Shown piece by piece: positions 1 through 64,000 of a DNA stretch of 64,000 bases. This DNA is from a virus. A model generated the notes under the pieces. The model was given only the letters and a program-made list of their open reading frames with translations, had not been told where the DNA came from and ran no database searches. The stretch is taken from IMG/VR virus record IMGVR_UViG_3300025015_000011, positions 32,001-96,000 of that record; one strand, written 5' to 3'. Made by a program: the position numbers and the translations under genes. How positions within the stretch are numbered: the stretch's first letter is position 1; every line of letters starts with the position of its first letter.

Positions 1-447
1 AATCCTTATCAAACAAAGTGGTCTGATTATGGTAACACTAAAGGTGTTTATGTTTTAGATTTTAGAACTCTTCAATATGAATTTATTGAGAATATCAATG
101 CTCCAATTTATGTTAAATTATTTTTATCAAATATTAAAAAAGGGACAATAAATTTAAAGAAAGAAGTCCCAAATAATTTTATATCTCTTATAGTTGATGA
201 TAGAATATCAACCAATGATTTGGATAAGTTAAATTATATGATTTCTTCTCTTAATCCTCAATCATTCATAATTGCAGACGCTGAGAAGAAATATGGTATA
301 GTCGAAGAAATTGAAGATTGTGCTAGTATGTCTCCATTACAATTTCTTCAAGAATATACAAATTCCTTGCAATTACCTCAAAAAATTGATAAAAATAAAT
401 TGGTTAAAAAAATGACAGAACTTTACCACCAAGTGGAGATTAATTAA
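1..447 (+). CDS. Recombination nuclease subunit, T4 gp47/Mre11-like (C-terminal part, 5' truncated by window)
   Basis: Frame 1 is open from base 1 (NPYQTKWSDYGNTKGVYVLD..., a metallophosphoesterase C-terminal motif) and abuts the gp46-like gene. Confidence 0.8.
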   Translation, partial: NPYQTKWSDYGNTKGVYVLDFRTLQYEFIENINAPIYVKLFLSNIKKGTINLKKEVPNNFISLIVDDRISTNDLDKLNYMISSLNPQSFIIADAEKKYGIVEEIEDCASMSPLQFLQEYTNSLQLPQKIDKNKLVKKMTELYHQVEIN

Positions 448-2208
448 GTGCATATAGATTTTGAAGAAATATCAATTAAAAACTTCATGTCTTATGGTGC
501 TAAACCAGTTAAGCTGAATCTAAGAGAACATCCTTTAACATTAATAGTTGGAGCTAATGGAAAGGGAAAGAGCTCTCTTGTATGCGATTCTATCATCACA
601 GCACTTTTCGGTCGCCCCTCTAAGAGTGTAAAAATTAAGACTATAGTAAATGACATTAATAGAAAGAATTGTGTTATTGATTTAAAATTTACTATCAATA
701 AGAAACATAGTTATAGAATAGTCCGAGGCTTCTCTCCTGATTATGTTGAATTATATAAAGATGGAGAAGTTGAAGATAGCAGAAGCTCTAAGAAGTTTAT
801 GCAAAAGGAAATTGATGATATTACTCAATTAAACCTTGATACATTTAAAAATATTTGTGTTTTGACTGCTAACCTTTCTACTTCATTCCTTGATATGAAA
901 GCCGCAGACGCTCGGACTGTTATTGAGAATTTATTTGGTTTAAACATATACTCTTCCATGTTGAAGAAGATTAAAGAAGATAGAGCCCTTTCAAATGATA
1001 AAGTTAAAATCATTGAAAGGGATATACAATTTTATACTGAAGTAATTGATGATTATAAAAAGAATGTTCAGAAGATGAAGGAACTAAAAGAGAATTTTGA
1101 AAAAGAAAAAGAAGAAAAGTTAACAAACCTTAGAATTTTAAAGAAGAATAAAGAAGAAGAAATATCCATTATAAAATCTGAGATAGCAGCTCTTTCATAT
1201 CTATCTGAGGATAAAGAAACCATATCTTCAAATCTATCTAATTTTAAACAAACAAAAAGTGATATAGTAGCTGAATTAAAAGTAATAAAATCTAAAATAA
1301 AAGAAGAAAATGAAAAAATAGCCTTATTTGAAAATAATGCTATATGTCCAACCTGTTCATCAGACCTAACAGGTGAGCACAAAGTAAAAGAATTACTGGC
1401 TATAAATCAAAGGATAACAGAATATACAAATAAACAAACATTAAAAGATTCGAGATTACTTTCGCTTGAAGGAGCTATTAAAGGAGCTGAAGAACAGTTA
1501 CAAAAAATCTCTACCAGAGAAACTGAACTAAATAATTTTAAAATAAAGTTATCTAAGATTGAATCTGATATAAAAACAATCACTAATAATATTGAACAAA
1601 CAGACTCTGATAATATGAGTAAACATATTGCTTCTATTATAGATGTTGAAAAGATAAAGGAATATGTAGAAAAATATAAAACAGTAAAGAATGATTTGAT
1701 TATTTTGAAAGAAGAAATAATTTATCAAGATATTCAGAAAGATATACTTTCTGATGATGGTGCAAAAAGTATAGCAATTAAAAGAGATTTGCCATATTTG
1801 AATACTAAAGTAAATGAGTACTTGAGAAAACTTGGTTTTCATATTAATATTGAATTTAATGAGGTCTTTGGATTAGTTATAAATAATCCAAGGAAGGCAA
1901 ATTTTGATTATAACAATTTTTCAAATGGGCAGAAGAAAAGAATTGACCTTGCAATATTATTAGCTTTCATGGATTTAGCAAAGAAGAAAAATTCAATCAG
2001 TACAAACATTTTTGTGCTGGATGAGCTGCTTGATAGTTCTCTAGATAGCGATGGTGTTCAAGATTTTATCGATATTTTAAATCAAAAGGTAAAAGAGAAT
2101 AACATGAATGTATTTATTATAAGTCACAAGAAGGACCTCGTGCTCGAGAATTGCAGGAAGATAGAAGTGGAGCAGGATGGTGAATTTTCGTTTCTTAAGG
2201 TGAGTTAA
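448..2208 (+). CDS. Recombination ATPase, T4 gp46/Rad50/SbcC-like
   Basis: KNFMSYG, Walker A GANGKGKS, coiled coil with CPTC zinc hook, signature FSNGQKKR, Walker B VLDE, ISH. Confidence 0.95.
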   Translation: MHIDFEEISIKNFMSYGAKPVKLNLREHPLTLIVGANGKGKSSLVCDSIITALFGRPSKSVKIKTIVNDINRKNCVIDLKFTINKKHSYRIVRGFSPDYVELYKDGEVEDSRSSKKFMQKEIDDITQLNLDTFKNICVLTANLSTSFLDMKAADARTVIENLFGLNIYSSMLKKIKEDRALSNDKVKIIERDIQFYTEVIDDYKKNVQKMKELKENFEKEKEEKLTNLRILKKNKEEEISIIKSEIAALSYLSEDKETISSNLSNFKQTKSDIVAELKVIKSKIKEENEKIALFENNAICPTCSSDLTGEHKVKELLAINQRITEYTNKQTLKDSRLLSLEGAIKGAEEQLQKISTRETELNNFKIKLSKIESDIKTITNNIEQTDSDNMSKHIASIIDVEKIKEYVEKYKTVKNDLIILKEEIIYQDIQKDILSDDGAKSIAIKRDLPYLNTKVNEYLRKLGFHINIEFNEVFGLVINNPRKANFDYNNFSNGQKKRIDLAILLAFMDLAKKKNSISTNIFVLDELLDSSLDSDGVQDFIDILNQKVKENNMNVFIISHKKDLVLENCRKIEVEQDGEFSFLKVS

Positions 2209-2525
2209 TGTTAACTAAATATAAATCTATAGAAAATAAAATTGCTGAAATTGAACATCAATATTATATTTTTACTGATGTTGTTCTTAAAGATGAAAGT
2301 TTAAGACCAATTTGTGAAGCAATGAGAGACACATTATATATAATTAAGAATTTAATTGATGTAGAATTAAAGGCTTTTTTGTTATTAAATATTGGAGGAA
2401 CTATATATCAAATACCAAAAGAAGAAATGAAAAAAGCTTCTATTTGGTGGGAGAAGAATGTTGAACAACATCCATTAGGAAAATCTCCAGCTAATTTAAA
2501 ATCTTTGGGTTTAGTATATTTTTAA
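2208..2525 (+). CDS. Hypothetical protein
   Basis: ORF coupled (TAATG) to gp46. Confidence 0.7.
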   Translation: MLTKYKSIENKIAEIEHQYYIFTDVVLKDESLRPICEAMRDTLYIIKNLIDVELKAFLLLNIGGTIYQIPKEEMKKASIWWEKNVEQHPLGKSPANLKSLGLVYF

Positions 2526-2894
2526 ATGAATATGCACAAGAAAATTGGGAGAACTATAAATATGAAAAATAAACCATATTTTACAAAATTAGTAAATCAA
2601 GTAGAAAAGATTGAAGAAGATGTATCTGTTTTAGTTGCAAAAAAGAAATTACTTTTAAGTAAAATGCAAGACCACTGTATTCATCCAGTTTTAATCGAAA
2701 GTGGTGGGTATGATATAAGTAGTTATGATAATCAATTTGCATATGCTAAATATAGGGTTCATTGTGATGCTTGTGGAATTGTATGGTTTACGGATAGTCC
2801 AGATTGGTATGACATTAAAAGAAGAGCTGTTTATTGGAAAAATATAAAAGAAATAAATTCAAGATTTGCATATTTATTAGATAGGTCCTTTTAA
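2526..2894 (+). CDS. Hypothetical protein (CxH...CxxC)
   Basis: ORF in operon. Confidence 0.65.
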   Translation: MNMHKKIGRTINMKNKPYFTKLVNQVEKIEEDVSVLVAKKKLLLSKMQDHCIHPVLIESGGYDISSYDNQFAYAKYRVHCDACGIVWFTDSPDWYDIKRRAVYWKNIKEINSRFAYLLDRSF

Positions 2895-2895
2895 T

Positions 2896-3071
2896 ATGAA
2901 TAAAGATTATCTAAAAGCTAAAGAATTAGGTCCGACTAATTTGAACAGATGGGAGGAAGGAATTGAACACCATCCAATGTCTGAAAAAATTGTTGAATTT
3001 CTTTCAGACCATGACTTCAATGATTATGGTGATTATTTTTGTTGGAAATGTTAGATAAGGATAGAAAATGA
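2896..3071 (+). pseudogene. Small gene, apparently truncated or frameshifted (52-aa ORF 2896-3054)
   Basis: MNKDYLKAKELG...YFCWKC*; another frame reads EMLDKDRK-TGA (3045-3071) and overlaps the next ATG as ATGA. Confidence 0.45.
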
Positions 3072-3434
3072 AAATTGACCATGATAGATTGTATAAAGTT
3101 TTAACACATCAATTAGTTGGAAGAGGTTGTGGTAAGACCTTTGCTACTTGTTGTGAATTATTAAATATCATTGAATTGGATGGGCCCTAATTTAATAATT
3201 TGCAAAGAAAAGAATCATCATGATATATATTATATTTTTAGAATGTTAAGAGAAATAGCATATGAATTAAAATTAGATAATGTATTAAATGATATGTTCA
3301 GAAGAAAATCTGGGCAATATGATTTTCATACTAATGGTAAAAGAATTAAATTTATAACAGAAGTAGTATTCAATGAACAATATGGTTTAGCTGGATATGC
3401 TGATTATTATTTAGTAGATTTTATAGATTATTAA
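3068..3434 (+). CDS. Split gene: 40-aa ORF with GRGCGKT motif (3068-3190) plus +1-frame continuation to 3434
   Basis: CCC TAA at 3185-3190; the +1 frame CCT AAT TTA continues as the 3171-3434 ORF. Confidence 0.55.
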
Positions 3435-3508
3435 ATAAAGGAGAGTAGATTTATCTTGATATATCATTATAATTAAATTATATTAAAATAATCAAATAAA
3501 GCTTTGAG

Positions 3509-4231
3509 GTGATTATGCTTAATGACAATGAAATAGTAGAATTTAGAGAATATCATATATTTGGTGTATTTCCATATTCAATGTGGAAGGACGAAAAAAA
3601 TAAGAACTTTTTTCAATTTTTCAAAGAGAATAATTTTGAAATTAGTTTTAATTATATAATGGATTTCCCAAATCCTGAAAAGAAGCTTTATGGAGTATCA
3701 TCAACTTCAGATACTGAACAACCTATAACATCATCTGTTATGATAACAAAAGATTTTGGTAAAAATGAATTAGATACTGTCAATGCTATAATCTCAAAAA
3801 TTAGAGGCATTAATACTTCAATACCAGCTTGTTATATTGGTAAACGAACAGATTACCCAGATTGGGCAACAGAACCATGTTACAAAAATATTGCTTTAGA
3901 TGATGAATATTTTAGATATCCACAGATAGGTATAGAATTATCATGGTGTAATACACACTTTGATGGTAGAGATTTAACACAGAAAGAACTAAACAAGGTA
4001 ATAAAAGAAATGAAACGGTATTATAATAGGTGTATAAGATTCAAACATAGAGATGGAAGATATTTAACTATTAAGGATACGTTTATAAAACTTCAATCCG
4101 CAGCCAGTGACACAATTGGAGATATTGAAGATGATATAAAACAGCCCTTATCAAAAGAACAAGACAAATATTTGAACAAATCTATTGTTGAATTTTTAAT
4201 TGAAAGAAAAAATAACGGATATTGGTTATAA
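3509..4231 (+). CDS. Hypothetical protein
   Basis: 240-aa ORF, GAGG upstream of ATG 3515. Confidence 0.75.
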   Translation: MIMLNDNEIVEFREYHIFGVFPYSMWKDEKNKNFFQFFKENNFEISFNYIMDFPNPEKKLYGVSSTSDTEQPITSSVMITKDFGKNELDTVNAIISKIRGINTSIPACYIGKRTDYPDWATEPCYKNIALDDEYFRYPQIGIELSWCNTHFDGRDLTQKELNKVIKEMKRYYNRCIRFKHRDGRYLTIKDTFIKLQSAASDTIGDIEDDIKQPLSKEQDKYLNKSIVEFLIERKNNGYWL

Positions 4232-4245
4232 GGAGGAGAGAGGTC

Positions 4246-5187
4246 TTGGCTAAAGTATATCATCATGATGACCATGATGGACGAGCTGCTGGTTTTCTAG
4301 TTAAGAAATTTTATGCAGAGCAAGGTAAAGAAATTGAATGTATAGAGGTTGATTATAATTCTCAGCCTCCTATAAATACAATTCAGCCAGATGAAGATAT
4401 ATGGATAGTTGATTATTCATTTGAACCTGAGCTAATGTGGCAAGTTTTAGAAATGACTCATAACATCCATTTCATTGACCATCACCAAACCGCTATGGAG
4501 AAATATAATGATTTTCCAGAAAAGCTGGCTGGATTGAGGGTTAATGGGTTAGCAGGTTGTGAACTTACTTGGATTTATATTACCTTACTCGACGAAGGTA
4601 TAAAATGTTTTGGGGCTCTACCAACATTCTTTGAAGAGAATAAAGAGAAGTTTTTGCAGGATATGCCTCTTTTTGTCAACCTAATAGGAGATAAGGACGT
4701 TTGGAGATGGGAACATGGAGAAAAGACAGAATGTTTTGATTTAGGTCTTAGGTCATATGATACCAGTGTAAATGCAAATGTTTGGGAAAAGTTATATTAT
4801 GATTTTTTTGAATTAGATGGGGGATATCATACAATATTGATTGATGCTGGTAAAACAATAAAAAAATATAGAGACCAGTGGAGTAAAGATTACAGAGAAG
4901 CAAATGGATTTCCTGTTGAATTTGAAGGACTGAATTGTTATGCTATGAATATAGGTCGTGTTGGAAGTGAATTCTTTGGAGAAAAATCAAAAGAATATGA
5001 TATAGTAATTCCTTTTGTATTCCATAAAGATGGATCTTGGAAGATTTCTTTATATTCAGTCAACCCAAATGTGGATTGTGCTAAATTAGCTCAGAAGTAT
5101 GGTGGTGGTGGACATAAAGGTGCTTCAGGGCTTTCTTATAAAGGTGACATAAACAAGTTTTTCAAAGTCCTTGACAGTCCTGAGTAG
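4246..5187 (+). CDS. DHH/DHHA1 family phosphoesterase
   Basis: HHDDHDG, IVDYS, IDHH, GGGGHKGASG; likely TTG start at 4246 after a purine-rich RBS. Confidence 0.9.
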   Translation: MAKVYHHDDHDGRAAGFLVKKFYAEQGKEIECIEVDYNSQPPINTIQPDEDIWIVDYSFEPELMWQVLEMTHNIHFIDHHQTAMEKYNDFPEKLAGLRVNGLAGCELTWIYITLLDEGIKCFGALPTFFEENKEKFLQDMPLFVNLIGDKDVWRWEHGEKTECFDLGLRSYDTSVNANVWEKLYYDFFELDGGYHTILIDAGKTIKKYRDQWSKDYREANGFPVEFEGLNCYAMNIGRVGSEFFGEKSKEYDIVIPFVFHKDGSWKISLYSVNPNVDCAKLAQKYGGGGHKGASGLSYKGDINKFFKVLDSPE

Positions 5188-5199
5188 ATTTGTTAATAT
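5171..5199 (+). promoter_or_regulatory. Sigma70-type early promoter
   Basis: TTGACA-17nt-TAATAT with extended -10 TG. Confidence 0.7.
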
Positions 5200-5231
5200 A
5201 GATTAATCAAATTTTGATAAAGGAGAAGTAA

Positions 5232-5471
5232 ATGAATAATGAAAAGGGATTTACATTAATAGAGTTAGTTTTTGCTTTGATTCTAATACCTATAATTATT
5301 CTTGGGCTTGGAATTTGGATTTATGGTTATGTTCTTGCTTTTAGTGCAAGTATAATAATTGGTTTAGTTCTTATATTTCTTCCTCCTCTTCCATTTGTTT
5401 TTGGTATAGTTGGAATTTGTGGTTTGGATATAGCAATGGCAATTCAGAATTGGCTTCATTTACCAATATAA
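5232..5471 (+). CDS. Small membrane protein with type IV prepilin N-terminal cleavage/methylation motif
   Basis: MNNEKG|FTLIELV (G-1, F+1, E+5); the remainder is almost entirely hydrophobic; AAGGAG RBS. Confidence 0.8.
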   Translation: MNNEKGFTLIELVFALILIPIIILGLGIWIYGYVLAFSASIIIGLVLIFLPPLPFVFGIVGICGLDIAMAIQNWLHLPI

Positions 5472-5484
5472 GGGAGTGTGAATA

Positions 5485-6636
5485 ATGCCAGTAAAGAAGA
5501 TAGTAGAGGGTAAAGTTCCAGCCAAAATTTGGACAGATAATATTGAGGAAGAAGCATTAAAACAAATCTCAAATATTATTGAAAATCTTCCAGTATATTC
5601 TCATTTTGCGGCTATGCCAGATGTACATTGTGGCATGGGAATGCCAATTGGTGGGGTTCTTCCTCTTATAAATGGTATAAGTCCTAATTGTGTGGGGGTA
5701 GATATTGGATGCGGAATGCTTGCAATCAAGCTTAATATTCAAGATATTTCATTAAGTGACCTCAAAAATATATTCACAGAAATAAGAAAAGAAATACCAG
5801 TAGGATTTAATCATAGAAAAGAAAGAGTTAAATGGTATGAGAATCTTATAATTCCTCATTTACCAATAATTGAAAAAGAACTACAATCATCAGAACATCA
5901 AATTGGTACCCTAGGTGGGGGTAACCATTTCATAGAATTCCAAAAAGGTTCTGATGGTCATATTTGGTTTATGATACATTCTGGGTCAAGAAATCTTGGT
6001 AATAAGATTGCTCAGCACTATCATAAGTTAGCGGTAGAACATGGTCAAGTCCCTGGAGATAAAGTTGAATTAGCATATTTTGATAAAAACCATCAAAGTA
6101 CTATATTCAATGAATATTACAGTGCTATGTCTTTTGCTCTTGAATTTGCTTATCTAAATAGAAAAATGATGGCAGATATTGTTTTATCTATAATAGAAAG
6201 AATTCTCAATAAATTTAATTTGAAGTTTAGAGAAATTAATATTCATCATAATTATGCTGAAGAATCATATCATGGAATTTGGTTACACAGAAAAGGAGCC
6301 ACTTCAGCAAAAGAGGGAGAGTGGGGAATAATACCTGGTTCAATGGGGTCCAATTCTTATATTGTTCTTGGTAAAGGAAATAAAGAGAGTTTTGAATCTT
6401 GTGCTCATGGTGCTGGGAGAGTAATGTCTAGAACCAAAGCTAAGAAGAATATAACTTTAGAACAACACCAAGAAGATTTAAGAAGTATAGGCCTTGAGGT
6501 TTCTGAAAGGGATAATTCTTTAGACGAGAGCCCAAGAGCTTATAAAAGTATTAATGAAGTTATGATGAACCAAACAGATTTAGTAGATGTTGTCATTAAA
6601 CTAACACCATACCTATTGCCTGCAATTAAAGGATAA
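5485..6636 (+). CDS. rtcB: RNA 2',3'-cyclic phosphate/5'-OH ligase RtcB
   Basis: MPDVHCG, VGVDIGCGM, GTLGGGNHFIE, HSGSR, HHNYA, HRKGAT, PGSMG, HGAGR. Confidence 0.95.
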   Translation: MPVKKIVEGKVPAKIWTDNIEEEALKQISNIIENLPVYSHFAAMPDVHCGMGMPIGGVLPLINGISPNCVGVDIGCGMLAIKLNIQDISLSDLKNIFTEIRKEIPVGFNHRKERVKWYENLIIPHLPIIEKELQSSEHQIGTLGGGNHFIEFQKGSDGHIWFMIHSGSRNLGNKIAQHYHKLAVEHGQVPGDKVELAYFDKNHQSTIFNEYYSAMSFALEFAYLNRKMMADIVLSIIERILNKFNLKFREINIHHNYAEESYHGIWLHRKGATSAKEGEWGIIPGSMGSNSYIVLGKGNKESFESCAHGAGRVMSRTKAKKNITLEQHQEDLRSIGLEVSERDNSLDESPRAYKSINEVMMNQTDLVDVVIKLTPYLLPAIKG

Positions 6637-6640
6637 TAAA

Positions 6641-7390
6641 TTGCTTAAGAGATATAAATCAATTTTTATTTCAGATATTCATTTTGGCACTAATGACTGT
6701 AAAGCAAATTTATTATATAACTTTTTAAAACACAATACATCTGAATCTTTATATCTTATAGGGGATATAATTGATGGTTGGAAAATTAAGACTAACAGGT
6801 TTAGATGGCAACAAAAACATACTGATACTCTTAATCTTATTTTGAGATATGCTAAACATAAAGGACAAGTTATATATATTACTGGAAATCATGATGATTT
6901 TTTACACCCTTTAATTGAGTATAATATATCTCTTGGTAATGTTCAAATAGTTAATCAAGCAGAATATCAAGGTATTGATGGAAAAAGATATCTTATTATT
7001 CATGGTGATATGTTTGATGGTATAACTAAGTTACATAAATGGATATGTTTTTTAGGCGATAGAGCATATGATTTTATTCTTAATTTAAATAGTAAATATA
7101 ATTATATTAGGCATAGTTTTGGATTTGGATATTGGTCATTATCAAAATATTTAAAATATAAAGTTAAACAAGCGGTAAATTTTATATATCAATTTGAAAA
7201 TAATTTGGTTCTGCATTGTATAAAGAAAGGGTATGATGGTGTTATTTGTGGACATATACACAATGCTGAAATAAAGAGCATAAATGGAATTATTTATATG
7301 AATGATGGAGATTGGGTTGAATCTTGTACTGCCCTTGTGGAAAATTATGATGGCACTTGGAAAATAATAACCTGGGATAAGGAGATATGA
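6641..7390 (+). CDS. Calcineurin-like metallophosphoesterase (LpxH/YbbF-like)
   Basis: SDIH, GDIIDGW, GNHD, HGD, GHIH, NDGDWVES. Confidence 0.88.
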   Translation: MLKRYKSIFISDIHFGTNDCKANLLYNFLKHNTSESLYLIGDIIDGWKIKTNRFRWQQKHTDTLNLILRYAKHKGQVIYITGNHDDFLHPLIEYNISLGNVQIVNQAEYQGIDGKRYLIIHGDMFDGITKLHKWICFLGDRAYDFILNLNSKYNYIRHSFGFGYWSLSKYLKYKVKQAVNFIYQFENNLVLHCIKKGYDGVICGHIHNAEIKSINGIIYMNDGDWVESCTALVENYDGTWKIITWDKEI

Positions 7391-7849
7391 ATGAAGTATT
7401 TTGCAACAGTTAAAGAAGGTAGCAGGGTATATTCAATAATTTATGGATGGGGAACAGTTACTTATGTAACTACACTGAGGGATTTTCATGTTCTTTTCGA
7501 TAATGAAGAGTATTTATTATTGGTTCCAAAAAGAGGACCTATTAACTTTAGGTATCATTATGAGTATGATTATACTGGAGTGCGGTATAATCATTTAACA
7601 GGTCTGCATGATAAAAAACAAACTTTATTCTGGTGTGAACCTCTGATAATAGCACCAGAGAAACCACCTCTACCTATTAAGAAAAATGCTTCTGGATGGT
7701 ATAATCCAACAAATCCTCATGGGGATAATATCATGTTCTTTGGTCCTTATAAATCTGAGAATATAGCAATATCAACCAGAGATAGTATTTCAAAGTATGT
7801 AGGACCTCCAATATTTTTGAGTTATGAATATATGAAGGAAGATGAGTAA
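7391..7849 (+). CDS. Hypothetical protein
   Basis: ORF in operon with AGGAG RBS. Confidence 0.7.
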   Translation: MKYFATVKEGSRVYSIIYGWGTVTYVTTLRDFHVLFDNEEYLLLVPKRGPINFRYHYEYDYTGVRYNHLTGLHDKKQTLFWCEPLIIAPEKPPLPIKKNASGWYNPTNPHGDNIMFFGPYKSENIAISTRDSISKYVGPPIFLSYEYMKEDE

Positions 7850-7854
7850 TTTTC

Positions 7855-7883
7855 TTGAAAGGTCATTTAATTTTTGATAATAT
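7855..7883 (+). promoter_or_regulatory. Sigma70-type promoter upstream of NAD salvage genes
   Basis: TTGAAA-17nt-TAATAT with extended -10 TG. Confidence 0.55.
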
Positions 7884-7904
7884 AATTAAAGAGGAGAATG
7901 TAAA

Positions 7905-8846
7905 ATGGCAATTTCAAACAAGCAAGATATTGGTGTAATAGTAGGAAGATTCCAAGTCCCAAAACTAACATCTGCCCACAGAAGATTATTATCTGATGTT
8001 ATTAGAGACCATGATAAAGTTATAATATTCCTAGGTGTTGCTCCCACTTTAGGTACTAAACATAACCCTCTTGATTATCCCACCAGGGTTAAAATGTTAA
8101 AAGAAACAATAAATGTTACCTATCATAGGTCAACACAGGATAGTAAAACAATTTTAATTGCACCATTAATGGATAATCCATCTGATTTAGTTTGGAGCGA
8201 AAATCTTGATTCTTTTGTAAGATCTCATTTTTCAACTGGAAGTGTTTGTTTATATGGTGGTAGAGATTCTTTCATAAAATCTTATAAAACTAAAACATTC
8301 TCAACAAAGGAAATGTCTTTTCAATCTCCAGAATCAGGAACTGAATTAAGAAAAATAGCAGGGAAAGAAATTTTAAATTCAGATGACTTTAGATCTGGTA
8401 TTATTTATGCAATTCAAAATAGGTTTCCTGTAACTTATCCTACAGTTGACTTGGCTGTATTAAAAGATAATAAATATGTTTTAATGGGTAAAAAGAAAAA
8501 TGTTGATGGTTGGTGTTTCCCTGGTGGATTTGCTGACCCGCATGATGAATCTTATGAAACCGCTGCTATCAGAGAATTTCATGAAGAAATAGGTGGAGTA
8601 GAAATAGGTCTTGATTTAGAATATATTTCTAGTCATATAGTTGATGATTGGAGATACAAAGACGAAGAAAAAATCAAAACAATTCTTTTTGCTACTGATT
8701 ATATTTTTGGTGACCCAACAGTCAAAGAAGAATTGATTGATTTACAGTGGGTCAATATGACCAATACTAAGCCAGAAGATATAGCTAAAGCACACAAGCC
8801 TCTATATAAATCTTTAATTAAATATGTAAATGGGAGGATAAAGTAA
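7905..8846 (+). CDS. Bifunctional NMN adenylyltransferase / Nudix ADP-ribose hydrolase (NadM-Nudix, NatV-like)
   Basis: VGRFQ...TSAH, NPL, SGTELR; Nudix box PGGFAD...AAIREFHEEIG. Confidence 0.9.
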   Translation: MAISNKQDIGVIVGRFQVPKLTSAHRRLLSDVIRDHDKVIIFLGVAPTLGTKHNPLDYPTRVKMLKETINVTYHRSTQDSKTILIAPLMDNPSDLVWSENLDSFVRSHFSTGSVCLYGGRDSFIKSYKTKTFSTKEMSFQSPESGTELRKIAGKEILNSDDFRSGIIYAIQNRFPVTYPTVDLAVLKDNKYVLMGKKKNVDGWCFPGGFADPHDESYETAAIREFHEEIGGVEIGLDLEYISSHIVDDWRYKDEEKIKTILFATDYIFGDPTVKEELIDLQWVNMTNTKPEDIAKAHKPLYKSLIKYVNGRIK

Positions 8847-10235
8847 ATGGAAAGACCAGGAAGTAATATATGTAAAATGGGAGACAGTTATAAATTTTCT
8901 CATGCAGTCCAATATCCTCCAGGAACAGAAAAGGTCTTCTCTTACCTTGAGTCAAGAGGTGGGTTATTTGATAACACTGTTTTCTTTGGGTTACAAATCC
9001 TTCTTGAAAGGTTAGAAGGCCAAGTAGTAACTGCTGAAAAAATAGATGATGCTGAAAAGATGGTCAATGCTCACATAGGTCCTGGAATTTTTAATAGGTC
9101 TGGTTGGGAATATATACTCAATAAACACAATGGATATCTTCCAGTTATTATAAAGGCTGTTTCTGAAGGCACACAAGTCCCAGTAAGTAATGCTCTTATG
9201 ATAGTCGAGAACACAGACCCAAATTGTTTTTGGCTTACTAATTATCTTGAAACATATTTGTCTCAAGTGTGGTATCCATGTACCGTAGCAACACTTTCAA
9301 GAGAAATTAAAAAGCTGATAAATAGATTTCTTGAAACTACAGGAGACACAGCCGGTATAAATTTCAAGCTTCATGATTTCGGATATAGAGGTACAAGCTC
9401 TTTTGAAAGTGCTGGAATAGGTGGTTGTGCTCACCTTCTGAATTTTATGGGAACTGATACAGTAGCAGCAATTGAATTTACTCAGTATTATTATGAGGCA
9501 GATATGCCAGGGTTCAGTATCCCAGCAGCAGAACACTCAACCATAACATCCTGGGGCAGGGAAAATGAACTGGATGCTTTCAAGAATATGCTTGAAACAT
9601 ATCCAACAGGCCTTGTAGCTGTAGTATCTGATAGCTATGATATTTATGAAGCCTGCAAAACCCTTTGGGGTGAAGAACTAAAAGATATGGTCCTTCAAAG
9701 GGATGGGTATTTAATTATAAGACCAGATTCTGGCGAACCAACTGAAGTTATACCAAAGATTCTTAACATATTAGGTAAGGCTTTTGGGTATGAAGTGAAT
9801 TCCAAAGGTTATAAAGTCCTCAATCCTAAAGTTCGTGTTATCCAAGGGGATGGTGTTAATTATAATTCTATTGAAAATATCCTCACTCTAATGCAATATG
9901 ATGGATGGAGCACTGATAACATAGCTTTTGGTATGGGTGGTGCCCTGCTTCAAGGTATAAATAGAGATACTCAAAAGTTTGCTTTTAAATGTTCTTCTGT
10001 TACAATTAATGGCGAAGAAAGAGATGTTTATAAACAGCCAATAGATTCTCCTTGGAAGAAGTCTAAAGCTGGTAGACTTATGCTTGTTACGGATTTAGAT
10101 GGTGAATATAAAACAATTAAAGAATCTGAATATGACCCATCTTGTATGATAGATAAGATGAATGTTGTATTTTTTAATGGTAAGATAGTTAAAAAGTATA
10201 CTTTCGATGAAGTGATATGGAACGCAAAGATTTAA
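8847..10235 (+). CDS. nadV: Nicotinamide phosphoribosyltransferase (NAMPT)
   Basis: DSYKFSH, LHDFGYRG, GTDT, SIPAAEHS, VSDSYD, IRPDSG, GMGGALLQ. Confidence 0.95.
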   Translation: MERPGSNICKMGDSYKFSHAVQYPPGTEKVFSYLESRGGLFDNTVFFGLQILLERLEGQVVTAEKIDDAEKMVNAHIGPGIFNRSGWEYILNKHNGYLPVIIKAVSEGTQVPVSNALMIVENTDPNCFWLTNYLETYLSQVWYPCTVATLSREIKKLINRFLETTGDTAGINFKLHDFGYRGTSSFESAGIGGCAHLLNFMGTDTVAAIEFTQYYYEADMPGFSIPAAEHSTITSWGRENELDAFKNMLETYPTGLVAVVSDSYDIYEACKTLWGEELKDMVLQRDGYLIIRPDSGEPTEVIPKILNILGKAFGYEVNSKGYKVLNPKVRVIQGDGVNYNSIENILTLMQYDGWSTDNIAFGMGGALLQGINRDTQKFAFKCSSVTINGEERDVYKQPIDSPWKKSKAGRLMLVTDLDGEYKTIKESEYDPSCMIDKMNVVFFNGKIVKKYTFDEVIWNAKI

Positions 10236-10263
10236 ATTTCTAAGGAGATAATATTTAATATTA

Positions 10264-11304
10264 GTGTCATTAGTTAGTTCAATATTCTACACAGCAGACT
10301 TCTCAGGCTGCGGGTTCTTGAGAAGTTTTTTACCTTGTGATTATTTAAATTCAGTTTATGGCAATACTAAACAATTCATGGGAATTGTTTCAGGGAGGTT
10401 ATTTGGAGACCATAACCTGTTAAAAAGTCTTCAAATAATAAGATTTCAAAGACAAACCTCTTCACTTCAAGTCACTTATATTCACCAAATAGCTCAGTTA
10501 AAAAGGAGTGGTGTTATAAAGGCTGGTTTGATTTATGATTTAGACGACCTATTTACTGATATACCAGATTATAATTATTGCAAACCTTATTACAATCATG
10601 CTGAAAGTATCAATGCTTTAAATACTATTTTTGATTCTGTTGATATTTTTACTACTTCAACTGAATATTTAAAAAAGAAAATGCAGGAGATAAGAGGGAA
10701 TAAAATTATTTCCTGTAATTTTCAAGTAGTTCCCAATTTAATTCCTAAATTTTTATATCATAGAGAAAGTATAAAAGAGCAAACAACTAAGCCCAGAATA
10801 GTTTGGGCAGGTAGCGCTACACACTATTCTGATAGTAATTTGGGAGATTTAGGTTTAATATATGATTTAATCAAAAATACTCAAGAGGAATTTGACTGGC
10901 ATATTATAGGAACTAAAGTAAAACAGTTTGAAGGAATGAATGTAACTCAACATCCATGGGTCAATAATTTTTATGCTTATCCTAAAGCGCTCAGAGATAT
11001 AAATGCAGATTTTGGTATAAGTGCTCTACTTGACAATGAGTTCAATAGATGCAAGAGCAATATTAAATTATTGGAATATTCTGCTGCTCAGGCAATTACA
11101 ATTTCTTCAAAAGTTGAACCATATTTAAAGGAATCATCATTATTTTTAACGGGTGATTGGAAAACAGATAGAGAAACCATCATTGAAGTTTATACAAATA
11201 AGCAGAAGAAAGAGGAGCTTCTCAATAAACAAAATTCAATGTTGGATAACTATTGGATGGAAACAAATATGAGGCATTATGTTAATTTACTGGGGATAAG
11301 ATGA
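10264..11304 (+). CDS. GT-B fold glycosyltransferase-like protein
   Basis: DFSGCGFLR, YDLDD, WAGS..H, FNRCKSNIKLLEY. Confidence 0.8.
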   Translation: MSLVSSIFYTADFSGCGFLRSFLPCDYLNSVYGNTKQFMGIVSGRLFGDHNLLKSLQIIRFQRQTSSLQVTYIHQIAQLKRSGVIKAGLIYDLDDLFTDIPDYNYCKPYYNHAESINALNTIFDSVDIFTTSTEYLKKKMQEIRGNKIISCNFQVVPNLIPKFLYHRESIKEQTTKPRIVWAGSATHYSDSNLGDLGLIYDLIKNTQEEFDWHIIGTKVKQFEGMNVTQHPWVNNFYAYPKALRDINADFGISALLDNEFNRCKSNIKLLEYSAAQAITISSKVEPYLKESSLFLTGDWKTDRETIIEVYTNKQKKEELLNKQNSMLDNYWMETNMRHYVNLLGIR

Positions 11305-11546
11305 GTAACTTTAGATGTATGAAATGCGATAAAGAGGCTATTAATTATACTAAATTTACTTATTGGTTACATTTAATGTCTTTCATTGATTTTCTTCATG
11401 CAGAAGGAAATATAACACAAGCAACTTATGAACTAATGACTGATTATGTTCATCACTTACAGCCAGATGAAGTAGATGAGTGTAATAATTGTGATTTATT
11501 AAAAGCAAAACAAAAGATTACACCTGATAGTTCTGATGGTAATTGA
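11301..11546 (+). CDS. Hypothetical protein (CxxC motifs)
   Basis: ATGA-coupled ORF. Confidence 0.6.
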   Translation: MSNFRCMKCDKEAINYTKFTYWLHLMSFIDFLHAEGNITQATYELMTDYVHHLQPDEVDECNNCDLLKAKQKITPDSSDGN

Positions 11547-11576
11547 TATGATATTAAATGAAAGAGAGATGATAAG

Positions 11577-12521
11577 ATGAGTGTTTGGGTAGAAAAATTT
11601 AGGCCTGCATGTATAGATGATGTTATTTTGTTGCCTTCAACAAGGAAAGCAATTCAGTCTATACTCAATTCACCTGATATAAAGGTAAATTTTGTTAATC
11701 AAATTTATTCAGGACCTCCAGGCACAGGTAAAACAAGTGTGGCTAAACTAATTCCTAAGTTATTAGATTTACCATATCTTTATATCAATGCTTCTGAAGA
11801 AAGTGGTATTGATACAGTAAGAGGAAAGGTTAAGGATTTTTCAACAAGTCAAACAATTGATGATAAGTTAAAAGTAGTAATATTAGATGAAAGTGATATG
11901 CTTTCAATCCCTTATCAAGGTGCATTAAGAAACATTATTGAGTCAACCTCATCTAACACAAGATTTATTTTAACTTGTAATTATCCTGAGAAAATAATAG
12001 CCCCATTACACTCAAGGCTCAAGCAGGTTGTTTTTGCCAAGGTTGATGAGAAGATAGTTCTGAAGAGAGTGGTTGAAATTTTAAGGTCTGAGAAAATAAC
12101 AATCCCTGAAGAGCAAAACTTAAATATAGTCAAACTAATTAAAAAGTATCACCCTGATATTAGAAAGATAATTAATCATCTTCAATATTTTAGCTCTACT
12201 GGAACACTTGATATTCAGTTTGATGATATTGTTTCAGAAGATATTTTAGACCAAATAATCAATAATATTAAATCTAAAAAGATATCTGATATTAGAACTA
12301 TCCTCCGTAACAATAAATTGGATTATGATGGAATTATTAGGAAGATATTTGATGAAATACTCAATACTAAATCTCAATATTTTCCTGATATGAATGAGGG
12401 TAAAAGGGCTGAGCTGATACTATTATGTGCTGATACACTTTACAAAATGAATTTTGTAGTGGATAAAGAAATTCAGTTCGCTGCTTTTGCAGTAGATGCT
12501 AGTATAACAATGGGTAAGTAA
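11577..12521 (+). CDS. Clamp loader AAA+ subunit (T4 gp44/RFC-like)
   Basis: WVEKFRP, GPPGTGKTS, ILDESD, FILTCN, LHSR. Confidence 0.95.
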   Translation: MSVWVEKFRPACIDDVILLPSTRKAIQSILNSPDIKVNFVNQIYSGPPGTGKTSVAKLIPKLLDLPYLYINASEESGIDTVRGKVKDFSTSQTIDDKLKVVILDESDMLSIPYQGALRNIIESTSSNTRFILTCNYPEKIIAPLHSRLKQVVFAKVDEKIVLKRVVEILRSEKITIPEEQNLNIVKLIKKYHPDIRKIINHLQYFSSTGTLDIQFDDIVSEDILDQIINNIKSKKISDIRTILRNNKLDYDGIIRKIFDEILNTKSQYFPDMNEGKRAELILLCADTLYKMNFVVDKEIQFAAFAVDASITMGK

Positions 12522-12522
12522 T

Positions 12523-13041
12523 ATGGGAGAATTACAAACAAGCCTTGATGGTTTTTTCAAAAAGAGCCCAGCAATTCAGACATTTAGTGAAGAAGAATAT
12601 GTTGATAAAAGAAAGGCTAATATCTTCTCATATTTAACTGATATATGTTTTGAAAAAACAGGGACTATTCCAGAAGAATATGATTTTGAAATGAAAGGTT
12701 GGAGTAGTTTTATGGTTTTGAGGTATTTAAGCCTGTATGAACCATACCTTCCTATTATAAATATTTTTAATTATTATCAAGGTACATTGACTCCACTCCA
12801 GTTATATAAGGCATTATTGGTGGTCATACCTAAAGGTAAAAGATTTCTCAAATATCCTAAACTCCAAGACGAACTAAATAATGATTCTATCATAGAAATG
12901 CTAATGAAATATTTTGACTGTTCTAAGTCTGATGCTGAAGAATATATTAAACTGGGTTTAATTTCTCAAAAAGAAGTGAATACAATAAAAGAAAAATTTG
13001 GAGGTAGGGATGGCCAGAAGAAGGAAAGTAAGAAGCGTTAA
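12523..13041 (+). CDS. Clamp loader small subunit (T4 gp62-like)
   Basis: Lies between gp44 and regA; FMVLRYLS...IPKGKRFLKY. Confidence 0.8.
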   Translation: MGELQTSLDGFFKKSPAIQTFSEEEYVDKRKANIFSYLTDICFEKTGTIPEEYDFEMKGWSSFMVLRYLSLYEPYLPIINIFNYYQGTLTPLQLYKALLVVIPKGKRFLKYPKLQDELNNDSIIEMLMKYFDCSKSDAEEYIKLGLISQKEVNTIKEKFGGRDGQKKESKKR

Positions 13042-13240
13042 TTATGGGACTTATAAATGTATCAAAGTTTTTCCTGATACGTTAGTAGTAGATTGCAGAA
13101 CATATAAATCTGATATTGAGACATATGAATATTTTAAAAGAATAAAAGAAGAAGGTAAAGATATAAAATTATTTGGCACAAGAAGCAAACATACACCATT
13201 AACAAAAATTTTTATATATCAGACTAATACTAATATCTAA
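13010..13240 (+). CDS. Hypothetical basic protein
   Basis: GGAGG RBS, ATG at 13010. Confidence 0.6.
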   Translation: MARRRKVRSVNYGTYKCIKVFPDTLVVDCRTYKSDIETYEYFKRIKEEGKDIKLFGTRSKHTPLTKIFIYQTNTNI

Positions 13241-13261
13241 TAAAAGGAGGAGTGAAAAGTA

Positions 13262-13648
13262 ATGAGTGAAGTGGAAAGTAAGGGTATTGCAGTAAAGCTA
13301 AATGTAACTGAGGAAATTGTAAAAGAGAATCTTTCAAGGATTGGTATAGTAAATAGGAGTGATAAGAAGCTTTATCCTTCATGTTATCTTATCAAGGATG
13401 AAAATGGCCAGTATTTTATTTGTCATTTTAAAGACCTTCTCAAGGTGGCAGGGGCAGATGAAAGTGATAAGATGAGAAGGAATACAATTTCTTGGCTATT
13501 TGAAAAATGGGGTCTTGTTTCAATTCTTGAAGACGGTGAACTTAATATTTCAAAGAAGAAGCTTTTCATTCTCACAAAGGAACAGAAAGAGAATGAAGCT
13601 TGGAATATTGTTCACAAATTTCATTATGATAAAAAGGAGAAGGAGTAA
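13262..13648 (+). CDS. regA: Translational repressor RegA
   Basis: VKENLSRIGI...KLYPSCYL...YFICHFKDL...RRNTI, matching the T4 RegA pattern; synteny. Confidence 0.88.
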   Translation: MSEVESKGIAVKLNVTEEIVKENLSRIGIVNRSDKKLYPSCYLIKDENGQYFICHFKDLLKVAGADESDKMRRNTISWLFEKWGLVSILEDGELNISKKKLFILTKEQKENEAWNIVHKFHYDKKEKE

Positions 13649-13651
13649 TTT

Positions 13652-14575
13652 ATGAGTAAAAGAATGTTTGATAGAAATGCCATGGCAACAGTCCTTTCAA
13701 ATATGGAAAAGGATGCTAAGAATAAGGGATTTAAGCAGGATGAAACACTTTGGACTCCTGACAAGCCAGAAAAGGGCAAGACGCTGATTTATAGATTTAG
13801 GGTTCTTCCTACAATTACAAAGAGAGGTTATCAGCCAGCTTGGGCTGGTTACAAGACTCACTTTTTCAAGTCTCTAGTAACAGGGAAGTTTGTTAATGAG
13901 TATTGCCCAACTACCATAGGAAATCCTTGCCCAATATGTGAATATTCAGGTAAGCTATTTAATACTGGCGACCCAGAAGATGAAAAGATAGCAAAGAAGT
14001 TTTATAAGGCTCAGAAGTTTGTTGCCAACATTCTTGTAGTGAAAGAGCCAGATGAGAAGCGCAAGGAAAATGAAGGTAAGGTCTTCAAGTATGTATTTGG
14101 AACAAAGATTATGGAAAAATTCAAGAGTGCTTTGTTCCCTGAAGAAGGAATGGAGCAGGTTTATTTTATAGATCCATATGAAGGGTTTGATTTTAACCTT
14201 GTTGTTAAAATAGTTGGCGATTTTGCTAATTATGATTCTTCAGTATTTGTAACCACCAAAACGGCAATAGCACAGTCAGATAAGGAAATTGAAAAGATTC
14301 TAAATTCAACATATGACCTTGAAACTGAGTTCCTTTCAGAATCAAACTTCAAGTCTTATGCTAACCTGCAGGAAGTTGTTAATACTCAGATAGTAGGTGC
14401 TTCACCAAAATCGGTTGTTAAGACAAAGCCAGTTTCAATCCCAACAACAGGGCCTGTAGAAGCAGATGATGTTCCTATGTCATTTAATAAGGGGTCTGAA
14501 CCAGAGCCTGAAGTAAATGCAGATGAGGATGATGAATTTCTAAAGTCACTTCAGAGGGATTTAGATAGTCTATAA
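13652..14575 (+). CDS. Single-stranded DNA-binding protein (T4 gp32-like)
   Basis: RFRVLP, H..CPTT...CPIC zinc site, ANILVVK, GKVFKY.FG, YDSS.F, acidic tail. Confidence 0.93.
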   Translation: MSKRMFDRNAMATVLSNMEKDAKNKGFKQDETLWTPDKPEKGKTLIYRFRVLPTITKRGYQPAWAGYKTHFFKSLVTGKFVNEYCPTTIGNPCPICEYSGKLFNTGDPEDEKIAKKFYKAQKFVANILVVKEPDEKRKENEGKVFKYVFGTKIMEKFKSALFPEEGMEQVYFIDPYEGFDFNLVVKIVGDFANYDSSVFVTTKTAIAQSDKEIEKILNSTYDLETEFLSESNFKSYANLQEVVNTQIVGASPKSVVKTKPVSIPTTGPVEADDVPMSFNKGSEPEPEVNADEDDEFLKSLQRDLDSL

Positions 14576-14735
14576 TTTAAAAGAGGGTTGTCGTTAGGAG
14601 CGACTGAGTCATGGAAGTGGGTAGCCTTAAATTATAATCAAGACATAAGACTAGTACGCTGGTGAGCACATGACGCAATTCCAGATATCCATAGTAGGCT
14701 GATTATAAACCCATACAATAGGCCCTCTTTAAATT
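14574..14735 (+). ncRNA. Candidate structured ncRNA with long-range pseudoknot (family unrecognised)
   Basis: GC-richer intergenic region with nested stems 14574-14589/14721-14735, 14590-94/14600-04, 14617-22/14709-14, 14632-40/14700-08, 14650-53/14692-95, 14659-62/14681-84; GTCATG (14608-13) is complementary to loop CATGAC (14669-74). Confidence 0.65.
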
Positions 14736-14750
14736 TATATTAGGAATGAG

Positions 14751-16394
14751 ATGAACAATTATAATCAGTGGATAATGCAACGAGAATATTCTGATAATGA
14801 TTTATATTTTCAGAAAACTAATTCTATATTTAAATATAAACCAAAAATTAGTATTATAATACCAACGTATAATACTAATTTAAAATATTTAACTGAAGCT
14901 CTTGATTCTGTCATTAACCAGACCTATTCTAATTGGGAAATATGTATAGGTGATGGGTCTGACAAAGTAGATGTAAAAGATTTAATATGTAAATATCAAA
15001 AAGTTTATAAAAATATCAAAGCTTCTTTCTTATCTGAAAATAAAGGTATTATAGGCAATTCAAATGAAGCAATTAGGAACGCTACTGGAGATTTCATTAC
15101 ATTTCTTGACCATGATGATACTCTTGCACCATTTGCTTTATTTGAAGTAGTTAAAGAATTGAATAATGATTCTTCATTTGATATTCTTTATTCCAATGAG
15201 GATAAAATAACTAAAGATGGTATAAGATGTAATCCTCATTTTAAACCAGCATGGTCGCCAGATACTTTAAGAAGTTACAATTATATATGTCATTTAGCAG
15301 TTTATAGAACTTCTTTAATAAAAGAATTGGGGGGATTGAGTTCAGGATTTGAAGGGGCTCAAGATTATGATTTAATACTCAGGGCATCAGAAAAAACGGA
15401 TAAAATTCATCATATCAATAAGATACTTTATCATTGGAGAATGATACCAGGGTCTACTGCTTTAGATGGTAATAATAAACCATATGCTTTCGAAGCAGGA
15501 AGAAGCGCAGTACAGGCCCATGTTAAGAGGGTTCTTGGCTCTGCATTTGTATCTGAAGGTTTATTTCCTGGTTCATATGAAGTAAAATATATGATGAAAG
15601 AAACCCCCTTAGTATCGGTAATTATACCTAATAAAAATAATTACTCTACTCTTAAAACTTGTCTAGATTCTATATTTAAGAATACTTATAAAAATTACGA
15701 AATAATAATTCTTGAAAATGGGAGTGTAAATAAAGATATTTGTGATTATTATAATATTCTTTCAAAAGTAGATAATGTCAAAATAGTAGAATGGAAAAAA
15801 GACTACTTTAATTATTCAGAAATAAATAATTGGGGCACTTCATTTGCCTCAGGTGATTATTTCTTATTTTTAAATAATGATATTCAAGCAATAAATGATG
15901 ATTGGCTTGAACGAATGATGGAATTTATTGTTCGTAAAGATGTAGGTGTTGTTGGTGCGAAGTTATATTATCCTAATGATACCTTGCAGCATGTTGGTGT
16001 TATGGTTGGTATGGGTGGAATAGCCGGGCATCCTTTTTGTAAAGCTCAAAAAGATTCATTAGGGTATATGGGAAGAGCTAAAATTATTCAAAATCTTACT
16101 GCTGTAACTGGGGCCTGTTTACTTACAAAAAAAGCAGTTTTCAACGAAGTTGGTGGATTTGATGAAAAATTAGTTCTAGCATTTAATGATGTAGATTATT
16201 CTTGTGCTTCAAGCTCAAGAGGATATAGAACTGTTTGGACTCCTTATGCTGAACTATATCACCATGAGTCACTAACAAGAGGTTATGAAGATACACCAGA
16301 AAAGAAAGAAAGATTTTGGAATGAAGCAAAATATTTTCAACAGAAATGGGTCAAGCTACTCAAGTCTGGTGACCCATATTATTGGAGAGATTAG
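14751..16394 (+). CDS. Two-domain GT2 glycosyltransferase
   Basis: ISIIIPTYN...FLDHDD...GAQDYD; second domain VSVIIPNKN...FLNND...GGFDE..AFNDVD. Confidence 0.92.
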   Translation: MNNYNQWIMQREYSDNDLYFQKTNSIFKYKPKISIIIPTYNTNLKYLTEALDSVINQTYSNWEICIGDGSDKVDVKDLICKYQKVYKNIKASFLSENKGIIGNSNEAIRNATGDFITFLDHDDTLAPFALFEVVKELNNDSSFDILYSNEDKITKDGIRCNPHFKPAWSPDTLRSYNYICHLAVYRTSLIKELGGLSSGFEGAQDYDLILRASEKTDKIHHINKILYHWRMIPGSTALDGNNKPYAFEAGRSAVQAHVKRVLGSAFVSEGLFPGSYEVKYMMKETPLVSVIIPNKNNYSTLKTCLDSIFKNTYKNYEIIILENGSVNKDICDYYNILSKVDNVKIVEWKKDYFNYSEINNWGTSFASGDYFLFLNNDIQAINDDWLERMMEFIVRKDVGVVGAKLYYPNDTLQHVGVMVGMGGIAGHPFCKAQKDSLGYMGRAKIIQNLTAVTGACLLTKKAVFNEVGGFDEKLVLAFNDVDYSCASSSRGYRTVWTPYAELYHHESLTRGYEDTPEKKERFWNEAKYFQQKWVKLLKSGDPYYWRD

Positions 16395-17164
16395 TGTTAG
16401 CTAATATAGTTATAACAACTTTCAATCGACTTAATTTTACAAAACAAACTATTCCTAATATAATAGATACTGCTTCTGATAGTATTTCTTATATGATAAC
16501 GGTTGTTGATAATGGTAGTAAAGATGGAACTCCTGAATATCTCATTGAATTATTTAATCAAAAGAAAATAACAAATCTTATATTACTACCTGAAAATATA
16601 GGAGTTGCCAAAGGCCAAAATTTAGGATGGAAGTTATTTGAAAACGTTTCAATTTATGGAAAAGTAGATAATGATGTTTTATTTCATAAAAAAAATTGGT
16701 TGAATGAGATAATTTATATTTTAAGTAATTCTTCAGAACTTGGAGCATTAGGTTATAACTGCGAAGCAAAAGATTGTTATTCTATAATAGATAATGGGGC
16801 AGTTAAATATAGATATAAACAAGGTAATATAGGCGGGGCTTGCCATTTTATTCCAAGAGCAGCACAAGATATTTTAGGCTTTTGGTGTGAGGATTATGAT
16901 AAGTATGGTGAGGAAGATGCAGATATGGGGTATCGTATAGTTATGGCAGGATTAAAAAATGCTTATATGATAGATGAAAATGTCATGGAACATCTACCAG
17001 AACCAGTAACTGAATATGTTGAGTTTAAACGTAAGCAAAGGAATGATAACCTAGCAGGTAAATGGAATCAAATTTTAACAGAATATCAAAGTAAACAAAG
17101 ACCGTTAAGAATAGAAACTAATGTCCTTAATGAGATTTCTTATACATTAATGAGTAATTTATGA
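16394..17164 (+). CDS. GT2 glycosyltransferase
   Basis: IVITTFNR, VVDNGSKDGT, VDND, YGEEDAD; likely GTG start at 16394. Confidence 0.88.
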   Translation: MLANIVITTFNRLNFTKQTIPNIIDTASDSISYMITVVDNGSKDGTPEYLIELFNQKKITNLILLPENIGVAKGQNLGWKLFENVSIYGKVDNDVLFHKKNWLNEIIYILSNSSELGALGYNCEAKDCYSIIDNGAVKYRYKQGNIGGACHFIPRAAQDILGFWCEDYDKYGEEDADMGYRIVMAGLKNAYMIDENVMEHLPEPVTEYVEFKRKQRNDNLAGKWNQILTEYQSKQRPLRIETNVLNEISYTLMSNL

Positions 17165-17889
17165 TTAGTATAGTTATGGCTTATTATAACAGAAAAGAAC
17201 AACTAATTAAAACTTTAGAGAGTATCAATCAACAAAGTTATAAAGATATAGAAGTTATTATAATAGATGATGGAAGTTCACTTGGTCAAGGGGTACCATT
17301 TGCTCCATATTCATTTAAAACTACAGTAATTGATATTTGTCTTTCTGAAAAAACCTGGTGCAATCCCTGCATCCCATTTAATATAGGATTTAAAGCAGCA
17401 AAAGGTGATATAATTATAATACAAAATCCTGAGTGTTATCATAATGGTGAGATTTTAAAACATGCTGCTGAAAATGTTAAAGATAATAATTATATCACTT
17501 ATGGTTGTTTTTCTTTAGATGAGAGTAGTACCAGAGATTTAATGAATTTATCTACTCATGATAAAACTGCCTCTTTCGATGGTGATTTTGGTTGGTATAA
17601 CCATTCTATCTACAGACCTGCAAATTATCATTTTTGTTCTGCTATAACACGAAAGAATTTAGAAGAACTTGGCGGGTTTGATGAAAGGTATGCCAATGGT
17701 GTTGGATATGATGATGATGAATTTTTAATTAGAATTAAAAAGAAGGGGCTCAAGGTTGAACTAGTTGATACCCCTTTTGTTTATCATCAGTGGCATTATA
17801 GCTCAAATATATTCACAAATAAACCATCAAATGAAAACTTATTTAAAAATACTACATTAAAAGAAACAACATGGAAAGTTAATGCTTAA
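17161..17889 (+). CDS. GT2 glycosyltransferase (galactosyltransferase-like C-terminus)
   Basis: ISIVMAYYNR, IIDDGS, GGFDERYANGVGYDDDEF, HQWH. Confidence 0.88.
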   Translation: MISIVMAYYNRKEQLIKTLESINQQSYKDIEVIIIDDGSSLGQGVPFAPYSFKTTVIDICLSEKTWCNPCIPFNIGFKAAKGDIIIIQNPECYHNGEILKHAAENVKDNNYITYGCFSLDESSTRDLMNLSTHDKTASFDGDFGWYNHSIYRPANYHFCSAITRKNLEELGGFDERYANGVGYDDDEFLIRIKKKGLKVELVDTPFVYHQWHYSSNIFTNKPSNENLFKNTTLKETTWKVNA

Positions 17890-18451
17890 ATTATCTATTC
17901 TTATTCCCTCAGTACCATCAAGAAGAAAAACTTTTCTTCAAAGAATATTAGACCAGTTAGAATCTCAAATTAATACAAATGATATAGAAGTAATTGTTCT
18001 TTATGATAATAAGAAAAGAACAGTAGGAGAAAAAAGAAATGACCTTTTAAACTTAGCACGAGGTCAATTTTTAACTTTTATTGATGATGATGATAGAATT
18101 TCTGATGATTATATAAATAAAATTATTTCTACTATTAATAATAATCCATTAGCAGATTGTATAGTTTTTGATAGCATTTGTACTGTAGATGGAATTTCCC
18201 AAGTATGTAAATATGGGATAGAATATTCATATAATTATGCCAGCCCACCAAATATATGGACAGGTAGACCCGCACATACAATGGTATTTAAATCTGCTAT
18301 AGCTAAGAGCATTATGTTTCCTTCTATTAATTTTGGAGAAGATATGGATTGGGTTTCAAGAATTTGCAATCAAATAAAAAATCAAGTTAGAATAGATTCT
18401 GTTTTGTATTATTATGATTTTAATAATATAACATCTGAAACAAGAGGGTAA
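17882..18451 (+). CDS. GT2/GT-A glycosyltransferase
   Basis: LSILIPS, GEKRN, FIDDDD, GEDMDW. Confidence 0.85.
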   Translation: MLKLSILIPSVPSRRKTFLQRILDQLESQINTNDIEVIVLYDNKKRTVGEKRNDLLNLARGQFLTFIDDDDRISDDYINKIISTINNNPLADCIVFDSICTVDGISQVCKYGIEYSYNYASPPNIWTGRPAHTMVFKSAIAKSIMFPSINFGEDMDWVSRICNQIKNQVRIDSVLYYYDFNNITSETRG

Positions 18452-19206
18452 TGAAAAAGAATATAGAAATAATAGGAATGATTTATAAGTCTCCGAGTTA
18501 TTTAACTATGATGATAAATCAATTTCTATCCGAATATAACCAAGTAGATGACTGGAATATAAAATTCCGTATATTAGTTAATAATCCACAGGAAAAACTA
18601 TTGCCTTACCTAGCAAAGGCTATAACTTCTTTTGGAGATAAGATAATATTTGATATTTATGAAGATAATTCCCCTATTGATTATTACCTTAATAGAGTTT
18701 ATAGGTGTTGGAATTATGGAGGTCGAGTAACAAAATATGATAATATTTGTTTTGTAAATTCAGATATGATTTTCAGTAAAAACTGGTTAGGTAATTTATT
18801 AAAGCATCATGATGGGATAAACATTCCTTGTAGCAAATTATTTGAAAGTGGTAAAATGCCCAGCGGGAAATGGGGTGAAACAATGCACTTTGGTTCTAAT
18901 CCAGTCAATATGAATTATTTATCTTGGTATCAGTATGCTGAATATAAACAAACAATAGATAAAGGTATAGGTATTGGTGGATTATATATGCCTTGTATTT
19001 TTTCTTCACAAAGATTTTATGAGTCTGGTGGATATCCTGAAGGAAATATATATGTTGGAGGGGCAGGCCAAATAAATACTACCTTTGTAAAAAGCGGTGA
19101 TGATTATTTCTTTCATGATATATTAGAACAAAAATTTGGTATGCGACATATAACATCATTTGACTCATTGGTTTACCATTTTCAAGAAGGTGAGCTCTGT
19201 GACTAG
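18451..19206 (+). CDS. GT-A-like glycosyltransferase
   Basis: WNYG, FVNSDM, GGYPEGN, SGD, YHFQEGE; cluster context. Confidence 0.65.
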   Translation: MKKNIEIIGMIYKSPSYLTMMINQFLSEYNQVDDWNIKFRILVNNPQEKLLPYLAKAITSFGDKIIFDIYEDNSPIDYYLNRVYRCWNYGGRVTKYDNICFVNSDMIFSKNWLGNLLKHHDGINIPCSKLFESGKMPSGKWGETMHFGSNPVNMNYLSWYQYAEYKQTIDKGIGIGGLYMPCIFSSQRFYESGGYPEGNIYVGGAGQINTTFVKSGDDYFFHDILEQKFGMRHITSFDSLVYHFQEGELCD

Positions 19207-19693
19207 TCATTCTCATTCAAACTTTATATATGAATTTATTAAACTTTGTCATTATAAAACTTATTTAGAACTTGGTATTTATGATGGTGAAACTTTTTCA
19301 AAAATAGTACCTATTGTTGATATAGCAGTAGGGGTAGATATTGAAGATAAGAGAATAATTAAAAATGGCATATTCTTTAAATCAACAACAGATGATTTCT
19401 TTACTAAAAATTTTCAAAAATTTGATTGTGTTTTCATTGATGCTTGTCATGAAGCAAAACAGGTTGAGAAAGATTTTTTAAATGCAATTAAAATATTGAA
19501 TATTGGAGGGACTATAATATTACATGATACTGACCCAATATCTGGATTTTATATCCAGCCAGGATATTGTGGAGATGCTTATAAAGTTTTAAATAAAATA
19601 GGAAAAGAATTTGCTCAAATGACCTTCCCAATAAATGAATGTGGTATAACTTTTATTAGACGAGTTAGTGATAGGAGAGTCCTTTGTTTATAA
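19199..19693 (+). CDS. Class I SAM methyltransferase (Methyltransf_24-like)
   Basis: YLELGIYDG, GVD, FIDACH, GGTIILHD. Confidence 0.85.
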   Translation: MTSHSHSNFIYEFIKLCHYKTYLELGIYDGETFSKIVPIVDIAVGVDIEDKRIIKNGIFFKSTTDDFFTKNFQKFDCVFIDACHEAKQVEKDFLNAIKILNIGGTIILHDTDPISGFYIQPGYCGDAYKVLNKIGKEFAQMTFPINECGITFIRRVSDRRVLCL

Positions 19694-20403
19694 ATATCTT
19701 AAATATTTTAAAAGAAATAAAAGAAGTTTCATATACAGATAAAGATGTGCGAGCCTCTTGGGTAGGACCAGGCCCAGCAAGTACTGATTGTTTTGACTAC
19801 TTGAATTTAGCTAAATGGGCAAATGAACATCTTCATATGTATGAAGGGTTTTATAATGAAATAAATAGAACATCTGGAAAAATAATGGATATAGGTTGTG
19901 GGGCTGGGTTTGCTACTATAAATCTATTAAATAATTTTAGTAACTTTAAAATCAATGCCATAGATTTTGATGAGAAATGTATAAATTTTGCTAACAAATA
20001 TAATAGTCATAAAAATATTAATTATATAAATAATGACATCTTCATATGTGAAATAAAAGATAAGTTTGACTACATTTTTGCATTAGAAATATTAGAACAT
20101 CTGCCCGCAGAACACCATTATTCTTTTATAGATTTATGTTTAAGTTATTTAAAAGATGATGGTAAATTATTTATTACTACCCCTAATGCTAAAAAAGAAA
20201 GTGATGGGGATTTTTCACATATAGGTTTATTAAATAATAAAAGGTTTGATTCTTTTTATTTTAAATATTTTGAAAATATATTAGAATTGAATTTTTATGA
20301 TAGTAAACAATTTATAGTACATGACCCCCCGCTTAGTTATATGGAAGGAGACAAATCTCATTTTAGAATAGTCTTAGTTAAACAAAGGGATTTAAAAAAT
20401 TAA
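19684..20403 (+). CDS. Class I SAM methyltransferase
   Basis: MDIGCGAG, AID, FDYIFALEILEHL, GKLFITTPN. Confidence 0.9.
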   Translation: MFINILNILKEIKEVSYTDKDVRASWVGPGPASTDCFDYLNLAKWANEHLHMYEGFYNEINRTSGKIMDIGCGAGFATINLLNNFSNFKINAIDFDEKCINFANKYNSHKNINYINNDIFICEIKDKFDYIFALEILEHLPAEHHYSFIDLCLSYLKDDGKLFITTPNAKKESDGDFSHIGLLNNKRFDSFYFKYFENILELNFYDSKQFIVHDPPLSYMEGDKSHFRIVLVKQRDLKN

Positions 20404-21289
20404 AACTGGTTATTTAATAAATGATTGTTTAACTTGTATTCCTGGGACTAAAACATTTTGGCATGATTTATTGGAATGGATTCCAGGATTAGAAGATAAA
20501 ACTAATGGATATACTGATTATTCAATATTAGCAGATATTGTAGAATTACTACCAAGACCTGATTATATTATTAGGAATGCTACATATTTTAGAAGATTGA
20601 ATATTAATGTCCCTACTATTAGTTTACTTCAAGATGCTAATAAAACTTCAGAACAAATTGATGTTTGTTGTCACTCTGATATAGTTGTATTTAATTCACC
20701 ATATACTTTGTCATTATATGATGCTCATCCTTTTACAAGAACAGAGTTAATACCATTAGGAGTAGATTCTGATTTCTTTAAACCAAAATTTGATACCTAT
20801 CCAAGGGTTTTACCAAATTCAATATTATTTGTGGGGGCATCTAATAATTTTCCAAAAGGATTTGATATTGTCCTTGATTTAATTCTTAATACTGATTATA
20901 ATTTTTGTTTGGTTATGAAAGATGATTTTAGAATATCACATGAAAGGGTAACAGTTTTTAATAAAGTTGAACATGATGAATTAAAAAGAATATATAATTC
21001 TTGTTCAATGTTGTTATGCACTTCAAGGATTGAAACTCAACATTTAGCAGGGATAGAAGCAGGATTATGTAACTTGCCGATTGTAACTTCTAATGTAGGT
21101 ATTTATTATAATAAGCCTAATGGTGAATGGGGCATTAATGTAAAAGATAATAATTTTAAAGCAGGTATAGATTTTGTTATGCGAGATAATAGGTTTAACC
21201 CCAGAAAATATTGGCTAGAACAAGGAATTGACAAAAAAACATGTAAAGAAAAATGGATACATTTAATAGAGGAGATTACACATGTTTAA
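20399..21289 (+). CDS. GT-B (GT4-like) glycosyltransferase, probable ATT start
   Basis: IPLGVD, LFVG...KG, S..ETQHLAGIEA...PIV; frame open from ATT 20399 (KTGYLINDCLTCIPG...) behind AAGGGA. Confidence 0.82.
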   Translation: MKTGYLINDCLTCIPGTKTFWHDLLEWIPGLEDKTNGYTDYSILADIVELLPRPDYIIRNATYFRRLNINVPTISLLQDANKTSEQIDVCCHSDIVVFNSPYTLSLYDAHPFTRTELIPLGVDSDFFKPKFDTYPRVLPNSILFVGASNNFPKGFDIVLDLILNTDYNFCLVMKDDFRISHERVTVFNKVEHDELKRIYNSCSMLLCTSRIETQHLAGIEAGLCNLPIVTSNVGIYYNKPNGEWGINVKDNNFKAGIDFVMRDNRFNPRKYWLEQGIDKKTCKEKWIHLIEEITHV

Positions 21290-22340
21290 AGAAGAATATA
21301 GTCCGTACAAGCTCGTCCATCATTTAGATAAAATCCAACAAATAAAAAATGGTGAACAAGTTAATCCTGTTCAAGTACATTTGGTACCAGCAAACGCTTG
21401 TAATCAGAAATGTTCTTTCTGTGCGTATAGAATGGAAGGTTCATCAAGCAATCAGAAATTTATTGAAAGTAATATCATACCAACACCAAAATTGCTTGAA
21501 ATAATCGATTCTTTACATTCTATGGGAGTTAAAGCTGTTCAATTTACTGGAGGAGGTGAACCTCTTATCCACCCAGGAATTAAAGAAGCAATTAGAAAAA
21601 CAAAAGAATATGGCATGGAAATTGCTTTAGTTACTAATGGTGTTTTACTAGATGATGAATTGATAGATTTACTTAAAGATGTCTCATGGGTTAGGATAAG
21701 CATGGACGCAGCAATTTCTGAGACATATCAAAGGACTAGAAAAAAGAATGATTTTGATTTGGTAATCAATAATATAAAGAAGCTAGCTAAAGTTAAAACA
21801 AGTACTATTCTAGGTATAGGATTTGTTGTTAATAAAGATAATTGGCAAGAAATATATATAGCAGCAAAACTTTTTAAGGAATTGGGTGTTGATAATATAA
21901 GACTATCTGCTATATTCACCCCTGATGGCATTTCTTATTTTGATGAATTTTTAGCGGAGGCTAAATGGTTAGCTAAGGAAACAAAAGAGGTTCTTGAGAC
22001 AGATAAATTTACAGTATTTAATCTTTTTAATGATAGAGTAGCTGATTTATTTACAGTTAAACAAGATTATGATTCTTGTTATCTTAAAGATTTAGTACCA
22101 TATATTGGGGCAGATTTGAATGTTTATACTTGTTGTATATTAGCATATAATAACATGGGGTTAATAGGATCTATTAAAACCCTGACCTTTGAAGAATTAT
22201 GGCAGTTCACAGGAAAGAAGATATTCTATGAGAATCATAATCCTAAGAAACATTGTCAACTTCCTTGTATGTTCAGAGAAAAAAATAATTTTTTGAATTA
22301 TTGTGTAAAAAAAGATGTTAAACATATTAATTTTATTTAA
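21282..22340 (+). CDS. Radical SAM/SPASM-domain protein
   Basis: CNQKCSFC, FTGGGEP, TNG, ISMDA; C-terminal C...G.VYTCC...GSI...C..PC. Confidence 0.9.
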   Translation: MFKEEYSPYKLVHHLDKIQQIKNGEQVNPVQVHLVPANACNQKCSFCAYRMEGSSSNQKFIESNIIPTPKLLEIIDSLHSMGVKAVQFTGGGEPLIHPGIKEAIRKTKEYGMEIALVTNGVLLDDELIDLLKDVSWVRISMDAAISETYQRTRKKNDFDLVINNIKKLAKVKTSTILGIGFVVNKDNWQEIYIAAKLFKELGVDNIRLSAIFTPDGISYFDEFLAEAKWLAKETKEVLETDKFTVFNLFNDRVADLFTVKQDYDSCYLKDLVPYIGADLNVYTCCILAYNNMGLIGSIKTLTFEELWQFTGKKIFYENHNPKKHCQLPCMFREKNNFLNYCVKKDVKHINFI

Positions 22341-22349
22341 GGAGAAGTA

Positions 22350-22673
22350 ATGGTTGAATTAATTTGGTGGTTGGTTTGTGCTCATTTCCTTGGTGATTTT
22401 GTTCTACAAAGTAGATGGGTTGCTGAAAATAAAGGAAGTAAATGGTATGTTTTATTAGCACATAGTATTACTTGGGCAGCTCCGATTACTGTGGTATTAT
22501 TTTTATTTGGTTATTTCAGTATACCAGTTGCTGTATTTTTAGTAGTTACTCACTATATAATTGATGATTGGAAATGTATGTTACCAATGGAATGGAAATA
22601 TATCTATCTTGACCAGATAATGCACTTTGTTTCAATTGGGTTAGTTTTGGTTCAGTCAATATATTTGAGTTAA
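22350..22673 (+). CDS. DUF3307-like membrane protein
   Basis: AHFLGDFVLQ, LLAH, HYIID, DQIMH. Confidence 0.8.
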   Translation: MVELIWWLVCAHFLGDFVLQSRWVAENKGSKWYVLLAHSITWAAPITVVLFLFGYFSIPVAVFLVVTHYIIDDWKCMLPMEWKYIYLDQIMHFVSIGLVLVQSIYLS

Positions 22674-22676
22674 TCC

Positions 22677-23000
22677 ATGAAAATTCTTAAGGAGTATAAA
22701 GATGGTTCTATATATGTTTCTACTGTGATAAATTTAGGTGATGTTGAAAAATTATATGAAACAATAATTTACCACCCTTCTTTAAAAGGGATACATTACC
22801 CACTATGGGATGATATTGTTGTGGGAGAATGTTCAACAGAAAAGGAAGCTTTAGAAAATCATAATTATTGGGAAGAAATAATCAAAAGTGGTTGTCTACC
22901 TTATAGTATAATTAATGTTTCTACTTGTAATTTTGCAAAAGCTCTTGACAGATTAAAGGGAAGGAAATGGAGGGTTTATAGAAATCCAATTTTGACTTGA
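22677..23000 (+). CDS. Hypothetical protein
   Basis: VSTV...YETII...ALENH small phage protein. Confidence 0.65.
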   Translation: MKILKEYKDGSIYVSTVINLGDVEKLYETIIYHPSLKGIHYPLWDDIVVGECSTEKEALENHNYWEEIIKSGCLPYSIINVSTCNFAKALDRLKGRKWRVYRNPILT

Positions 23001-23025
23001 CAAAAGTATACTAAAATGATAATAT
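22997..23025 (+). promoter_or_regulatory. Sigma70-type promoter
   Basis: TTGACA-17nt-TAATAT with extended -10 TG. Confidence 0.7.
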
Positions 23026-23059
23026 TTGTTTATTGAATAAATAATTGAAGGGGAAGAAA

Positions 23060-23350
23060 ATGAAAGAGTTAATCATGCCAAGGTTAGAAAATTGGAGTGT
23101 TATATTAAATCAATTTGGCCCATATGAAGCACCAGAACAACATTCTGCTCAGTTAAGAGGAAATGTTTTCAATCATCCTAGATTTGAAGATGGTGAAGTA
23201 GTTATAACATCTTTAATAGTCAAAGAAAAGAATGGAATGATTGTCACTCATTCTGGCAGTCATTATACTTTGGGTGAAGTAGATGCAGAATATGAAAGAC
23301 TTTATCCAGATGCCAAAAATCGGTTGATAAAATCTCTTAGAGGAGAGTAA
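23060..23350 (+). CDS. Hypothetical phage protein
   Basis: LENWSV...YEAPE...GNVFNHPRFEDG...TS...SHYTLG. Confidence 0.7.
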   Translation: MKELIMPRLENWSVILNQFGPYEAPEQHSAQLRGNVFNHPRFEDGEVVITSLIVKEKNGMIVTHSGSHYTLGEVDAEYERLYPDAKNRLIKSLRGE

Positions 23351-23351
23351 A

Positions 23352-24623
23352 ATGCAAAATATCCCAGCCATCCTTTCTGAAATAGCATCAACCAGCTCTA
23401 AAATTGAAAAAGTAGCCCTTATTAAAAAAAATAAGTCCATGAATATGGAGTTAATTTTTTCACATGCTTATAATCCTTTCATAACCTTTGGAACCACAAA
23501 AATTGAAATGGATGACTTTTCATTCAATGATAATAGAGTTATTGATGAAAGGTGGTTTGATGCTATGATACAGATGTTAAACAAACTTTCAAAGAGAGAA
23601 TATACTGGAAACAGAGCTCGTGATATAATCAGGGATTTTATGGAATCTGGACCTGAGGCCTGGGCTCGTTTGATTTATAATATTCTCAATAAGGATTTGA
23701 GAATTGGAGCCAGTGAAAAGTCTATTAATAAAGTTTATGATGGCCTCCTTCCTGAGGAATTTGTTCAGCTTGCTCATTTGTTTGAAGAAGGCAAAGATGA
23801 AAAAAGGCTCAAGTTCCCTGTTTATTGTGATATTAAATTTGATGGTCTTAGGGGCAAAGTTGAACTTGATGAAAAGGGAGAATATGTAGTAATTTCCAGA
23901 AATGGAAAGATGTACAGAAATTATATTACCATACAAAAAGAACTGAAAATACTTTCTGATTATCTCAAGAAGCCAAGCATTATGTGGGATGGTGAGATAA
24001 CAATGGGTTCTCTTCAGGATATCCTCCGGACTGCACAAAGAAAAGAAGATGGAATTGAACTTGCAAAGGATGCTGTTTATAACATCTTTGATATAGTTGA
24101 CTTGGACTTGAAACAGAAAGATAGATTGACATTTATCCTCAATGATGTTAAAAATGCAATTGAAAAGTTGAACTTGAAACACCTCAATGTCATTGAAGGA
24201 AAGTATCTAAATACAGTTGAAGAAGTAAAGTCTTTCTTTAATGAAGCTCTTAAACAAGGACTTGAAGGCATCATGGTAAAAAATCTTGATGCTCATTATC
24301 AGTTCAAAAAGGGATATAATTGGATGAAGCTCAAGGAAGAAGATACAATTGACCTTGAGATAGTAGGATTTGAAGAAGGTAAGAAAGGTACCAAAAATGA
24401 AGGCAAGCTTGGTGCTTTCATTGGTAGACTTCCAAATGGTGGGACTGTCAATGTTGGAGGTGGTATCAAGGATGATGAACGAGAAGAGTATTGGAATAAC
24501 AGAAAAAAGATTCTTGGAGATATAATGGAAGTCAAGTTTCAGAAGAAGACAAGGGATGGTTCTTTACAGCACCCCAATTTTGTAAGATTCAGGCATGATA
24601 AAAGGAGGAATGAAAATGTTTAA
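23352..24623 (+). CDS. ATP-dependent DNA ligase (T4 gp30-like)
   Basis: KFDG adenylation motif, SRNGK, DGE, FDI, EGIMVK, WMKLK, LQHPNFVRFRHDK. Confidence 0.95.
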   Translation: MQNIPAILSEIASTSSKIEKVALIKKNKSMNMELIFSHAYNPFITFGTTKIEMDDFSFNDNRVIDERWFDAMIQMLNKLSKREYTGNRARDIIRDFMESGPEAWARLIYNILNKDLRIGASEKSINKVYDGLLPEEFVQLAHLFEEGKDEKRLKFPVYCDIKFDGLRGKVELDEKGEYVVISRNGKMYRNYITIQKELKILSDYLKKPSIMWDGEITMGSLQDILRTAQRKEDGIELAKDAVYNIFDIVDLDLKQKDRLTFILNDVKNAIEKLNLKHLNVIEGKYLNTVEEVKSFFNEALKQGLEGIMVKNLDAHYQFKKGYNWMKLKEEDTIDLEIVGFEEGKKGTKNEGKLGAFIGRLPNGGTVNVGGGIKDDEREEYWNNRKKILGDIMEVKFQKKTRDGSLQHPNFVRFRHDKRRNENV

Positions 24624-24870
24624 ATTTAAGATTGGCCAGGAAGTATATTGTATACTAGAGAATAGATTACATTCTGCTAAAATTTTATCTCGGCAGTTTA
24701 CTGAGAATAGTGAGTTTGGAAACAAAAACGCTTGCACACAAGCACAAAAAGAGACTTATCAAGCATTTGGACCTGATGAAATCAAATATTCCACAATTCA
24801 TGGTATTTTTTCTGAGGCTGAGCTTTTTGCAACTAAAGAAGATTTGGTTAAACATTTAATAGGAGATTAA
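24616..24870 (+). CDS. Hypothetical protein
   Basis: AGGAGG RBS; FKFKIGQEVY. Confidence 0.7.
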   Translation: MFKFKIGQEVYCILENRLHSAKILSRQFTENSEFGNKNACTQAQKETYQAFGPDEIKYSTIHGIFSEAELFATKEDLVKHLIGD

Positions 24871-24871
24871 A

Positions 24872-25237
24872 ATGGAATTATTTGAAAAATCCCAAATTAA
24901 AAGAAAATCATTTGTTAGAGGTAATGATATTTTTGTTACTGTAAATAAAGGGTATAAAATTGGATTTATGTCAAAACTTGTTCGTGAATTTGAATTAAAT
25001 AAATATACACATGCACAACTTTATTATGATAATGAACAAGGTTTAATAGGTGTACAATTTCTAAAAGAAGCCACTAAAAATTCTTTTAAAATAACAAAAA
25101 GACCTCAATGCGATAATTTCTTGTCTATTACCGCTTCTTCGTTTATTTCTGCATATAATATCCCATTAGGTAAGAAAGTGGCTAAATGGGATGAAAAACA
25201 AAAAATGGTGGTAGCTAAAATTAATAGTGAATTTTAA
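24872..25237 (+). CDS. Hypothetical protein
   Basis: AGGAG RBS. Confidence 0.7.
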   Translation: MELFEKSQIKRKSFVRGNDIFVTVNKGYKIGFMSKLVREFELNKYTHAQLYYDNEQGLIGVQFLKEATKNSFKITKRPQCDNFLSITASSFISAYNIPLGKKVAKWDEKQKMVVAKINSEF

Positions 25238-25245
25238 GGAATAAA

Positions 25246-25653
25246 ATGACACTTGATAAATTGGTTAATGAAGAAAACTTCATATACTACCTCAGTAAAG
25301 CTAGAGCTGAATCTAAGAAATCAATTATAGGTAAAGCTCAGGTCGGGGCAGTCCTTGTCAAAAAAGGCTGTATAATTTCTAAAGGTCACAATCGCATCAA
25401 ATACTCAAAAGTTAATGACAAGTATTCGAGGTGGAAAGAATCAACGCATGCAGAGGTAGATGCTTTGAAGAAAGTAATGTATCTCACTGGTTTAAATTCT
25501 ACAACTTTGTTTGTTTATAGGGAATTGAAATCTGGTGAGTTAGCTTCAAGTAAACCATGTGATAAATGTATGGCCTTTATAAAGTTCTTGAAAATAAAAC
25601 GAATTGTATATACAATCAATAAATTCCCATATTATGAAGTAGTGAGGTTGTGA
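25246..25653 (+). CDS. Cytidine/dCMP deaminase-family zinc protein
   Basis: VGAVLV...GHN, HAE, PCDKC. Confidence 0.85.
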   Translation: MTLDKLVNEENFIYYLSKARAESKKSIIGKAQVGAVLVKKGCIISKGHNRIKYSKVNDKYSRWKESTHAEVDALKKVMYLTGLNSTTLFVYRELKSGELASSKPCDKCMAFIKFLKIKRIVYTINKFPYYEVVRL

Positions 25654-25661
25654 ATAATTGA

Positions 25662-25754
25662 TGATGGGTCGACTAAAGGCTCAAAAATAAGTCCTAAGTT
25701 AAGTCACCTCTTCGCGAGAGGAAATGCAGGTGCGAATCCTGTCACCATCAACCA
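25662..25754 (+). tRNA. Aberrant tRNA-like RNA (no normal anticodon loop)
   Basis: Acceptor TGATGGG/C(A)CCATCA, D stem GACT/AGTC with 27-nt loop, stem CCTCT/AGAGG with 5-nt loop TCGCG, T arm GCAGG-TGCGAAT-CCTGT, encoded ACCA. Confidence 0.6.
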
Positions 25755-25799
25755 AATTTTAGAGGATGGAATAAATTAGATTAAGAAGGTTTTGATATA

Positions 25800-26075
25800 A
25801 TGGAAGAAAGAAAAGAAAAGAAATGTATAGTTTTTAATTGTACCAACCATAGTGATGACGGCAAGTTTCATGGAGATTTTTGTTATCCATGTTGGGAATT
25901 TATATGCACTGGTAAAGGAAAGTATAGTCAGCTTTATAGAAATGCTAATGAATCTGAACTCAAAGATTATAAAACAGTTTATTTTGCATTAGGTAAAAAA
26001 GCAGGCATGGAAGAAGTTCAGAATGGAATTATAGAAGCATTAGGTCTTTATGATAGGTTCGATAAAAAGTGGTAA
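25800..26075 (+). CDS. Hypothetical Cys-containing protein
   Basis: CIVFNC.NH...CYPC. Confidence 0.65.
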   Translation: MEERKEKKCIVFNCTNHSDDGKFHGDFCYPCWEFICTGKGKYSQLYRNANESELKDYKTVYFALGKKAGMEEVQNGIIEALGLYDRFDKKW

Positions 26076-26076
26076 A

Positions 26077-26433
26077 ATGAAACATAATAGATTTGGTTTA
26101 AACTTAAGTGAAGCAAATATAATTCTTCATGAAGCAATGGGATTCTGCTGGCATGAATGGGTTTTAAGCAAGTGTCAAAAATGTCTAAAACTTCAAAGTG
26201 AATATAAACAAGCTCCCACCAGAGCTTACTATGTTGCAAATTGGTCAAATTATGGCATTGTCCTTGAATGGGCAATAAAACAGGAATGGTGGTGGGATTT
26301 TAAATATTGGGCATTAGAACAAGCGTTTGCTGTATTAGAATCAGATATAGACTCTATTGTGTTTGATTGTTTTAATGGTCCTCATGCTATAGCAGCATTT
26401 ATTAAAGAACAAAGGAAAAATAATGAAGCATAG
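26077..26433 (+). CDS. Hypothetical protein
   Basis: CWHEW...CQKC; ORF in operon. Confidence 0.65.
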   Translation: MKHNRFGLNLSEANIILHEAMGFCWHEWVLSKCQKCLKLQSEYKQAPTRAYYVANWSNYGIVLEWAIKQEWWWDFKYWALEQAFAVLESDIDSIVFDCFNGPHAIAAFIKEQRKNNEA

Positions 26434-28252
26434 TAAGATAAAAGTTTTAGACGAACATAGCTGGATTAGAGCCAGAGCGAATGTATACCTAGGTTCAACT
26501 GAAAGGGTTAAACAAGAATTTTATTTTGCAAATGAAGGTAAATTTAAAGAAGTAGAATATATACCAGCCCTTTTAAAAATATATGAAGAAATACTTGAAA
26601 ACTCAGTAGATGAATATATCCGAACTAAAGGTGAATATGCAAACAAAATTGAAGTTATTGTTGAAAAGGATGGATTGGTTCAGATTACTGATAATGGTAG
26701 AGGCTTGGAGATTGCAAAGCATGACCAGTTCACTGACCTTTATATACCAGAAGTTATTTTCACAAAGCTCAGGTCAGGGTCAAACTTTGAAGGCACAAGA
26801 GAAGGAATTGGTGTCAATGGTCTCGGGGCAGTTCTAACAGTTCTATTCTCAAAGACCTTTATGATATATACTTATTCTCATGGCAAAGGATATACACAAA
26901 GTTATGAGAATATGCTTCAAGATATTTATCCTCCTAAAATCAAAACAGTATCTGGTGATAAACATGGTACTAACATCATGTTCAGACCAGATTTTGAATT
27001 TTTCAAAACAAAGAATTGGAATCTTGACTTACTTAGAAAGAGGGTAGAAGACCTTGCTTTTTCATTTCCTGAAATCAAGTTTACTTTTAATGATGAAAAG
27101 ATAGATTCAAAGAAGTACAAGGATATAGTTAAGAATTATACTGATGATTATGTAATTGAAGAAGGAGAAAAAGCTAAAGTAATCTTAGCAGGTCATGAAT
27201 CTGGAGAGTTCCTTTTTTCAGCAACAGTCAATGGAGCTAATACCTTTCATGGGGGGACACCTGTTGATTATGTAATATCAGAGATAGTAAATGAGCTTAA
27301 ACCAAAACTAGAGAAGAAATGTAAGGTTGCTCTAAGAGCAAATGATATTAAAAATCACCTAACTCTTTTTATACAACTGAATCTTGATAATCCTATATTT
27401 TCATCCCAGACAAAAGAAAAGGTTCAGAATACAGTAGAAGAAGTCAAGCCTTTATTTGCTGATATATTAACTGATAGGTTTTATAAGAAGATACTTTCAA
27501 ATGAAACAATCATTAATAAAATAACTGAAGAAGCAAAAGTTAAACAACAATTAAAAGAACTTCAAGATGTTAAGGCTAAACAAAAACAAATAGTCAAGAA
27601 GAAAGTAGCAAAGTTAATTGATGCTAATAGTATAGATAGAGAAGAATGTATTCTATTTTTAACAGAAGGGGACTCAGCCTCGTTCAGCGGGGCAGTAGTA
27701 AGAAATCCTAAAGTCCATGCTTTCCTTCCTCTGAGAGGAAAGGTACTGAATGTATATGATTTGACACCATCAAAGGTTCTTCAAAATGAAGAAATACAAG
27801 ATATGTTAAATGCAATAGGCTTGAAGGTTGGCGAAAGAGCCCTTTCACTTAGGTATGGAAAGATTACTTTGCTTGCGGATGAAGATCCAGATGGACATGC
27901 TATAAAAGCTCTTCTTATAAATTTCTTTTATAAGTACTGGCCAGAATTATTTGTTCAAAAGAAAATATGTTTTATTAAGTCACCACTTTATATAGCTGAA
28001 AAGGGAAATGATAAAATTTATATTTATGATAAGGCCCAATATGATAATCTTGAGAAGCAGGGTAAGCTGAAAGGATATAAAATAAGTTACTTCAAAGGTC
28101 TGGGAGGATTAGAGCAGGAAGATTATGATTACTTCTTGAATAAGAATCCTCAATTTATAACTGTTAATGTTGATGATATTTCGGAAGATAAACTTAAGGT
28201 AGTATTTTCAACTGATGGTATAACAGAGAGAAAGGCTTGGATGCTTGCATGA
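26423..28252 (+). CDS. Type IIA topoisomerase ATPase+TOPRIM subunit (intact gp39+gp60/GyrB-like)
   Basis: EILENSVDE, DNGRG, SGSNF, GVNGLG, QTKE, TEGDSA, PLRGK, DEDPDG, YFKGLG. Confidence 0.95.
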   Translation: MKHSKIKVLDEHSWIRARANVYLGSTERVKQEFYFANEGKFKEVEYIPALLKIYEEILENSVDEYIRTKGEYANKIEVIVEKDGLVQITDNGRGLEIAKHDQFTDLYIPEVIFTKLRSGSNFEGTREGIGVNGLGAVLTVLFSKTFMIYTYSHGKGYTQSYENMLQDIYPPKIKTVSGDKHGTNIMFRPDFEFFKTKNWNLDLLRKRVEDLAFSFPEIKFTFNDEKIDSKKYKDIVKNYTDDYVIEEGEKAKVILAGHESGEFLFSATVNGANTFHGGTPVDYVISEIVNELKPKLEKKCKVALRANDIKNHLTLFIQLNLDNPIFSSQTKEKVQNTVEEVKPLFADILTDRFYKKILSNETIINKITEEAKVKQQLKELQDVKAKQKQIVKKKVAKLIDANSIDREECILFLTEGDSASFSGAVVRNPKVHAFLPLRGKVLNVYDLTPSKVLQNEEIQDMLNAIGLKVGERALSLRYGKITLLADEDPDGHAIKALLINFFYKYWPELFVQKKICFIKSPLYIAEKGNDKIYIYDKAQYDNLEKQGKLKGYKISYFKGLGGLEQEDYDYFLNKNPQFITVNVDDISEDKLKVVFSTDGITERKAWMLA

Positions 28253-28283
28253 GAATAAGGGTGGCAAATTTAGTACATTATTC

Positions 28284-28312
28284 TTGACAAACAATCCTTA
28301 AAATGTTATAAT
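28284..28312 (+). promoter_or_regulatory. Consensus sigma70 early promoter
   Basis: TTGACA-17nt-TATAAT with extended -10 TG. Confidence 0.85.
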
Positions 28313-28346
28313 CTTTATACATTGAATATATGTGGAGGTTGTTGAA

Positions 28347-29090
28347 ATGACCTTAAATGAAAAGATTGAAGCTATCAGAAAGAAATCAGAAAGTCTTCTT
28401 CAACAGTATCAGATTTCAGGTGTTAGAATCCGGTTTGACCTCAGAGGCAGAACAGCTGGACAGGCTTGTTGGAAAAGAGAAGGTGGTGGGTTGTCTCACA
28501 GTCCTTTGAAACTTTCGAACCTTCAGCTCAGATACAATGTTCAGTTTCTACATACTGACTTTGATGATATGTTAAATAATACAGTAGATCATGAAATAGC
28601 TCACCTCGTAGATGTTACAAGGCGAGGAAAAAGCGACCACAGTTATATATGGGCTCGTATCATGAGAGAGATGGGAGCAGATCCTTCCAGGTGTCATGAT
28701 TATGATATGTCCAACATATATCATCATGTAGTTAAATGTGATTATATGAACCATCATGTTACTGAAAGAATGTATAAAAAAGTAAAGGCTGGTTCTGGAC
28801 ATCGTTGCAATAAATGCAAGTCCAGATTGTATCTTCCTTTGGTTATAACACCTTTTAATCATCCCACAGAGGTCATTCAAATAGCTGCTCAGAGGCCTGC
28901 TGTGAGTGCGTCTCTTGCAAGGGAAAATGTTAGCTATAAACAGTTCTGCAAAAATATGATAGACGAAGGACAGGGCAAAGAGGCTATCAAAACAGCCATA
29001 ATAAACAGGTATGTCACTGAAGGAAAAGAAGAGGCTTGGGCAAAGACCAGAGCTAATGCAATATATGCTCACATGATGAAAGGAAAGTAA
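28347..29090 (+). CDS. SprT-like zinc metalloprotease with zinc ribbon and extra C-terminal domain
   Basis: LRGRTAGQA, HEIAH, H...W..IM...G..P.RCH, CNKC. Confidence 0.88.
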   Translation: MTLNEKIEAIRKKSESLLQQYQISGVRIRFDLRGRTAGQACWKREGGGLSHSPLKLSNLQLRYNVQFLHTDFDDMLNNTVDHEIAHLVDVTRRGKSDHSYIWARIMREMGADPSRCHDYDMSNIYHHVVKCDYMNHHVTERMYKKVKAGSGHRCNKCKSRLYLPLVITPFNHPTEVIQIAAQRPAVSASLARENVSYKQFCKNMIDEGQGKEAIKTAIINRYVTEGKEEAWAKTRANAIYAHMMKGK

Positions 29091-29126
29091 TATACAGTCT
29101 AAATCTGATATTGAGGAGGATTGAAA

Positions 29127-29318
29127 ATGGGTAAAGGTCTAAGGATAATACACAGAGATGGATTTGGTGATAGTACTAAATTCATTGAAGTCATAGACAA
29201 TGATATATTTTCAGTAGGGCTGTATAATGACAGGAAACAGTTGTTTCAGTATACAGCCGAAGATGTTATCAGGTTCATTCATAATAGGACCTGGATTGTA
29301 GCTGGAACAATAGATTAA
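29127..29318 (+). CDS. Hypothetical protein
   Basis: GAGGAGG RBS. Confidence 0.6.
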   Translation: MGKGLRIIHRDGFGDSTKFIEVIDNDIFSVGLYNDRKQLFQYTAEDVIRFIHNRTWIVAGTID

Positions 29319-29340
29319 TTAAATAGGGTCTTAATTAAAA

Positions 29341-29384
29341 GAACCTTCACATATATAAATATTTGTAAAAGTGTGTGGAGGTTC
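29341..29384 (+). promoter_or_regulatory. RBS-sequestering hairpin with T4-type late promoter at the loop
   Basis: GAACCTTCACATAT (29341-54) pairs with GTGTGTGGAGGTTC (29371-84, contains GGAGG); TATAAATA at 29354-61. Confidence 0.75.
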
Positions 29385-29392
29385 GAAATTTA

Positions 29393-30025
29393 ATGGTTGT
29401 TATATGTGAAACTTGTTTGAAAGTTCATGATGGAACTTATGGGTCTGGAAGATTTTGTTGCAAAAAGTGTGCTAGTTCATTTAGTACTAAAAACAAAAGA
29501 AAGGAAATAAACGAAAAGGTTAGTGAAAAATTAAAGGGAAATAAAAACAGTAAGGGTAAATCCTTTAATAAAGGTTTTGATGAACGTAGATATATTTGGA
29601 CAAAAGAAGATAGAATAAAAGCACAAGAAACCAAAAGAAGAAATTTACAGCAAAAGTATATTGATGTGCCATTTGAAAATTTACCAAATGGCCAAAGAAG
29701 GAAAATAATATTAATTTCTCAAGAAAATGTATGTTGTATATGTAAAACTAAAGAATGGTTTGGTAAACCAATAGTCTTGGAGCTGGACCATATAGATGGT
29801 AATAATAAAAATAATAAAGAGGATAATTTAAGATTTTTATGTCCAAACTGTCATAGTCAAACTTTAACTTGGAAAGGTAGAAATATAACAAAAAAGAAGA
29901 TATCTGATGAAGAATTTTGTAAAGCACTTAATGATGCTCCTTCTATAAGGCAGGCTTTGGTTCAATTAAATATAACACCAAAGGGTGGTAATTATATCAG
30001 GGCTAAGAAGTTAAAAAATAATTGA
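29393..30025 (+). CDS. HNH (homing-type) endonuclease with N-terminal zinc finger
   Basis: CETC...FCCKKC; CCIC...LELDHIDGNNKNNKEDNLRFLCPNCH. Confidence 0.9.
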   Translation: MVVICETCLKVHDGTYGSGRFCCKKCASSFSTKNKRKEINEKVSEKLKGNKNSKGKSFNKGFDERRYIWTKEDRIKAQETKRRNLQQKYIDVPFENLPNGQRRKIILISQENVCCICKTKEWFGKPIVLELDHIDGNNKNNKEDNLRFLCPNCHSQTLTWKGRNITKKKISDEEFCKALNDAPSIRQALVQLNITPKGGNYIRAKKLKNN

Positions 30026-30030
30026 AAATT

Positions 30031-30115
30031 GCGAGAGTGGTGGAACTGGCATACACATTTGGTTTAAGCCCAAATGCCCTTAGGATTGAGGGTTCGAATC
30101 CCTCCTCTCGCACCA
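30031..30115 (+). tRNA. tRNA-Leu (UAA)
   Basis: GCGAGAG/CTCTCGC acceptor, TTTGG-TT TAA GC-CCAAA, long variable arm, TTCGAAT, encoded ACCA. Confidence 0.95.
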
Positions 30116-30140
30116 AATTTAATTTGAAAGGATAAAGTAA

Positions 30141-30521
30141 ATGAGAATTCTTCTTATTGATGATTGTAGAAATTTTTCAGATGTTGATACCATAGCTCGT
30201 AACTACAAAGATGGGATTGCAGCCCTACAGTCTGAAAAATGGGATGTGCTACTTCTTGACCATGACCTTGCAGATTTTGAGATTCCTGAAAATGAAAAAG
30301 GGTGTACTGAAGATGAATTCCTCAAATCACTAATTAGAAGTGAATATTTAGATATTGATGGGAATTTCAGTTATGAAATCAAAGAATATACAGGATATGA
30401 TGTTCTTTGCTGGCTTGAACAACATCCTGAGCATCTTCCAAAGAAGATTACATTGGTGACATCTAACCCTGTAGGAAGAATGAGAATGCAGTCATTGATT
30501 GAAAGGTTGTATGGTAAATAA
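30141..30521 (+). CDS. Cyclic-phosphate processing receiver-like domain protein
   Basis: LLIDDCR, ARNY, LDHDL, TGYDVLCWL, TSNPVGR. Confidence 0.8.
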   Translation: MRILLIDDCRNFSDVDTIARNYKDGIAALQSEKWDVLLLDHDLADFEIPENEKGCTEDEFLKSLIRSEYLDIDGNFSYEIKEYTGYDVLCWLEQHPEHLPKKITLVTSNPVGRMRMQSLIERLYGK

Positions 30522-30755
30522 ATGAATAATGAAGAGCTAGATTTTTTATTAGATGGAGAATGCTGCCCTTTTTGTTGTCAAGGACATCTTCATAAAAAAA
30601 ACATAGATGAAACTTTCATTTATAAAAATCATAAAATAGTTATACCAAATTACTGCATTTTTGAATGTAGTTTTTGTAAAGAAGCTATTGTAAGTCAAAA
30701 GTCTATTAGAGAAACTGAAAAGATTTTAAAAGAATTTCGTGAAAAGAGGACTTGA
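30522..30755 (+). CDS. YgiT/MqsA-type zinc finger protein (no HTH)
   Basis: CPFC..GHL...ETFIYK...IVIPN....CSFCKEAI. Confidence 0.75.
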   Translation: MNNEELDFLLDGECCPFCCQGHLHKKNIDETFIYKNHKIVIPNYCIFECSFCKEAIVSQKSIRETEKILKEFREKRT

Positions 30756-30758
30756 CTA

Positions 30759-31160
30759 TTAAATCAACTTCTCTAAATTAAATATAGTCATATCAAGTAC
30801 ATGCCTGCCAGTCCTTGTCCCATGTGCAGTAGTGTAAGTCCATTTAAATACTGCTCTGTATATTACTTCTTTTAAAGTAGAATCTGTCATTGTGGTATCA
30901 GCTTCTTGCATATACCAAGATAGTGCCCCAGTATTTGTCACAAAGACATTATTTGTATTAAGAACATTTTGCTCATTTCTACTATTTATTATTGTATTAG
31001 TTGGGGTATCACTAAGACAATAATAAGTCAAAGTTAAAGTGATTATATCATTTAAATCTATGGGATTATCGCTTTCATCTAATAAATCAGCAGTAATAAG
31101 TGGAGTAGTTTTTTCTAATATAATATCTGTAAAAACTGTTATTTTATTTTCTGTAGCCAT
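30759..31160 (-). CDS. Small Ig-like/BppU-like virion protein
   Basis: Beta-rich, LLDESDNPIDL...TGALSW..QEADT; last gene of the late block. Confidence 0.6.
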   Translation of the reverse strand: MATENKITVFTDIILEKTTPLITADLLDESDNPIDLNDIITLTLTYYCLSDTPTNTIINSRNEQNVLNTNNVFVTNTGALSWYMQEADTTMTDSTLKEVIYRAVFKWTYTTAHGTRTGRHVLDMTIFNLEKLI

Positions 31161-31161
31161 A

Positions 31162-31389
31162 TTATTCCTTTAAAGTTATATATTTTAATTTTGTTGTCAT
31201 ATTTAAAATATTAAATAAAGAAGAATCATTCAATTTAATATTTTTTAAGGAGGGACTGGTACATAAAACATTGCTCAATCCAACTACTTCAAGTGTTGAT
31301 ACTTCTATTGTAGTTGGCCAAGTTCCAAACCAACCTTTTGCAAAAATTCCTGGGCCTAACCTACCTTTTACTATTAATGAAGTAAACAT
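31162..31389 (-). CDS. Hypothetical small virion-associated protein
   Basis: 75-aa ORF in operon; IFAKGWFG. Confidence 0.55.
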   Translation of the reverse strand: MFTSLIVKGRLGPGIFAKGWFGTWPTTIEVSTLEVVGLSNVLCTSPSLKNIKLNDSSLFNILNMTTKLKYITLKE

Positions 31390-31392
31390 CTA

Positions 31393-33129
31393 TCATCCTT
31401 CAATTCCTGTATATCTTATCTTCCCAGTAGTATCTAAAGTGAATTCTATTATTTGTACAGCCTCAGAGTCGTCTTCATAATATGTATAAGTTTTGGTACC
31501 ATCAATATTATCTACTTGCTTTAATTTACCTTTCTCCATTTTATACATCAATTCAGTCATAAGTTTAATAGCACTTATTGTTACTTCATTTGCTGGTTGG
31601 TCTGGTAAGTTATCTGTTTTACCCTTGATAGCTAAAATGTTAGCATTATCTGGAGCTGTGTAGGACGCGGAAGCAAGGCGGGACTGCACACTCGCCTCAA
31701 GTGCTAACCCGCCTGCTAACGCTCTTGCAAGCGTCAGTCCGATATTCACAAAGTCATAAGACTCACTAGCCTCATATTCAAGGTCACTTGTGCGCCAGTA
31801 TATAATGCCACTAGTGCCTGATTCTATACCGATGACTGAAGTAGTTATATAGTATGCTGATTTAGTTGGCCCTTGGACTTCATATACTCCAACGCTTGTC
31901 CAATCTTGTATCAGCCCAAGTATCGCGTCATGGATTTTATATTCTACCGGCGCGTTTTGTGGAAATCCATCAACGCTTAGAATCGTGGCCTGGTTAGAAG
32001 CAGACTCAATCATAGCATTGTAGGCTGTGAGAGTTAGCGTAGCTGTGACCGCTGATATATTCCTGTTAAGATTCACATCAGCAGCATAGGTGGTGAGGTT
32101 AAGTTCAGCTGTTAAGGCTGGTATGTTCGTTTCTGCGTTAACCCCCGCCGCCGGTGTTGCTAGTATAAGCGCTGCTGTGGCTGTAATTATATTTCTATCA
32201 AGATTAATATCAGCATTGTAGGTTGTGAGCGACAACGCAGCTGTTGTTGCGTCTATATTGATTACTGAAACCAATGAAGCTGGGTAGGTTGTAAGTGTAA
32301 GAGGCGCAGACACTGCCTGAATATTTGTAGACGCGTTCACTACTGATTGATAGGTTGTGAGCATCAATAAAGCTGTTGTGGTGACAACATCCTTGCCTAA
32401 CGACACACCAGCTGTATTGGCTGTAAGCATCAATAAAGCTGTTGTGGTGACAACATTGACATTCAACCTTATGGCTGCTGGAAAGGTTGTTAGAGTAAGC
32501 GGAGCTGTTATCGTGTTGACATTTTGTATCAGTGTAACGGCTGCTGGAAAGGTTGTTAGAGTAAGCGGAGCCGTTGTACATGTAACATTGGTTCCAGCGG
32601 CGAGACCATAAGTGAACCCTGTAATATAGCTGTAATACACACCTGAACCTGGATTACCAGACAGCAGTATTTGACCGTATACATCGCCATCGAAAGTACC
32701 AGTCGACGTATGGCGATAAAAAGTCCACGTGGCATTAACAAGTCTATCCTTTTCAGCGCCAGCCCAGCTTGAAACGGCCTCAGTGATATAGACTATTGTA
32801 GCAGATGAAGTTTTACTGACACGACCAACAACCTTTACAGCATCTGTTGATACAAGTGATGTAGAAGGGCAAGACCATGTTGCGTTTTCGTTACCTGAAC
32901 CGGTTGCACTTCGACTGGTTTGAGCTATCGCAGAACCAATTACGTCCTCTGAACCACCCGAATGGCGGACGATTACATCAAAATTATAATTATAAGTGCC
33001 AGTAAGTTCATATATGCGAGCATAGTCGCTTCCTCCGGTATGTGTCGAAGTAAGGAGACGCTTGGCAAGAAGACCGTTGACTGTGTGCGTATCAGGCCAA
33101 TAATATCTTGTCTCAACTGTATCTGCCAT
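31393..33129 (-). CDS. Fibre/scaffold-like protein with nine 22-aa Thr/Ala repeats
   Basis: Repeats xNVxxxTAxLTLTTYxAxVxxx; beta-rich N-terminal domain; mosaic GC. Confidence 0.7.
   Translation of the reverse strand: MADTVETRYYWPDTHTVNGLLAKRLLTSTHTGGSDYARIYELTGTYNYNFDVIVRHSGGSEDVIGSAIAQTSRSATGSGNENATWSCPSTSLVSTDAVKVVGRVSKTSSATIVYITEAVSSWAGAEKDRLVNATWTFYRHTSTGTFDGDVYGQILLSGNPGSGVYYSYITGFTYGLAAGTNVTCTTAPLTLTTFPAAVTLIQNVNTITAPLTLTTFPAAIRLNVNVVTTTALLMLTANTAGVSLGKDVVTTTALLMLTTYQSVVNASTNIQAVSAPLTLTTYPASLVSVINIDATTAALSLTTYNADINLDRNIITATAALILATPAAGVNAETNIPALTAELNLTTYAADVNLNRNISAVTATLTLTAYNAMIESASNQATILSVDGFPQNAPVEYKIHDAILGLIQDWTSVGVYEVQGPTKSAYYITTSVIGIESGTSGIIYWRTSDLEYEASESYDFVNIGLTLARALAGGLALEASVQSRLASASYTAPDNANILAIKGKTDNLPDQPANEVTISAIKLMTELMYKMEKGKLKQVDNIDGTKTYTYYEDDSEAVQIIEFTLDTTGKIRYTGIEG
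31999..32592 (-). repeat. 66-bp tandem coding repeats (9 units)
   Basis: GGCTGCTGGAAAGGTTGTTAGAGTAAGCGGAGC at 32473 and 32539; GCATCAATAAAGCTGTTGTGGTGACAACAT twice, 66 bp apart. Confidence 0.85.
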
Positions 33130-33410
33130 TAGGGTTGGTCACTCCATCTGTTTTTCATTTCAGGATGAACCGAGTAAAAGACCGTCCATTGTTCCGGCGT
33201 GGTAAGCTCTTCGATGAAGTCAGCGGGATTAATAGCCAAGACCTCATCAACATCAAATCGCACAAGGGATTTATCACCAAGAAAGACCGCACCCCATTGA
33301 ACGCATGGATATTTATCTCCATAGCAAAGTTGTGGGTATCTACGACTCCCACCGCCTTCTTCGGATGGAATATCAACTGTTACGACAGGGCTTATAATCC
33401 AGCGTATCAT
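33129..33410 (-). CDS. Hypothetical protein
   Basis: 93-aa ORF coupled on both sides. Confidence 0.65.
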   Translation of the reverse strand: MIRWIISPVVTVDIPSEEGGGSRRYPQLCYGDKYPCVQWGAVFLGDKSLVRFDVDEVLAINPADFIEELTTPEQWTVFYSVHPEMKNRWSDQP

Positions 33411-35096
33411 TTAGTTTCCAAACCATACCCACGAGGGTGCAGAGCTATAGGTTAAAGTAATTGTCTCATCCGGCTCTAACATGAAAATGCCCTGTGTCAA
33501 GCCCGTAGCCGTTCCATTTATGCTCACTCCGGTAACAGTCCCGCCAGTTATATGTACCCTGCAAGTCACGGGGAAATCATTTAAAAGAGCCACTCCAGAA
33601 GCGGGTATGCTCGGCGCGGTAAGCACCCCGACGGGGTTATAATTTATGAGATTGTGTGCATGGAGCTTGGAGTTTGTCCCCGCCTGTTTTGCTATCTGCC
33701 AAGACTGCGCTTTATTTTGACCACCGCACCCGCCGTGTATTTTTACTGTTGAAATCCCTGCCACCCTTACCAGATAATAATTTGACCCAGAAGACCCGCC
33801 CGGAGGAGGAACGCCGCCTGTTCCGCCTGTATCTGCCCCTGTCCAGCCGATGTTAGAAAAAGCCCATCCGAAAGAACTGGTCCTTGTAACATCAATTCCA
33901 ACGCAGGATAAATCAAAGTGAAAGTTCGTTCCAACTCCGTAGCTCTTTTCTAATCCATTTTGACCGTAAGGACTCGCCTCGATGCGCAGGCCTGTATGTT
34001 TGCCGAGCGTGAAGAAATTATGTATGTGCTGCTGGTCAGCTCCTCGTACACGCATTCCACAAGGGCCGTTTGGTGTAAAATTAGACCATCTTGATTGGTC
34101 AGTGAACGCTTGCCAGAACCCCTCAAAAATATTATAAAAAACCCAATGATGATTATTGGTGAAGTAGCAAACATCCCTTGTGTGGTCTACATTAATGCCG
34201 ACATTGAAAGCCCCTATATGGTTATCGCTGATTCTTGAGGTATGGCCGCCATCATTAAGAACAGTCCCAACCCCCATAGCGTCATAACTGTTAATGAATG
34301 TGCACCGTGTAATAGTGCAGGCTCCTCTATACTGAATAGTCATTGGGAAAACCCACGGCTGAATAGTCTCTGCGGTATCAGTTAACCGCATCTGCGTTGG
34401 ATAGAAAAAAGCTAAGTCTTGGATTGTGCAGTTCCACCCCATTGAAATCGCAGGGGTGATCTTATTCGTTATGTAAAACAAGGGGAAGGCTGTGCTGTAA
34501 TTATACGGAGTCCACGGGCCATGAGTATCACCCCGCAAGACCACTGGTATTCTCAGCGATGTGCCGCCGAGCACAATCTGCCCAGTGATTAAGTAAGGCG
34601 TGCCTGAACGAAAGATAACCTCACCACCAAAAACAGCTTTTGCAGCATCAACGGCATTTTGAACGGGTGTTGTATTGTCCGTCCCCCATACAAATCTTTG
34701 CGCAGATACGGTAGTTGAAGCTGCAACGCTTAACTGAACTTGAGATGAACTTGTAAAAGAAGTAATTGTCCCTTGAAGTTGATCGCCTGCCGCACCCGCG
34801 CCTGGAATGACAAGTGTCTTCCCAACATCGGCGGAAGAAAATGGATTCGAGGTGTTGGCGTAAACGACATTGGAGCCAGAGTTCATGGCTCCATCATTCT
34901 TAAACTGAGCGTCTCCGACAGCCCCATAGTCCTCTACTAAAAAAACTGTCGCACTTGAACCCACCACAGATGGTGTATAAGGTTCAAGTGCTGTCTCACC
35001 TACATTAGTTCGCCACGCCTTCAAGGAAGTCCCCACCAGAGTAGAAGGGAAATCCTTAAGATGGATTAATTTGTCTATCTCCCACTTAGCAGTCAT
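33411..35096 (-). CDS. Pectate-lyase-like beta-helix tailspike/depolymerase
   Basis: VEDYGAVGDA...TDNTTPVQNAVDAA...GEVIF..G; beta-helix repeats. Confidence 0.75.
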   Translation of the reverse strand: MTAKWEIDKLIHLKDFPSTLVGTSLKAWRTNVGETALEPYTPSVVGSSATVFLVEDYGAVGDAQFKNDGAMNSGSNVVYANTSNPFSSADVGKTLVIPGAGAAGDQLQGTITSFTSSSQVQLSVAASTTVSAQRFVWGTDNTTPVQNAVDAAKAVFGGEVIFRSGTPYLITGQIVLGGTSLRIPVVLRGDTHGPWTPYNYSTAFPLFYITNKITPAISMGWNCTIQDLAFFYPTQMRLTDTAETIQPWVFPMTIQYRGACTITRCTFINSYDAMGVGTVLNDGGHTSRISDNHIGAFNVGINVDHTRDVCYFTNNHHWVFYNIFEGFWQAFTDQSRWSNFTPNGPCGMRVRGADQQHIHNFFTLGKHTGLRIEASPYGQNGLEKSYGVGTNFHFDLSCVGIDVTRTSSFGWAFSNIGWTGADTGGTGGVPPPGGSSGSNYYLVRVAGISTVKIHGGCGGQNKAQSWQIAKQAGTNSKLHAHNLINYNPVGVLTAPSIPASGVALLNDFPVTCRVHITGGTVTGVSINGTATGLTQGIFMLEPDETITLTYSSAPSWVWFGN

Positions 35097-35108
35097 AGTC
35101 GGCCATCA

Positions 35109-35552
35109 TTAAGCCTTGGTTATGGTGAATATACCGTTAGCAGGCCATGTTATCGTGAGGTCGCCTGCGGTCATATTGACAGGGCCGCCGAGGTCTACAT
35201 ATCCTACCGCATCCTTTGCTGGGTCTGTATAATTGTATATGATACCCCAATAAGCGTCAATGTCATTTGAGGTGTGCTGCGCCCACGAAGGGTTTGTGGC
35301 AGAGTCAAAGGTCATGGTTGTGCCGGTCTGTGACACGAGGGCTGAAAGTGCACCGAGGTTAGTGCCACCAGCCACATATGTCCCAGCCGTTCCTACCTCT
35401 GTGAAGTCCCCAAGTACGGGTGTAACGGTTGTAGCAGTCGGGGCCACAGTGTTATCACATATCGCTACATAAAAATTGTCAGTTGAAGCCCAATCACCAT
35501 CCAGCATTTTTGCCAGTGCCTCATTGAAAATTACAATATCTCCTTGTGCCAT
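35109..35552 (-). CDS. Small phage fibre subunit-like protein
   Basis: FYVAI...EVGTAGTYVAGG...FDSATNPSW...GDLTITWPANGIFTI. Confidence 0.7.
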   Translation of the reverse strand: MAQGDIVIFNEALAKMLDGDWASTDNFYVAICDNTVAPTATTVTPVLGDFTEVGTAGTYVAGGTNLGALSALVSQTGTTMTFDSATNPSWAQHTSNDIDAYWGIIYNYTDPAKDAVGYVDLGGPVNMTAGDLTITWPANGIFTITKA

Positions 35553-35613
35553 TTATTTTCTCCTTTTTGTTATCTGAGGTCTTTAAGACCTAGTTGTATT
35601 TTGTCTAACCTTA

Positions 35614-36369
35614 TTATATACTTGTTCCTGTTACTTTTAATGTATATGTACTTTTTTGAGCTGCATTACCAGCTGGTAACCTTAGTTCTAACCAAATACC
35701 TTGATATTCTGTTGCAGGCAGCTCACCAGTAATAACATTTTTTGCTGAATTATTAAAGGTAATAGCACCAGGAGCAACTTGTCTGTTATTAGCTCCATTT
35801 GTTCCTGAATCGTTAAGAGTAGCAGCAACTCCAAAAGTTATAAGGCCTGTTGGGTCAGATTGTTCAGAAATTTGCCCACTAAGTAAAGATAAAGTAGCAT
35901 TTGTATTTTTAACAAATATTTTTTCATAGTAGGTCTTTTCAGCACCACCTGATGGGTCGGCCGCAGAGTTATAAAATGGAACTCTAACTTCTGTTAGTCC
36001 AGGTTCCATTGTACTCCAAACAGTTCCACCAGAAGAATTTCTGATTGTAACAGTACCTACTGCAGTTCCGCTTAAAGTAGCTTTAAGTATTCTTTCAAAT
36101 GTTAAAGCATCGAGAGCTACTGGAGAAGTTCCTGTTAGTACAACAGCTGAACTTATAATTGTACCAGCAGCATTTCTTCCTGTAACTGTAATAGTTTGGG
36201 TAGTATCAGAAACAGAGCTTGAAACAGCTTCTAATGTACTATTACCACTCATTTGAGTAAATTCAATTTTCTTTGTAAGTGCTATTGCACCGCCGATTGC
36301 GGTTGTTACATCATCCTCTGCCATAACAGCAGAACCATAAAATTTAATTTCATCTGTTGTAATACTCAT
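35614..36369 (-). CDS. Virion structural protein (beta-rich)
   Basis: SITTDEIKFYGS..IGGAI...YYEKIFVKN...GELPATEYQGIWLE. Confidence 0.65.
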   Translation of the reverse strand: MSITTDEIKFYGSAVMAEDDVTTAIGGAIALTKKIEFTQMSGNSTLEAVSSSVSDTTQTITVTGRNAAGTIISSAVVLTGTSPVALDALTFERILKATLSGTAVGTVTIRNSSGGTVWSTMEPGLTEVRVPFYNSAADPSGGAEKTYYEKIFVKNTNATLSLLSGQISEQSDPTGLITFGVAATLNDSGTNGANNRQVAPGAITFNNSAKNVITGELPATEYQGIWLELRLPAGNAAQKSTYTLKVTGTSI

Positions 36370-36379
36370 TTATTACTCC

Positions 36380-37741
36380 TTATTGTATTATCTTTATATT
36401 TTTTAATTTATTTGTTAGTACCTTCAAATTTCTTAAATACATTGTTCCATTAAATAAGATTATGCCATCATAATCAAAAGGTATTATACCAGATTCTATT
36501 ATTCCAAGTAAAGATTCATATTCAGCTACTTGCTCATTAGACATTGTTATCAGTGTCTCAATTGGAACAATAAAGTCTTTATTAAGAAATACTGTAGTTC
36601 TTAAACTATCAAAAGGTATTATACCAGCTACTATTAAATTTGTTAATTCTTCAAATGATATATTCTTGTTAACTGTTGTATTTTTTAAACTTTCAACGGA
36701 GATTGTAAAGTTTTTATCATATACTACCTCACCACGCCATTCAACTGGTATAGCATAATTTTTATCAAATAATGTTAAAGTTCCTGTCCATTCAAAAGAA
36801 ATCTCATTTTGTTTTAATGTATAAAATAGCGCCTCAAAAGGAATATGCTCATTAAATGATACTGTAGTTAAACTTTCGATTGGTACAGTTCTTTGTTTAT
36901 CTACACTCAATAATTCTTCAAATAAAGTTTGTTTATTAACTGTTATTCCAACTGAACTCCCATATGGAATAACATTTTGTGTTGATAATTCTAATAATTC
37001 TTCATAAGAAATTTGTCTATTAAGAGACAAACTCGTTGAACTACTAAAAGGAGTTACAACTTGGTCTGTTACTTGTGATAATTTCTCATATGACGCTAAA
37101 GCATTTAAAGAAATACCTTTATTACTTTCAAATGGAACTGCAAAGTTATTATCAAAATATACTATACCACCCCATTCTGTAGGGATAATAAAATTCTTAT
37201 CAAATACTATTATATCTTCCCATTCTACTGGAGACTCATTCTCGGATTTTACAGGTCCAAGAATATCTGATATATTTATTAAGTCTAATTCTAATGTATA
37301 TTCAGGAAAATATTCAGTCCAATAAAGGTTATTAAAATATGTGCTTGCAAAATATCCAGTATTGATAATTATACCAGATTGTTGAATAAGCATTAATAAT
37401 TCTTCAAATGAAAAAGATTTATTAAGAGTCAAATACTTTTGAATATCAAAATTTATTACACCATATTTATCAATTTCTAATATACCACCCCATTCTGTAG
37501 GGATATTTTTATTTAATGTTAAAGAAGAAAGAATTTCTAAATTTATATTTGTTTCTGATAATTCAAATGTAGGAAAATATGTTGCCCAATAATTAATCAA
37601 GAAAAAATTACTGTCAAAATAACTATTTGACAAAGAAAAAGATGTTGAACTCAATACAGAAGATAATATTTCTTTTGAAAATATTGCTTCTTTTGAAATA
37701 TTTATATAACCATCATCAGTATTTAGGAGTAATAATCCCAT
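36380..37741 (-). CDS. Scaffold-like protein with 14-17-aa repeats and two YFxxxYWxxYFP-type motifs
   Basis: About 20 units centred on (I/V)(P/S)(F/Y/V/I)E. Confidence 0.65.
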   Translation of the reverse strand: MGLLLLNTDDGYINISKEAIFSKEILSSVLSSTSFSLSNSYFDSNFFLINYWATYFPTFELSETNINLEILSSLTLNKNIPTEWGGILEIDKYGVINFDIQKYLTLNKSFSFEELLMLIQQSGIIINTGYFASTYFNNLYWTEYFPEYTLELDLINISDILGPVKSENESPVEWEDIIVFDKNFIIPTEWGGIVYFDNNFAVPFESNKGISLNALASYEKLSQVTDQVVTPFSSSTSLSLNRQISYEELLELSTQNVIPYGSSVGITVNKQTLFEELLSVDKQRTVPIESLTTVSFNEHIPFEALFYTLKQNEISFEWTGTLTLFDKNYAIPVEWRGEVVYDKNFTISVESLKNTTVNKNISFEELTNLIVAGIIPFDSLRTTVFLNKDFIVPIETLITMSNEQVAEYESLLGIIESGIIPFDYDGIILFNGTMYLRNLKVLTNKLKNIKIIQ

Positions 37742-38283
37742 TAGCTTATAATCAGTATAGCTTTATCACCAGCTTGAGGAATAAATGGTAATGTTCCTGT
37801 TATGGTCAAAAATTTTGTAGTACCATTAAAACTTCCAGTGGCTGGTATTTTTTTAACTATACTGGTATTATTACCAGTAATGAATTTAATTAGTGATGGT
37901 GATTGAAAAAAATCAGTAGTTGATTCTGTCAAATCTGTTTTAAATGTGCTTATACCATTTCCTGCATCGCTTTGAATAGTAATATAAATATTTCCAATTA
38001 CTTCTAGTAATGGACCTGAATATGAAAATCCAGTCTCTTGATTAATGAAGATAATTTGATATTTATCTTCTAATTGTGGAGCAGTCCAACTATATTTCCA
38101 AACATTATTTGAGTCTGCTGTCATAGCTGAAGAATCTGCAGTCCATCCAGAATTCTTAAACGTCATATCATTAAAATCTAGCCAATATCCATCAGATAAT
38201 CTCATTATTTTAATTGAGACCCCAGTTGAAGTATCATTTAAGGCAAATGGTATTGTTATTGGTTCTTTTAAATATAGTTTCAC
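37741..38283 (-). CDS. Two-domain Ig-like adaptor-type virion protein
   Basis: VSIKIMRLSDGYWLDF...VWKYSW; C-terminal FNGTTKFLT...PQAGDKAIL; GTG start. Confidence 0.65.
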   Translation of the reverse strand: MKLYLKEPITIPFALNDTSTGVSIKIMRLSDGYWLDFNDMTFKNSGWTADSSAMTADSNNVWKYSWTAPQLEDKYQIIFINQETGFSYSGPLLEVIGNIYITIQSDAGNGISTFKTDLTESTTDFFQSPSLIKFITGNNTSIVKKIPATGSFNGTTKFLTITGTLPFIPQAGDKAILIIS

Positions 38284-38300
38284 TATATACCTCTTTAAAA

Positions 38301-38308
38301 TATTTATA
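38301..38308 (-). promoter_or_regulatory. T4-type late promoter TATAAATA
   Basis: Exact motif about 17 nt upstream of the 38283 start. Confidence 0.65.
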
Positions 38309-38998
38309 CTATTTTGAAGCTCTAATTCTGCTTAATATTTCCCAAAGATTTTGAGGAATTAAATAATATGTTTTACCAGCTGAGGTTGCAGAAAGGGTTG
38401 ATGCTAATGTTATAGTATCAGTACTTGAATTAAAAGATTTTATTATAGCAGTCTCACCATCTACTAAAGCAACTCCTCCAATATAAGCTCCTCCCATTGT
38501 AGAGGTTAAATTAACTGTATCTACTATAGTAGTAGATGTAGAACCTCCTTGGGCTGTTCCTGATATTGTTCCTGCAAGAACATAACCAGATTTATCAGAA
38601 TTTGTGGCTACACCAACAGTAGTCATTGTAGCTCCAATAACTTTAAACTTTACAGGAGCCTTTGCGAGTAATCCTAAGTAATTTCCTGAGCCTTCAACCC
38701 AAACAAAACACTCATCTTCATTATTTGGAGTTAAAACATCATTAGTTGTAAGTCTATAATATCCACCAAGTTCATCTGTAAGAGTATCACCAGTTTCATT
38801 TATTGTAGTTGCAGTAGAAGCACATTGTACTTTAATTACTATATCAGATAATGTTAATCCTGCTACACCATTTGATATTGTTGAAGTATCAAATATTCCA
38901 AATTTAAAAGTATTAGAAGCTGTTATTCTTTTATCAATAGCACTTGCTTCTAATATGAAGCAACTAAAAAATAATAAAGTTAATATTATTTTTTTCAT
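38309..38998 (-). CDS. Signal-peptide-bearing Ig-like adaptor-type protein
   Basis: MKKIILTLLFFSCFILEASA; VAGLT...ELGGYYRL. Confidence 0.7.
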   Translation of the reverse strand: MKKIILTLLFFSCFILEASAIDKRITASNTFKFGIFDTSTISNGVAGLTLSDIVIKVQCASTATTINETGDTLTDELGGYYRLTTNDVLTPNNEDECFVWVEGSGNYLGLLAKAPVKFKVIGATMTTVGVATNSDKSGYVLAGTISGTAQGGSTSTTIVDTVNLTSTMGGAYIGGVALVDGETAIIKSFNSSTDTITLASTLSATSAGKTYYLIPQNLWEILSRIRASK

Positions 38999-39001
38999 GT
39001 G

Positions 39002-40750
39002 TTAATTATCTCCATTTCTTGAGTTAAATTTAATACGATTCTTCGAGCGGCCCACTGAGCTTTGAGTAATATATTCATATACACCAATGTCAAAATCTGA
39101 GCCTTGAGGTCTTGAGATTCCTATAATATCTGTTGTTACAACTGATGATACAGAAGAAGATCCTCCATTATATCCTGGTGATGTTAAATTGAGGGTAAAG
39201 TCATACGATGCAGGATTGACAAAATCAGGGTTGGCTGTGCTGTCTCCTGCCGACCAAGTCGGCGCAGAAGGTATGCCATCTCCACCGTTATACCAGATGT
39301 TGTTGGAATGAATTTCTGGTACATCTTCTTGTGTAGGGTACTCATAAGGTCTGTCATGAGTATCAACTACGATATTATTAATGTACTCCCATGTTCCACC
39401 AAATCTGTTGGCGTCGCCACCTGACTGGACATCTATGGCGTGGCCGTAACCAGATACGCCATAATCATAAATGACATTATTATATACCTTTACGTGGGAC
39501 TCATTAGACAGTCCACCAAGCGTAAAAGCTACATGATGATGTTCAGGACACCCACTGATTTCAAGTCCAACATTTATCATCAAATTATTATAAACCTCAA
39601 CAGGCATAGTAAAACGTGGATAACCATCATAGGCCATATTTTTAATTCCAAATCCTACGCCTACCTGATTGACAACTACATTATCATGGACCCTTAGCGT
39701 GCCAGTCCACCCTCCAGATATACCTTCGTCGTAGATGTGCAGGCCGTGATGGACTTTATTGTCAGACAAATAATTCCACCCTAATTCATAAGCTTCCTTT
39801 GCCACCCCGCTTCGGTTAGAGATATAAAATACATGATGCCATGCAGATGTTGTCTCACATCCAAAGTCATGCACATAATTACCGAATACCTTTATCCCGC
39901 CACCAGCAGCGTCTTGCCCGTTACTATTTCCTGAAATTGCTCCGGTAGCACCAGTAGCACATCCGCTGGGATAATTTGTTATCTCGTGAGCAATGGCTCT
40001 CATCCCCCTGTTAGTGTCCATGCCAGTACCATTGGATTTTATTATAAACTTTGAGGTATGTATATATGTTGAAGTGCCATAAGTGTTGCCGAGGCCGTAT
40101 GTGCCAGAGTTTTGTATTAGCACGGTCGCTCCTGGATACGCGATTAAAGCTATTGGGTTGTCGGCCGAGGCGAAGTGATTTCTCAAGGCTACGCCAGTCA
40201 GCTCTTGGACGCCGTTGCCTACATAAACGATATCGCCAGGTGCAACAGGGCTGACATCATTGTTGGCAGCATAGTTTAGCGTTGCCCACGGGCTCGCCCA
40301 TGAACCGGCGTTTCCGTTATTGCCAGTGGTCTTAACAAAATAGATGTTCCCGCTGCGCACGGTAAACGGGAGGGTATTTGACTGCACACCATCCACAGTG
40401 ACATATATTGTACCAACACCATCCGCAGCGGTGGAGCTCACAGCAAAGGCGATGGACTGCATCTTGTGGTAGGTATACAGCTCTGCTGGGCCACTTAAGC
40501 CAGCAGTGTCTGCGTTTTCCCAATAATATACATGGGATGCCAGTGCGCCGCCTATGTGGACAGTTGAGGAGCCCTGAGAACTACCAAGGTTATTCCCCCA
40601 TACGGTGACGATAGCTCCATCTCCAAGTCCATCTCCATTGCCAGTTTTAGGACCTGAGGTAATATCAGAGAAATTTAAAACTGGAGCTGATTGAGATATT
40701 GATGGTATTAAAAAAATAAAAAATAATAAAAATATTATAATTTTTTTCAT
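39002..40750 (-). CDS. Signal peptide + IPT/TIG + right-handed beta-helix protein
   Basis: MKKIIIFLLFFIFLIPSISQSA; VTVWGNNLGSSQG; NAGSWASPWAT..PGD; NPDFV...SPG...D..G..RPQG..DIGVYE. Confidence 0.78.
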   Translation of the reverse strand: MKKIIIFLLFFIFLIPSISQSAPVLNFSDITSGPKTGNGDGLGDGAIVTVWGNNLGSSQGSSTVHIGGALASHVYYWENADTAGLSGPAELYTYHKMQSIAFAVSSTAADGVGTIYVTVDGVQSNTLPFTVRSGNIYFVKTTGNNGNAGSWASPWATLNYAANNDVSPVAPGDIVYVGNGVQELTGVALRNHFASADNPIALIAYPGATVLIQNSGTYGLGNTYGTSTYIHTSKFIIKSNGTGMDTNRGMRAIAHEITNYPSGCATGATGAISGNSNGQDAAGGGIKVFGNYVHDFGCETTSAWHHVFYISNRSGVAKEAYELGWNYLSDNKVHHGLHIYDEGISGGWTGTLRVHDNVVVNQVGVGFGIKNMAYDGYPRFTMPVEVYNNLMINVGLEISGCPEHHHVAFTLGGLSNESHVKVYNNVIYDYGVSGYGHAIDVQSGGDANRFGGTWEYINNIVVDTHDRPYEYPTQEDVPEIHSNNIWYNGGDGIPSAPTWSAGDSTANPDFVNPASYDFTLNLTSPGYNGGSSSVSSVVTTDIIGISRPQGSDFDIGVYEYITQSSVGRSKNRIKFNSRNGDN

Positions 40751-40751
40751 A

Positions 40752-41336
40752 TTATTTCCATATTATTTGACATATTGTAGAAGCAGGAGCAGATAAAAAT
40801 GGCCTGCCTGGCTCTATTATAATAAGATCTGGAGTTCCATTTACTGTAGCTACAACTTCTCTTATCTCAGTATTACATATTAAATATGTTCCGATATAGT
40901 TATTTGAAACAGCGATTACAGAAGTTTCATCAATTGGTATTCTCCAAGTAGAACTATTACCAGTCGAAGCTGTTACCATACTTACCGTCTTTGTTTTTTC
41001 TTGAGCATTACAATGTATGTCTAAAAAATTATGATAGTTTTTATGAGTAGCTGTAGAATCTTTCATGGTATAAACACCAGATTTACCATTACTAGTATAT
41101 GTGTATCTATACCAACCCAGACCCATTTCAGCTATAGCATTATTATTTAAAGATGTTGTACCATCAGTATAGAAAAAATCAAATCTAACTTCAGAAAGAA
41201 TTTTACCCGTTACAGGATCTCCTGCAGAATTATTCATTTGGCCCATGATATTATATATATTACCATTAATACAAGAAGAATAACTATAAATAGGCCAAAA
41301 AAGTAAAAGTAAAAGTATTAAAAGAATTTTTTTCAT
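40752..41336 (-). CDS. Signal-peptide-bearing Ig-like adaptor-type protein
   Basis: MKKILLILLLLLFWPIYSYS; PVTG...EMGLGWYRYTY. Confidence 0.7.
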   Translation of the reverse strand: MKKILLILLLLLFWPIYSYSSCINGNIYNIMGQMNNSAGDPVTGKILSEVRFDFFYTDGTTSLNNNAIAEMGLGWYRYTYTSNGKSGVYTMKDSTATHKNYHNFLDIHCNAQEKTKTVSMVTASTGNSSTWRIPIDETSVIAVSNNYIGTYLICNTEIREVVATVNGTPDLIIIEPGRPFLSAPASTICQIIWK

Positions 41337-41348
41337 ATATCTTTCTCC

Positions 41349-42095
41349 TTAAGTCACATTTAAGGTAACAGCTGTTCTGTTACCATTGTTGTCAACCGTT
41401 GCTGTTATTCTATTTAATGAATCTGCATGGTCTCTAAATATTAATGTGGAAGTTCCACCACCAGAAGATTTACCCCCAAGAACACCAAAAAATACTTTCA
41501 AGGCCTCTCTTAAAGTTAATGTATTTTCAATAACTTCATCTAAAATATTATCAATACCTGTTGGTGTTATACCAACATTATTTGTAACTGTTGTAGCAGT
41601 ATCAGTTATTACAACACCTTCAATTTTATGAGTTATTGGATTATACCCAATATCTACAAAATCTTTTAAATCTATTAGACTTTGTCCACTACCGCTTAAT
41701 GCAATAGTATCAGTTTCTAAAATATCTGAACCAAGAATTAATGAGTCATATACTTTAGCAGGAATAATCGAAAGTTCGTGAAATACCGGACAATGATTTG
41801 CAGAATCAGTAATAGCTAACATAGCTCTACCTACATAGTTTGTATTCTGTGCAGTCAATTCTAAATCATAAAATCCAGCAGTATCATTAGTTATATGAAC
41901 CATATCATTATTACCGCCAGAAGGAGTAGGTGATATGGCAGATAAAACTAACTCAGGAATGCCATTGTTATCTACTGTCATATTAATTTGACAATTTGTT
42001 ACTGTTAATGCCGTTTCTGGAGTTATTCCATCAGTTTTATCTAGAAATGGACCGACTGTAATTCTAGTTTCAGTATTTGTTCTAAGAAATCTCAT
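41349..42095 (-). CDS. Ig-like adaptor-type virion protein
   Basis: VGPFLDKTDGITPETAL...GFYDLELT; C-terminal FRD...RITATVDNNGNRTAV. Confidence 0.7.
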   Translation of the reverse strand: MRFLRTNTETRITVGPFLDKTDGITPETALTVTNCQINMTVDNNGIPELVLSAISPTPSGGNNDMVHITNDTAGFYDLELTAQNTNYVGRAMLAITDSANHCPVFHELSIIPAKVYDSLILGSDILETDTIALSGSGQSLIDLKDFVDIGYNPITHKIEGVVITDTATTVTNNVGITPTGIDNILDEVIENTLTLREALKVFFGVLGGKSSGGGTSTLIFRDHADSLNRITATVDNNGNRTAVTLNVT

Positions 42096-43259
42096 TTATG
42101 ACCACCTCTGTCTATATTGATTAATAAAAATAGGAATTAATGCCCCATTAGGGCCAAAAGATAATGTTGATACTATAATGTCATAATTACTGCCATTAGA
42201 TTTAGTATAAAGAAGTGCTATTTTATTCGTAACTGAAGAATAAGTACATGTTAAATCAGTACCATCTGTAGTTTCTTCTATATCAATCCAACCAGACCAA
42301 GAATCGAGAGAAGTTGTGTATTTATTATAAGATAAAGTTTTATTGGCGTCTCCTCGAATAACAAAAGCCCAAATATCAGTATTATCAGTAATTAAACAAA
42401 TTCCTGAGTTTATATTTAATCCATTCGTTGGCCATGTTGGGGCTGTTGAAGAGCTAACAGAAGTTCCATTATGTTTATAAAATGCAAAAGTATTTGTAGC
42501 ATTTATGCAAAGTATTTTTATATCATTAGATGTAACTTTTACAGCATCCCATTGACGACCATCAGCCCCTACTGTTGCGCTGAAAAAGTTGGTGGCCACG
42601 TCCCATGTAGTTCCAGTATTTAAACATTTATTCCATCGTAAATAGTCATTTCCACCAGAGGTATCATTCCAGATTGCTAAAATACTATCAGATATATCAA
42701 GTATTTTAAGACGCCAAATCCAATTGCCCAGACTTATACCAGAGATAGTTATCCATGAAGTCCCAGTATCAGCAAATGATGGCCCTATAGTATTAGTAGA
42801 GCGTCGAATGGATATATTTCCACTAACATCATCATACGCATAAATTATTTTATTATCACTTTGTAAGCAAAGAGCATTACATCTTTCAGCACTTGCGTTA
42901 AATGTTAATGAAGAATTAGATGCATCTAATTCAGTTCCCCATGAAATAGTAGTTCCAGATATTACACCACGCAGGTATGTTCTAGGAAGTGAAGAATCAT
43001 TTAAAAAACTAAGTATAACTACAGTATTATTATATAAAACATCTAATGTTCCACCATCTTGATTATTTACAGATATTAAACCAGTAGAACTTTCATTCCA
43101 TGATGTTAGATTAGTAGAATAAGCATAAAAAAGTGTATTAGCATTTCCACTCTTTTTATAAAATGTCCACCAGTAAGTGCCATCATGTATTATTGTTCTT
43201 TGTTGAGAGTTTTTAGTTGACCTTGCAATAGTCCCAACAGAGCTTATAATATTTCCCAC
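42096..43259 (-). CDS. Beta-propeller/BNR-like putative receptor-binding protein
   Basis: Repeated YAYST..TSW/ISWG motifs; C-terminal tail IPIFINQYRQRWS; GTG start. Confidence 0.6.
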   Translation of the reverse strand: MGNIISSVGTIARSTKNSQQRTIIHDGTYWWTFYKKSGNANTLFYAYSTNLTSWNESSTGLISVNNQDGGTLDVLYNNTVVILSFLNDSSLPRTYLRGVISGTTISWGTELDASNSSLTFNASAERCNALCLQSDNKIIYAYDDVSGNISIRRSTNTIGPSFADTGTSWITISGISLGNWIWRLKILDISDSILAIWNDTSGGNDYLRWNKCLNTGTTWDVATNFFSATVGADGRQWDAVKVTSNDIKILCINATNTFAFYKHNGTSVSSSTAPTWPTNGLNINSGICLITDNTDIWAFVIRGDANKTLSYNKYTTSLDSWSGWIDIEETTDGTDLTCTYSSVTNKIALLYTKSNGSNYDIIVSTLSFGPNGALIPIFINQYRQRWS

Positions 43260-43487
43260 TTATTCTGCCTTTTTCTGCCCAATATTAATATTTGGTCCTA
43301 CTTTATTGATAGCGTATAAACTACCAATTAAAAATGCTAATTGATACGGAATATCTGGTATAACTTTTGTTGTATATGTAATATACGTAGCCCAAACTAA
43401 ATATCCAAATATACAAGAGAATTGTGTTAGTCTTGTCATGGATAAAGCTAAACACTCATCTTGAAAAAATTCTAATATACGTTTCAT
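43260..43487 (-). CDS. Holin-like two-TM protein
   Basis: LSMTRL followed by two hydrophobic helices and a basic tail. Confidence 0.55.
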   Translation of the reverse strand: MKRILEFFQDECLALSMTRLTQFSCIFGYLVWATYITYTTKVIPDIPYQLAFLIGSLYAINKVGPNINIGQKKAE

Positions 43488-43494
43488 AATTTCC

Positions 43495-43674
43495 TTAAAA
43501 GTATTTTTTTAACATTTTAAAATTTTCTTTTATATCAACACCTCTAGTTAAATTCTCAAAAAACTTCTTTGAAAAGTTAATATCATTATCAACTTTTGAA
43601 ATAATAATTGAATTGAGCTCATTAATAAGCTTAGCAACTGAATCTATGTTAGTATGATTATCTTGCTCTTTCAT
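43495..43674 (-). CDS. Hypothetical protein
   Basis: Short ORF overlapping the upstream gene. Confidence 0.45.
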   Translation of the reverse strand: MKEQDNHTNIDSVAKLINELNSIIISKVDNDINFSKKFFENLTRGVDIKENFKMLKKYF

Positions 43675-44023
43675 TCTTAGCAGCATACTCAATAGTTTTT
43701 GCTAATAATTCAATAGAAGCTGTTATTTTAATTAACATCTCTCGAAGAGGTTGGTGTTCAGTCAAAGATACTAATTCTAATTCCTTTTTTAGAGAAGACA
43801 CCATAGTTTCAAGCGAATCTAAAAGATCTTTTTTACTTGCAAGTAATGCATCTTTAATATTTGATTCTTGTAAGGAACAGTGACTTGAAGCAGAACAATA
43901 AGTATATGCTCTGTATATAAGAATCACCAGACCTATATTTACTGCTACTGATAAAAAAGACAGCACTCCCAATATTCCAGCCCCGGCAAATATAGCTCTT
44001 ATTATTTCTGCTAATACTTCCAT
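43658..44023 (-). CDS. Membrane protein (N-terminal TM + coiled coil), possible lysis gene
   Basis: AGILGVLSFLSVAVNIGLVILIY. Confidence 0.6.
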   Translation of the reverse strand: MEVLAEIIRAIFAGAGILGVLSFLSVAVNIGLVILIYRAYTYCSASSHCSLQESNIKDALLASKKDLLDSLETMVSSLKKELELVSLTEHQPLREMLIKITASIELLAKTIEYAAKNERAR

Positions 44024-44467
44024 TTAAAGTAATATTACCCCCACACCTAATATTATACCTATGCCAATCAATCCAACTGCATTTTTAGCTTTAGTCCAAA
44101 AAGAGGGTTTACTTTCTTTTATTATTAACTCATACATTTTTTTCTGTTCTGTTAAAAGCCCATCATATTTTATAATAAAACTATTCATAGTTTCTAAATA
44201 CTTTTTTTGATTCTCATTTTCTTTTTGAAGAATAACATTTTGAGCTTCTATAGTAGAAATTGTTTGTTCTAAAATATTTATATCAAAAGAATAAGTATTT
44301 ATTTGGTTTAGAAGAACTATATTTTCTTCTTTTAAAATTTGACATTGTTGAAGTTCAGTAGTTAAATATGTTATATCCTCAAATACAAGGGTATCTTTTG
44401 CTGAACTATTGACAGTCTGTAATAGTATTAGTATAGCCAAGATTATTGAGTGTTTTAGATGCTTCAT
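44024..44467 (-). CDS. Spanin-like protein (signal peptide, coiled coil, C-terminal hydrophobic helix)
   Basis: IILAILILLQTVNSSA; terminal LIGIGIILGVGVILL; overlaps the upstream gene. Confidence 0.5.
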   Translation of the reverse strand: MKHLKHSIILAILILLQTVNSSAKDTLVFEDITYLTTELQQCQILKEENIVLLNQINTYSFDINILEQTISTIEAQNVILQKENENQKKYLETMNSFIIKYDGLLTEQKKMYELIIKESKPSFWTKAKNAVGLIGIGIILGVGVILL

Positions 44468-44810
44468 ATATATCCTTTGGGTCTTGTATGTTCTTCTTTT
44501 TTTCTTGAATAGTCTTTAATTCAACAGATAAACTATTAATTTTAACTTTTAACGTATTTCTTTCTTTGACTAATTTATCTTTATCTTTTTGTAAATCTTC
44601 ATAAAGAGCTTTATATGTATCAGATTGATGTTCAAATTTATTTTTTTCTTCTTCAAGTGTTTTTACAATATTGGTATAATCTTTAGTAAAATTATCTTTT
44701 ATATAATTCACATAATTTTTACCTGTATTTGTATTAATAAGCAAAGAAATAAGTATTATACCAAATATTAAGGCTATCCATTTATAGAATTTTTTAATTA
44801 TAGTAATCAT
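44406..44810 (-). CDS. i-spanin-like protein (N-terminal TM + coiled coil)
   Basis: WIALIFGIILISLLI, long heptad region, C-terminal Cys. Confidence 0.55.
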   Translation of the reverse strand: MITIIKKFYKWIALIFGIILISLLINTNTGKNYVNYIKDNFTKDYTNIVKTLEEEKNKFEHQSDTYKALYEDLQKDKDKLVKERNTLKVKINSLSVELKTIQEKKKNIQDPKDIYEASKTLNNLGYTNTITDCQ

Positions 44811-45814
44811 TAGGATATTCTTTCTATTGTAAATTTTGAACCATTTCCAGCAACGTTTGTAGAAGGAATTCCTGCACTAATAGCCATTGTTACTGTAGTA
44901 TCATCACCCAATATTAAAGTATTTACATCCATATCATATCCATAAATTTTTCGTCCAAAACCAGAACTACCAGATCTGTCAAAAGTTATACTAGTATTTA
45001 ATGATATTCCTTCTATTGAAGCCACTTGAGTATAAGTCCCAGAACTATCTTGACAAGTAGCATTACTTTCAAGAATTAATTGCCAAGTACCTGCAGGCAA
45101 AGTAATATTCCTAGTACCTGCAGTAGATCCTGCTGTTGGTAATATATGTATAGAATTTAAACTTTCCGAAGGACCAGCTTTAGAAGGATTTAAAATTATA
45201 AAGTCCGTTCCATTATATTCAAAGTCATATATTCCACCAGCTTGTATATCACCTTTATAGAGAGCTCCAGTATTTCTTTTAATTGTCTTAGGCCCCAAAC
45301 TACTTAAATTTATAGTTGGTGTAGTTGAAGTGTTAGCATTTGTAACTTTAGCAGTAAATTTAGTATTTGTATAAGTAGTTAAGGCAGGTGTTAAACTACC
45401 AGTATAAGTATTAGTTCCACTTAAAACAGTATAAGTATGAACATTATTCTGCAAATTAGATTTAGTAACAGTATCATTTAAATTAGAATCTGGTACATAA
45501 TACCAATAATCTTCTCCTAAGATTAATTTAAGTTGATACCTGATTCTTTCAATTTCACCATATAATGTTGTAGCTAAAGACTCTACTGAAGCAGGGTATG
45601 GATTTACCTGGCTTCTCATCTGAGTTAAAGTATTAGAGTATCCACCCATTGAAAGATTTGTTAGTAAGCTATATATATAATCTACATTAGCTTGAATCTC
45701 TTTATGTGGTCTATTAGATTTACCAGTAGAACCACTCAAAGGAGTTCCTGTAGTATCACCTATTACAAGGTCATTTTTAAATATGCAATAAGGATTTGGA
45801 TATGGTAAAGACAT
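44810..45814 (-). CDS. Tail fibre with shared N-terminal anchor
   Basis: MSLPYPNPYC anchor; GTNTYT...NANT..PTINL..LGPKTIK..GDIQAG..YNGT fibre domain. Confidence 0.78.
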   Translation of the reverse strand: MSLPYPNPYCIFKNDLVIGDTTGTPLSGSTGKSNRPHKEIQANVDYIYSLLTNLSMGGYSNTLTQMRSQVNPYPASVESLATTLYGEIERIRYQLKLILGEDYWYYVPDSNLNDTVTKSNLQNNVHTYTVLSGTNTYTGSLTPALTTYTNTKFTAKVTNANTSTTPTINLSSLGPKTIKRNTGALYKGDIQAGGIYDFEYNGTDFIILNPSKAGPSESLNSIHILPTAGSTAGTRNITLPAGTWQLILESNATCQDSSGTYTQVASIEGISLNTSITFDRSGSSGFGRKIYGYDMDVNTLILGDDTTVTMAISAGIPSTNVAGNGSKFTIERIS

Positions 45815-45845
45815 TTAATCTCCTGAAATCATTTTAAATATTTAT
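45786..45845. repeat. 60-bp direct repeat, copy 1 (promoter-like + RBS + start of tail fibre gene)
   Basis: CAATAAGGATTTGGATATGGTAAAGACATTTAATCTCCTGAAATCATTTTAAATATTTAT, identical to 47622-47681. Confidence 0.9.
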
Positions 45846-47650
45846 TAAGCTTCTATTACTCCAAAAGTCTTCCAAACACCTGAAGGACTGGCAGTTGTAC
45901 ATATCCATCCTTCGGTTCCACCAGCTGCTGGATATGGATTCCAAACTCTATCTCCACGTTTCCAGGAATTAGTAGTAGGGGCTGTGGTGCTTATTGTTGT
46001 TTTCTGTTCAGTTCCTGTTGAGTTATAAACTGAATATTGACTTGAGCCAGTTGTAAAAGAACTTAAAGATTCACAAACTTCAGAAATTGTTCCATCATAT
46101 ATTCTGATATATCCTGAGTATGCAGATCCAACACTTTGTTCATATATATTATTTTCTAAAATTGAATTATAAATCTTTACTATATAATAACCAGCTGCTC
46201 CTGTTGCTGTACCTATAAAACGATTATTTACTGCAACAACATTATGTAGATAAATTTCATCAACATCACTTGCATGAGCATAAATAGTATTTCTTTCAAG
46301 TATTAAAGGCCCAACTGAAGCAGCTGTTGTAATTCTATATCTAGTAATTATACTATCAATTATACGTACCATACTTGCACTAGTGTGCATATAGTTATAA
46401 ATTTCGCCTTTCCAACCAGATATAATAACATCAGTTAGAACCCCATAAGTAGTATTATATCCCAGGCCTAATGCAAGATAAGCAGTAGATAATCCACTTC
46501 TTATACCATTAACTGTAAGTCCATTAGTTGCTTTAGAATAAGCTCCGCGATTATACGTTAATATACCCCAGCTGGCACCTATATAATTACCATCTGCTAT
46601 AACATTAACACATCCTTGAAATTGCAGACTTATTATATTGGTAATATTGCCTCCACATACATTACTATTAAAAACACTGTCTTCAAGATAGACTGTGCAA
46701 ATTCCAGATGAGTGGTCAAATACGTTTGAAGCTCCTACTTTACGAACAATATTATTAGATACTGTTGAATTTCTTATACCTTGTATCTTATAAGCAATAC
46801 CATGATAATCTTGTGTAGAACAATCAATAATAAATTGATTATTACAAAATACTAGAGTATCAATTAATGTTCTTACAGGTACGCTGTCCCCTTCATCATA
46901 AATTATATCAACCCCACCTTGTATTCCTTCTTGTGAACCATATCCAGAAAGTGTAGTATTATCACCACCACTAAGGAAAAACTTATTATTTGAAATATCC
47001 CAATTAGTTCCACCAATACACTGTCCAGTAATTCCAAATCTTGAAATATTTGTAAAAGTACAATAATTTATAAACAGACCATCTGTACCTGAAGAATCTC
47101 CAGTATCAGGATAGTCAATATAAATAGCATTACTGCTAATACTACCAATAGTTGCAGCATTACCTGTAAATTTAACATATTGAAATCCACAATTCTGGAG
47201 ACTTTGAATTCTAAACCCAGCTATAATAGGATAATTATCTACATTACTTAAATCTGTAGTTACATCGTCTATATAAATGGTACCATTTATTACAATAACA
47301 TTGGATTTATGGTCAATAGTTTTTGTTACTCTCCATGTTTTTCCACCAAGGTCAACTAAAAGAATTCCATTAGTATTAGCAGCATTGATAGCCTCTTGTA
47401 TGGCTTGTGTATCATCAGTTACACCATCACCAATACCATTATGAGCTCTTACATCCACCCAGGCTTTATGAGTCCCATCATCATTATGTTCAAGTAATCT
47501 TTTAGTATTTAAATAATCTAAATTAGCTTGTATTTCTTTTGATGTTTTATTAGCAGCTCCTGTTGAACCACTTAGAGGAGTGCCATTTGTATCTCCAAGA
47601 ACTAAATCTGTTGTTTTAATACAATAAGGATTTGGATATGGTAAAGACAT
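45845..47650 (-). CDS. Beta-helix tailspike/depolymerase with shared anchor
   Basis: Anchor; VDVRAHNGIGDGVTDDTQAIQEAIN; C-terminal APTT.SW.RGD.VWN..P..GG..GWIC. Confidence 0.85.
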   Translation of the reverse strand: MSLPYPNPYCIKTTDLVLGDTNGTPLSGSTGAANKTSKEIQANLDYLNTKRLLEHNDDGTHKAWVDVRAHNGIGDGVTDDTQAIQEAINAANTNGILLVDLGGKTWRVTKTIDHKSNVIVINGTIYIDDVTTDLSNVDNYPIIAGFRIQSLQNCGFQYVKFTGNAATIGSISSNAIYIDYPDTGDSSGTDGLFINYCTFTNISRFGITGQCIGGTNWDISNNKFFLSGGDNTTLSGYGSQEGIQGGVDIIYDEGDSVPVRTLIDTLVFCNNQFIIDCSTQDYHGIAYKIQGIRNSTVSNNIVRKVGASNVFDHSSGICTVYLEDSVFNSNVCGGNITNIISLQFQGCVNVIADGNYIGASWGILTYNRGAYSKATNGLTVNGIRSGLSTAYLALGLGYNTTYGVLTDVIISGWKGEIYNYMHTSASMVRIIDSIITRYRITTAASVGPLILERNTIYAHASDVDEIYLHNVVAVNNRFIGTATGAAGYYIVKIYNSILENNIYEQSVGSAYSGYIRIYDGTISEVCESLSSFTTGSSQYSVYNSTGTEQKTTISTTAPTTNSWKRGDRVWNPYPAAGGTEGWICTTASPSGVWKTFGVIEA

Positions 47651-47681
47651 TTAATCTCCTGAAATCATTTTAAATATTTAT
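47622..47681. repeat. 60-bp direct repeat, copy 2
   Basis: Identical to 45786-45845. Confidence 0.9.
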
Positions 47682-48157
47682 GATAATGGATGCTCGTTAT
47701 ATAAGCAATCTCTATATAATCTTATAGTTCTTCTGACCCAACCCTTGAGATATTTAAGAGAAGTTGGTCTTTTATCAACTATATCTAACATATCTTCAAT
47801 TCTCTCTATAATTAAATCTTTCCAATCAGGATACTGTTTAAGATTAGAAAGAGCTGCACTTACTCCAGAATGATAAGCATTATCACATACAATTATATTT
47901 AAAGGGTAATTTAATTTATCACATCCAGCTTTTTTCCAATAATCAGTTTCAAATATAAGTTTAGCATCTTCAATTTTTAAATTTTTTATATCTAACATAG
48001 GATAAGCTCTAGCAGAAATGCCAAATTTAGTACCTCTGCACTCACCCTTTCCTATATCTCCACCAGACCAATTACCAGGGTCTTTGGGGTCATTTTGAAA
48101 TCCACCTTCTTCACCAACAGTAAATTTAAATGCTTCATCAAACCAATGATTTGACAT
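47678..48157 (-). CDS. Glycoside hydrolase family 108 endolysin
   Basis: EEGGFQNDPKDPG...TKFGIS..YP.LDIKNL...YW...GW..R. Confidence 0.88.
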   Translation of the reverse strand: MSNHWFDEAFKFTVGEEGGFQNDPKDPGNWSGGDIGKGECRGTKFGISARAYPMLDIKNLKIEDAKLIFETDYWKKAGCDKLNYPLNIIVCDNAYHSGVSAALSNLKQYPDWKDLIIERIEDMLDIVDKRPTSLKYLKGWVRRTIRLYRDCLYNEHPLS

Positions 48158-48173
48158 TATCTGTATCTCCTAA

Positions 48174-50063
48174 TTAAGCTTTAATTTCTGTTATAGTTAT
48201 TGAAGATGCCATAACACCACCAAATAAGCGAACACCACCAGAACCATTAAATGTTATAGTGGTGGCACCGGCTGGTCCTGCTCTAAATTTGAAAGTAGTG
48301 GGAGAAGTAGTACCTGCTGTCATAATATGTTTTAATGTTAAAGGCATTGGGGCCCCATCCCAACCATTTACTGTATTACCTATACAATTTGCTGCTAAAG
48401 CATTCACATTAGAATCTTGATATAGAGCGCCACCTATTTTATTTGCTGATGCTGCTGATAATTGAGCTTCAATTTCTATAATTATTTTATTTGTAGCTGA
48501 TGTTGGTGTAATAGCCAACGACATAAGCTCAGTGCCTTCTGTATTTGTAGGAATAGAATCATCAATAGGCATAACAGTTGCACCAGTATTAACAGCGCCT
48601 GTCTGATAAGTGATAACTTGTACTATTTCACCAGAATTTGCAGAATTAATAGTACAAATCCAATATGTTCCATCAAAAATACAATTCAACCTATCATTGA
48701 CCTGTCCTAAATAATCTTGATTATTATTTCCCTTTAAATTAGTTCCTGTAAAATCTATAGTAGTATTATTATCAGTAAAAATTACTGATATTTCCTGGCC
48801 AATAATACCATCATCAAACATTGTAATAGTAGTGGGTGCAGTACTTTGAGTTTTAAATGTTTGTTTTCTTGCACCAAAAGCAACGGAAGGTGTAGCATCA
48901 TTTAGATACAAATTAGGAAATCTAGGGTCTTCTCCTGCCGTAAAGGTATTATATGCAGTATCTTCTATATTATAAGTTCCAAGTTCAACTCTTTTAGAGT
49001 TAGCAAGATTGAATGCTGTATGCCCACCAATATCATCTCCAACAAATCTTAGATGGTTCATTTTAAGACCATCAACATTATTGGTGAATACTGCAGTAGT
49101 ACACTCATACATAGTTAAATCTTCAAGTCTTAAATTATGAATATTATAAGACGAGGTTGTTGTAGCACTTATACCTCTGATAGAAGTATTTTCTATTAAA
49201 GAATTTTCTATTAAAACTTCTCTATAAAAATCTTTTATTCTTATACCATAATCATGATTACCAGCTGCACACTGTCTTATAGTCATATTACCACCACGAT
49301 TGCTCATATCATCAAAGAGGAACCCGGTTCCACTATATTGCGCTAAACAGTTGTCGAAAGTGATATGGGTCGTGTGTACCGGGTCTGCTGTCGTCGCCCC
49401 GACCTTGAAGCAGGCCTCTCCCTTTTTCCCTGCTCCTGTCGAGCCCATGCGGACATAACAATCTTTATGTAGTATCTGATACGCATGGTCTAATTGTAAT
49501 CCAACTGCAGTAGTTTTGTAGAATCCATAAATTTCTATTTTTTCAAATTCCCATTTCGTGATAAATTCTGCATAAATCCCGCCAAAGGCGTTTGTACTTC
49601 CAGCTCCATCAATAGTTAAATGGGAAATAGTTGTATAGGGTAACCAATCACTAGTTGAACCATCAGCACTTTTTATTACAAAGTCTGTTAGTCCAACAGC
49701 AGCTCTTAATATAGTGTTACCTCTACCAGCACCAAATAAATGTCTGAAACCTCTAACATTTAAAGGAGCTGATATAGTCCATATACCTTTTGGTATGTAG
49801 ATTCTTTGTCCTGCAGTTATCGCTGCCTGAATATATGAAGTATAATCTACTGACCCATCTATTACGTATCCTGAAGGTAAATAATCCTTGAGGTTTACCA
49901 AAGAACTTCCATATAGACTGTAAAGATAATTTACATTCTCTTGAATTTCTTTTGAAGGCTTATTAATAGGTCCGCTAGAACCACTTAAAGCAGTTCCATC
50001 AGTATCTCCAAGAACTAAATCAATTGTTCTAATGCAGTATGGATTTGGTTTTGGTAAAGACAT
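48174..50063 (-). CDS. Beta-helix tailspike/depolymerase with shared anchor
   Basis: Anchor; DGSVDYTSYIQAAI...YIPKG...LFGAG; C-terminal IVQV...ITPTSATNKI...SSITITEIKA. Confidence 0.85.
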   Translation of the reverse strand: MSLPKPNPYCIRTIDLVLGDTDGTALSGSSGPINKPSKEIQENVNYLYSLYGSSLVNLKDYLPSGYVIDGSVDYTSYIQAAITAGQRIYIPKGIWTISAPLNVRGFRHLFGAGRGNTILRAAVGLTDFVIKSADGSTSDWLPYTTISHLTIDGAGSTNAFGGIYAEFITKWEFEKIEIYGFYKTTAVGLQLDHAYQILHKDCYVRMGSTGAGKKGEACFKVGATTADPVHTTHITFDNCLAQYSGTGFLFDDMSNRGGNMTIRQCAAGNHDYGIRIKDFYREVLIENSLIENTSIRGISATTTSSYNIHNLRLEDLTMYECTTAVFTNNVDGLKMNHLRFVGDDIGGHTAFNLANSKRVELGTYNIEDTAYNTFTAGEDPRFPNLYLNDATPSVAFGARKQTFKTQSTAPTTITMFDDGIIGQEISVIFTDNNTTIDFTGTNLKGNNNQDYLGQVNDRLNCIFDGTYWICTINSANSGEIVQVITYQTGAVNTGATVMPIDDSIPTNTEGTELMSLAITPTSATNKIIIEIEAQLSAASANKIGGALYQDSNVNALAANCIGNTVNGWDGAPMPLTLKHIMTAGTTSPTTFKFRAGPAGATTITFNGSGGVRLFGGVMASSITITEIKA

Positions 50064-50073
50064 TTATCCTCTT

Positions 50074-50526
50074 TTAATTGTTAGTAATTATAAAATAACA
50101 TGATAATTCAAAGTACTCAGTTTTCAGTAAAGTATTATCCCAAACTACTCTATTAAATAAAGTACCATCAGCAGAAAATAAGCCAAATTCTTTTATATAA
50201 ATGCCATTTCCTTCAGCAGAACCAACAGTAAAATTGATTCTAACTTGATTATATGCAGGGAAAGTATAATTAAGGATATTACCCTTAAAATGAGTATCAC
50301 CCTGCAAATCAATCATATTTGAAGTAGTTGCTACAACAGAATCGCCTATACCATATTTACTAATTATTTTATTAGAAGTGTTATTACCTACTAATAATTT
50401 ACACACCAATTCTTTACCACTATTGACTATGGTATTAGGAGATTTGAAGGAAAAATCTAACTTTCCTTCTTTAAAAACATCTACGAATAATTGTCCGGTT
50501 AAATTAAAGTTATCTTGTAATCTCAT
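50074..50526 (-). CDS. Baseplate/tail fibre attachment protein
   Basis: NTIVNSGK...GIGDS...EGNG..IKEFGLF...LFNR. Confidence 0.7.
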   Translation of the reverse strand: MRLQDNFNLTGQLFVDVFKEGKLDFSFKSPNTIVNSGKELVCKLLVGNNTSNKIISKYGIGDSVVATTSNMIDLQGDTHFKGNILNYTFPAYNQVRINFTVGSAEGNGIYIKEFGLFSADGTLFNRVVWDNTLLKTEYFELSCYFIITNN

Positions 50527-50534
50527 TATAAAAG

Positions 50535-50542
50535 TATTTATA
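50535..50542 (-). promoter_or_regulatory. T4-type late promoter TATAAATA
   Basis: Exact motif 8 nt upstream of ATG 50526. Confidence 0.5.
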
Positions 50543-52532
50543 ATAAAGGAACTGAATTTAATCCATCGTAAACTTCAGTTCCATCATAATATAAAGGAAT
50601 TTCACCTCCAATAGTATCAGTTTCTTGAGCTGCCCTAAATAATAAAGGATATGCAAATATATCACAGGAGCCATCTGCTGTTTGTGACCCATTAAAATAA
50701 TGGGGGCCACTTTCATTTAGGTTTATACATTGAGTCCCGTCAAAGATTAAATCATCACTATATTGTAGGTCTATACTAAAAGTATCAGATAATGAAAATG
50801 TTTCATCAAAATCCTGTTCTAATATTATGGCTTTAAGTTCAGTATATGCTGGTTTAACTGTTTCTATCAATGATTTTATTGTTGATATAGTATCATTATT
50901 AAAAACAGATGTTATTTTTATATTAAAATAATGAGTTTTGAATAATTTACCATCATATAACACAAATCCATAAAAACTTTGTGGTTTATATACTTCTGCT
51001 CCTATTTGTTTCTTCCATAAATATAATACTTTGTTACTACTATCAGTTATTTTATATTTAGTGGCAAATTCTCCAATTTCAAAATTGTTAGTAAGCATGA
51101 AGTTTTTATATTCATAGGTATCTTCATCATGAAATACTTCTTCATGTTTAATAGTATTGTTTATATAGTCATAAATTCCAATACCATTTTCACTTAAAAA
51201 GAATAAAATAGATTCATCTATTTTCTTTAAAGCTACTAATGATTGTAAAGTTGTTGGTATTTTAAGATAACTATATGTTACAGAATAATCAGAAGCAAAA
51301 GATATTGATAACTTATGTAGTACACCAGAGCTAATGAAAAAGATATAGATATAATTATCAAAGATATTTTCGATTATTGAATTATCTCGGTCTACTAAAG
51401 AAAAATCATAACCACCAGCTGGTATAAGGCTAGAATAAGAAGTGGATGATTTAACTATAATAGGACTGTTGGCAACTGAAAAATCAATTATAAAATATTC
51501 TTTATTTGCTTCACAGAAGAAGACCCAAACATCTTCTTTTAAATTAACAATGGTATTTATCGAATTAGAATTTTCTTTAGTTACCCTTCCAATAATACTG
51601 TAATTGTTTATATCTCTTATTTGAATCTGAGTACCTGTATCTAGTACGATATATTCAATTTCATTTAAAGTGATAGTATCAAACCAAACACAGCCAATGG
51701 AAAAAATAGTTATTTCTGGTTCTAAATGATGGAATGCTTTAAATTCGCTACCATCTATAACAAATACTTTATTGTCATAAATTTTAAACTTTGTAGTATT
51801 GACAGAATAGTGAAACCATAAATGGTTATCATCTTCAAAAAATAATCCATTATTTGTTTGAATAAAATTATAACTATAATCACTTGTTTTATATTCAGTG
51901 ATTTGGGTTATTCCAGAACTTGTACCTAAAGATTCTTCTATTTCTGTTATTATATAATAAGAATCACTGTAAATATAACCAGCATGATAGCTTGAGTCAT
52001 CTTCATAAGTGCCTTCATAGTCAACACCTAATTGAAAGTCTTTTATAAACATATCAGGATTAACTACAAATTCTTCATAGTCTCTTGTCCACACATCTTC
52101 AAGTTGAACAAGTATAGCAATACCATAAAACAATCTGATTATACTTTCAGGTGTTCCTTTAAGTAGATATCTATCAGCAGATTCTTTAACATATAGCCTT
52201 TGCTTTTGTATTAAGACATCATCAAGGGAAAAAGTTAAATCTTCTAAATCTGTTAATCCTAAAAGTAATCCTAACTGATAAACATACCTAGGATGAGCAG
52301 AATTAATATCATATATTTCATATATCTTCTTTAATTTAGTATAGACTATATTAAATATGTCTTCTGTTATATTAAAGAATTTTAAAGAGCGATATTGTTC
52401 TGTACCTAATATTTTTTCAGTGTAAAATTTAGGCAGAAGTTCTAGTATTTTACCATCAAAACTAAAAGGCTTTTTTGTAGAAACAGAATATTCGCCCTTT
52501 GATGTTAATTTAAGGTCTATAGTATCAGTCAT
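50538..52532 (-). CDS. Baseplate wedge protein (gp7/P2 gpI-like)
   Basis: LLPKFY...DINSAH...YLLKGTPESI; C-terminal VKPAYT; follows gp6. Confidence 0.7.
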   Translation of the reverse strand: MTDTIDLKLTSKGEYSVSTKKPFSFDGKILELLPKFYTEKILGTEQYRSLKFFNITEDIFNIVYTKLKKIYEIYDINSAHPRYVYQLGLLLGLTDLEDLTFSLDDVLIQKQRLYVKESADRYLLKGTPESIIRLFYGIAILVQLEDVWTRDYEEFVVNPDMFIKDFQLGVDYEGTYEDDSSYHAGYIYSDSYYIITEIEESLGTSSGITQITEYKTSDYSYNFIQTNNGLFFEDDNHLWFHYSVNTTKFKIYDNKVFVIDGSEFKAFHHLEPEITIFSIGCVWFDTITLNEIEYIVLDTGTQIQIRDINNYSIIGRVTKENSNSINTIVNLKEDVWVFFCEANKEYFIIDFSVANSPIIVKSSTSYSSLIPAGGYDFSLVDRDNSIIENIFDNYIYIFFISSGVLHKLSISFASDYSVTYSYLKIPTTLQSLVALKKIDESILFFLSENGIGIYDYINNTIKHEEVFHDEDTYEYKNFMLTNNFEIGEFATKYKITDSSNKVLYLWKKQIGAEVYKPQSFYGFVLYDGKLFKTHYFNIKITSVFNNDTISTIKSLIETVKPAYTELKAIILEQDFDETFSLSDTFSIDLQYSDDLIFDGTQCINLNESGPHYFNGSQTADGSCDIFAYPLLFRAAQETDTIGGEIPLYYDGTEVYDGLNSVPLL

Positions 52533-54184
52533 TGTAATGTAATTGTAATATCATTTAATTTAGGAAATTCTGTTCCTATTAATTGAATATTAGCATTCGT
52601 AGGGTCAGAAGGACTATCTTCTCTTTGCATTTCTAAATTTATAGACTTTACACCTTCAATACTTTTTAATAAATCAACTAAATCAGAATGTAGTAATAAT
52701 TCCCCTATGCTTCTATTTTCTTTAGTGAAGTAATCTGTTATTACTTCTTTAAGTTTCATTTCAATTTCCGCAATAGTCTTACTAGTTGATGTTTTAGTAT
52801 ATTTTACATCTATATTTACTAGAATGTATTCAGGATCTAAATAAATATGGTTCACAGTAACCATTTTATAGTCAGCCAAGAAAGTATCAATATTATTTCT
52901 TAATGTATTTGTTATATAATCTCCAAATCTTGGAACCATTAATAAGTAAATATTATTAAAATAAATAATATTTTTGGTTTGTTCAGGTCCGTACATTATA
53001 GTATGTGCTTCTGCTTGAGTTAACCCTGCATTGAGTAATAAAGTTTCTAGCTCAATTAGTTCTTCTTCGGACAATCTTTCATTTAGTTGTGATTCGCTAG
53101 AAATTAAATCTTTATAATTTAAAGCTTTTACTGCATAAATATATTCATTAAAATTAGAAGTGATAATATCTTCATAATCCTGCTTTGTCACTGCCCTATT
53201 TTGAGTTCTATAAAAAGCAGGAGCATACTGTCTGAGTTGGTCTTCTGATTCTGGATTCAGTCCACCAGTAGCCTGTTCTGACTGGGTTATGGTAAACTTT
53301 GACAGTTCGAGGACTATAGAATTAACATCAGAATCTGTTTCTATAATATCATTTTCTAAAGAAGTTATTAATCCTGTATTAATATTACCAAGAGAACCAA
53401 GAGAGCTGATATATCTAATCTTTATTGTATTATCAACAGGCGGAATAGCCCCAAATATACCATCACCAAAAGCTATTTCAACTTTTTTATTTTTATTGAA
53501 TCTTGTAGTATATATTTTAGAGGTAGAATCAGTATTTTTATACATATTATCTACCTGTTCCCATACTACATCATTTACTGTAACTATGATATATTCTTCA
53601 ATTGCATTCTCATCTGTTATAATAAATTTTTGAAATGCAGAACCATCTGAAACAAATGATACTTCATCACCAATATTTGTAGGATTCCCTTGCACAAGCG
53701 GAATATCAAATGCTATTGATTGACCACTTAAAGGAGCCGATAAAGAACTTGTATCTATAACAAAAACAGCATCAATAGGATTGGTGAAATATATAACATC
53801 ACCATCAGCAGATGGTTCAGAACAAAGGAATCTACTAAATTTAGGAATAGTTATTTTATAATTATCTTTATTTGTTAAATTATACTCTGCACTTTTAGAT
53901 GTTAAAGTAATATCAACAGTAGATGATTTATAACCCCCAGGCTTATAACCCACTAATTCAGACAATTTATTTAAATTTTCATATAATGAAGCGGTTTGTA
54001 TAAAAGATTCATTGGCTATCATATTAGTATAGTAACCAAAAATATCACCAACATAAGATATTAATTCAAGAAGTGTGTTGATATGAGCACCAGAAAAATT
54101 ATAATCTTTCCAGCTTTCTTCTTGTGAAAGTTTGGCAATAAGGGCTTCCTTAATAGCTAAAAAATCATATGCAGTATAGTTCAT
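52529..54184 (-). CDS. Baseplate wedge subunit (T4 gp6-like)
   Basis: DFLAIK, DYNFSG, NESFIQTA, LVGYKP, FGDGIFG, GG..PES, QNRAVT..DY. Confidence 0.92.
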   Translation of the reverse strand: MNYTAYDFLAIKEALIAKLSQEESWKDYNFSGAHINTLLELISYVGDIFGYYTNMIANESFIQTASLYENLNKLSELVGYKPGGYKSSTVDITLTSKSAEYNLTNKDNYKITIPKFSRFLCSEPSADGDVIYFTNPIDAVFVIDTSSLSAPLSGQSIAFDIPLVQGNPTNIGDEVSFVSDGSAFQKFIITDENAIEEYIIVTVNDVVWEQVDNMYKNTDSTSKIYTTRFNKNKKVEIAFGDGIFGAIPPVDNTIKIRYISSLGSLGNINTGLITSLENDIIETDSDVNSIVLELSKFTITQSEQATGGLNPESEDQLRQYAPAFYRTQNRAVTKQDYEDIITSNFNEYIYAVKALNYKDLISSESQLNERLSEEELIELETLLLNAGLTQAEAHTIMYGPEQTKNIIYFNNIYLLMVPRFGDYITNTLRNNIDTFLADYKMVTVNHIYLDPEYILVNIDVKYTKTSTSKTIAEIEMKLKEVITDYFTKENRSIGELLLHSDLVDLLKSIEGVKSINLEMQREDSPSDPTNANIQLIGTEFPKLNDITITLQ

Positions 54185-54188
54185 TTAA

Positions 54189-54575
54189 TTATACTTTCTC
54201 CAGAATTAATGAAATTGTGCCACTCTTTTGAGTGTTTAAAATTTGATACTCCATAAATAGTTCATAACCAGAAATATCATAATTTACATTAATTGATATT
54301 TCAGTCAGTTTGATTCTCTCCCATTCCCATCTTGTTAAAGCAAATTTAAGTTCATCAATAATAGCTGAAGCAGTTTGTGTATCTAAAGGCTCAAATAATA
54401 AATTTTGTAAATTAGTACCATATTCTGGATTGCATAATCTTTCACCTTTCATAGTAAAGAAAAGTGAAGTAAGAGATTGATTTATGGCAGTGTCATTTGT
54501 CACTGCTAAAACATCATTTGAACTAGAAACTTTTCTATATTTAAAATCAAGGTCAGAGTAAATTATATCTGCCAT
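54189..54575 (-). CDS. Baseplate protein (T4 gp25-like)
   Basis: YSDLD...AINQSL...T.KGER..PEYG..L...LFEP. Confidence 0.92.
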   Translation of the reverse strand: MADIIYSDLDFKYRKVSSSNDVLAVTNDTAINQSLTSLFFTMKGERLCNPEYGTNLQNLLFEPLDTQTASAIIDELKFALTRWEWERIKLTEISINVNYDISGYELFMEYQILNTQKSGTISLILEKV

Positions 54576-55078
54576 TATTCTATCCTAAAATAGTTATAAG
54601 CAAAGGTAGCATTAACAAGTACATCATCAGCATTATCTGAAACATACGTAAATGGTATTTCTGAAAGGTTGACTGGGAAAGCATCAAAAAAGGTTATGAT
54701 AGCTTTAGGGTTCTTTTTATTTGTTAATATATGCAGGGATATATCTGCTTTAGTCCTCTCATTTAAACCGAACCTTGATGGGTCTTTAGCAGCAATAATC
54801 CAATTATATATGAATTTATAGTTAGTAAAAGGTTCATTCAAAGCATAAGTAATAGTGAAGTTTTCAAAAGTAATATTCTTTGATGGTTGTTTAAAATCAA
54901 GAAACTGAGATGGAAGGATGGTTAGTTCCATACTGACCTGAGGTAGATTAACCCCTTTGCAGTATAATAGAACCTGGTCACCTCTTTCTTTTTCTGCACC
55001 AATCTCAAGGAAAGGTAAAAAAGGAAAAAGTAACTTATAGTTTGTTTCTTGTGCAGTACTAAGGTTTAAGGTAGAAAT
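54575..55078 (-). CDS. Tail tube terminator (T4 gp3-like), probable ATT start at 55078
   Basis: Frame open 49 codons upstream of the listed ATG (AQETNYKL...VNLPQ); IYNWI, LHILTN, PVNLSEIPF, ATFAYNYF. Confidence 0.82.
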   Translation of the reverse strand: MSTLNLSTAQETNYKLLFPFLPFLEIGAEKERGDQVLLYCKGVNLPQVSMELTILPSQFLDFKQPSKNITFENFTITYALNEPFTNYKFIYNWIIAAKDPSRFGLNERTKADISLHILTNKKNPKAIITFFDAFPVNLSEIPFTYVSDNADDVLVNATFAYNYFRIE

Positions 55079-55080
55079 GG

Positions 55081-55129
55081 TAAAACTCCTTCACTATTTA
55101 AAATATTTATAATAAGTGAAGGAGTTTTA
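55081..55129 (-). promoter_or_regulatory. RBS-sequestering hairpin with late promoter in loop
   Basis: 15-bp perfect inverted repeat TAAAACTCCTTCACT/AGTGAAGGAGTTTTA; TATAAATA (- strand) at 55104-55111. Confidence 0.8.
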
Positions 55130-55131
55130 GA

Positions 55132-55509
55132 CTAAAACTTTATATCTTCTGGTGGTTTTGGTTCAAACTGACTACAATATCCCTTTCTCATAACATATTT
55201 ATTCGCCATTGGACAGAAAAGGTCTGTCCCCATACTATATGGATATGCACAATTACCGCAGACCTTTCCTGAAACAGGTCTATTAATATCTGGGTCTTCC
55301 TGACTTGATGGAACTTCTGTAGATTTTGTTCTCAATATTTTATCTGGTTCAGCATAAAAGATTTCAGTTTCTATTGTAATTTTGACAAGAGAAGGGACTT
55401 TAATTGATATTTTAATTTTTGAGTTATTGTCAATATTTAACCCATTTTTAATCAACTCAATAAATTCTTCACTTGTGAGTTCTATTCTCTTAGATTCTTT
55501 GATGTTCAT
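55132..55509 (-). CDS. Hypothetical protein with C-terminal Cys cluster
   Basis: CGNC...C...C. Confidence 0.65.
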   Translation of the reverse strand: MNIKESKRIELTSEEFIELIKNGLNIDNNSKIKISIKVPSLVKITIETEIFYAEPDKILRTKSTEVPSSQEDPDINRPVSGKVCGNCAYPYSMGTDLFCPMANKYVMRKGYCSQFEPKPPEDIKF

Positions 55510-55516
55510 CTTTTAC

Positions 55517-55777
55517 TCAGCTTTCTTTATGTGTTATTTGTATTGAAAGAACTCTGTTAAATTCTGTTGTAATTTCTTCTATATTTTCTATTGGCTGATC
55601 CTTCCAACGATTTCCAGAATGAAGGGAAATCATTAAATAATCATCAAAGGCAGTTTGAGCTAAGATATAAACATCTCCACCATCTTTTTCTTGCCACAAA
55701 GAACCACGATGTTCATCAAGGTTAACACGAGGTACCGGTAATGATTTAATGATTTCTATTTCATTGAAAATTTCCAT
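55517..55777 (-). CDS. Hypothetical protein
   Basis: GGAG RBS. Confidence 0.65.
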   Translation of the reverse strand: MEIFNEIEIIKSLPVPRVNLDEHRGSLWQEKDGGDVYILAQTAFDDYLMISLHSGNRWKDQPIENIEEITTEFNRVLSIQITHKES

Positions 55778-55778
55778 T

Positions 55779-57128
55779 TTACTCCTCCTTATACTGTTTT
55801 ATTTTATTTAAAAGATAATCACTGTTATTCTTTTCTGGATCTTCAAGGACTTCTTCAAATAAAGCCTTGAGAACTTGCCCCACTTCAGGGCCCGGAGAGA
55901 TATTGAGCACTTCCATAACGTCATTTCCACAGACCTTTAAATCAGCAATCTTGAAAGCAGCATCTTCCTCAAGTATTTTTTGGAATCTCTGTTTTAGTTT
56001 AGTATCAGCAATGTTAAGTTCAGATACAGATTTCTTGCCATTTCCAACTCTATCACCATATTTTAAAATACATAGAGCATCTACGTGCTCTAGACCTAAA
56101 GAAGATACAAATCTTCTGATAGCAGAGTCCTTCATATCATCTGAACATTTGAACATATGGTGAGACACCAAATTCAGGATATAGTTAGAATCATCATTAC
56201 TGAATTTCATCCTTCTCATGATTTTATCTGCTATTTTAACAGACTCTAACTCGTGTGTATGGAAAGTATAATCACCATTTTCAAATTTCCTTGAAGGGAC
56301 TTTTCCTAAATCATGAAAAAGAGTGGCCCATCTGATTAATGGATATTCCTTTGGTATAGCATTTAGAGCATGAATGGTATGCCAAAAGACATCATATTTA
56401 TGGTGTTTATTTTGCTCAAATCCATAAGTCTCAGAAAGTTCTGGCATAATTTTATCCAGGTTCACTGTGGCACTTAAACAGGCTATCATTGTACCTGGTT
56501 TATCTGCTTTAGCAAAACATTTATCAAATTCAGCTTTTATTCTTTCTATAGAAACAATCTTTTCCCAAGGATGAACAGATGCCTCCCATAATGCTTCTAT
56601 TGTCTGGTCTTCTATTTCAAAATTTAAAGTAGCCTTAAATCTATAAGCTCTGAGCATCCTGAGATAGTCTTCTTTAAACCTATCCACAGGGCACCCAACA
56701 GAGCGTATCTTCTTGTTTCCTATGTCAGCAATGCCATTGTATGGGTCAATGTAAGAACCATTGAGTACATCAAAGGCTAACGCATTTATGGTAAAGTCTC
56801 TCCTACTTAAATCTTCTTCAATAGAATCAGCATATTCAACAGTGGCATTTCTACCATCACATGAAACGTCTTTTCTGAAAGTAGTTATTTCATATGGGAA
56901 GGTATCATACAAAACAGTAACAGTCCCATGAGCAATACCAGTAGGAAGGACTTTATATCCTAATTTATTAAATATATCAAAGACTTCTTCTGGTGTAGCT
57001 TTAGTTGCTATATCAATATCACCTGAAGGTACTTTAAGGATAGTATCTCTTACCCATCCCCCAACAATATAAGAAGGGAATCCTTTGCTGTGAAGGATTT
57101 TTATTATTTCATAAGACCCAGATATCAT
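55779..57128 (-). CDS. cca: CCA-adding tRNA nucleotidyltransferase with HD domain
   Basis: VGGWVRD, DIDIAT, EITTFR, DLSRRDFTINA, EDYLRMLR, ERI..E, HDLGK, PGPEVG. Confidence 0.92.
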   Translation of the reverse strand: MISGSYEIIKILHSKGFPSYIVGGWVRDTILKVPSGDIDIATKATPEEVFDIFNKLGYKVLPTGIAHGTVTVLYDTFPYEITTFRKDVSCDGRNATVEYADSIEEDLSRRDFTINALAFDVLNGSYIDPYNGIADIGNKKIRSVGCPVDRFKEDYLRMLRAYRFKATLNFEIEDQTIEALWEASVHPWEKIVSIERIKAEFDKCFAKADKPGTMIACLSATVNLDKIMPELSETYGFEQNKHHKYDVFWHTIHALNAIPKEYPLIRWATLFHDLGKVPSRKFENGDYTFHTHELESVKIADKIMRRMKFSNDDSNYILNLVSHHMFKCSDDMKDSAIRRFVSSLGLEHVDALCILKYGDRVGNGKKSVSELNIADTKLKQRFQKILEEDAAFKIADLKVCGNDVMEVLNISPGPEVGQVLKALFEEVLEDPEKNNSDYLLNKIKQYKEE

Positions 57129-57460
57129 TTCTTACCTTCAAATTTCTTCTTAAGTCTCTCAAATTCTGCAAATTCCTTTGCTTCTTTCTCGAATTTAGCA
57201 TTTTTGTTAGCTAATGCAATTTTTTTCTTTTTCTCTATTCTCTTATTATATTCAGCATCAGTTTCAAATCTAGTCCCAATTAAAGCTAAGTCCCAATTAT
57301 CACTAAATTTATCTTGGCGATTTTCAATTGAAAGATTAACATAACCCTTTTCATGGTATTCTTTAGAAAGTTCCTGTAAAGAAACTATTAAATCTTCAAG
57401 TTTCTTATCTCCAAAGTCCAAACAAGAAATTAAATCCTCTGATATTAATTTCCTTATCAT
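57125..57460 (-). CDS. Hypothetical protein
   Basis: R.ETDAEY..R...E..EFERLKKKF motif. Confidence 0.7.
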   Translation of the reverse strand: MIRKLISEDLISCLDFGDKKLEDLIVSLQELSKEYHEKGYVNLSIENRQDKFSDNWDLALIGTRFETDAEYNKRIEKKKKIALANKNAKFEKEAKEFAEFERLKKKFEGKK

Positions 57461-57489
57461 TTATATCACCTCATTCATTTGATATAATG

Positions 57490-57517
57490 ATTATATCAAA
57501 AAGGAATTGTTTGTCAA
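57490..57517 (-). promoter_or_regulatory. Sigma70-type promoter upstream of the cca operon
   Basis: TTGACA-16nt-TATAAT with extended -10 TG on the - strand. Confidence 0.65.
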
Positions 57518-57524
57518 GAATAAT

Positions 57525-58229
57525 TTATTCTATCACACCATCAATTCCTTTTATATACCACCTGGCTTGAGTGAATATAGGAATTTCTTCATCTTTTACC
57601 CATTGACCTTCAGAATCTTGTATTATACACCAACCTCTCTTATAACCAGTTTTCAAATCATTCCAATTAAATCCTTTTTTGAGCATGAGCATATCTTGAA
57701 TCTGAGAATTATTCTTTCCTTGTAGTTCTTTATGTGAAAAATGAGCCTGACCTAACATCTGCACTGAATTTCTTGAAGCATCCTGCTGTCTCCAGACAAA
57801 GTAATTAACTACTTCTTCTTTTGGAACAGTAAAAGCTCTGCTATCAAACATGGCTAACTGAGGGTTAAGCTCATAAGATGAAGCCAAACGATTAAAATGT
57901 GCAGTAGCAATACTTGCAGAAACTGATGTTATTTTCTGTAGATTCTTCCCAAACCAAGGTTCAGTATTCAGTTTGTCATAATCAGTTACTAATATGGATA
58001 TTTCATCTGATTGAACATAAGCCAGCTTAGCTCCAGGAATATTCATACATAACTGAATAGCGGTATAGTTCATGCAGTTAATTAAAGTATCATCCCATGG
58101 CCTTTTCAATCTCTTTGTAAATGTGTGAAATGCTTTACCATCAATTCTGATAATTAAAGGCATTCTTCTTGTTAAATGAGTCTGAGATACTGCTTCATAT
58201 TTCTTCATTCTGTCACCAAGTGAATCCAT
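57525..58229 (-). CDS. Thg1-like 3'-5' nucleotidyltransferase
   Basis: RMKKYE, RIDGKAFH, YVQSDEIS, FDSR, YFVWRQQDA.RNS; ATG 58229 coupled to upstream stop. Confidence 0.93.
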   Translation of the reverse strand: MDSLGDRMKKYEAVSQTHLTRRMPLIIRIDGKAFHTFTKRLKRPWDDTLINCMNYTAIQLCMNIPGAKLAYVQSDEISILVTDYDKLNTEPWFGKNLQKITSVSASIATAHFNRLASSYELNPQLAMFDSRAFTVPKEEVVNYFVWRQQDASRNSVQMLGQAHFSHKELQGKNNSQIQDMLMLKKGFNWNDLKTGYKRGWCIIQDSEGQWVKDEEIPIFTQARWYIKGIDGVIE

Positions 58230-58999
58230 TATTTCCTCCCATTCCAAAAATCTTCAAGTAATGATATTTGCAATTCATTTATCTTTTCATAATCAGGTTT
58301 AGATGGTAAATTTGAATTAATATAAGATAGTTCTAATTGTCGTTCATATACTTCAAACATTTCCATTATCTCTTGAAGAGAATATTTGCCTCTTTTGATA
58401 TCTAGTAACAAATTGTTATGGTGAGTTGGGAGAGTTAAATTACCTTCTTTAAGAAGCTCTATCCCGAATAACATTAAACGGATAGTATGACTTGCAAATT
58501 TGCAATCAAATCCATATTTATCAAAAATTTCTTTACGTGAACCTATTCTGTTTTGACTTAGCATCTTCCATTTTTGAGAATATGCATATCCTCCAAAACG
58601 GTGTTTTATTCTCAAGGATAAAAAAATCTCTTTATTTGTTAAGATTCTTTGACCAAATTCTGTTTTATGTTGTATACATTTTTCTGGCACAAATAAAGTC
58701 TCAATTAAAGAAGGATTTCCTTCTGCAAGTAGATGAAAATACTTTATAAGAGAATAAACAACAAAATCTTTATCATCTTTGGTATTTCCTACTCCTGAAG
58801 ATGATGAGTTAGTCCTTTCTTCAAACTGTTCAAATTTACCAAGACCTATTACAAAATCCTTAGGTGGTATACAAACACCCATGAAATCTTCATCAGAATC
58901 TTGAGTATTAGTCCCATACATCTGAGACCCTACTCTAAATTTGAGTATCATTCCATTTTCAGATATTTCTTTTTTGAGTTTATCTGTTAGCGTTATCAT
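58229..58999 (-). CDS. Pol-beta superfamily nucleotidyltransferase (RlaP/YcgL-like)
   Basis: GSQMYGTNTQDSDEDFMGV, NPSLIE, K..SH.IRL, LLDIKRG, LP..PD. Confidence 0.88.
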   Translation of the reverse strand: MITLTDKLKKEISENGMILKFRVGSQMYGTNTQDSDEDFMGVCIPPKDFVIGLGKFEQFEERTNSSSSGVGNTKDDKDFVVYSLIKYFHLLAEGNPSLIETLFVPEKCIQHKTEFGQRILTNKEIFLSLRIKHRFGGYAYSQKWKMLSQNRIGSRKEIFDKYGFDCKFASHTIRLMLFGIELLKEGNLTLPTHHNNLLLDIKRGKYSLQEIMEMFEVYERQLELSYINSNLPSKPDYEKINELQISLLEDFWNGRK

Positions 59000-59244
59000 T
59001 CTACTGTCTCTACAAAGTCACTATATTCCAAAACAGGTAAAGTTAATGCTTTCTTCATCATATTTAAATCATTTTTAAGTTCTGCTAAAGTACTACCATG
59101 AGGTTCCATTGAGTCTACTGATATTGAATAAGGCTTCTTTGACCTTTTGGTTTTGTAGTATGCTTCATGAATGGCATACAATTCTTCAATTTCTCCAAAA
59201 ACTTTTACTACTTCTTGTCTAACTATTCTATAATTCCAGGGCAT
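58996..59244 (-). CDS. Hypothetical phage protein
   Basis: WNYRIV...IHEAYY...L..M.KAL..PVL. Confidence 0.7.
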   Translation of the reverse strand: MPWNYRIVRQEVVKVFGEIEELYAIHEAYYKTKRSKKPYSISVDSMEPHGSTLAELKNDLNMMKKALTLPVLEYSDFVETVE

Positions 59245-59246
59245 AA

Positions 59247-59672
59247 TTATCTCCTTAAAATTTCAATTGCTTTATCCGCATGTTGTTCTTGAAGTCCAAT
59301 TTCAAAACTAGTTTGAATATGTTTAGTATTTCCCACAAGATTCTCATCATCAAGAATAACAAAATTTTCAACTTCAGGATGAGCCCTTATCCAAGTTCTT
59401 ATTTCATCCCATCTTGACAGGCAAGATAAGATGGGAGTAGTAGATAAAACTCTGCTGCTATCAAGACCTGATAAAGTAAACCATTCTTTTATTTCTGAAA
59501 TACTTTTACCATATCTCCAAGTACTTGAAAGAACTACCATAGCATCAGTATTATCAAGTATCTTTTTTAAATGTGGTATATGGTCAGGATGAAACGGCTT
59601 GCCCTTCCAAGGAAAAGTCAATCCACCTCGGTGGTTCATTACACCATCAATGTCTAAAAATATTATGTTCAT
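59247..59672 (-). CDS. HAD phosphatase ('Swiss Army Knife' RNA-repair type)
   Basis: FLDIDGV, VLSSTWR, TP, R..EI..W, VILDD, GL. Confidence 0.88.
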   Translation of the reverse strand: MNIIFLDIDGVMNHRGGLTFPWKGKPFHPDHIPHLKKILDNTDAMVVLSSTWRYGKSISEIKEWFTLSGLDSSRVLSTTPILSCLSRWDEIRTWIRAHPEVENFVILDDENLVGNTKHIQTSFEIGLQEQHADKAIEILRR

Positions 59673-59680
59673 ATAAGTTT

Positions 59681-59754
59681 TGGTGGGCTTACCAGGAATC
59701 GGACCTGAGTCAATCGGTTAAAAGCCGAAGGCTTTACCACTAAGCTATAAGCCC
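59681..59754 (-). tRNA. tRNA-Lys (UUU)
   Basis: GGGCTTA/TAAGCCC acceptor, TTCGG-CT TTT AA-CCGAT, T arm TCAGG-TCCGATT-CCTGG, encoded ACCA. Confidence 0.9.
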
Positions 59755-59765
59755 ATATTAAATTT

Positions 59766-59800
59766 TAAGCAGTTTATTACCGTGACATGCTCAGGTCAGC
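59766..59800 (-). ncRNA. Compact H-type pseudoknot candidate
   Basis: UGAC-CUGAGCAU-GUCA stem-loop; loop UGAGCA pairs with downstream UGCUUA after an A-rich linker. Confidence 0.5.
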
Positions 59801-59804
59801 TTCA

Positions 59805-59927
59805 TTATTCTTCTTTCTTTACTTTACCACATCTTTCCATTCTTTCATCATATATTTTCTTGATTACCTTTTCAACCTTTTTCCTTTGCTCATCCTTTAT
59901 ATGTTGTTTCAAATCAAACTTTCCCAT
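59805..59927 (-). CDS. 40-aa Lys/Glu-rich small protein
   Basis: MGKFDLKQHIKDEQRKKVEKVIKKIYDERMERCGKVKKEE; GAGAG RBS; below the ORF-track cutoff. Confidence 0.5.
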   Translation of the reverse strand: MGKFDLKQHIKDEQRKKVEKVIKKIYDERMERCGKVKKEE

Positions 59928-59945
59928 ATAAATCTCTCAACTTTC

Positions 59946-59959
59946 TATAAATATTTATA
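59946..59959. promoter_or_regulatory. Overlapping divergent late promoters
   Basis: Palindrome TATAAATATTTATA = TATAAATA on both strands at the strand switch. Confidence 0.65.
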
Positions 59960-59990
59960 ATGAGAATGATAATATCAAAGGAGCATTAAA

Positions 59991-60719
59991 ATGTCAAGTG
60001 GAAATTTAGAAGAAATTCTTCAAAATCTAGAAACTCATGAGTATACTTTCAGAACTAGTCTTTTATCTGATAAATCAATAGAAGTTTCATTCAGACCCAT
60101 GAAAACCAAGGACCAGAAAGTCCTTCTGGTCAATACTGAAAATGAAACATATGTTAACCAATTAAAAGGTCTTGCTGAACTGATTAAATCCTGTATAAAA
60201 AAAAGCAAGATTAAAGTGGAAGAATTATTCATTCAAGACTTTGTATGGCTTGTCCTTAATATCAGGATGAGGTCTCTTGGTGAAAGCTTAGATATAACAG
60301 GTATTTGTACTGAATGTTCTAAAAGGACTCCAAACCTTAAAATAGACCTTGAAAAAAATATTATAGCAAAATATAGCAGTGGACTCAAGAATAATATTGT
60401 TGCTGTTACTCCAGACTTAAAAATGGTGTTAACTTTCCCTAAGGTTAAACACCTTTTATCAAAGAAATCAGATGCTCCAGTTCTTGACCTCATTGCGGAT
60501 GGTATAGATTATGTAGAATTTAAAGATAAGGTTGTTGATTTAACATCAGAAGAAAAGATAGACCTTTTAGATAAAATAGATATTAAATTCATAACCCAAT
60601 TTGAAAAGTTTGAGGCTGAAAATGATTTTGGTGTTATAATAAAGTTTGACTTTAAATGTACTCATTGTGGGGCTGATAATAAAATTGAAGTGAAGGAAAA
60701 TATCCTAAGTTTTTTTTAA
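59991..60719 (+). CDS. Baseplate hub / tail assembly chaperone (T4 gp26-like)
   Basis: FRPMKTKDQK.LL, L...D...L.L.IR.RS.GE, CTEC, CTHCG, ends in FF. Confidence 0.85.
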   Translation: MSSGNLEEILQNLETHEYTFRTSLLSDKSIEVSFRPMKTKDQKVLLVNTENETYVNQLKGLAELIKSCIKKSKIKVEELFIQDFVWLVLNIRMRSLGESLDITGICTECSKRTPNLKIDLEKNIIAKYSSGLKNNIVAVTPDLKMVLTFPKVKHLLSKKSDAPVLDLIADGIDYVEFKDKVVDLTSEEKIDLLDKIDIKFITQFEKFEAENDFGVIIKFDFKCTHCGADNKIEVKENILSFF

Positions 60720-60880
60720 GTTCTTTGAGGAATTGTCAAATAACAGATATTCTCGATGAAATATTTTACTTGAACCTTTATGCTAAAATGTCACCAGAGT
60801 ATATAGAAAATAGTACAGCATTTGAACGAGAATATTATTTACATTTACTAAAAGAAACACTTAAGAAGGAAGCAGAATAA
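60710..60880 (+). CDS. gp51-like segment in the -1 frame (probable frameshift extension)
   Basis: T8 run at 60710-17; the -1 frame reads ...EIFYLNLYAKMSPEYIENSTAFEREYYLHLLKETLKKEAE* with TAATG coupling to the next gene. Confidence 0.7.
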   Translation, partial: FFLSSLRNCQITDILDEIFYLNLYAKMSPEYIENSTAFEREYYLHLLKETLKKEAE

Positions 60881-62772
60881 TGGCAATTAAATACGGAAAG
60901 AAGAAAGCAGAGACCCCAGAAGACCTTCTAAAAAATGCAATAGAAGGTGCAATAGAGGGAATGAGGATTTCTGGTAGTCTAACAGGTCATTTTAGTAAAT
61001 CTGATTCTGATAGATTGATGAAAGCCCTGAAAGAAACTCTTTTAAAATATAAAAGTGCTACTATAGAATCTACTAAAATTTTAAATGATGTTATATCCAA
61101 ATCAGGCTCACTTACTGGTAAACCTAAAGCCGAGAAAATTCTTAGAGATATATTTGACCAAGCTCGAGAAGAATCTGGGCTTAAAGAAAAAGAAGATAAA
61201 AAAAGAGATAAAATACTAAAAGATATTCATAGAAGTGCTAAAGAATTTAATGATAGCACTTCTAAAAATTTAGAAGCTTTAAATGATAAAATGGGAGTAC
61301 GTGGCTATCTTGAGCGAAAAGATAAACCTATTGGTAAGTTTTTAGATATTTATGAACAAATTAAGAAAAGGGATGGAAAACAAGGGTTTAGTCCTATTTC
61401 ATTAATAAAGGCCTTCGGGTCTTTGTTTTCTAATTCTAAGATATTTAAATTTCTTGGATTTAGTCTTGGTTGGTTTGGAAGATTCCCTGCTTTGATTGGT
61501 TATAAAATAGGAAGCATTTTTGAGGATTATAAAAAACATAATGCAGATGTATGGGATACACAAAAGGAATACTATAAGAGATTACTTGAAGAAGGTCATA
61601 CTAAAAGAGATATTAAATCAAAAATGCAATCATTACCTGGTGGACTCGAAGGTAATGATTACACTAAAATGGCATCAGAAGCTTTTCAAGAATATATAGC
61701 TGATGCTAACCGGATGTTTAGAGTTATTGCTAGTGATTTAGCTTTATCAAAATATAAAACACCTGAAGGCAAGGAGCAGATAGCTGCTAGAGCAGAAGAA
61801 GCAGGAATAAATCCTAATATACTTAAATATATTAAAAGCGAAAATAAGTATATGAGAGAATTGAAAAAACTCATGAAAGGTCAGAAATCAGAAGGTCAAA
61901 GGTTTGAAGTAAGTGAAACACAAACAAAAGCAACTGAAGCTATTGTAGAAAGTGTTGCTGAGTCTGGTTCATATTTACAAATGATTTTTGAAGAATTAAA
62001 AATGCTCAGAGAAGACCTGCTCAATAACTCTTTTAGTGTTGAGAATCATTTACTCCTTATGAGGGAAAGTCTTGGTTCTGTTATTGAAGAATTTAAACTA
62101 TTCAGAGAAGATTACTTAAGAGAATTATTAACTCAAGAAAAAGGGGCTAAAGAAAAGGGTAAGGGCCTTTTTGGTAAAATATTAGAAATGTTACCTGGTT
62201 TTGGGCTACTCAGCAAATTATTTAAAGGTGGTGGGCTAATAAAAGGCTTAGTTGGTTTTGGTGCTGGTTTAGCAGCAACAACTGCTGCTTTAGGAATTGC
62301 TGCTTATGCTGGTTGGAAATTCGGAAAATGGTTAGATAAAACTCTCAAGCTTGGTGATAGATTCACAAGTTTATTCACTGCTCCACCAGAGACTGAAGCT
62401 GAGAATCAAAAAAGAAACCAAAAAATGGTTGAACTTTCCAAACAATGGAGAGAAGCTATAGCTAAAGGTGATAAAGAAGAAGTCAAGAAAATCCAAGCAG
62501 AGCAGAACAGAGTTCTTCATGGGGTTGAGTTAGACAAGCCTCCAGTAATAAAAGAACTTAAAAATATTATAAAAGAAAATAAACACACCGAAAAAGTTAA
62601 GTCTCAAATTGAGAAAGAAGTTCTAAAAAAGATTACGGAACAAGGTGGTGCTGTTGATAGTAAACAGCAACAAATTAATATCAATACTCCAATGCCAGCA
62701 AGATTAGATACAGTACCAAGTGGAGTAGAAGATATTGCGTTGAGAACATTTTCAGAGGGATTTTTAAGATAA
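60880..62772 (+). CDS. Tape measure / baseplate hub protein (gp29-like)
   Basis: Long helical protein with Gly/Ala hydrophobic segments, between gp26/51-like and gp48-like genes. Confidence 0.65.
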   Translation: MAIKYGKKKAETPEDLLKNAIEGAIEGMRISGSLTGHFSKSDSDRLMKALKETLLKYKSATIESTKILNDVISKSGSLTGKPKAEKILRDIFDQAREESGLKEKEDKKRDKILKDIHRSAKEFNDSTSKNLEALNDKMGVRGYLERKDKPIGKFLDIYEQIKKRDGKQGFSPISLIKAFGSLFSNSKIFKFLGFSLGWFGRFPALIGYKIGSIFEDYKKHNADVWDTQKEYYKRLLEEGHTKRDIKSKMQSLPGGLEGNDYTKMASEAFQEYIADANRMFRVIASDLALSKYKTPEGKEQIAARAEEAGINPNILKYIKSENKYMRELKKLMKGQKSEGQRFEVSETQTKATEAIVESVAESGSYLQMIFEELKMLREDLLNNSFSVENHLLLMRESLGSVIEEFKLFREDYLRELLTQEKGAKEKGKGLFGKILEMLPGFGLLSKLFKGGGLIKGLVGFGAGLAATTAALGIAAYAGWKFGKWLDKTLKLGDRFTSLFTAPPETEAENQKRNQKMVELSKQWREAIAKGDKEEVKKIQAEQNRVLHGVELDKPPVIKELKNIIKENKHTEKVKSQIEKEVLKKITEQGGAVDSKQQQININTPMPARLDTVPSGVEDIALRTFSEGFLR

Positions 62773-63609
62773 ATGAGCTGGAATAAAATTAATGGAATAT
62801 CACCAAAAAATTGGGCGAAGATGTTCCCAGGGACTGATGGAGCTTCAGATTTTGTAAAGAAAAATTTTATAAAATTTACAGCTTATTCCTCACCTGGTAT
62901 AAGATATGAAGCAACATCCACTCAAGGTGCTACTATACCTGGTAGCCCTTTGGGTTCTTATTCTTTTTATTATCCAAAAAATACTATAAGAGAAGAAATA
63001 TCACATGATTATTCTCCTTTAGAAGGAGCTTATGCTGATACCCTCCGAGCTGGTAAAGAACTAGCAGTTGATGCTGTTCGTGGTGGTATTGCTATTGCGA
63101 ATATAGGTAAAAATACTTCTCATGGTGTTCTAACAGAAGAGCCAACATATTTTTTAAAATCTGAAAAGAGAAGATTTGATATGACAATAGATTTATATTC
63201 TATATCAACTACTTCTGCTAATGATGATGTTTACAATCCTATTTTATTTTTTAAAAGGTATTCTCATGCTAGAAGAGGTGGCTCAATTGGTGGCTCATGG
63301 GATATACCATTTACTGAAAGAACAATAAATGCTAGAATTGATACAATTCACTTTCCTGGGACATTTGTATTATCAGGAGGAATGTTTGAAAGTCCAGCTT
63401 TAAGTCCTGTAAATGATGATAAAAAACATTTAGTTTTAAGAAATATGTCTGTTGAATATAACCCTGAAATTCAATTTGTTGATGAATCTGGTTATCCAGT
63501 TCATGCTAGGATGACTTTAAGTTTTGAAGAAATACAATCATTAATGCAAGAGGACTGGGCAGGAACTCCTTTAAAAGAATCAATATCAGTTACAGGTAAA
63601 AGGAGTTAA
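62773..63609 (+). CDS. Baseplate tail-tube cap (T4 gp48-like)
   Basis: FIKF.AY, YYP..I, RRFD, V.Y.P...GYPV...MTLSFEE. Confidence 0.75.
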   Translation: MSWNKINGISPKNWAKMFPGTDGASDFVKKNFIKFTAYSSPGIRYEATSTQGATIPGSPLGSYSFYYPKNTIREEISHDYSPLEGAYADTLRAGKELAVDAVRGGIAIANIGKNTSHGVLTEEPTYFLKSEKRRFDMTIDLYSISTTSANDDVYNPILFFKRYSHARRGGSIGGSWDIPFTERTINARIDTIHFPGTFVLSGGMFESPALSPVNDDKKHLVLRNMSVEYNPEIQFVDESGYPVHARMTLSFEEIQSLMQEDWAGTPLKESISVTGKRS

Positions 63610-63611
63610 TA

Positions 63612-63944
63612 ATGGCTACTTTCAAATCAATTATAAATCTTTTTGGTGAAATAACATATAATGATGTTTCTGCTCTTAATATTTTCTCTAAATATAAACT
63701 GTTTGATAAGTATAAATCAAATATACAATATTATTTTGAATATACTATCCTTGAGAATGATAGGTGGGATATTATATCTCAGAAATTCTATGGCACTTTC
63801 GAACTATGGTGGTTAATTGCTTTGTTTAATAATGTCATAAACCCATTTGAAAAAATGATGGTTGGGGAAACATTAAAAATTATTCAACCTCAACATCTTT
63901 CTGAATTACTATTGGCTATAAGAAATGTTAAGAAAAATCAATGA
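63612..63944 (+). CDS. Baseplate wedge protein (T4 gp53-like, LysM-like)
   Basis: YTILENDRWDIISQKFYG..LWWLIALFN..INPF. Confidence 0.85.
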   Translation: MATFKSIINLFGEITYNDVSALNIFSKYKLFDKYKSNIQYYFEYTILENDRWDIISQKFYGTFELWWLIALFNNVINPFEKMMVGETLKIIQPQHLSELLLAIRNVKKNQ

Positions 63945-64000
63945 TAATCAACTATACATTAAAAGATAATCAAAATACTTATATAATTAATCCTATATAT

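Follow-up and report, generated by a model that had tools for sequence, protein, structure and literature searches.

A class III prepilin-type signal joined to an unnamed membrane core in an early protein of a T4-like phage

The early locus and its phage

The stretch of DNA analysed here (the window, 64,000 nucleotides) covers positions 32001-96000 of a 166,689-bp IMG/VR record, for which CheckV gives a completeness of 72%. The phage is an uncultured T4-like myovirus from groundwater with a GC content of 32%, and its T4-like marker genes encode a gp32-type SSB, a gp46-type SbcC subunit, an ATP-dependent ligase, a gp6-type baseplate wedge and a type II topoisomerase subunit. On the plus strand of the window an early run of genes (4222-10235) encodes a DHH/DHHA1 phosphoesterase, a 79-aa membrane protein (here P0001), an RtcB RNA ligase, a calcineurin-like phosphoesterase, a 152-aa protein, a Nudix/NMNAT-like protein and NAMPT, with RNA repair and NAD salvage genes placed under one promoter region. 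The protein P0001 is identical on nine groundwater metagenome contigs, and amongst near-identical contigs its gene does not differ by a single nucleotide. The features of the P0001 gene and of the DNA in front of it are given in Table 1.

Table 1. Features of the P0001 gene and its promoter, in positions of the window
Feature	Position	Strand	Remarks
Sigma-70-like early promoter	5171..5199	+	TTGACA 5171-5176, 17-nt spacer, TG 5191-5192, TAATAT 5194-5199
Shine-Dalgarno AAGGAG	5220..5225	+	6 nt before ATG at 5232; read from sequence
CDS of the 79-aa membrane protein P0001	5232..5471	+	stop codon included
Leader MNNEKG, predicted prepilin-peptidase cut after G6	5232..5249	+	PF07963 and TIGR02532; putative cleavage
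Pilin alpha1-N-like hydrophobic helix FTLIELVFALILIPIIILGLGI, E at +5, P at +14	5250..5315	+	within model helix 9-39
Conserved hydrophobic core W29-I79	5316..5468	+	common to more than 100 small proteins

Promoter and operon

The earlier note on this DNA placed P0001 as the first gene after a TTGACA/TG-TAATAT promoter, and this is correct, with the promoter lying 32 nt from the start codon. It also regarded the promoter as an early one belonging to the gene itself, of which only the first part stands. The promoter is of the early type, but its -35 box falls within the final codons of DHH (stop 5185-5187) and RtcB starts 14 nt past the P0001 stop with no terminator between the two, thus it heads an operon and does not serve P0001 alone.

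Loose promoter-like matches are found in this AT-rich DNA at the background rate (108 against 92.8 +/- 11.3 expected). Perfect TTGACA-N16-18-TAnnnT sites number 33 in the genome, 14 of them 26-44 nt upstream of a co-oriented start where 4.7% would be expected, and nine of these start-proximal sites, the P0001 promoter and eight others of the same geometry, carry the TG extension. The enrichment of perfect sites before co-oriented starts makes the call of a promoter for P0001 a reasonable one. A subset of the early promoters takes the form TTGACAAACAATTC(C/T)T...TG(A/T)TATAAT, 29-34 nt before start codons, with the extended consensus found at genome coordinates 60284, 89490, 111492, 139880 and 141232; such sequences suggest a phage-specific class of early promoter with a conserved spacer.

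The prepilin-type signal and the predicted structure

The N-terminus of P0001 reads MNNEKG/FTLIELV (the slash marks the predicted cut), with a leader MNNEK, G6 at -1, F7 at +1, T at +2 and E11 at +5. This is the layout of a class III signal, MNNEK-G/F-T-L-I-E-LVFALILIPIIILGLG, in which a short basic leader is followed by about 20 hydrophobic residues. The motif with its E+5 had been read from the sequence in the earlier note, and an HMM search has now confirmed it, P0001 scoring 25.9 bits against the Pfam N_methyl model PF07963 (curated cut-off 21.2) and 21.3 bits against TIGR02532 (curated cut-off 16.3). By profile and by layout, the N-terminus of P0001 is a canonical class III prepilin-type signal. 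A six-frame scan of the whole 166.7-kb record returned P0001 as the one prepilin-type match, with no second N_methyl match and nothing else that is pilus-related, and a match that is unique in 166.7 kb is not the background noise of an AT-rich genome.

The remainder of the protein does not resemble a pilin. The last 48 residues (those after +25) have a GRAVY of 1.76, with D66, Q72, N73 and H76 the only polar residues, and the AlphaFold2 model, made with 74 relatives as input, consists entirely of helix (9-39, 41-48, 53-62 and 67-75) at a pLDDT of 92.6. No globular pilin head, beta-sheet or disulphide loop is present in the model, and given this and the hydrophobic tail, the description of P0001 as a headless protein with further hydrophobic helices holds. 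The beta-sheet head and the neighbouring pilus or secretion genes by which a structural subunit of a pilus or pseudopilus is recognised are both absent. A prediction of the complex of P0001 with PilD of P. aeruginosa (LEP4_PSEAE, used as a stand-in) gave a score of 0.00, which has no bearing on binding either way. P0001 may tentatively be described as a real, early-expressed inner-membrane protein built from two modules, a signal and alpha1-N-like helix in residues 1-28 and a core in residues 29-79.

One use for such a signal would be the assembly of P0001 as a mini-pilin into a host pilus or pseudopilus, where it would alter the surface of the fibre rather than block its assembly. The signal with its E+5 is canonical, and phage pilins can enter the fibre, as P-FimU shows, with a truncated P-PilA also proposed to do so (PMC12952977). 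However, a 48-residue tail of this hydrophobicity, with further helices and four polar residues, is unfit for the solvent-exposed surface of a fibre, and with neither a beta-sheet head nor a disulphide loop the protein is improbable as a fibre component.

The small size and multiple helices of P0001 also place it in the size class of holins, and a role in the timing of lysis as a holin or antiholin might be considered. This would be hard to reconcile with an early sigma-70-type promoter and co-transcription with genes for RtcB, a phosphoesterase and NAD salvage; there is also no adjacent endolysin, no charged C-terminal tail (the protein ends ...NWLHLPI) and no match to a holin in PHROGs, all of which make a lysis protein very improbable.

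A family of unnamed small membrane proteins

When 1.84 billion representatives were searched exhaustively with phmmer, P0001 had 45 matches at E<1e-3, all of them 51-111 aa in length, and a search with the family profile gave 74 clusters with E down to 1e-20 and P0001 itself at E = 8.4e-20. The family consensus is IYGxxLAFSASxxLGIxxLxxEPxPxxxG...FG..NL...I..W, in which G32 and G44 are invariant (alignments A1 and A2). The similarity of P0001 to the family is significant over its full length, and its core has both G32 and G44. No match to the core family was found in Pfam, NCBIfam, PHROGs, PADLOC or the sequences of the PDB, and a fold search for the core with Foldseek against the PDB and BFVD found no family or fold. 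The best VIA-align wide Z for the core model was 4.1, which is meaningless for a helical model. No match was obtained with tblastn of P0001 against 50,697 phage records, a word-index protein search found P0001 only, and a single-protein locus search found no relatives in viral contigs. What is new here is a prepilin signal fused to a conserved, unnamed phage membrane core, together with the definition of that family, which has more than 100 small phage membrane proteins and is covered by no current library.

The members of the family are found mostly in early or replication regions of phages: in arrays of small co-oriented genes, on a T4-like contig with rIIA and rIIB, and in phages of about 40 kb with PolA and SNF2. 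One tight cellular clade is known, from Candidatus Obscuribacterales, in which a 734-aa Band_7/SPFH gene directly precedes one member at a distance of 73 nt (L016:5723-8228, a MAG), and another cellular member, again a single case, adjoins TerD. A further member, P0011, has a weak match to the NfeD membrane domain (PF24961; E = 0.0019, 18.7 bits), under the cut-off of 26. In the genome of P0001 itself no Band_7/SPFH gene was found. The 72-aa mini-prepilin of phage 44RR2.8t, unrelated in sequence to the core family, likewise has a Band_7 gene directly upstream of it (L013:2498-3693), and small membrane proteins of these kinds may have some connection with SPFH scaffolds.

Carriers of the signal in the family

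Only 5 of the 108 family members have G at -1, F or Y at +1, T at +2 and E at +5. These carriers of the motif [KQ]-G-[FY]-T-x-[IV]-E are P0001, P0002 (GYTTIE), P0003 (GYTSVE), P0010 (GYTIIE) and P0021 (GFTLVE), and the four homologues keep all the defining positions at 38-47% identity to P0001. The refuting case named in the earlier note, of homologues lacking the motif, is thereby answered in part, as the signal is kept in these four and is absent from the other 103 of the 108 members. In these, about 95% of the family, the core is kept and an ordinary basic N-terminus and transmembrane helix take the place of the signal. Several further members have what look like decayed signals, in which the acidic residue keeps its distance of -22 to the invariant Gly (P0007 KR/FINVE, P0013 KG/DATSE, P0023 KS/TLVAE and P0030 KS/ATRIE).

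The motif is short, and P0002, P0003 and P0010, which have Y at +1, are themselves under the TIGR02532 and Pfam thresholds, so a fortuitous resemblance in a hydrophobic protein encoded by AT-rich DNA, or an open reading frame that is not expressed, has to be weighed. Against this, P0001 passes two curated thresholds with the one match in the six-frame scan of 166.7 kb, it has a strong ribosome-binding site and promoter, and it belongs to a family whose profile reaches E-values of 1e-20. As the signal also recurs in four diverged homologues it is not due to chance, and there is very little probability left for a spurious motif or gene. Judged from sequence conservation, selection acts on the signal in those members that carry it, since the four positions are kept at 38-47% identity and one of them is a Glu inside a transmembrane helix; it is unlikely that a charged residue would persist there without selection.

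In a tree of the core only (52 alignment columns) the five carriers of the motif lie scattered, and no fewer than three changes are required by the supported branches. That the motif-bearers are necessarily of independent origin was considered and softened, as the AU test of a single clade of the five gives p = 0.077 and a single origin is not formally rejected. The distribution hints at a repeated joining of the signal and core modules, and the scatter allows an argument of the Rosetta-stone type for a pathway shared by the two. No longer, fused forms of P0001 were found, which is weak evidence, and no standalone mini-prepilin was found beside the family members that do not have the motif. 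The carrier P0021 (MNNKGFTLVELV...) is from a 639-nt ENA contig and loses the core after ...LIVEPSP, where an unrelated tail rich in Pro, Arg and Gly follows; this tail is probably a frameshift or an assembly chimera on a very short contig.

That 103 of the 108 members keep the core without the signal argues that the role of the core is independent of pili, or at least of the signal. On one possible reading P0001 is an inner-membrane protein of early infection with no part in pilus biology, its job lies in the core and the signal is an interchangeable first helix. The core might then act as an Imm-like block of DNA entry, in stabilisation of the membrane or in modulation of a host membrane complex, with any cutting by PilD being inconsequential. 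The ordinary N-termini of most of the family fit with this, as does the presence of members in early and replication modules of unrelated phages, from the T4-like contig with rIIA and rIIB to the PolA phages of about 40 kb; the Obscuribacterales clade with its neighbouring Band_7/SPFH gene and TerD, and the weak NfeD match, point in the same direction. T4 Imm (Pfam Imm_superinfect), a membrane protein of about 80 aa made early by a T4-type phage, gives superinfection immunity, and it resembles P0001 in its size, early membrane character and type of phage but has no prepilin signal. No match to the Imm family was found in Pfam or PHROGs for P0001 or 42 relatives. Such a role leaves unexplained why five diverged members keep all four class III positions, including the buried Glu, when an ordinary signal anchor gives the same N-in topology and the prepilin signal would add nothing, and the genome of P0001 has no Band_7 gene. 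Even so, a core unrelated to pili is nearly as likely as the reading in which P0001 is a poison subunit, which is set out below.

Headless prepilins in other phages

Short proteins with a prepilin signal and no head are common amongst phages and have been seen before. N_methyl Pfam hits in T4-like Aeromonas phages were catalogued in 2006 (Nolan et al., PMC1524935), and two of these proteins were recovered here. ORF097c of 44RR2.8t has 72 aa, starts MKGFTLIEL, ends in a short polar tail with two Cys and adjoins a Band_7 gene, and ORF040c of Aeh1 has 28 aa and is the MKGFTLIEL start and helix only. Both resemble P0001 in being very short and in lying amongst early nucleotide-metabolism genes of a T4-like phage; unlike P0001 they have no hydrophobic core, and the sequence relation is limited to the signal. 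Conserved copies of the 72-aa form occur in 38 phage records, and every one of them is annotated as hypothetical.

The distribution of the motif across phages was followed by a degenerate-DNA scan of IMG/VR for KGFTLIEL, which gave at least 118 stretches with at least 120 motif matches (L022-L139). Among the matches listed, 105 begin a complete open reading frame with a start codon no more than 30 codons upstream, and 44 of these 105 are of 100 aa or less and 15 are of fewer than 50 aa. None of the loci among the matches listed has the motif of the core family. A number of viral contigs (e.g. L037, L086, L095, L032 and L044) have prepilin-like open reading frames of 28-45 aa which consist of the leader and alpha1-N helix alone, several of them on contigs of more than 100 kb, and these very short frames look like a recurrent, uncharacterised class of phage gene.

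The nearest published case is a truncated PilA of about 60 N-terminal residues in six virulent Pseudomonas phages, proposed either to be incorporated or to inhibit assembly of type IV pili as a form of superinfection exclusion (Sztanko et al., Cell Rep 2026, PMC12952977). As with P0001 it is a headless protein of a virulent phage with a prepilin signal and alpha1 helix, but it is a plain truncation of host PilA, whilst in P0001 the signal is joined to the core of an unrelated family. Headless phage prepilins have thus been noticed since 2006, and for a neighbouring class of proteins the idea of the earlier note is already a published speculation (PMC12952977).

P0001 as a possible poison subunit

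The reading tentatively preferred, at rather less than even probability, is that P0001 is processed by the prepilin peptidase of the host and works from within the inner membrane to poison type IV filament machines, as a subunit that cannot be extracted. P0001 would insert N-in, and a host peptidase of the PilD/GspO/ComC type, the presence of which is assumed, would remove MNNEKG and methylate F7 at +1. The mature helix with its E+5 may then be recognised as a pilin by the assembly platform of a type IV filament or by neighbouring pilins; in pilins it is established that E5 matters for assembly rather than for cleavage. With a membrane-embedded core that can neither leave the bilayer nor pack into a fibre, P0001 would become a poison subunit or competitor and the machine would be stalled. 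This could lead to an early shutdown of type IV pili, and possibly of the T2SS or competence pseudopili, if the host has such filaments, and the likely benefit to the phage would be the exclusion of pilus-dependent competitors or the loss of a receptor.

Poisoning of pilin assembly had been proposed in the earlier note from the motif, the lack of a head and the early promoter. All three of these stand, and in favour of a poison subunit are the signal that exceeds two cut-offs and is kept in four homologues, the scatter of its carriers on the core tree and the recurrence of headless prepilins in phages. Against it are the 103 of 108 members without the signal, in which the role of the core would not depend on PilD, the single origin of the motif that is not rejected, the lack of any other pilus-related match in the phage record and the host machinery that has to be assumed.

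For other phage proteins, experiments have established an interference with type IV pili (PMC8764522, PMC13436744, PMC12952977). The closest analogue for the possible mode of P0001 is PfsE (PA0721) of the filamentous phage Pf4, a small inner-membrane protein that binds PilC and suppresses type IV pili (PMC8764522), giving superinfection exclusion at the platform protein. It differs in that it is from a temperate filamentous phage, and no sequence similarity to P0001 was found. Presumably PfsE also has no prepilin signal. FimU copies of F10-like Pseudomonas prophages (P-FimU) are built into the pilus and block phages that bind its tip (Sztanko et al. 2026, PMC12952977); like P0001 they are phage-encoded with a prepilin signal, and they use the host pilus machinery, but P-FimU is a minor pilin of full length, head included, that is expressed from a prophage and incorporated without impairing the pilus. 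Tip of D3112 and Aqs1 of DMS3 are inhibitors of the PilB ATPase, with Aqs1 binding PilB (PMC13436744), and they bring about the phage-driven shutdown of type IV filaments that is proposed for P0001. They are however soluble, cytoplasmic proteins that bind PilB and have neither a membrane segment nor any mimicry of pilin. The statement that P0001 would differ from known inhibitors in not targeting PilB went too far, given that PfsE binds PilC (PMC8764522), that phage FimU enters the pilus (PMC12952977) and that a block of assembly has already been proposed for the truncated PilA of virulent Pseudomonas phages (PMC12952977).

A bolder form of the proposal is that P0001 represents a new type of poison pilin, in which the helix docks into the assembly platform and the core stalls the machine, and that the whole family of more than 100 proteins targets type IV filaments. 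The repeated joining of the signal to the same core would, if the poison pilin were true, imply a common target for the family; as it stands this extension is doubtful. If the extension were true, early phage proteins that turn off pili, secretion or the uptake of DNA would form a widespread and unrecognised class. One assembly logic is common to type IV pili, type II secretion and competence pseudopili, which are frequent phage receptors. A small phage protein that jams these machines by way of the entry signal of pilins would be a compact inhibitor working from inside the membrane, unlike the known inhibitors that bind the ATPase, and many headless prepilin genes that have been unexplained in phage genomes since at least 2006 would gain a function. 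A small share of the probability is kept for readings beyond those weighed here.

Variation in the neighbouring DNA

Variant groundwater contigs (L003, L004 and L005) are 5-6% divergent from the window at 3036-5145, across the DHH gene and the DNA upstream of it. The last difference lies at 5145, and from 5146 the promoter, P0001 and, as far as the contig extends, up to 1 kb of RtcB are identical (1,000 nt in L003, 679 nt in L004 and 49 nt in L005). The change from divergence up to 5145 to identity from 5146 marks a mosaic junction, made by recombination, a short way upstream of the promoter.

Elsewhere in the window, on the minus strand at 31393-35096, two large open reading frames of 578 and 561 aa have a GC content of 45-46%, against 30-32% for the genome. 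Neither has a Pfam match, they adjoin tail and fibre genes, and a foreign origin and a role as fibre or receptor-binding proteins are possible.

What the first reader, a model, noticed from the sequence alone, without database searches (positions are those of the whole stretch)
14574..14735. Unrecognised ~160-nt multi-stem ncRNA with long-range pseudoknot after gp32
Seen: almost the whole intergenic region folds. Closing stem AAUUUAAAAGAGGGUU/GGCCCUCUUUAAAUU; hairpin GUCGU-UAGGA-GCGAC; stems GUGGGU/ACCCAU, UUAUAAUCA/UGAUUAUAA, ACUA/UAGU, CUGG/CCAG. The terminal loop CAUGACGCA can pair with junction UGAGUCAUG (8 of 9). Several G-U pairs favour the + strand, and it is GC-richer than its flanks. 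A weak alternative UCAU-GGAA-GUGG hairpin would compete with the pseudoknot. I could not match it to RNase P, SRP, 6S, tmRNA or common riboswitches. Inference: a new phage structured RNA (ribozyme, decoy, or cis-regulator of the downstream glycosylation operon).
Basis: partly seen in the sequence, partly recalled or inferred. Interest (0 to 1): 0.78.

Follow-up and report, generated by a model that had tools for sequence, protein, structure and literature searches.

The report
Insert-riddled tRNA look-alike after gp32
The folded 160-base RNA between two genes of this T4-like phage is most likely a transfer-RNA gene interrupted by three inserts that refold it into a shape that cannot read codons; it has no known relatives, and whether it is a working decoy, a spliced precursor or a dead gene is untested.

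Summary
The helices and the 8-of-9 pseudoknot are present as described, but each is only modestly above chance (MFE z -1.7; 6-bp pseudoknot in 18 of 300 shuffles). There is no Rfam hit and no homologue in any collection, so covariation could not be tested.

The sequence parses as a tRNA body with a CAU anticodon: acceptor, D-arm with GG, anticodon stem and T-arm. It is split by inserts of 31, 11 and 37 nt at positions 33/34, 54/55 and about 65/66. My hand-set parser recovers this unaided: 0 of 2,278 full shuffles and 13 of 2,149 interior-only shuffles score as high.

Supporting context: a related phage has an ordinary tRNA-Glu in the same slot; the element ends in the AAATTT trailer of this phage's tRNA genes; the genome has a second multi-insert tRNA (Leu).

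The joined exons make only a poor, CCA-less tRNA, and I found no BHB motif, splicing endonuclease or self-splicing core. Best reading: a tRNA-derived, non-decoding RNA, akin to T4 rnaC/rnaD and the Lak phage tRNA introns. A dead-gene scar is the main rival. The scan has noted oversized phage tRNA look-alikes on other DNA, but not this sequence.

The parts
13652..14575 (+). gp32 single-stranded DNA binding protein gene; its stop codon overlaps the first bases of the element
   Evidence: PF08804; phrog_224 E 4e-51
14574..14580 (+). AU-rich leader arm that extends the acceptor stem by pairing with 14730-14735
14581..14587 (+). tRNA acceptor 5' strand (positions 1-7); a register shifted by one base (14580-86 with 14724-30) is also possible
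   Evidence: parser; ARAGORN on joined exons
14590..14604 (+).
14606..14612 (+). anticodon stem 5' strand plus positions 32-33 (A32, U33); in the unspliced fold this is the 5' half of the pseudoknot
14613..14643 (+). insert 1 (31 nt) at position 33/34; pairs with insert 3 through 14617-22 and 14632-40
14644..14663 (+). CAU anticodon, A37, A38, anticodon stem 3' strand, 4-nt variable loop, T-stem 5' strand ending G52-G53, U54
14664..14674 (+). insert 2 (11 nt) in the T-loop at 54/55 (or 56/57); its CAUGAC forms the pseudoknot with 14608-14613
   Evidence: 27 of 2000 shuffles pair as well
14675..14685 (+). rest of the T-loop (GCAAUU) and T-stem 3' strand with C61-C62
14686..14722 (+). insert 3 (37 nt) between T-stem and acceptor; pairs with insert 1 and with the anticodon-stem 3' strand
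14723..14729 (+). acceptor 3' strand; no encoded CCA
14731..14736 (+). AAATTT trailer, as after 4 of the 6 other whole tRNA-like genes of this genome (background 0.6-0.7% of positions)
14751..16394 (+). double GT2 glycosyltransferase, first gene of the glycan operon
5485..6636 (+). RtcB RNA ligase, a candidate ligase if the inserts are removed
25660..25753 (+). a second aberrant tRNA-like gene in the window (expanded D-loop, 5-nt anticodon loop, encoded CCA)

Best explanation
The element is a tRNA gene with a CAU anticodon (Met or Ile2 type) that has taken up three inserts and now gives a non-decoding, tRNA-derived RNA. Shown from sequence and computation: the four exon blocks map without gaps onto tRNA positions 1-33, 34-54, 55-65 and 66-72; the predicted fold keeps the acceptor, D-arm and T-stem; the anticodon stem is replaced by insert 1-insert 3 helices, an insert 3-exon helix and the pseudoknot. 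Inferred: it is co-transcribed with gp32 and the glycosyltransferase operon (no promoter or terminator of its own was found) and cut out at the AU-rich arms like the phage's other tRNAs. The pseudoknot would tie the T-loop insert to the strand just after the D-arm, which could keep a tRNA-like elbow while the anticodon is buried. The most likely job is a stable decoy or sink for host tRNA-handling or tRNA-attacking proteins, not decoding. That job is a guess; the tRNA origin alone I put at about 0.75.
For: A generic parser allowing inserts in six places returns this parse unaided at 15.4 bits, against -15.7 for the reverse strand. 0 of 2,278 full shuffles reach it, and 13 of 2,149 with acceptor and D-arm fixed. 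With a profile learned from 29 phage tRNAs, 6 of 4,694 interior shuffles match both the conserved-base score and 19 of 21 pairs. ARAGORN at a relaxed threshold draws the joined exons as tRNA-Met(cat), 'possible pseudogene'. The same slot holds a canonical tRNA-Glu (71.8 bits) in a relative. The AAATTT trailer is shared with the phage's tRNA genes. The genome has a second multi-insert tRNA-like gene, also CCA-less with a T-loop insert at 54/55, whose exons join into tRNA-Leu(UAA). Relatives have further oversized tRNAs. The insert-paired fold is 8 kcal/mol more stable than the best fold keeping the anticodon stem.
Against: No homologue was found, so there is no covariation and no proof of selection. 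The parser is my own, hand-set and written after I saw the parse. Across about 5,000 overlapping genome windows, two coding regions score higher (18.4, 21.8) and several reach 13-15. The conserved-base score is only 4 bits against 23-48 for real tRNAs, and 121 of 4,694 shuffles reach it. Insert 1-insert 3 pairing alone is not significant (186 of 2,000). The Rfam tRNA model does not ring on the unspliced element. There are no expression data, and nothing tests the decoy role.
Confidence: 0.45

Rival explanations
1. A dead tRNA gene: a pseudogene scar built by nested insertions and short inverted or tandem duplications, folded because the duplications are self-complementary, with no function.
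For: Core tRNA bases R9, A14, R15, A21, R26 and Y32 are lost. The element is absent from all relatives examined, and the slot content varies. The genome also has a broken tRNA-Asn and a partial tRNA-Gly copy. Insert 2 resembles a tandem repeat of its flanks (sequence). A nested reading is possible, with an inner acceptor 14611-17/14686-92 pairing 6 of 7.
Against: Both displaced anticodon-stem strands find a new partner in an insert, the T-arm bases are intact, and the ensemble is unusually well defined. The genome is otherwise tightly packed.
Confidence: 0.22
2. One reading: a structured RNA unrelated to tRNA (new ribozyme, aptamer or cis-regulator of the glycosylation operon), the tRNA parse being coincidence.
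For: The fold is well defined and has a pseudoknot. The tRNA score is low and some coding windows equal it. The hairpin loop holds an SD-like AGGAG before an 8-codon ORF at 14611, and 14698-14708 could pair with GT2 codons 3-7.
Against: It does not explain the tRNA spacing, the T-arm bases, the trailer or the tRNA in the same slot of a relative. GT2 orthologues lack the element upstream. The switch helix has probability 0.0007. No ribozyme or riboswitch family matches.
Confidence: 0.15
3. A multi-intron pre-tRNA: proteins cut out all three inserts and the phage RtcB re-joins the four pieces into a working tRNA(CAU), with CCA added afterwards; the insert helices keep it locked until then.
For: The exons join into a cloverleaf with CAU in the anticodon position. 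RtcB is encoded. The Leu counterpart joins into a near-canonical tRNA. No other CAU tRNA was found in the genome. Introns of unknown mechanism are known in Lak phage tRNAs (PMC6784885).
Against: No strict bulge-helix-bulge at any insert (at most 3 of 4 central pairs, flanking helices incomplete). No tRNA splicing endonuclease. The inserts are far too short for group I introns (established knowledge). The joined product lacks six core bases.
Confidence: 0.1
4. Chance folding of a neutral spacer, perhaps a terminator-like outer stem with filler.
For: MFE z is only -1.7; other spacers in the genome reach -4 to -10. Relatives have simple hairpins after gp32.
Against: The tRNA parse, the trailer and the slot all point the same way, each at roughly 1% or less. 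The terminator scan finds nothing here.
Confidence: 0.08

Closest known systems
T4 small stable RNAs rnaC and rnaD (species 1 and 2; NC_000866 70908-71171)
   Same: Oversized (119-139 nt) RNAs of unknown function in a tRNA cluster of a T4-type phage (PMC9697503). rnaC has a T-arm and scores 15.8 in my parser, like this element.
   Different: rnaC keeps an intact T-arm with a canonical UUCGAAU loop near its 3' end, and rnaD encodes CCA. Here the T-loop is split, 37 nt separate T-stem from acceptor, there is no CCA, and no sequence likeness was found.
'Enigmatic' tRNA introns of Lak megaphages (Devoto et al. 2019, PMC6784885, Table S6)
   Same: Phage tRNA genes enlarged by anticodon-loop inserts with no Rfam match and no known removal mechanism.
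   Different: The Lak examples read have one 79-114-nt insert near position 37 containing its own tRNA-like T-arm, and near-canonical exons. Here there are three shorter inserts in three places that pair with each other and with exons, and the exons are degenerate.
Multi-intron tRNAs of Thermoproteales (BHB introns at non-canonical positions; PMC4090602)
   Same: Up to three short inserts in one tRNA, including T-loop positions.
   Different: They need BHB or relaxed BHB motifs and the splicing endonuclease; neither was found. The host here is bacterial, judging by sigma70-type promoters.
Group I introns in bacterial tRNA-fMet(CAU) at 33/34 (from my own knowledge)
   Same: Insert 1 sits at the same position, after U33 and before CAU.
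   Different: 31 nt cannot hold a group I core; there is no P7 G-C binding pair and no Rfam match.

Membership tests
canonical tRNA | four arms at tRNA spacing | tested here: inconclusive
   met only after removing three inserts: 19 of 21 pairs; not met in the unspliced sequence
canonical tRNA | invariant core bases (U8, A14, R15, G18-G19, A21, Y32, U33, R37, G53-C61, C56, A58) | tested here: not met
   U8, G18-19, U33, A37, C48 and the T-arm bases are present; R9, A14, R15, A21, R26, Y32 and U55 are not; 4 bits against 23-48
canonical tRNA | 3' CCA, encoded or added | tested here: inconclusive
   not encoded; addition cannot be tested
archaeal multi-intron tRNA | bulge-helix-bulge at each intron | tested here: not met
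   (strict BHB, boundaries slid by up to 3 nt)
archaeal multi-intron tRNA | splicing endonuclease available | tested here: not met
   PF01974 absent from the phage; host unknown
group I tRNA intron | P3-P7 core, about 200 nt or more | tested here: not met
   inserts 11-37 nt; no Rfam hit
Lak-type tRNA intron | single anticodon-loop insert containing a nested tRNA-like element, with intact outer exons | tested here: not met
   a nested acceptor can be drawn (6 of 7 pairs) but the outer 3' half would then have no T-arm; compared with Table S6
T4 rnaC/rnaD-like oversized tRNA look-alike | location in a tRNA slot of a T4-type phage, no usable anticodon arm | tested here: met
   tRNA-Glu at the same slot in a relative; anticodon loop split
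T4 rnaC/rnaD-like oversized tRNA look-alike | sequence or structural homology to rnaC/rnaD; intact T-arm next to the 3' end | tested here: not met
T4 rnaC/rnaD-like oversized tRNA look-alike | stable, discrete transcript | not testable with these tools
tmRNA | tRNA-like domain with G3-U70 and a tag reading frame | tested here: not met
   ARAGORN finds none; no G3-U70 pair in either register
retron msr-msd | adjacent reverse transcriptase | tested here: not met
   no PF00078 in the genome
MITE / IS end | several copies in phage or host genomes | tested here: not met
   single copy in the genome; one 21-mer gave no match in genome contigs
RNase P, SRP, 6S, known riboswitches and small ribozymes | match to the Rfam covariance model | tested here: not met

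The most novel reading that the evidence does not exclude
This phage clade keeps some tRNAs as locked precursors: several short inserts at distant positions pair with each other and with the exons to hide the anticodon and break the cloverleaf, and are later removed without a BHB motif or ribozyme, with RtcB re-ligation. That would be a multi-intron tRNA splicing route that I found no description of in bacteria or their viruses.
Probability: 0.1. Interest if true: 0.88.

Novelty: new variant of a known kind. Interest (0 to 1): 0.5.

Why it matters
Oversized tRNA-like RNAs of phages (T4 rnaC/rnaD, Lak tRNA introns) remain unexplained, and standard tRNA finders miss this one completely. The phage carries two genes in which a tRNA body is split at three or four places, including the T-loop, alongside an RtcB ligase. 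The pair gives a direct test: RNA reads across the predicted junctions would separate splicing from a decoy RNA from a dead gene. If spliced, it is a new tRNA maturation route. If stable and unspliced, it shows how a tRNA scaffold can be rewired into a new fold.

Tried and rejected
Rfam at gathering and E<=10: nothing credible. blastn against 50,697 phage records: chance hits only. A one-sequence covariance model over the own genome, 160 gp32 loci and the closer relatives found no homologue; it is a weak model, so absence is not proof. Closer relatives sought with gp32, GT2 and capsid proteins gave at best 53-58% identity (gp32, GT2) or short contigs. Retron rejected, no reverse transcriptase. 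MITE rejected, single copy. Rho-independent terminator and own promoter not found. No ORF of note in six frames. Group I, RNase P, 6S, HEARO/IS605-end, pistol and hatchet resemblances were considered by eye from memory and dropped for lack of core motifs and Rfam support. A switch onto the GT2 start was rejected on pairing probability. One genome-wide parser run timed out; the reruns stopped at about 81% (+) and 98.5% (-) of the genome. Literature searches found no description of multi-insert phage tRNAs, in a library that lacks most subscription papers.

Full report
Setting. The window lies in a 166,689-bp, 32.5% GC T4-like phage record. The finding fills the 175-nt gap between gp32 (13652-14575) and a double GT2 glycosyltransferase (14751-16394), downstream of the clamp loader genes and regA. 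It occurs once in the genome and is identical in an independent ENA assembly.

Checking the observation. The pseudoknot pairs 8 of 9. Against dinucleotide shuffles each feature is only mildly unusual: MFE z -1.7, ensemble diversity in the lowest 3% or so, and a 6-bp loop-junction helix in 18 of 300 shuffles. GC content equals that of the gp32 3' end and exceeds only the downstream flank. Rfam has no match. No promoter or terminator stands out at the element.

Homologue search. blastn, seven exact-pattern scans over three collections and a one-sequence covariance model over about 1.3 Mb of related loci found no homologue. The nearest gp32 relatives are 53% identical or less.

What the slot holds elsewhere. 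In relatives with the same regA-gp32-GT2 order the spacer is 0 nt (L003), a 57-nt hairpin (L001), a small ORF, or a canonical tRNA-Glu(UUC) flanked by complementary AU-rich arms (L134/L135). The slot is therefore variable and can be a tRNA slot. An earlier scan note (e1-5697543) pointed to a tRNA-Leu-like gene with several inserts elsewhere in this genome. I checked it: its exons join into a tRNA-Leu(UAA) that ARAGORN calls at a relaxed threshold, it lacks CCA, and one insert lies at T-loop position 54/55.

The tRNA parse. Read against a cloverleaf, 14581-14612 gives positions 1-33: acceptor strand, two-base linker, 4-bp D-stem with a GG loop, one base, anticodon-stem strand. 14644-14663 gives 34-54: CAU, A37, A38, stem, 4-nt variable loop, T-stem ending GG, U54. 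14675-14685 gives 55-65, and 14723-14729 the acceptor 3' strand. The inserts are 31, 11 and 37 nt.

How strong the parse is. A parser allowing inserts in any of six places returns this parse unaided at 15.4 bits after penalties. No full shuffle out of 2,278 reaches it; 13 of 2,149 do when the acceptor and D-arm are held fixed. With a profile trained on 29 phage tRNAs the conserved-base score is 4 bits (real tRNAs 23-48); 121 of 4,694 shuffles reach that, and 6 reach it together with 19 of 21 pairs. The parser is hand-set and was written after I saw the parse, and two coding regions of the genome score higher when four inserts and longer windows are allowed. A separate clue is the trailer: AAATTT follows within four bases of the acceptor here, in four of the six other whole tRNA-like genes of the genome and in the relative's tRNA-Glu, against 0.6-0.7% of background positions. 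Together I put a tRNA origin at about 0.75.

How it most likely works. The predicted fold keeps the acceptor, D-arm and T-stem and replaces the anticodon stem. Insert 1 pairs with insert 3 over 15 bp, insert 3 takes the anticodon-stem 3' strand, and insert 2 takes the 5' strand as the pseudoknot. This fold is 8 kcal/mol better than the best fold keeping the anticodon stem. The joined exons are rated only a possible pseudogene and lack R9, A14, R15, A21, R26 and Y32. There is no BHB motif, no splicing endonuclease and no room for a group I core, although RtcB is present. I infer an unspliced, non-decoding tRNA-derived RNA, released from the gp32-glycan transcript at its AU arms and most plausibly acting as a decoy for tRNA-binding or tRNA-cutting host proteins (0.45). 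Rivals: functionless scar (0.22), unrelated regulatory or catalytic RNA (0.15), spliced multi-intron pre-tRNA (0.10), chance (0.08). Expression, processing and function are all inferred, not shown.

Comparison with known systems. It works most like the oversized tRNA look-alikes of T4 (rnaC, rnaD; function unknown per PMC9697503), but is not homologous to them and lacks their intact 3' end. It shares an anticodon-loop insert with Lak phage tRNAs (PMC6784885) but has three mutually pairing inserts. It resembles archaeal multi-intron tRNAs in layout (PMC4090602) but fails their defining motif. Relatives carry other enlarged tRNAs (L134 2653-2828, L006 19415-19531), so the clade is prone to them. 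Earlier scan notes describe oversized phage tRNA look-alikes in other genomes; I did not check those and do not count them as support.

Verdict. A real but orphan feature, reinterpreted from 'new pseudoknotted RNA' to 'tRNA body split by three inserts'. New variant of a known kind; interest 0.5.

Noticed in passing
G000:C1 146677-146485 (-), locus L307: tRNA-Leu(UAA) body with inserts at 26/27, 31/32, 38/39 and 54/55, no CCA; the exons join into an ARAGORN-callable tRNA; no Rfam or full-length phage match.
   Followed up: partly
L134:2653-2828 (= L314:6333-6507): About 175-nt tRNA-like RNA with canonical acceptor, D- and T-arms but hugely expanded anticodon and variable arms, no CCA, directly behind a sigma70-type promoter in a tRNA cluster.
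   Followed up: partly
L006:19415-19531: tRNA-like gene with a 43-nt structured insert in the anticodon loop (Rfam tRNA 44 bits).
   Followed up: no
window 25660-25753 (+): tRNA-shaped gene with a duplicated D-loop segment, 5-nt anticodon loop and encoded CCA; below the Rfam cut-off.
   Followed up: partly
G000:C1 24701-24771 (+), 135909-135989 (-), 7593-7655 (-): tRNA-Gly and tRNA-Tyr missed by default ARAGORN but found by Rfam; tRNA-Asn broken at the T-loop, with a partial Gly copy about 0.8 kb on.
   Followed up: partly
window 14594-14637 (+): SD-like AGGAG in the D-loop, 10 nt before an AUG that opens an 8-codon ORF; GGA motifs at 14597, 14613 and 14743 resemble CsrA sites (sequence).
   Followed up: no
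window 14630-14640 and 14757-14767: An 11-nt direct repeat lets 14698-14708 pair alternatively with the start of GT2; predicted probability 0.0007.
   Followed up: yes
L002:9794-10000: 207-nt spacer between regA and gp32 in a relative, with apparent stems; not analysed.
   Followed up: no
G000:C1 24937-25050, 116752-116970, 164004-164108: Strongly folded spacers (z -6 to -10), each containing a TATAAATA late-promoter box.
   Followed up: no
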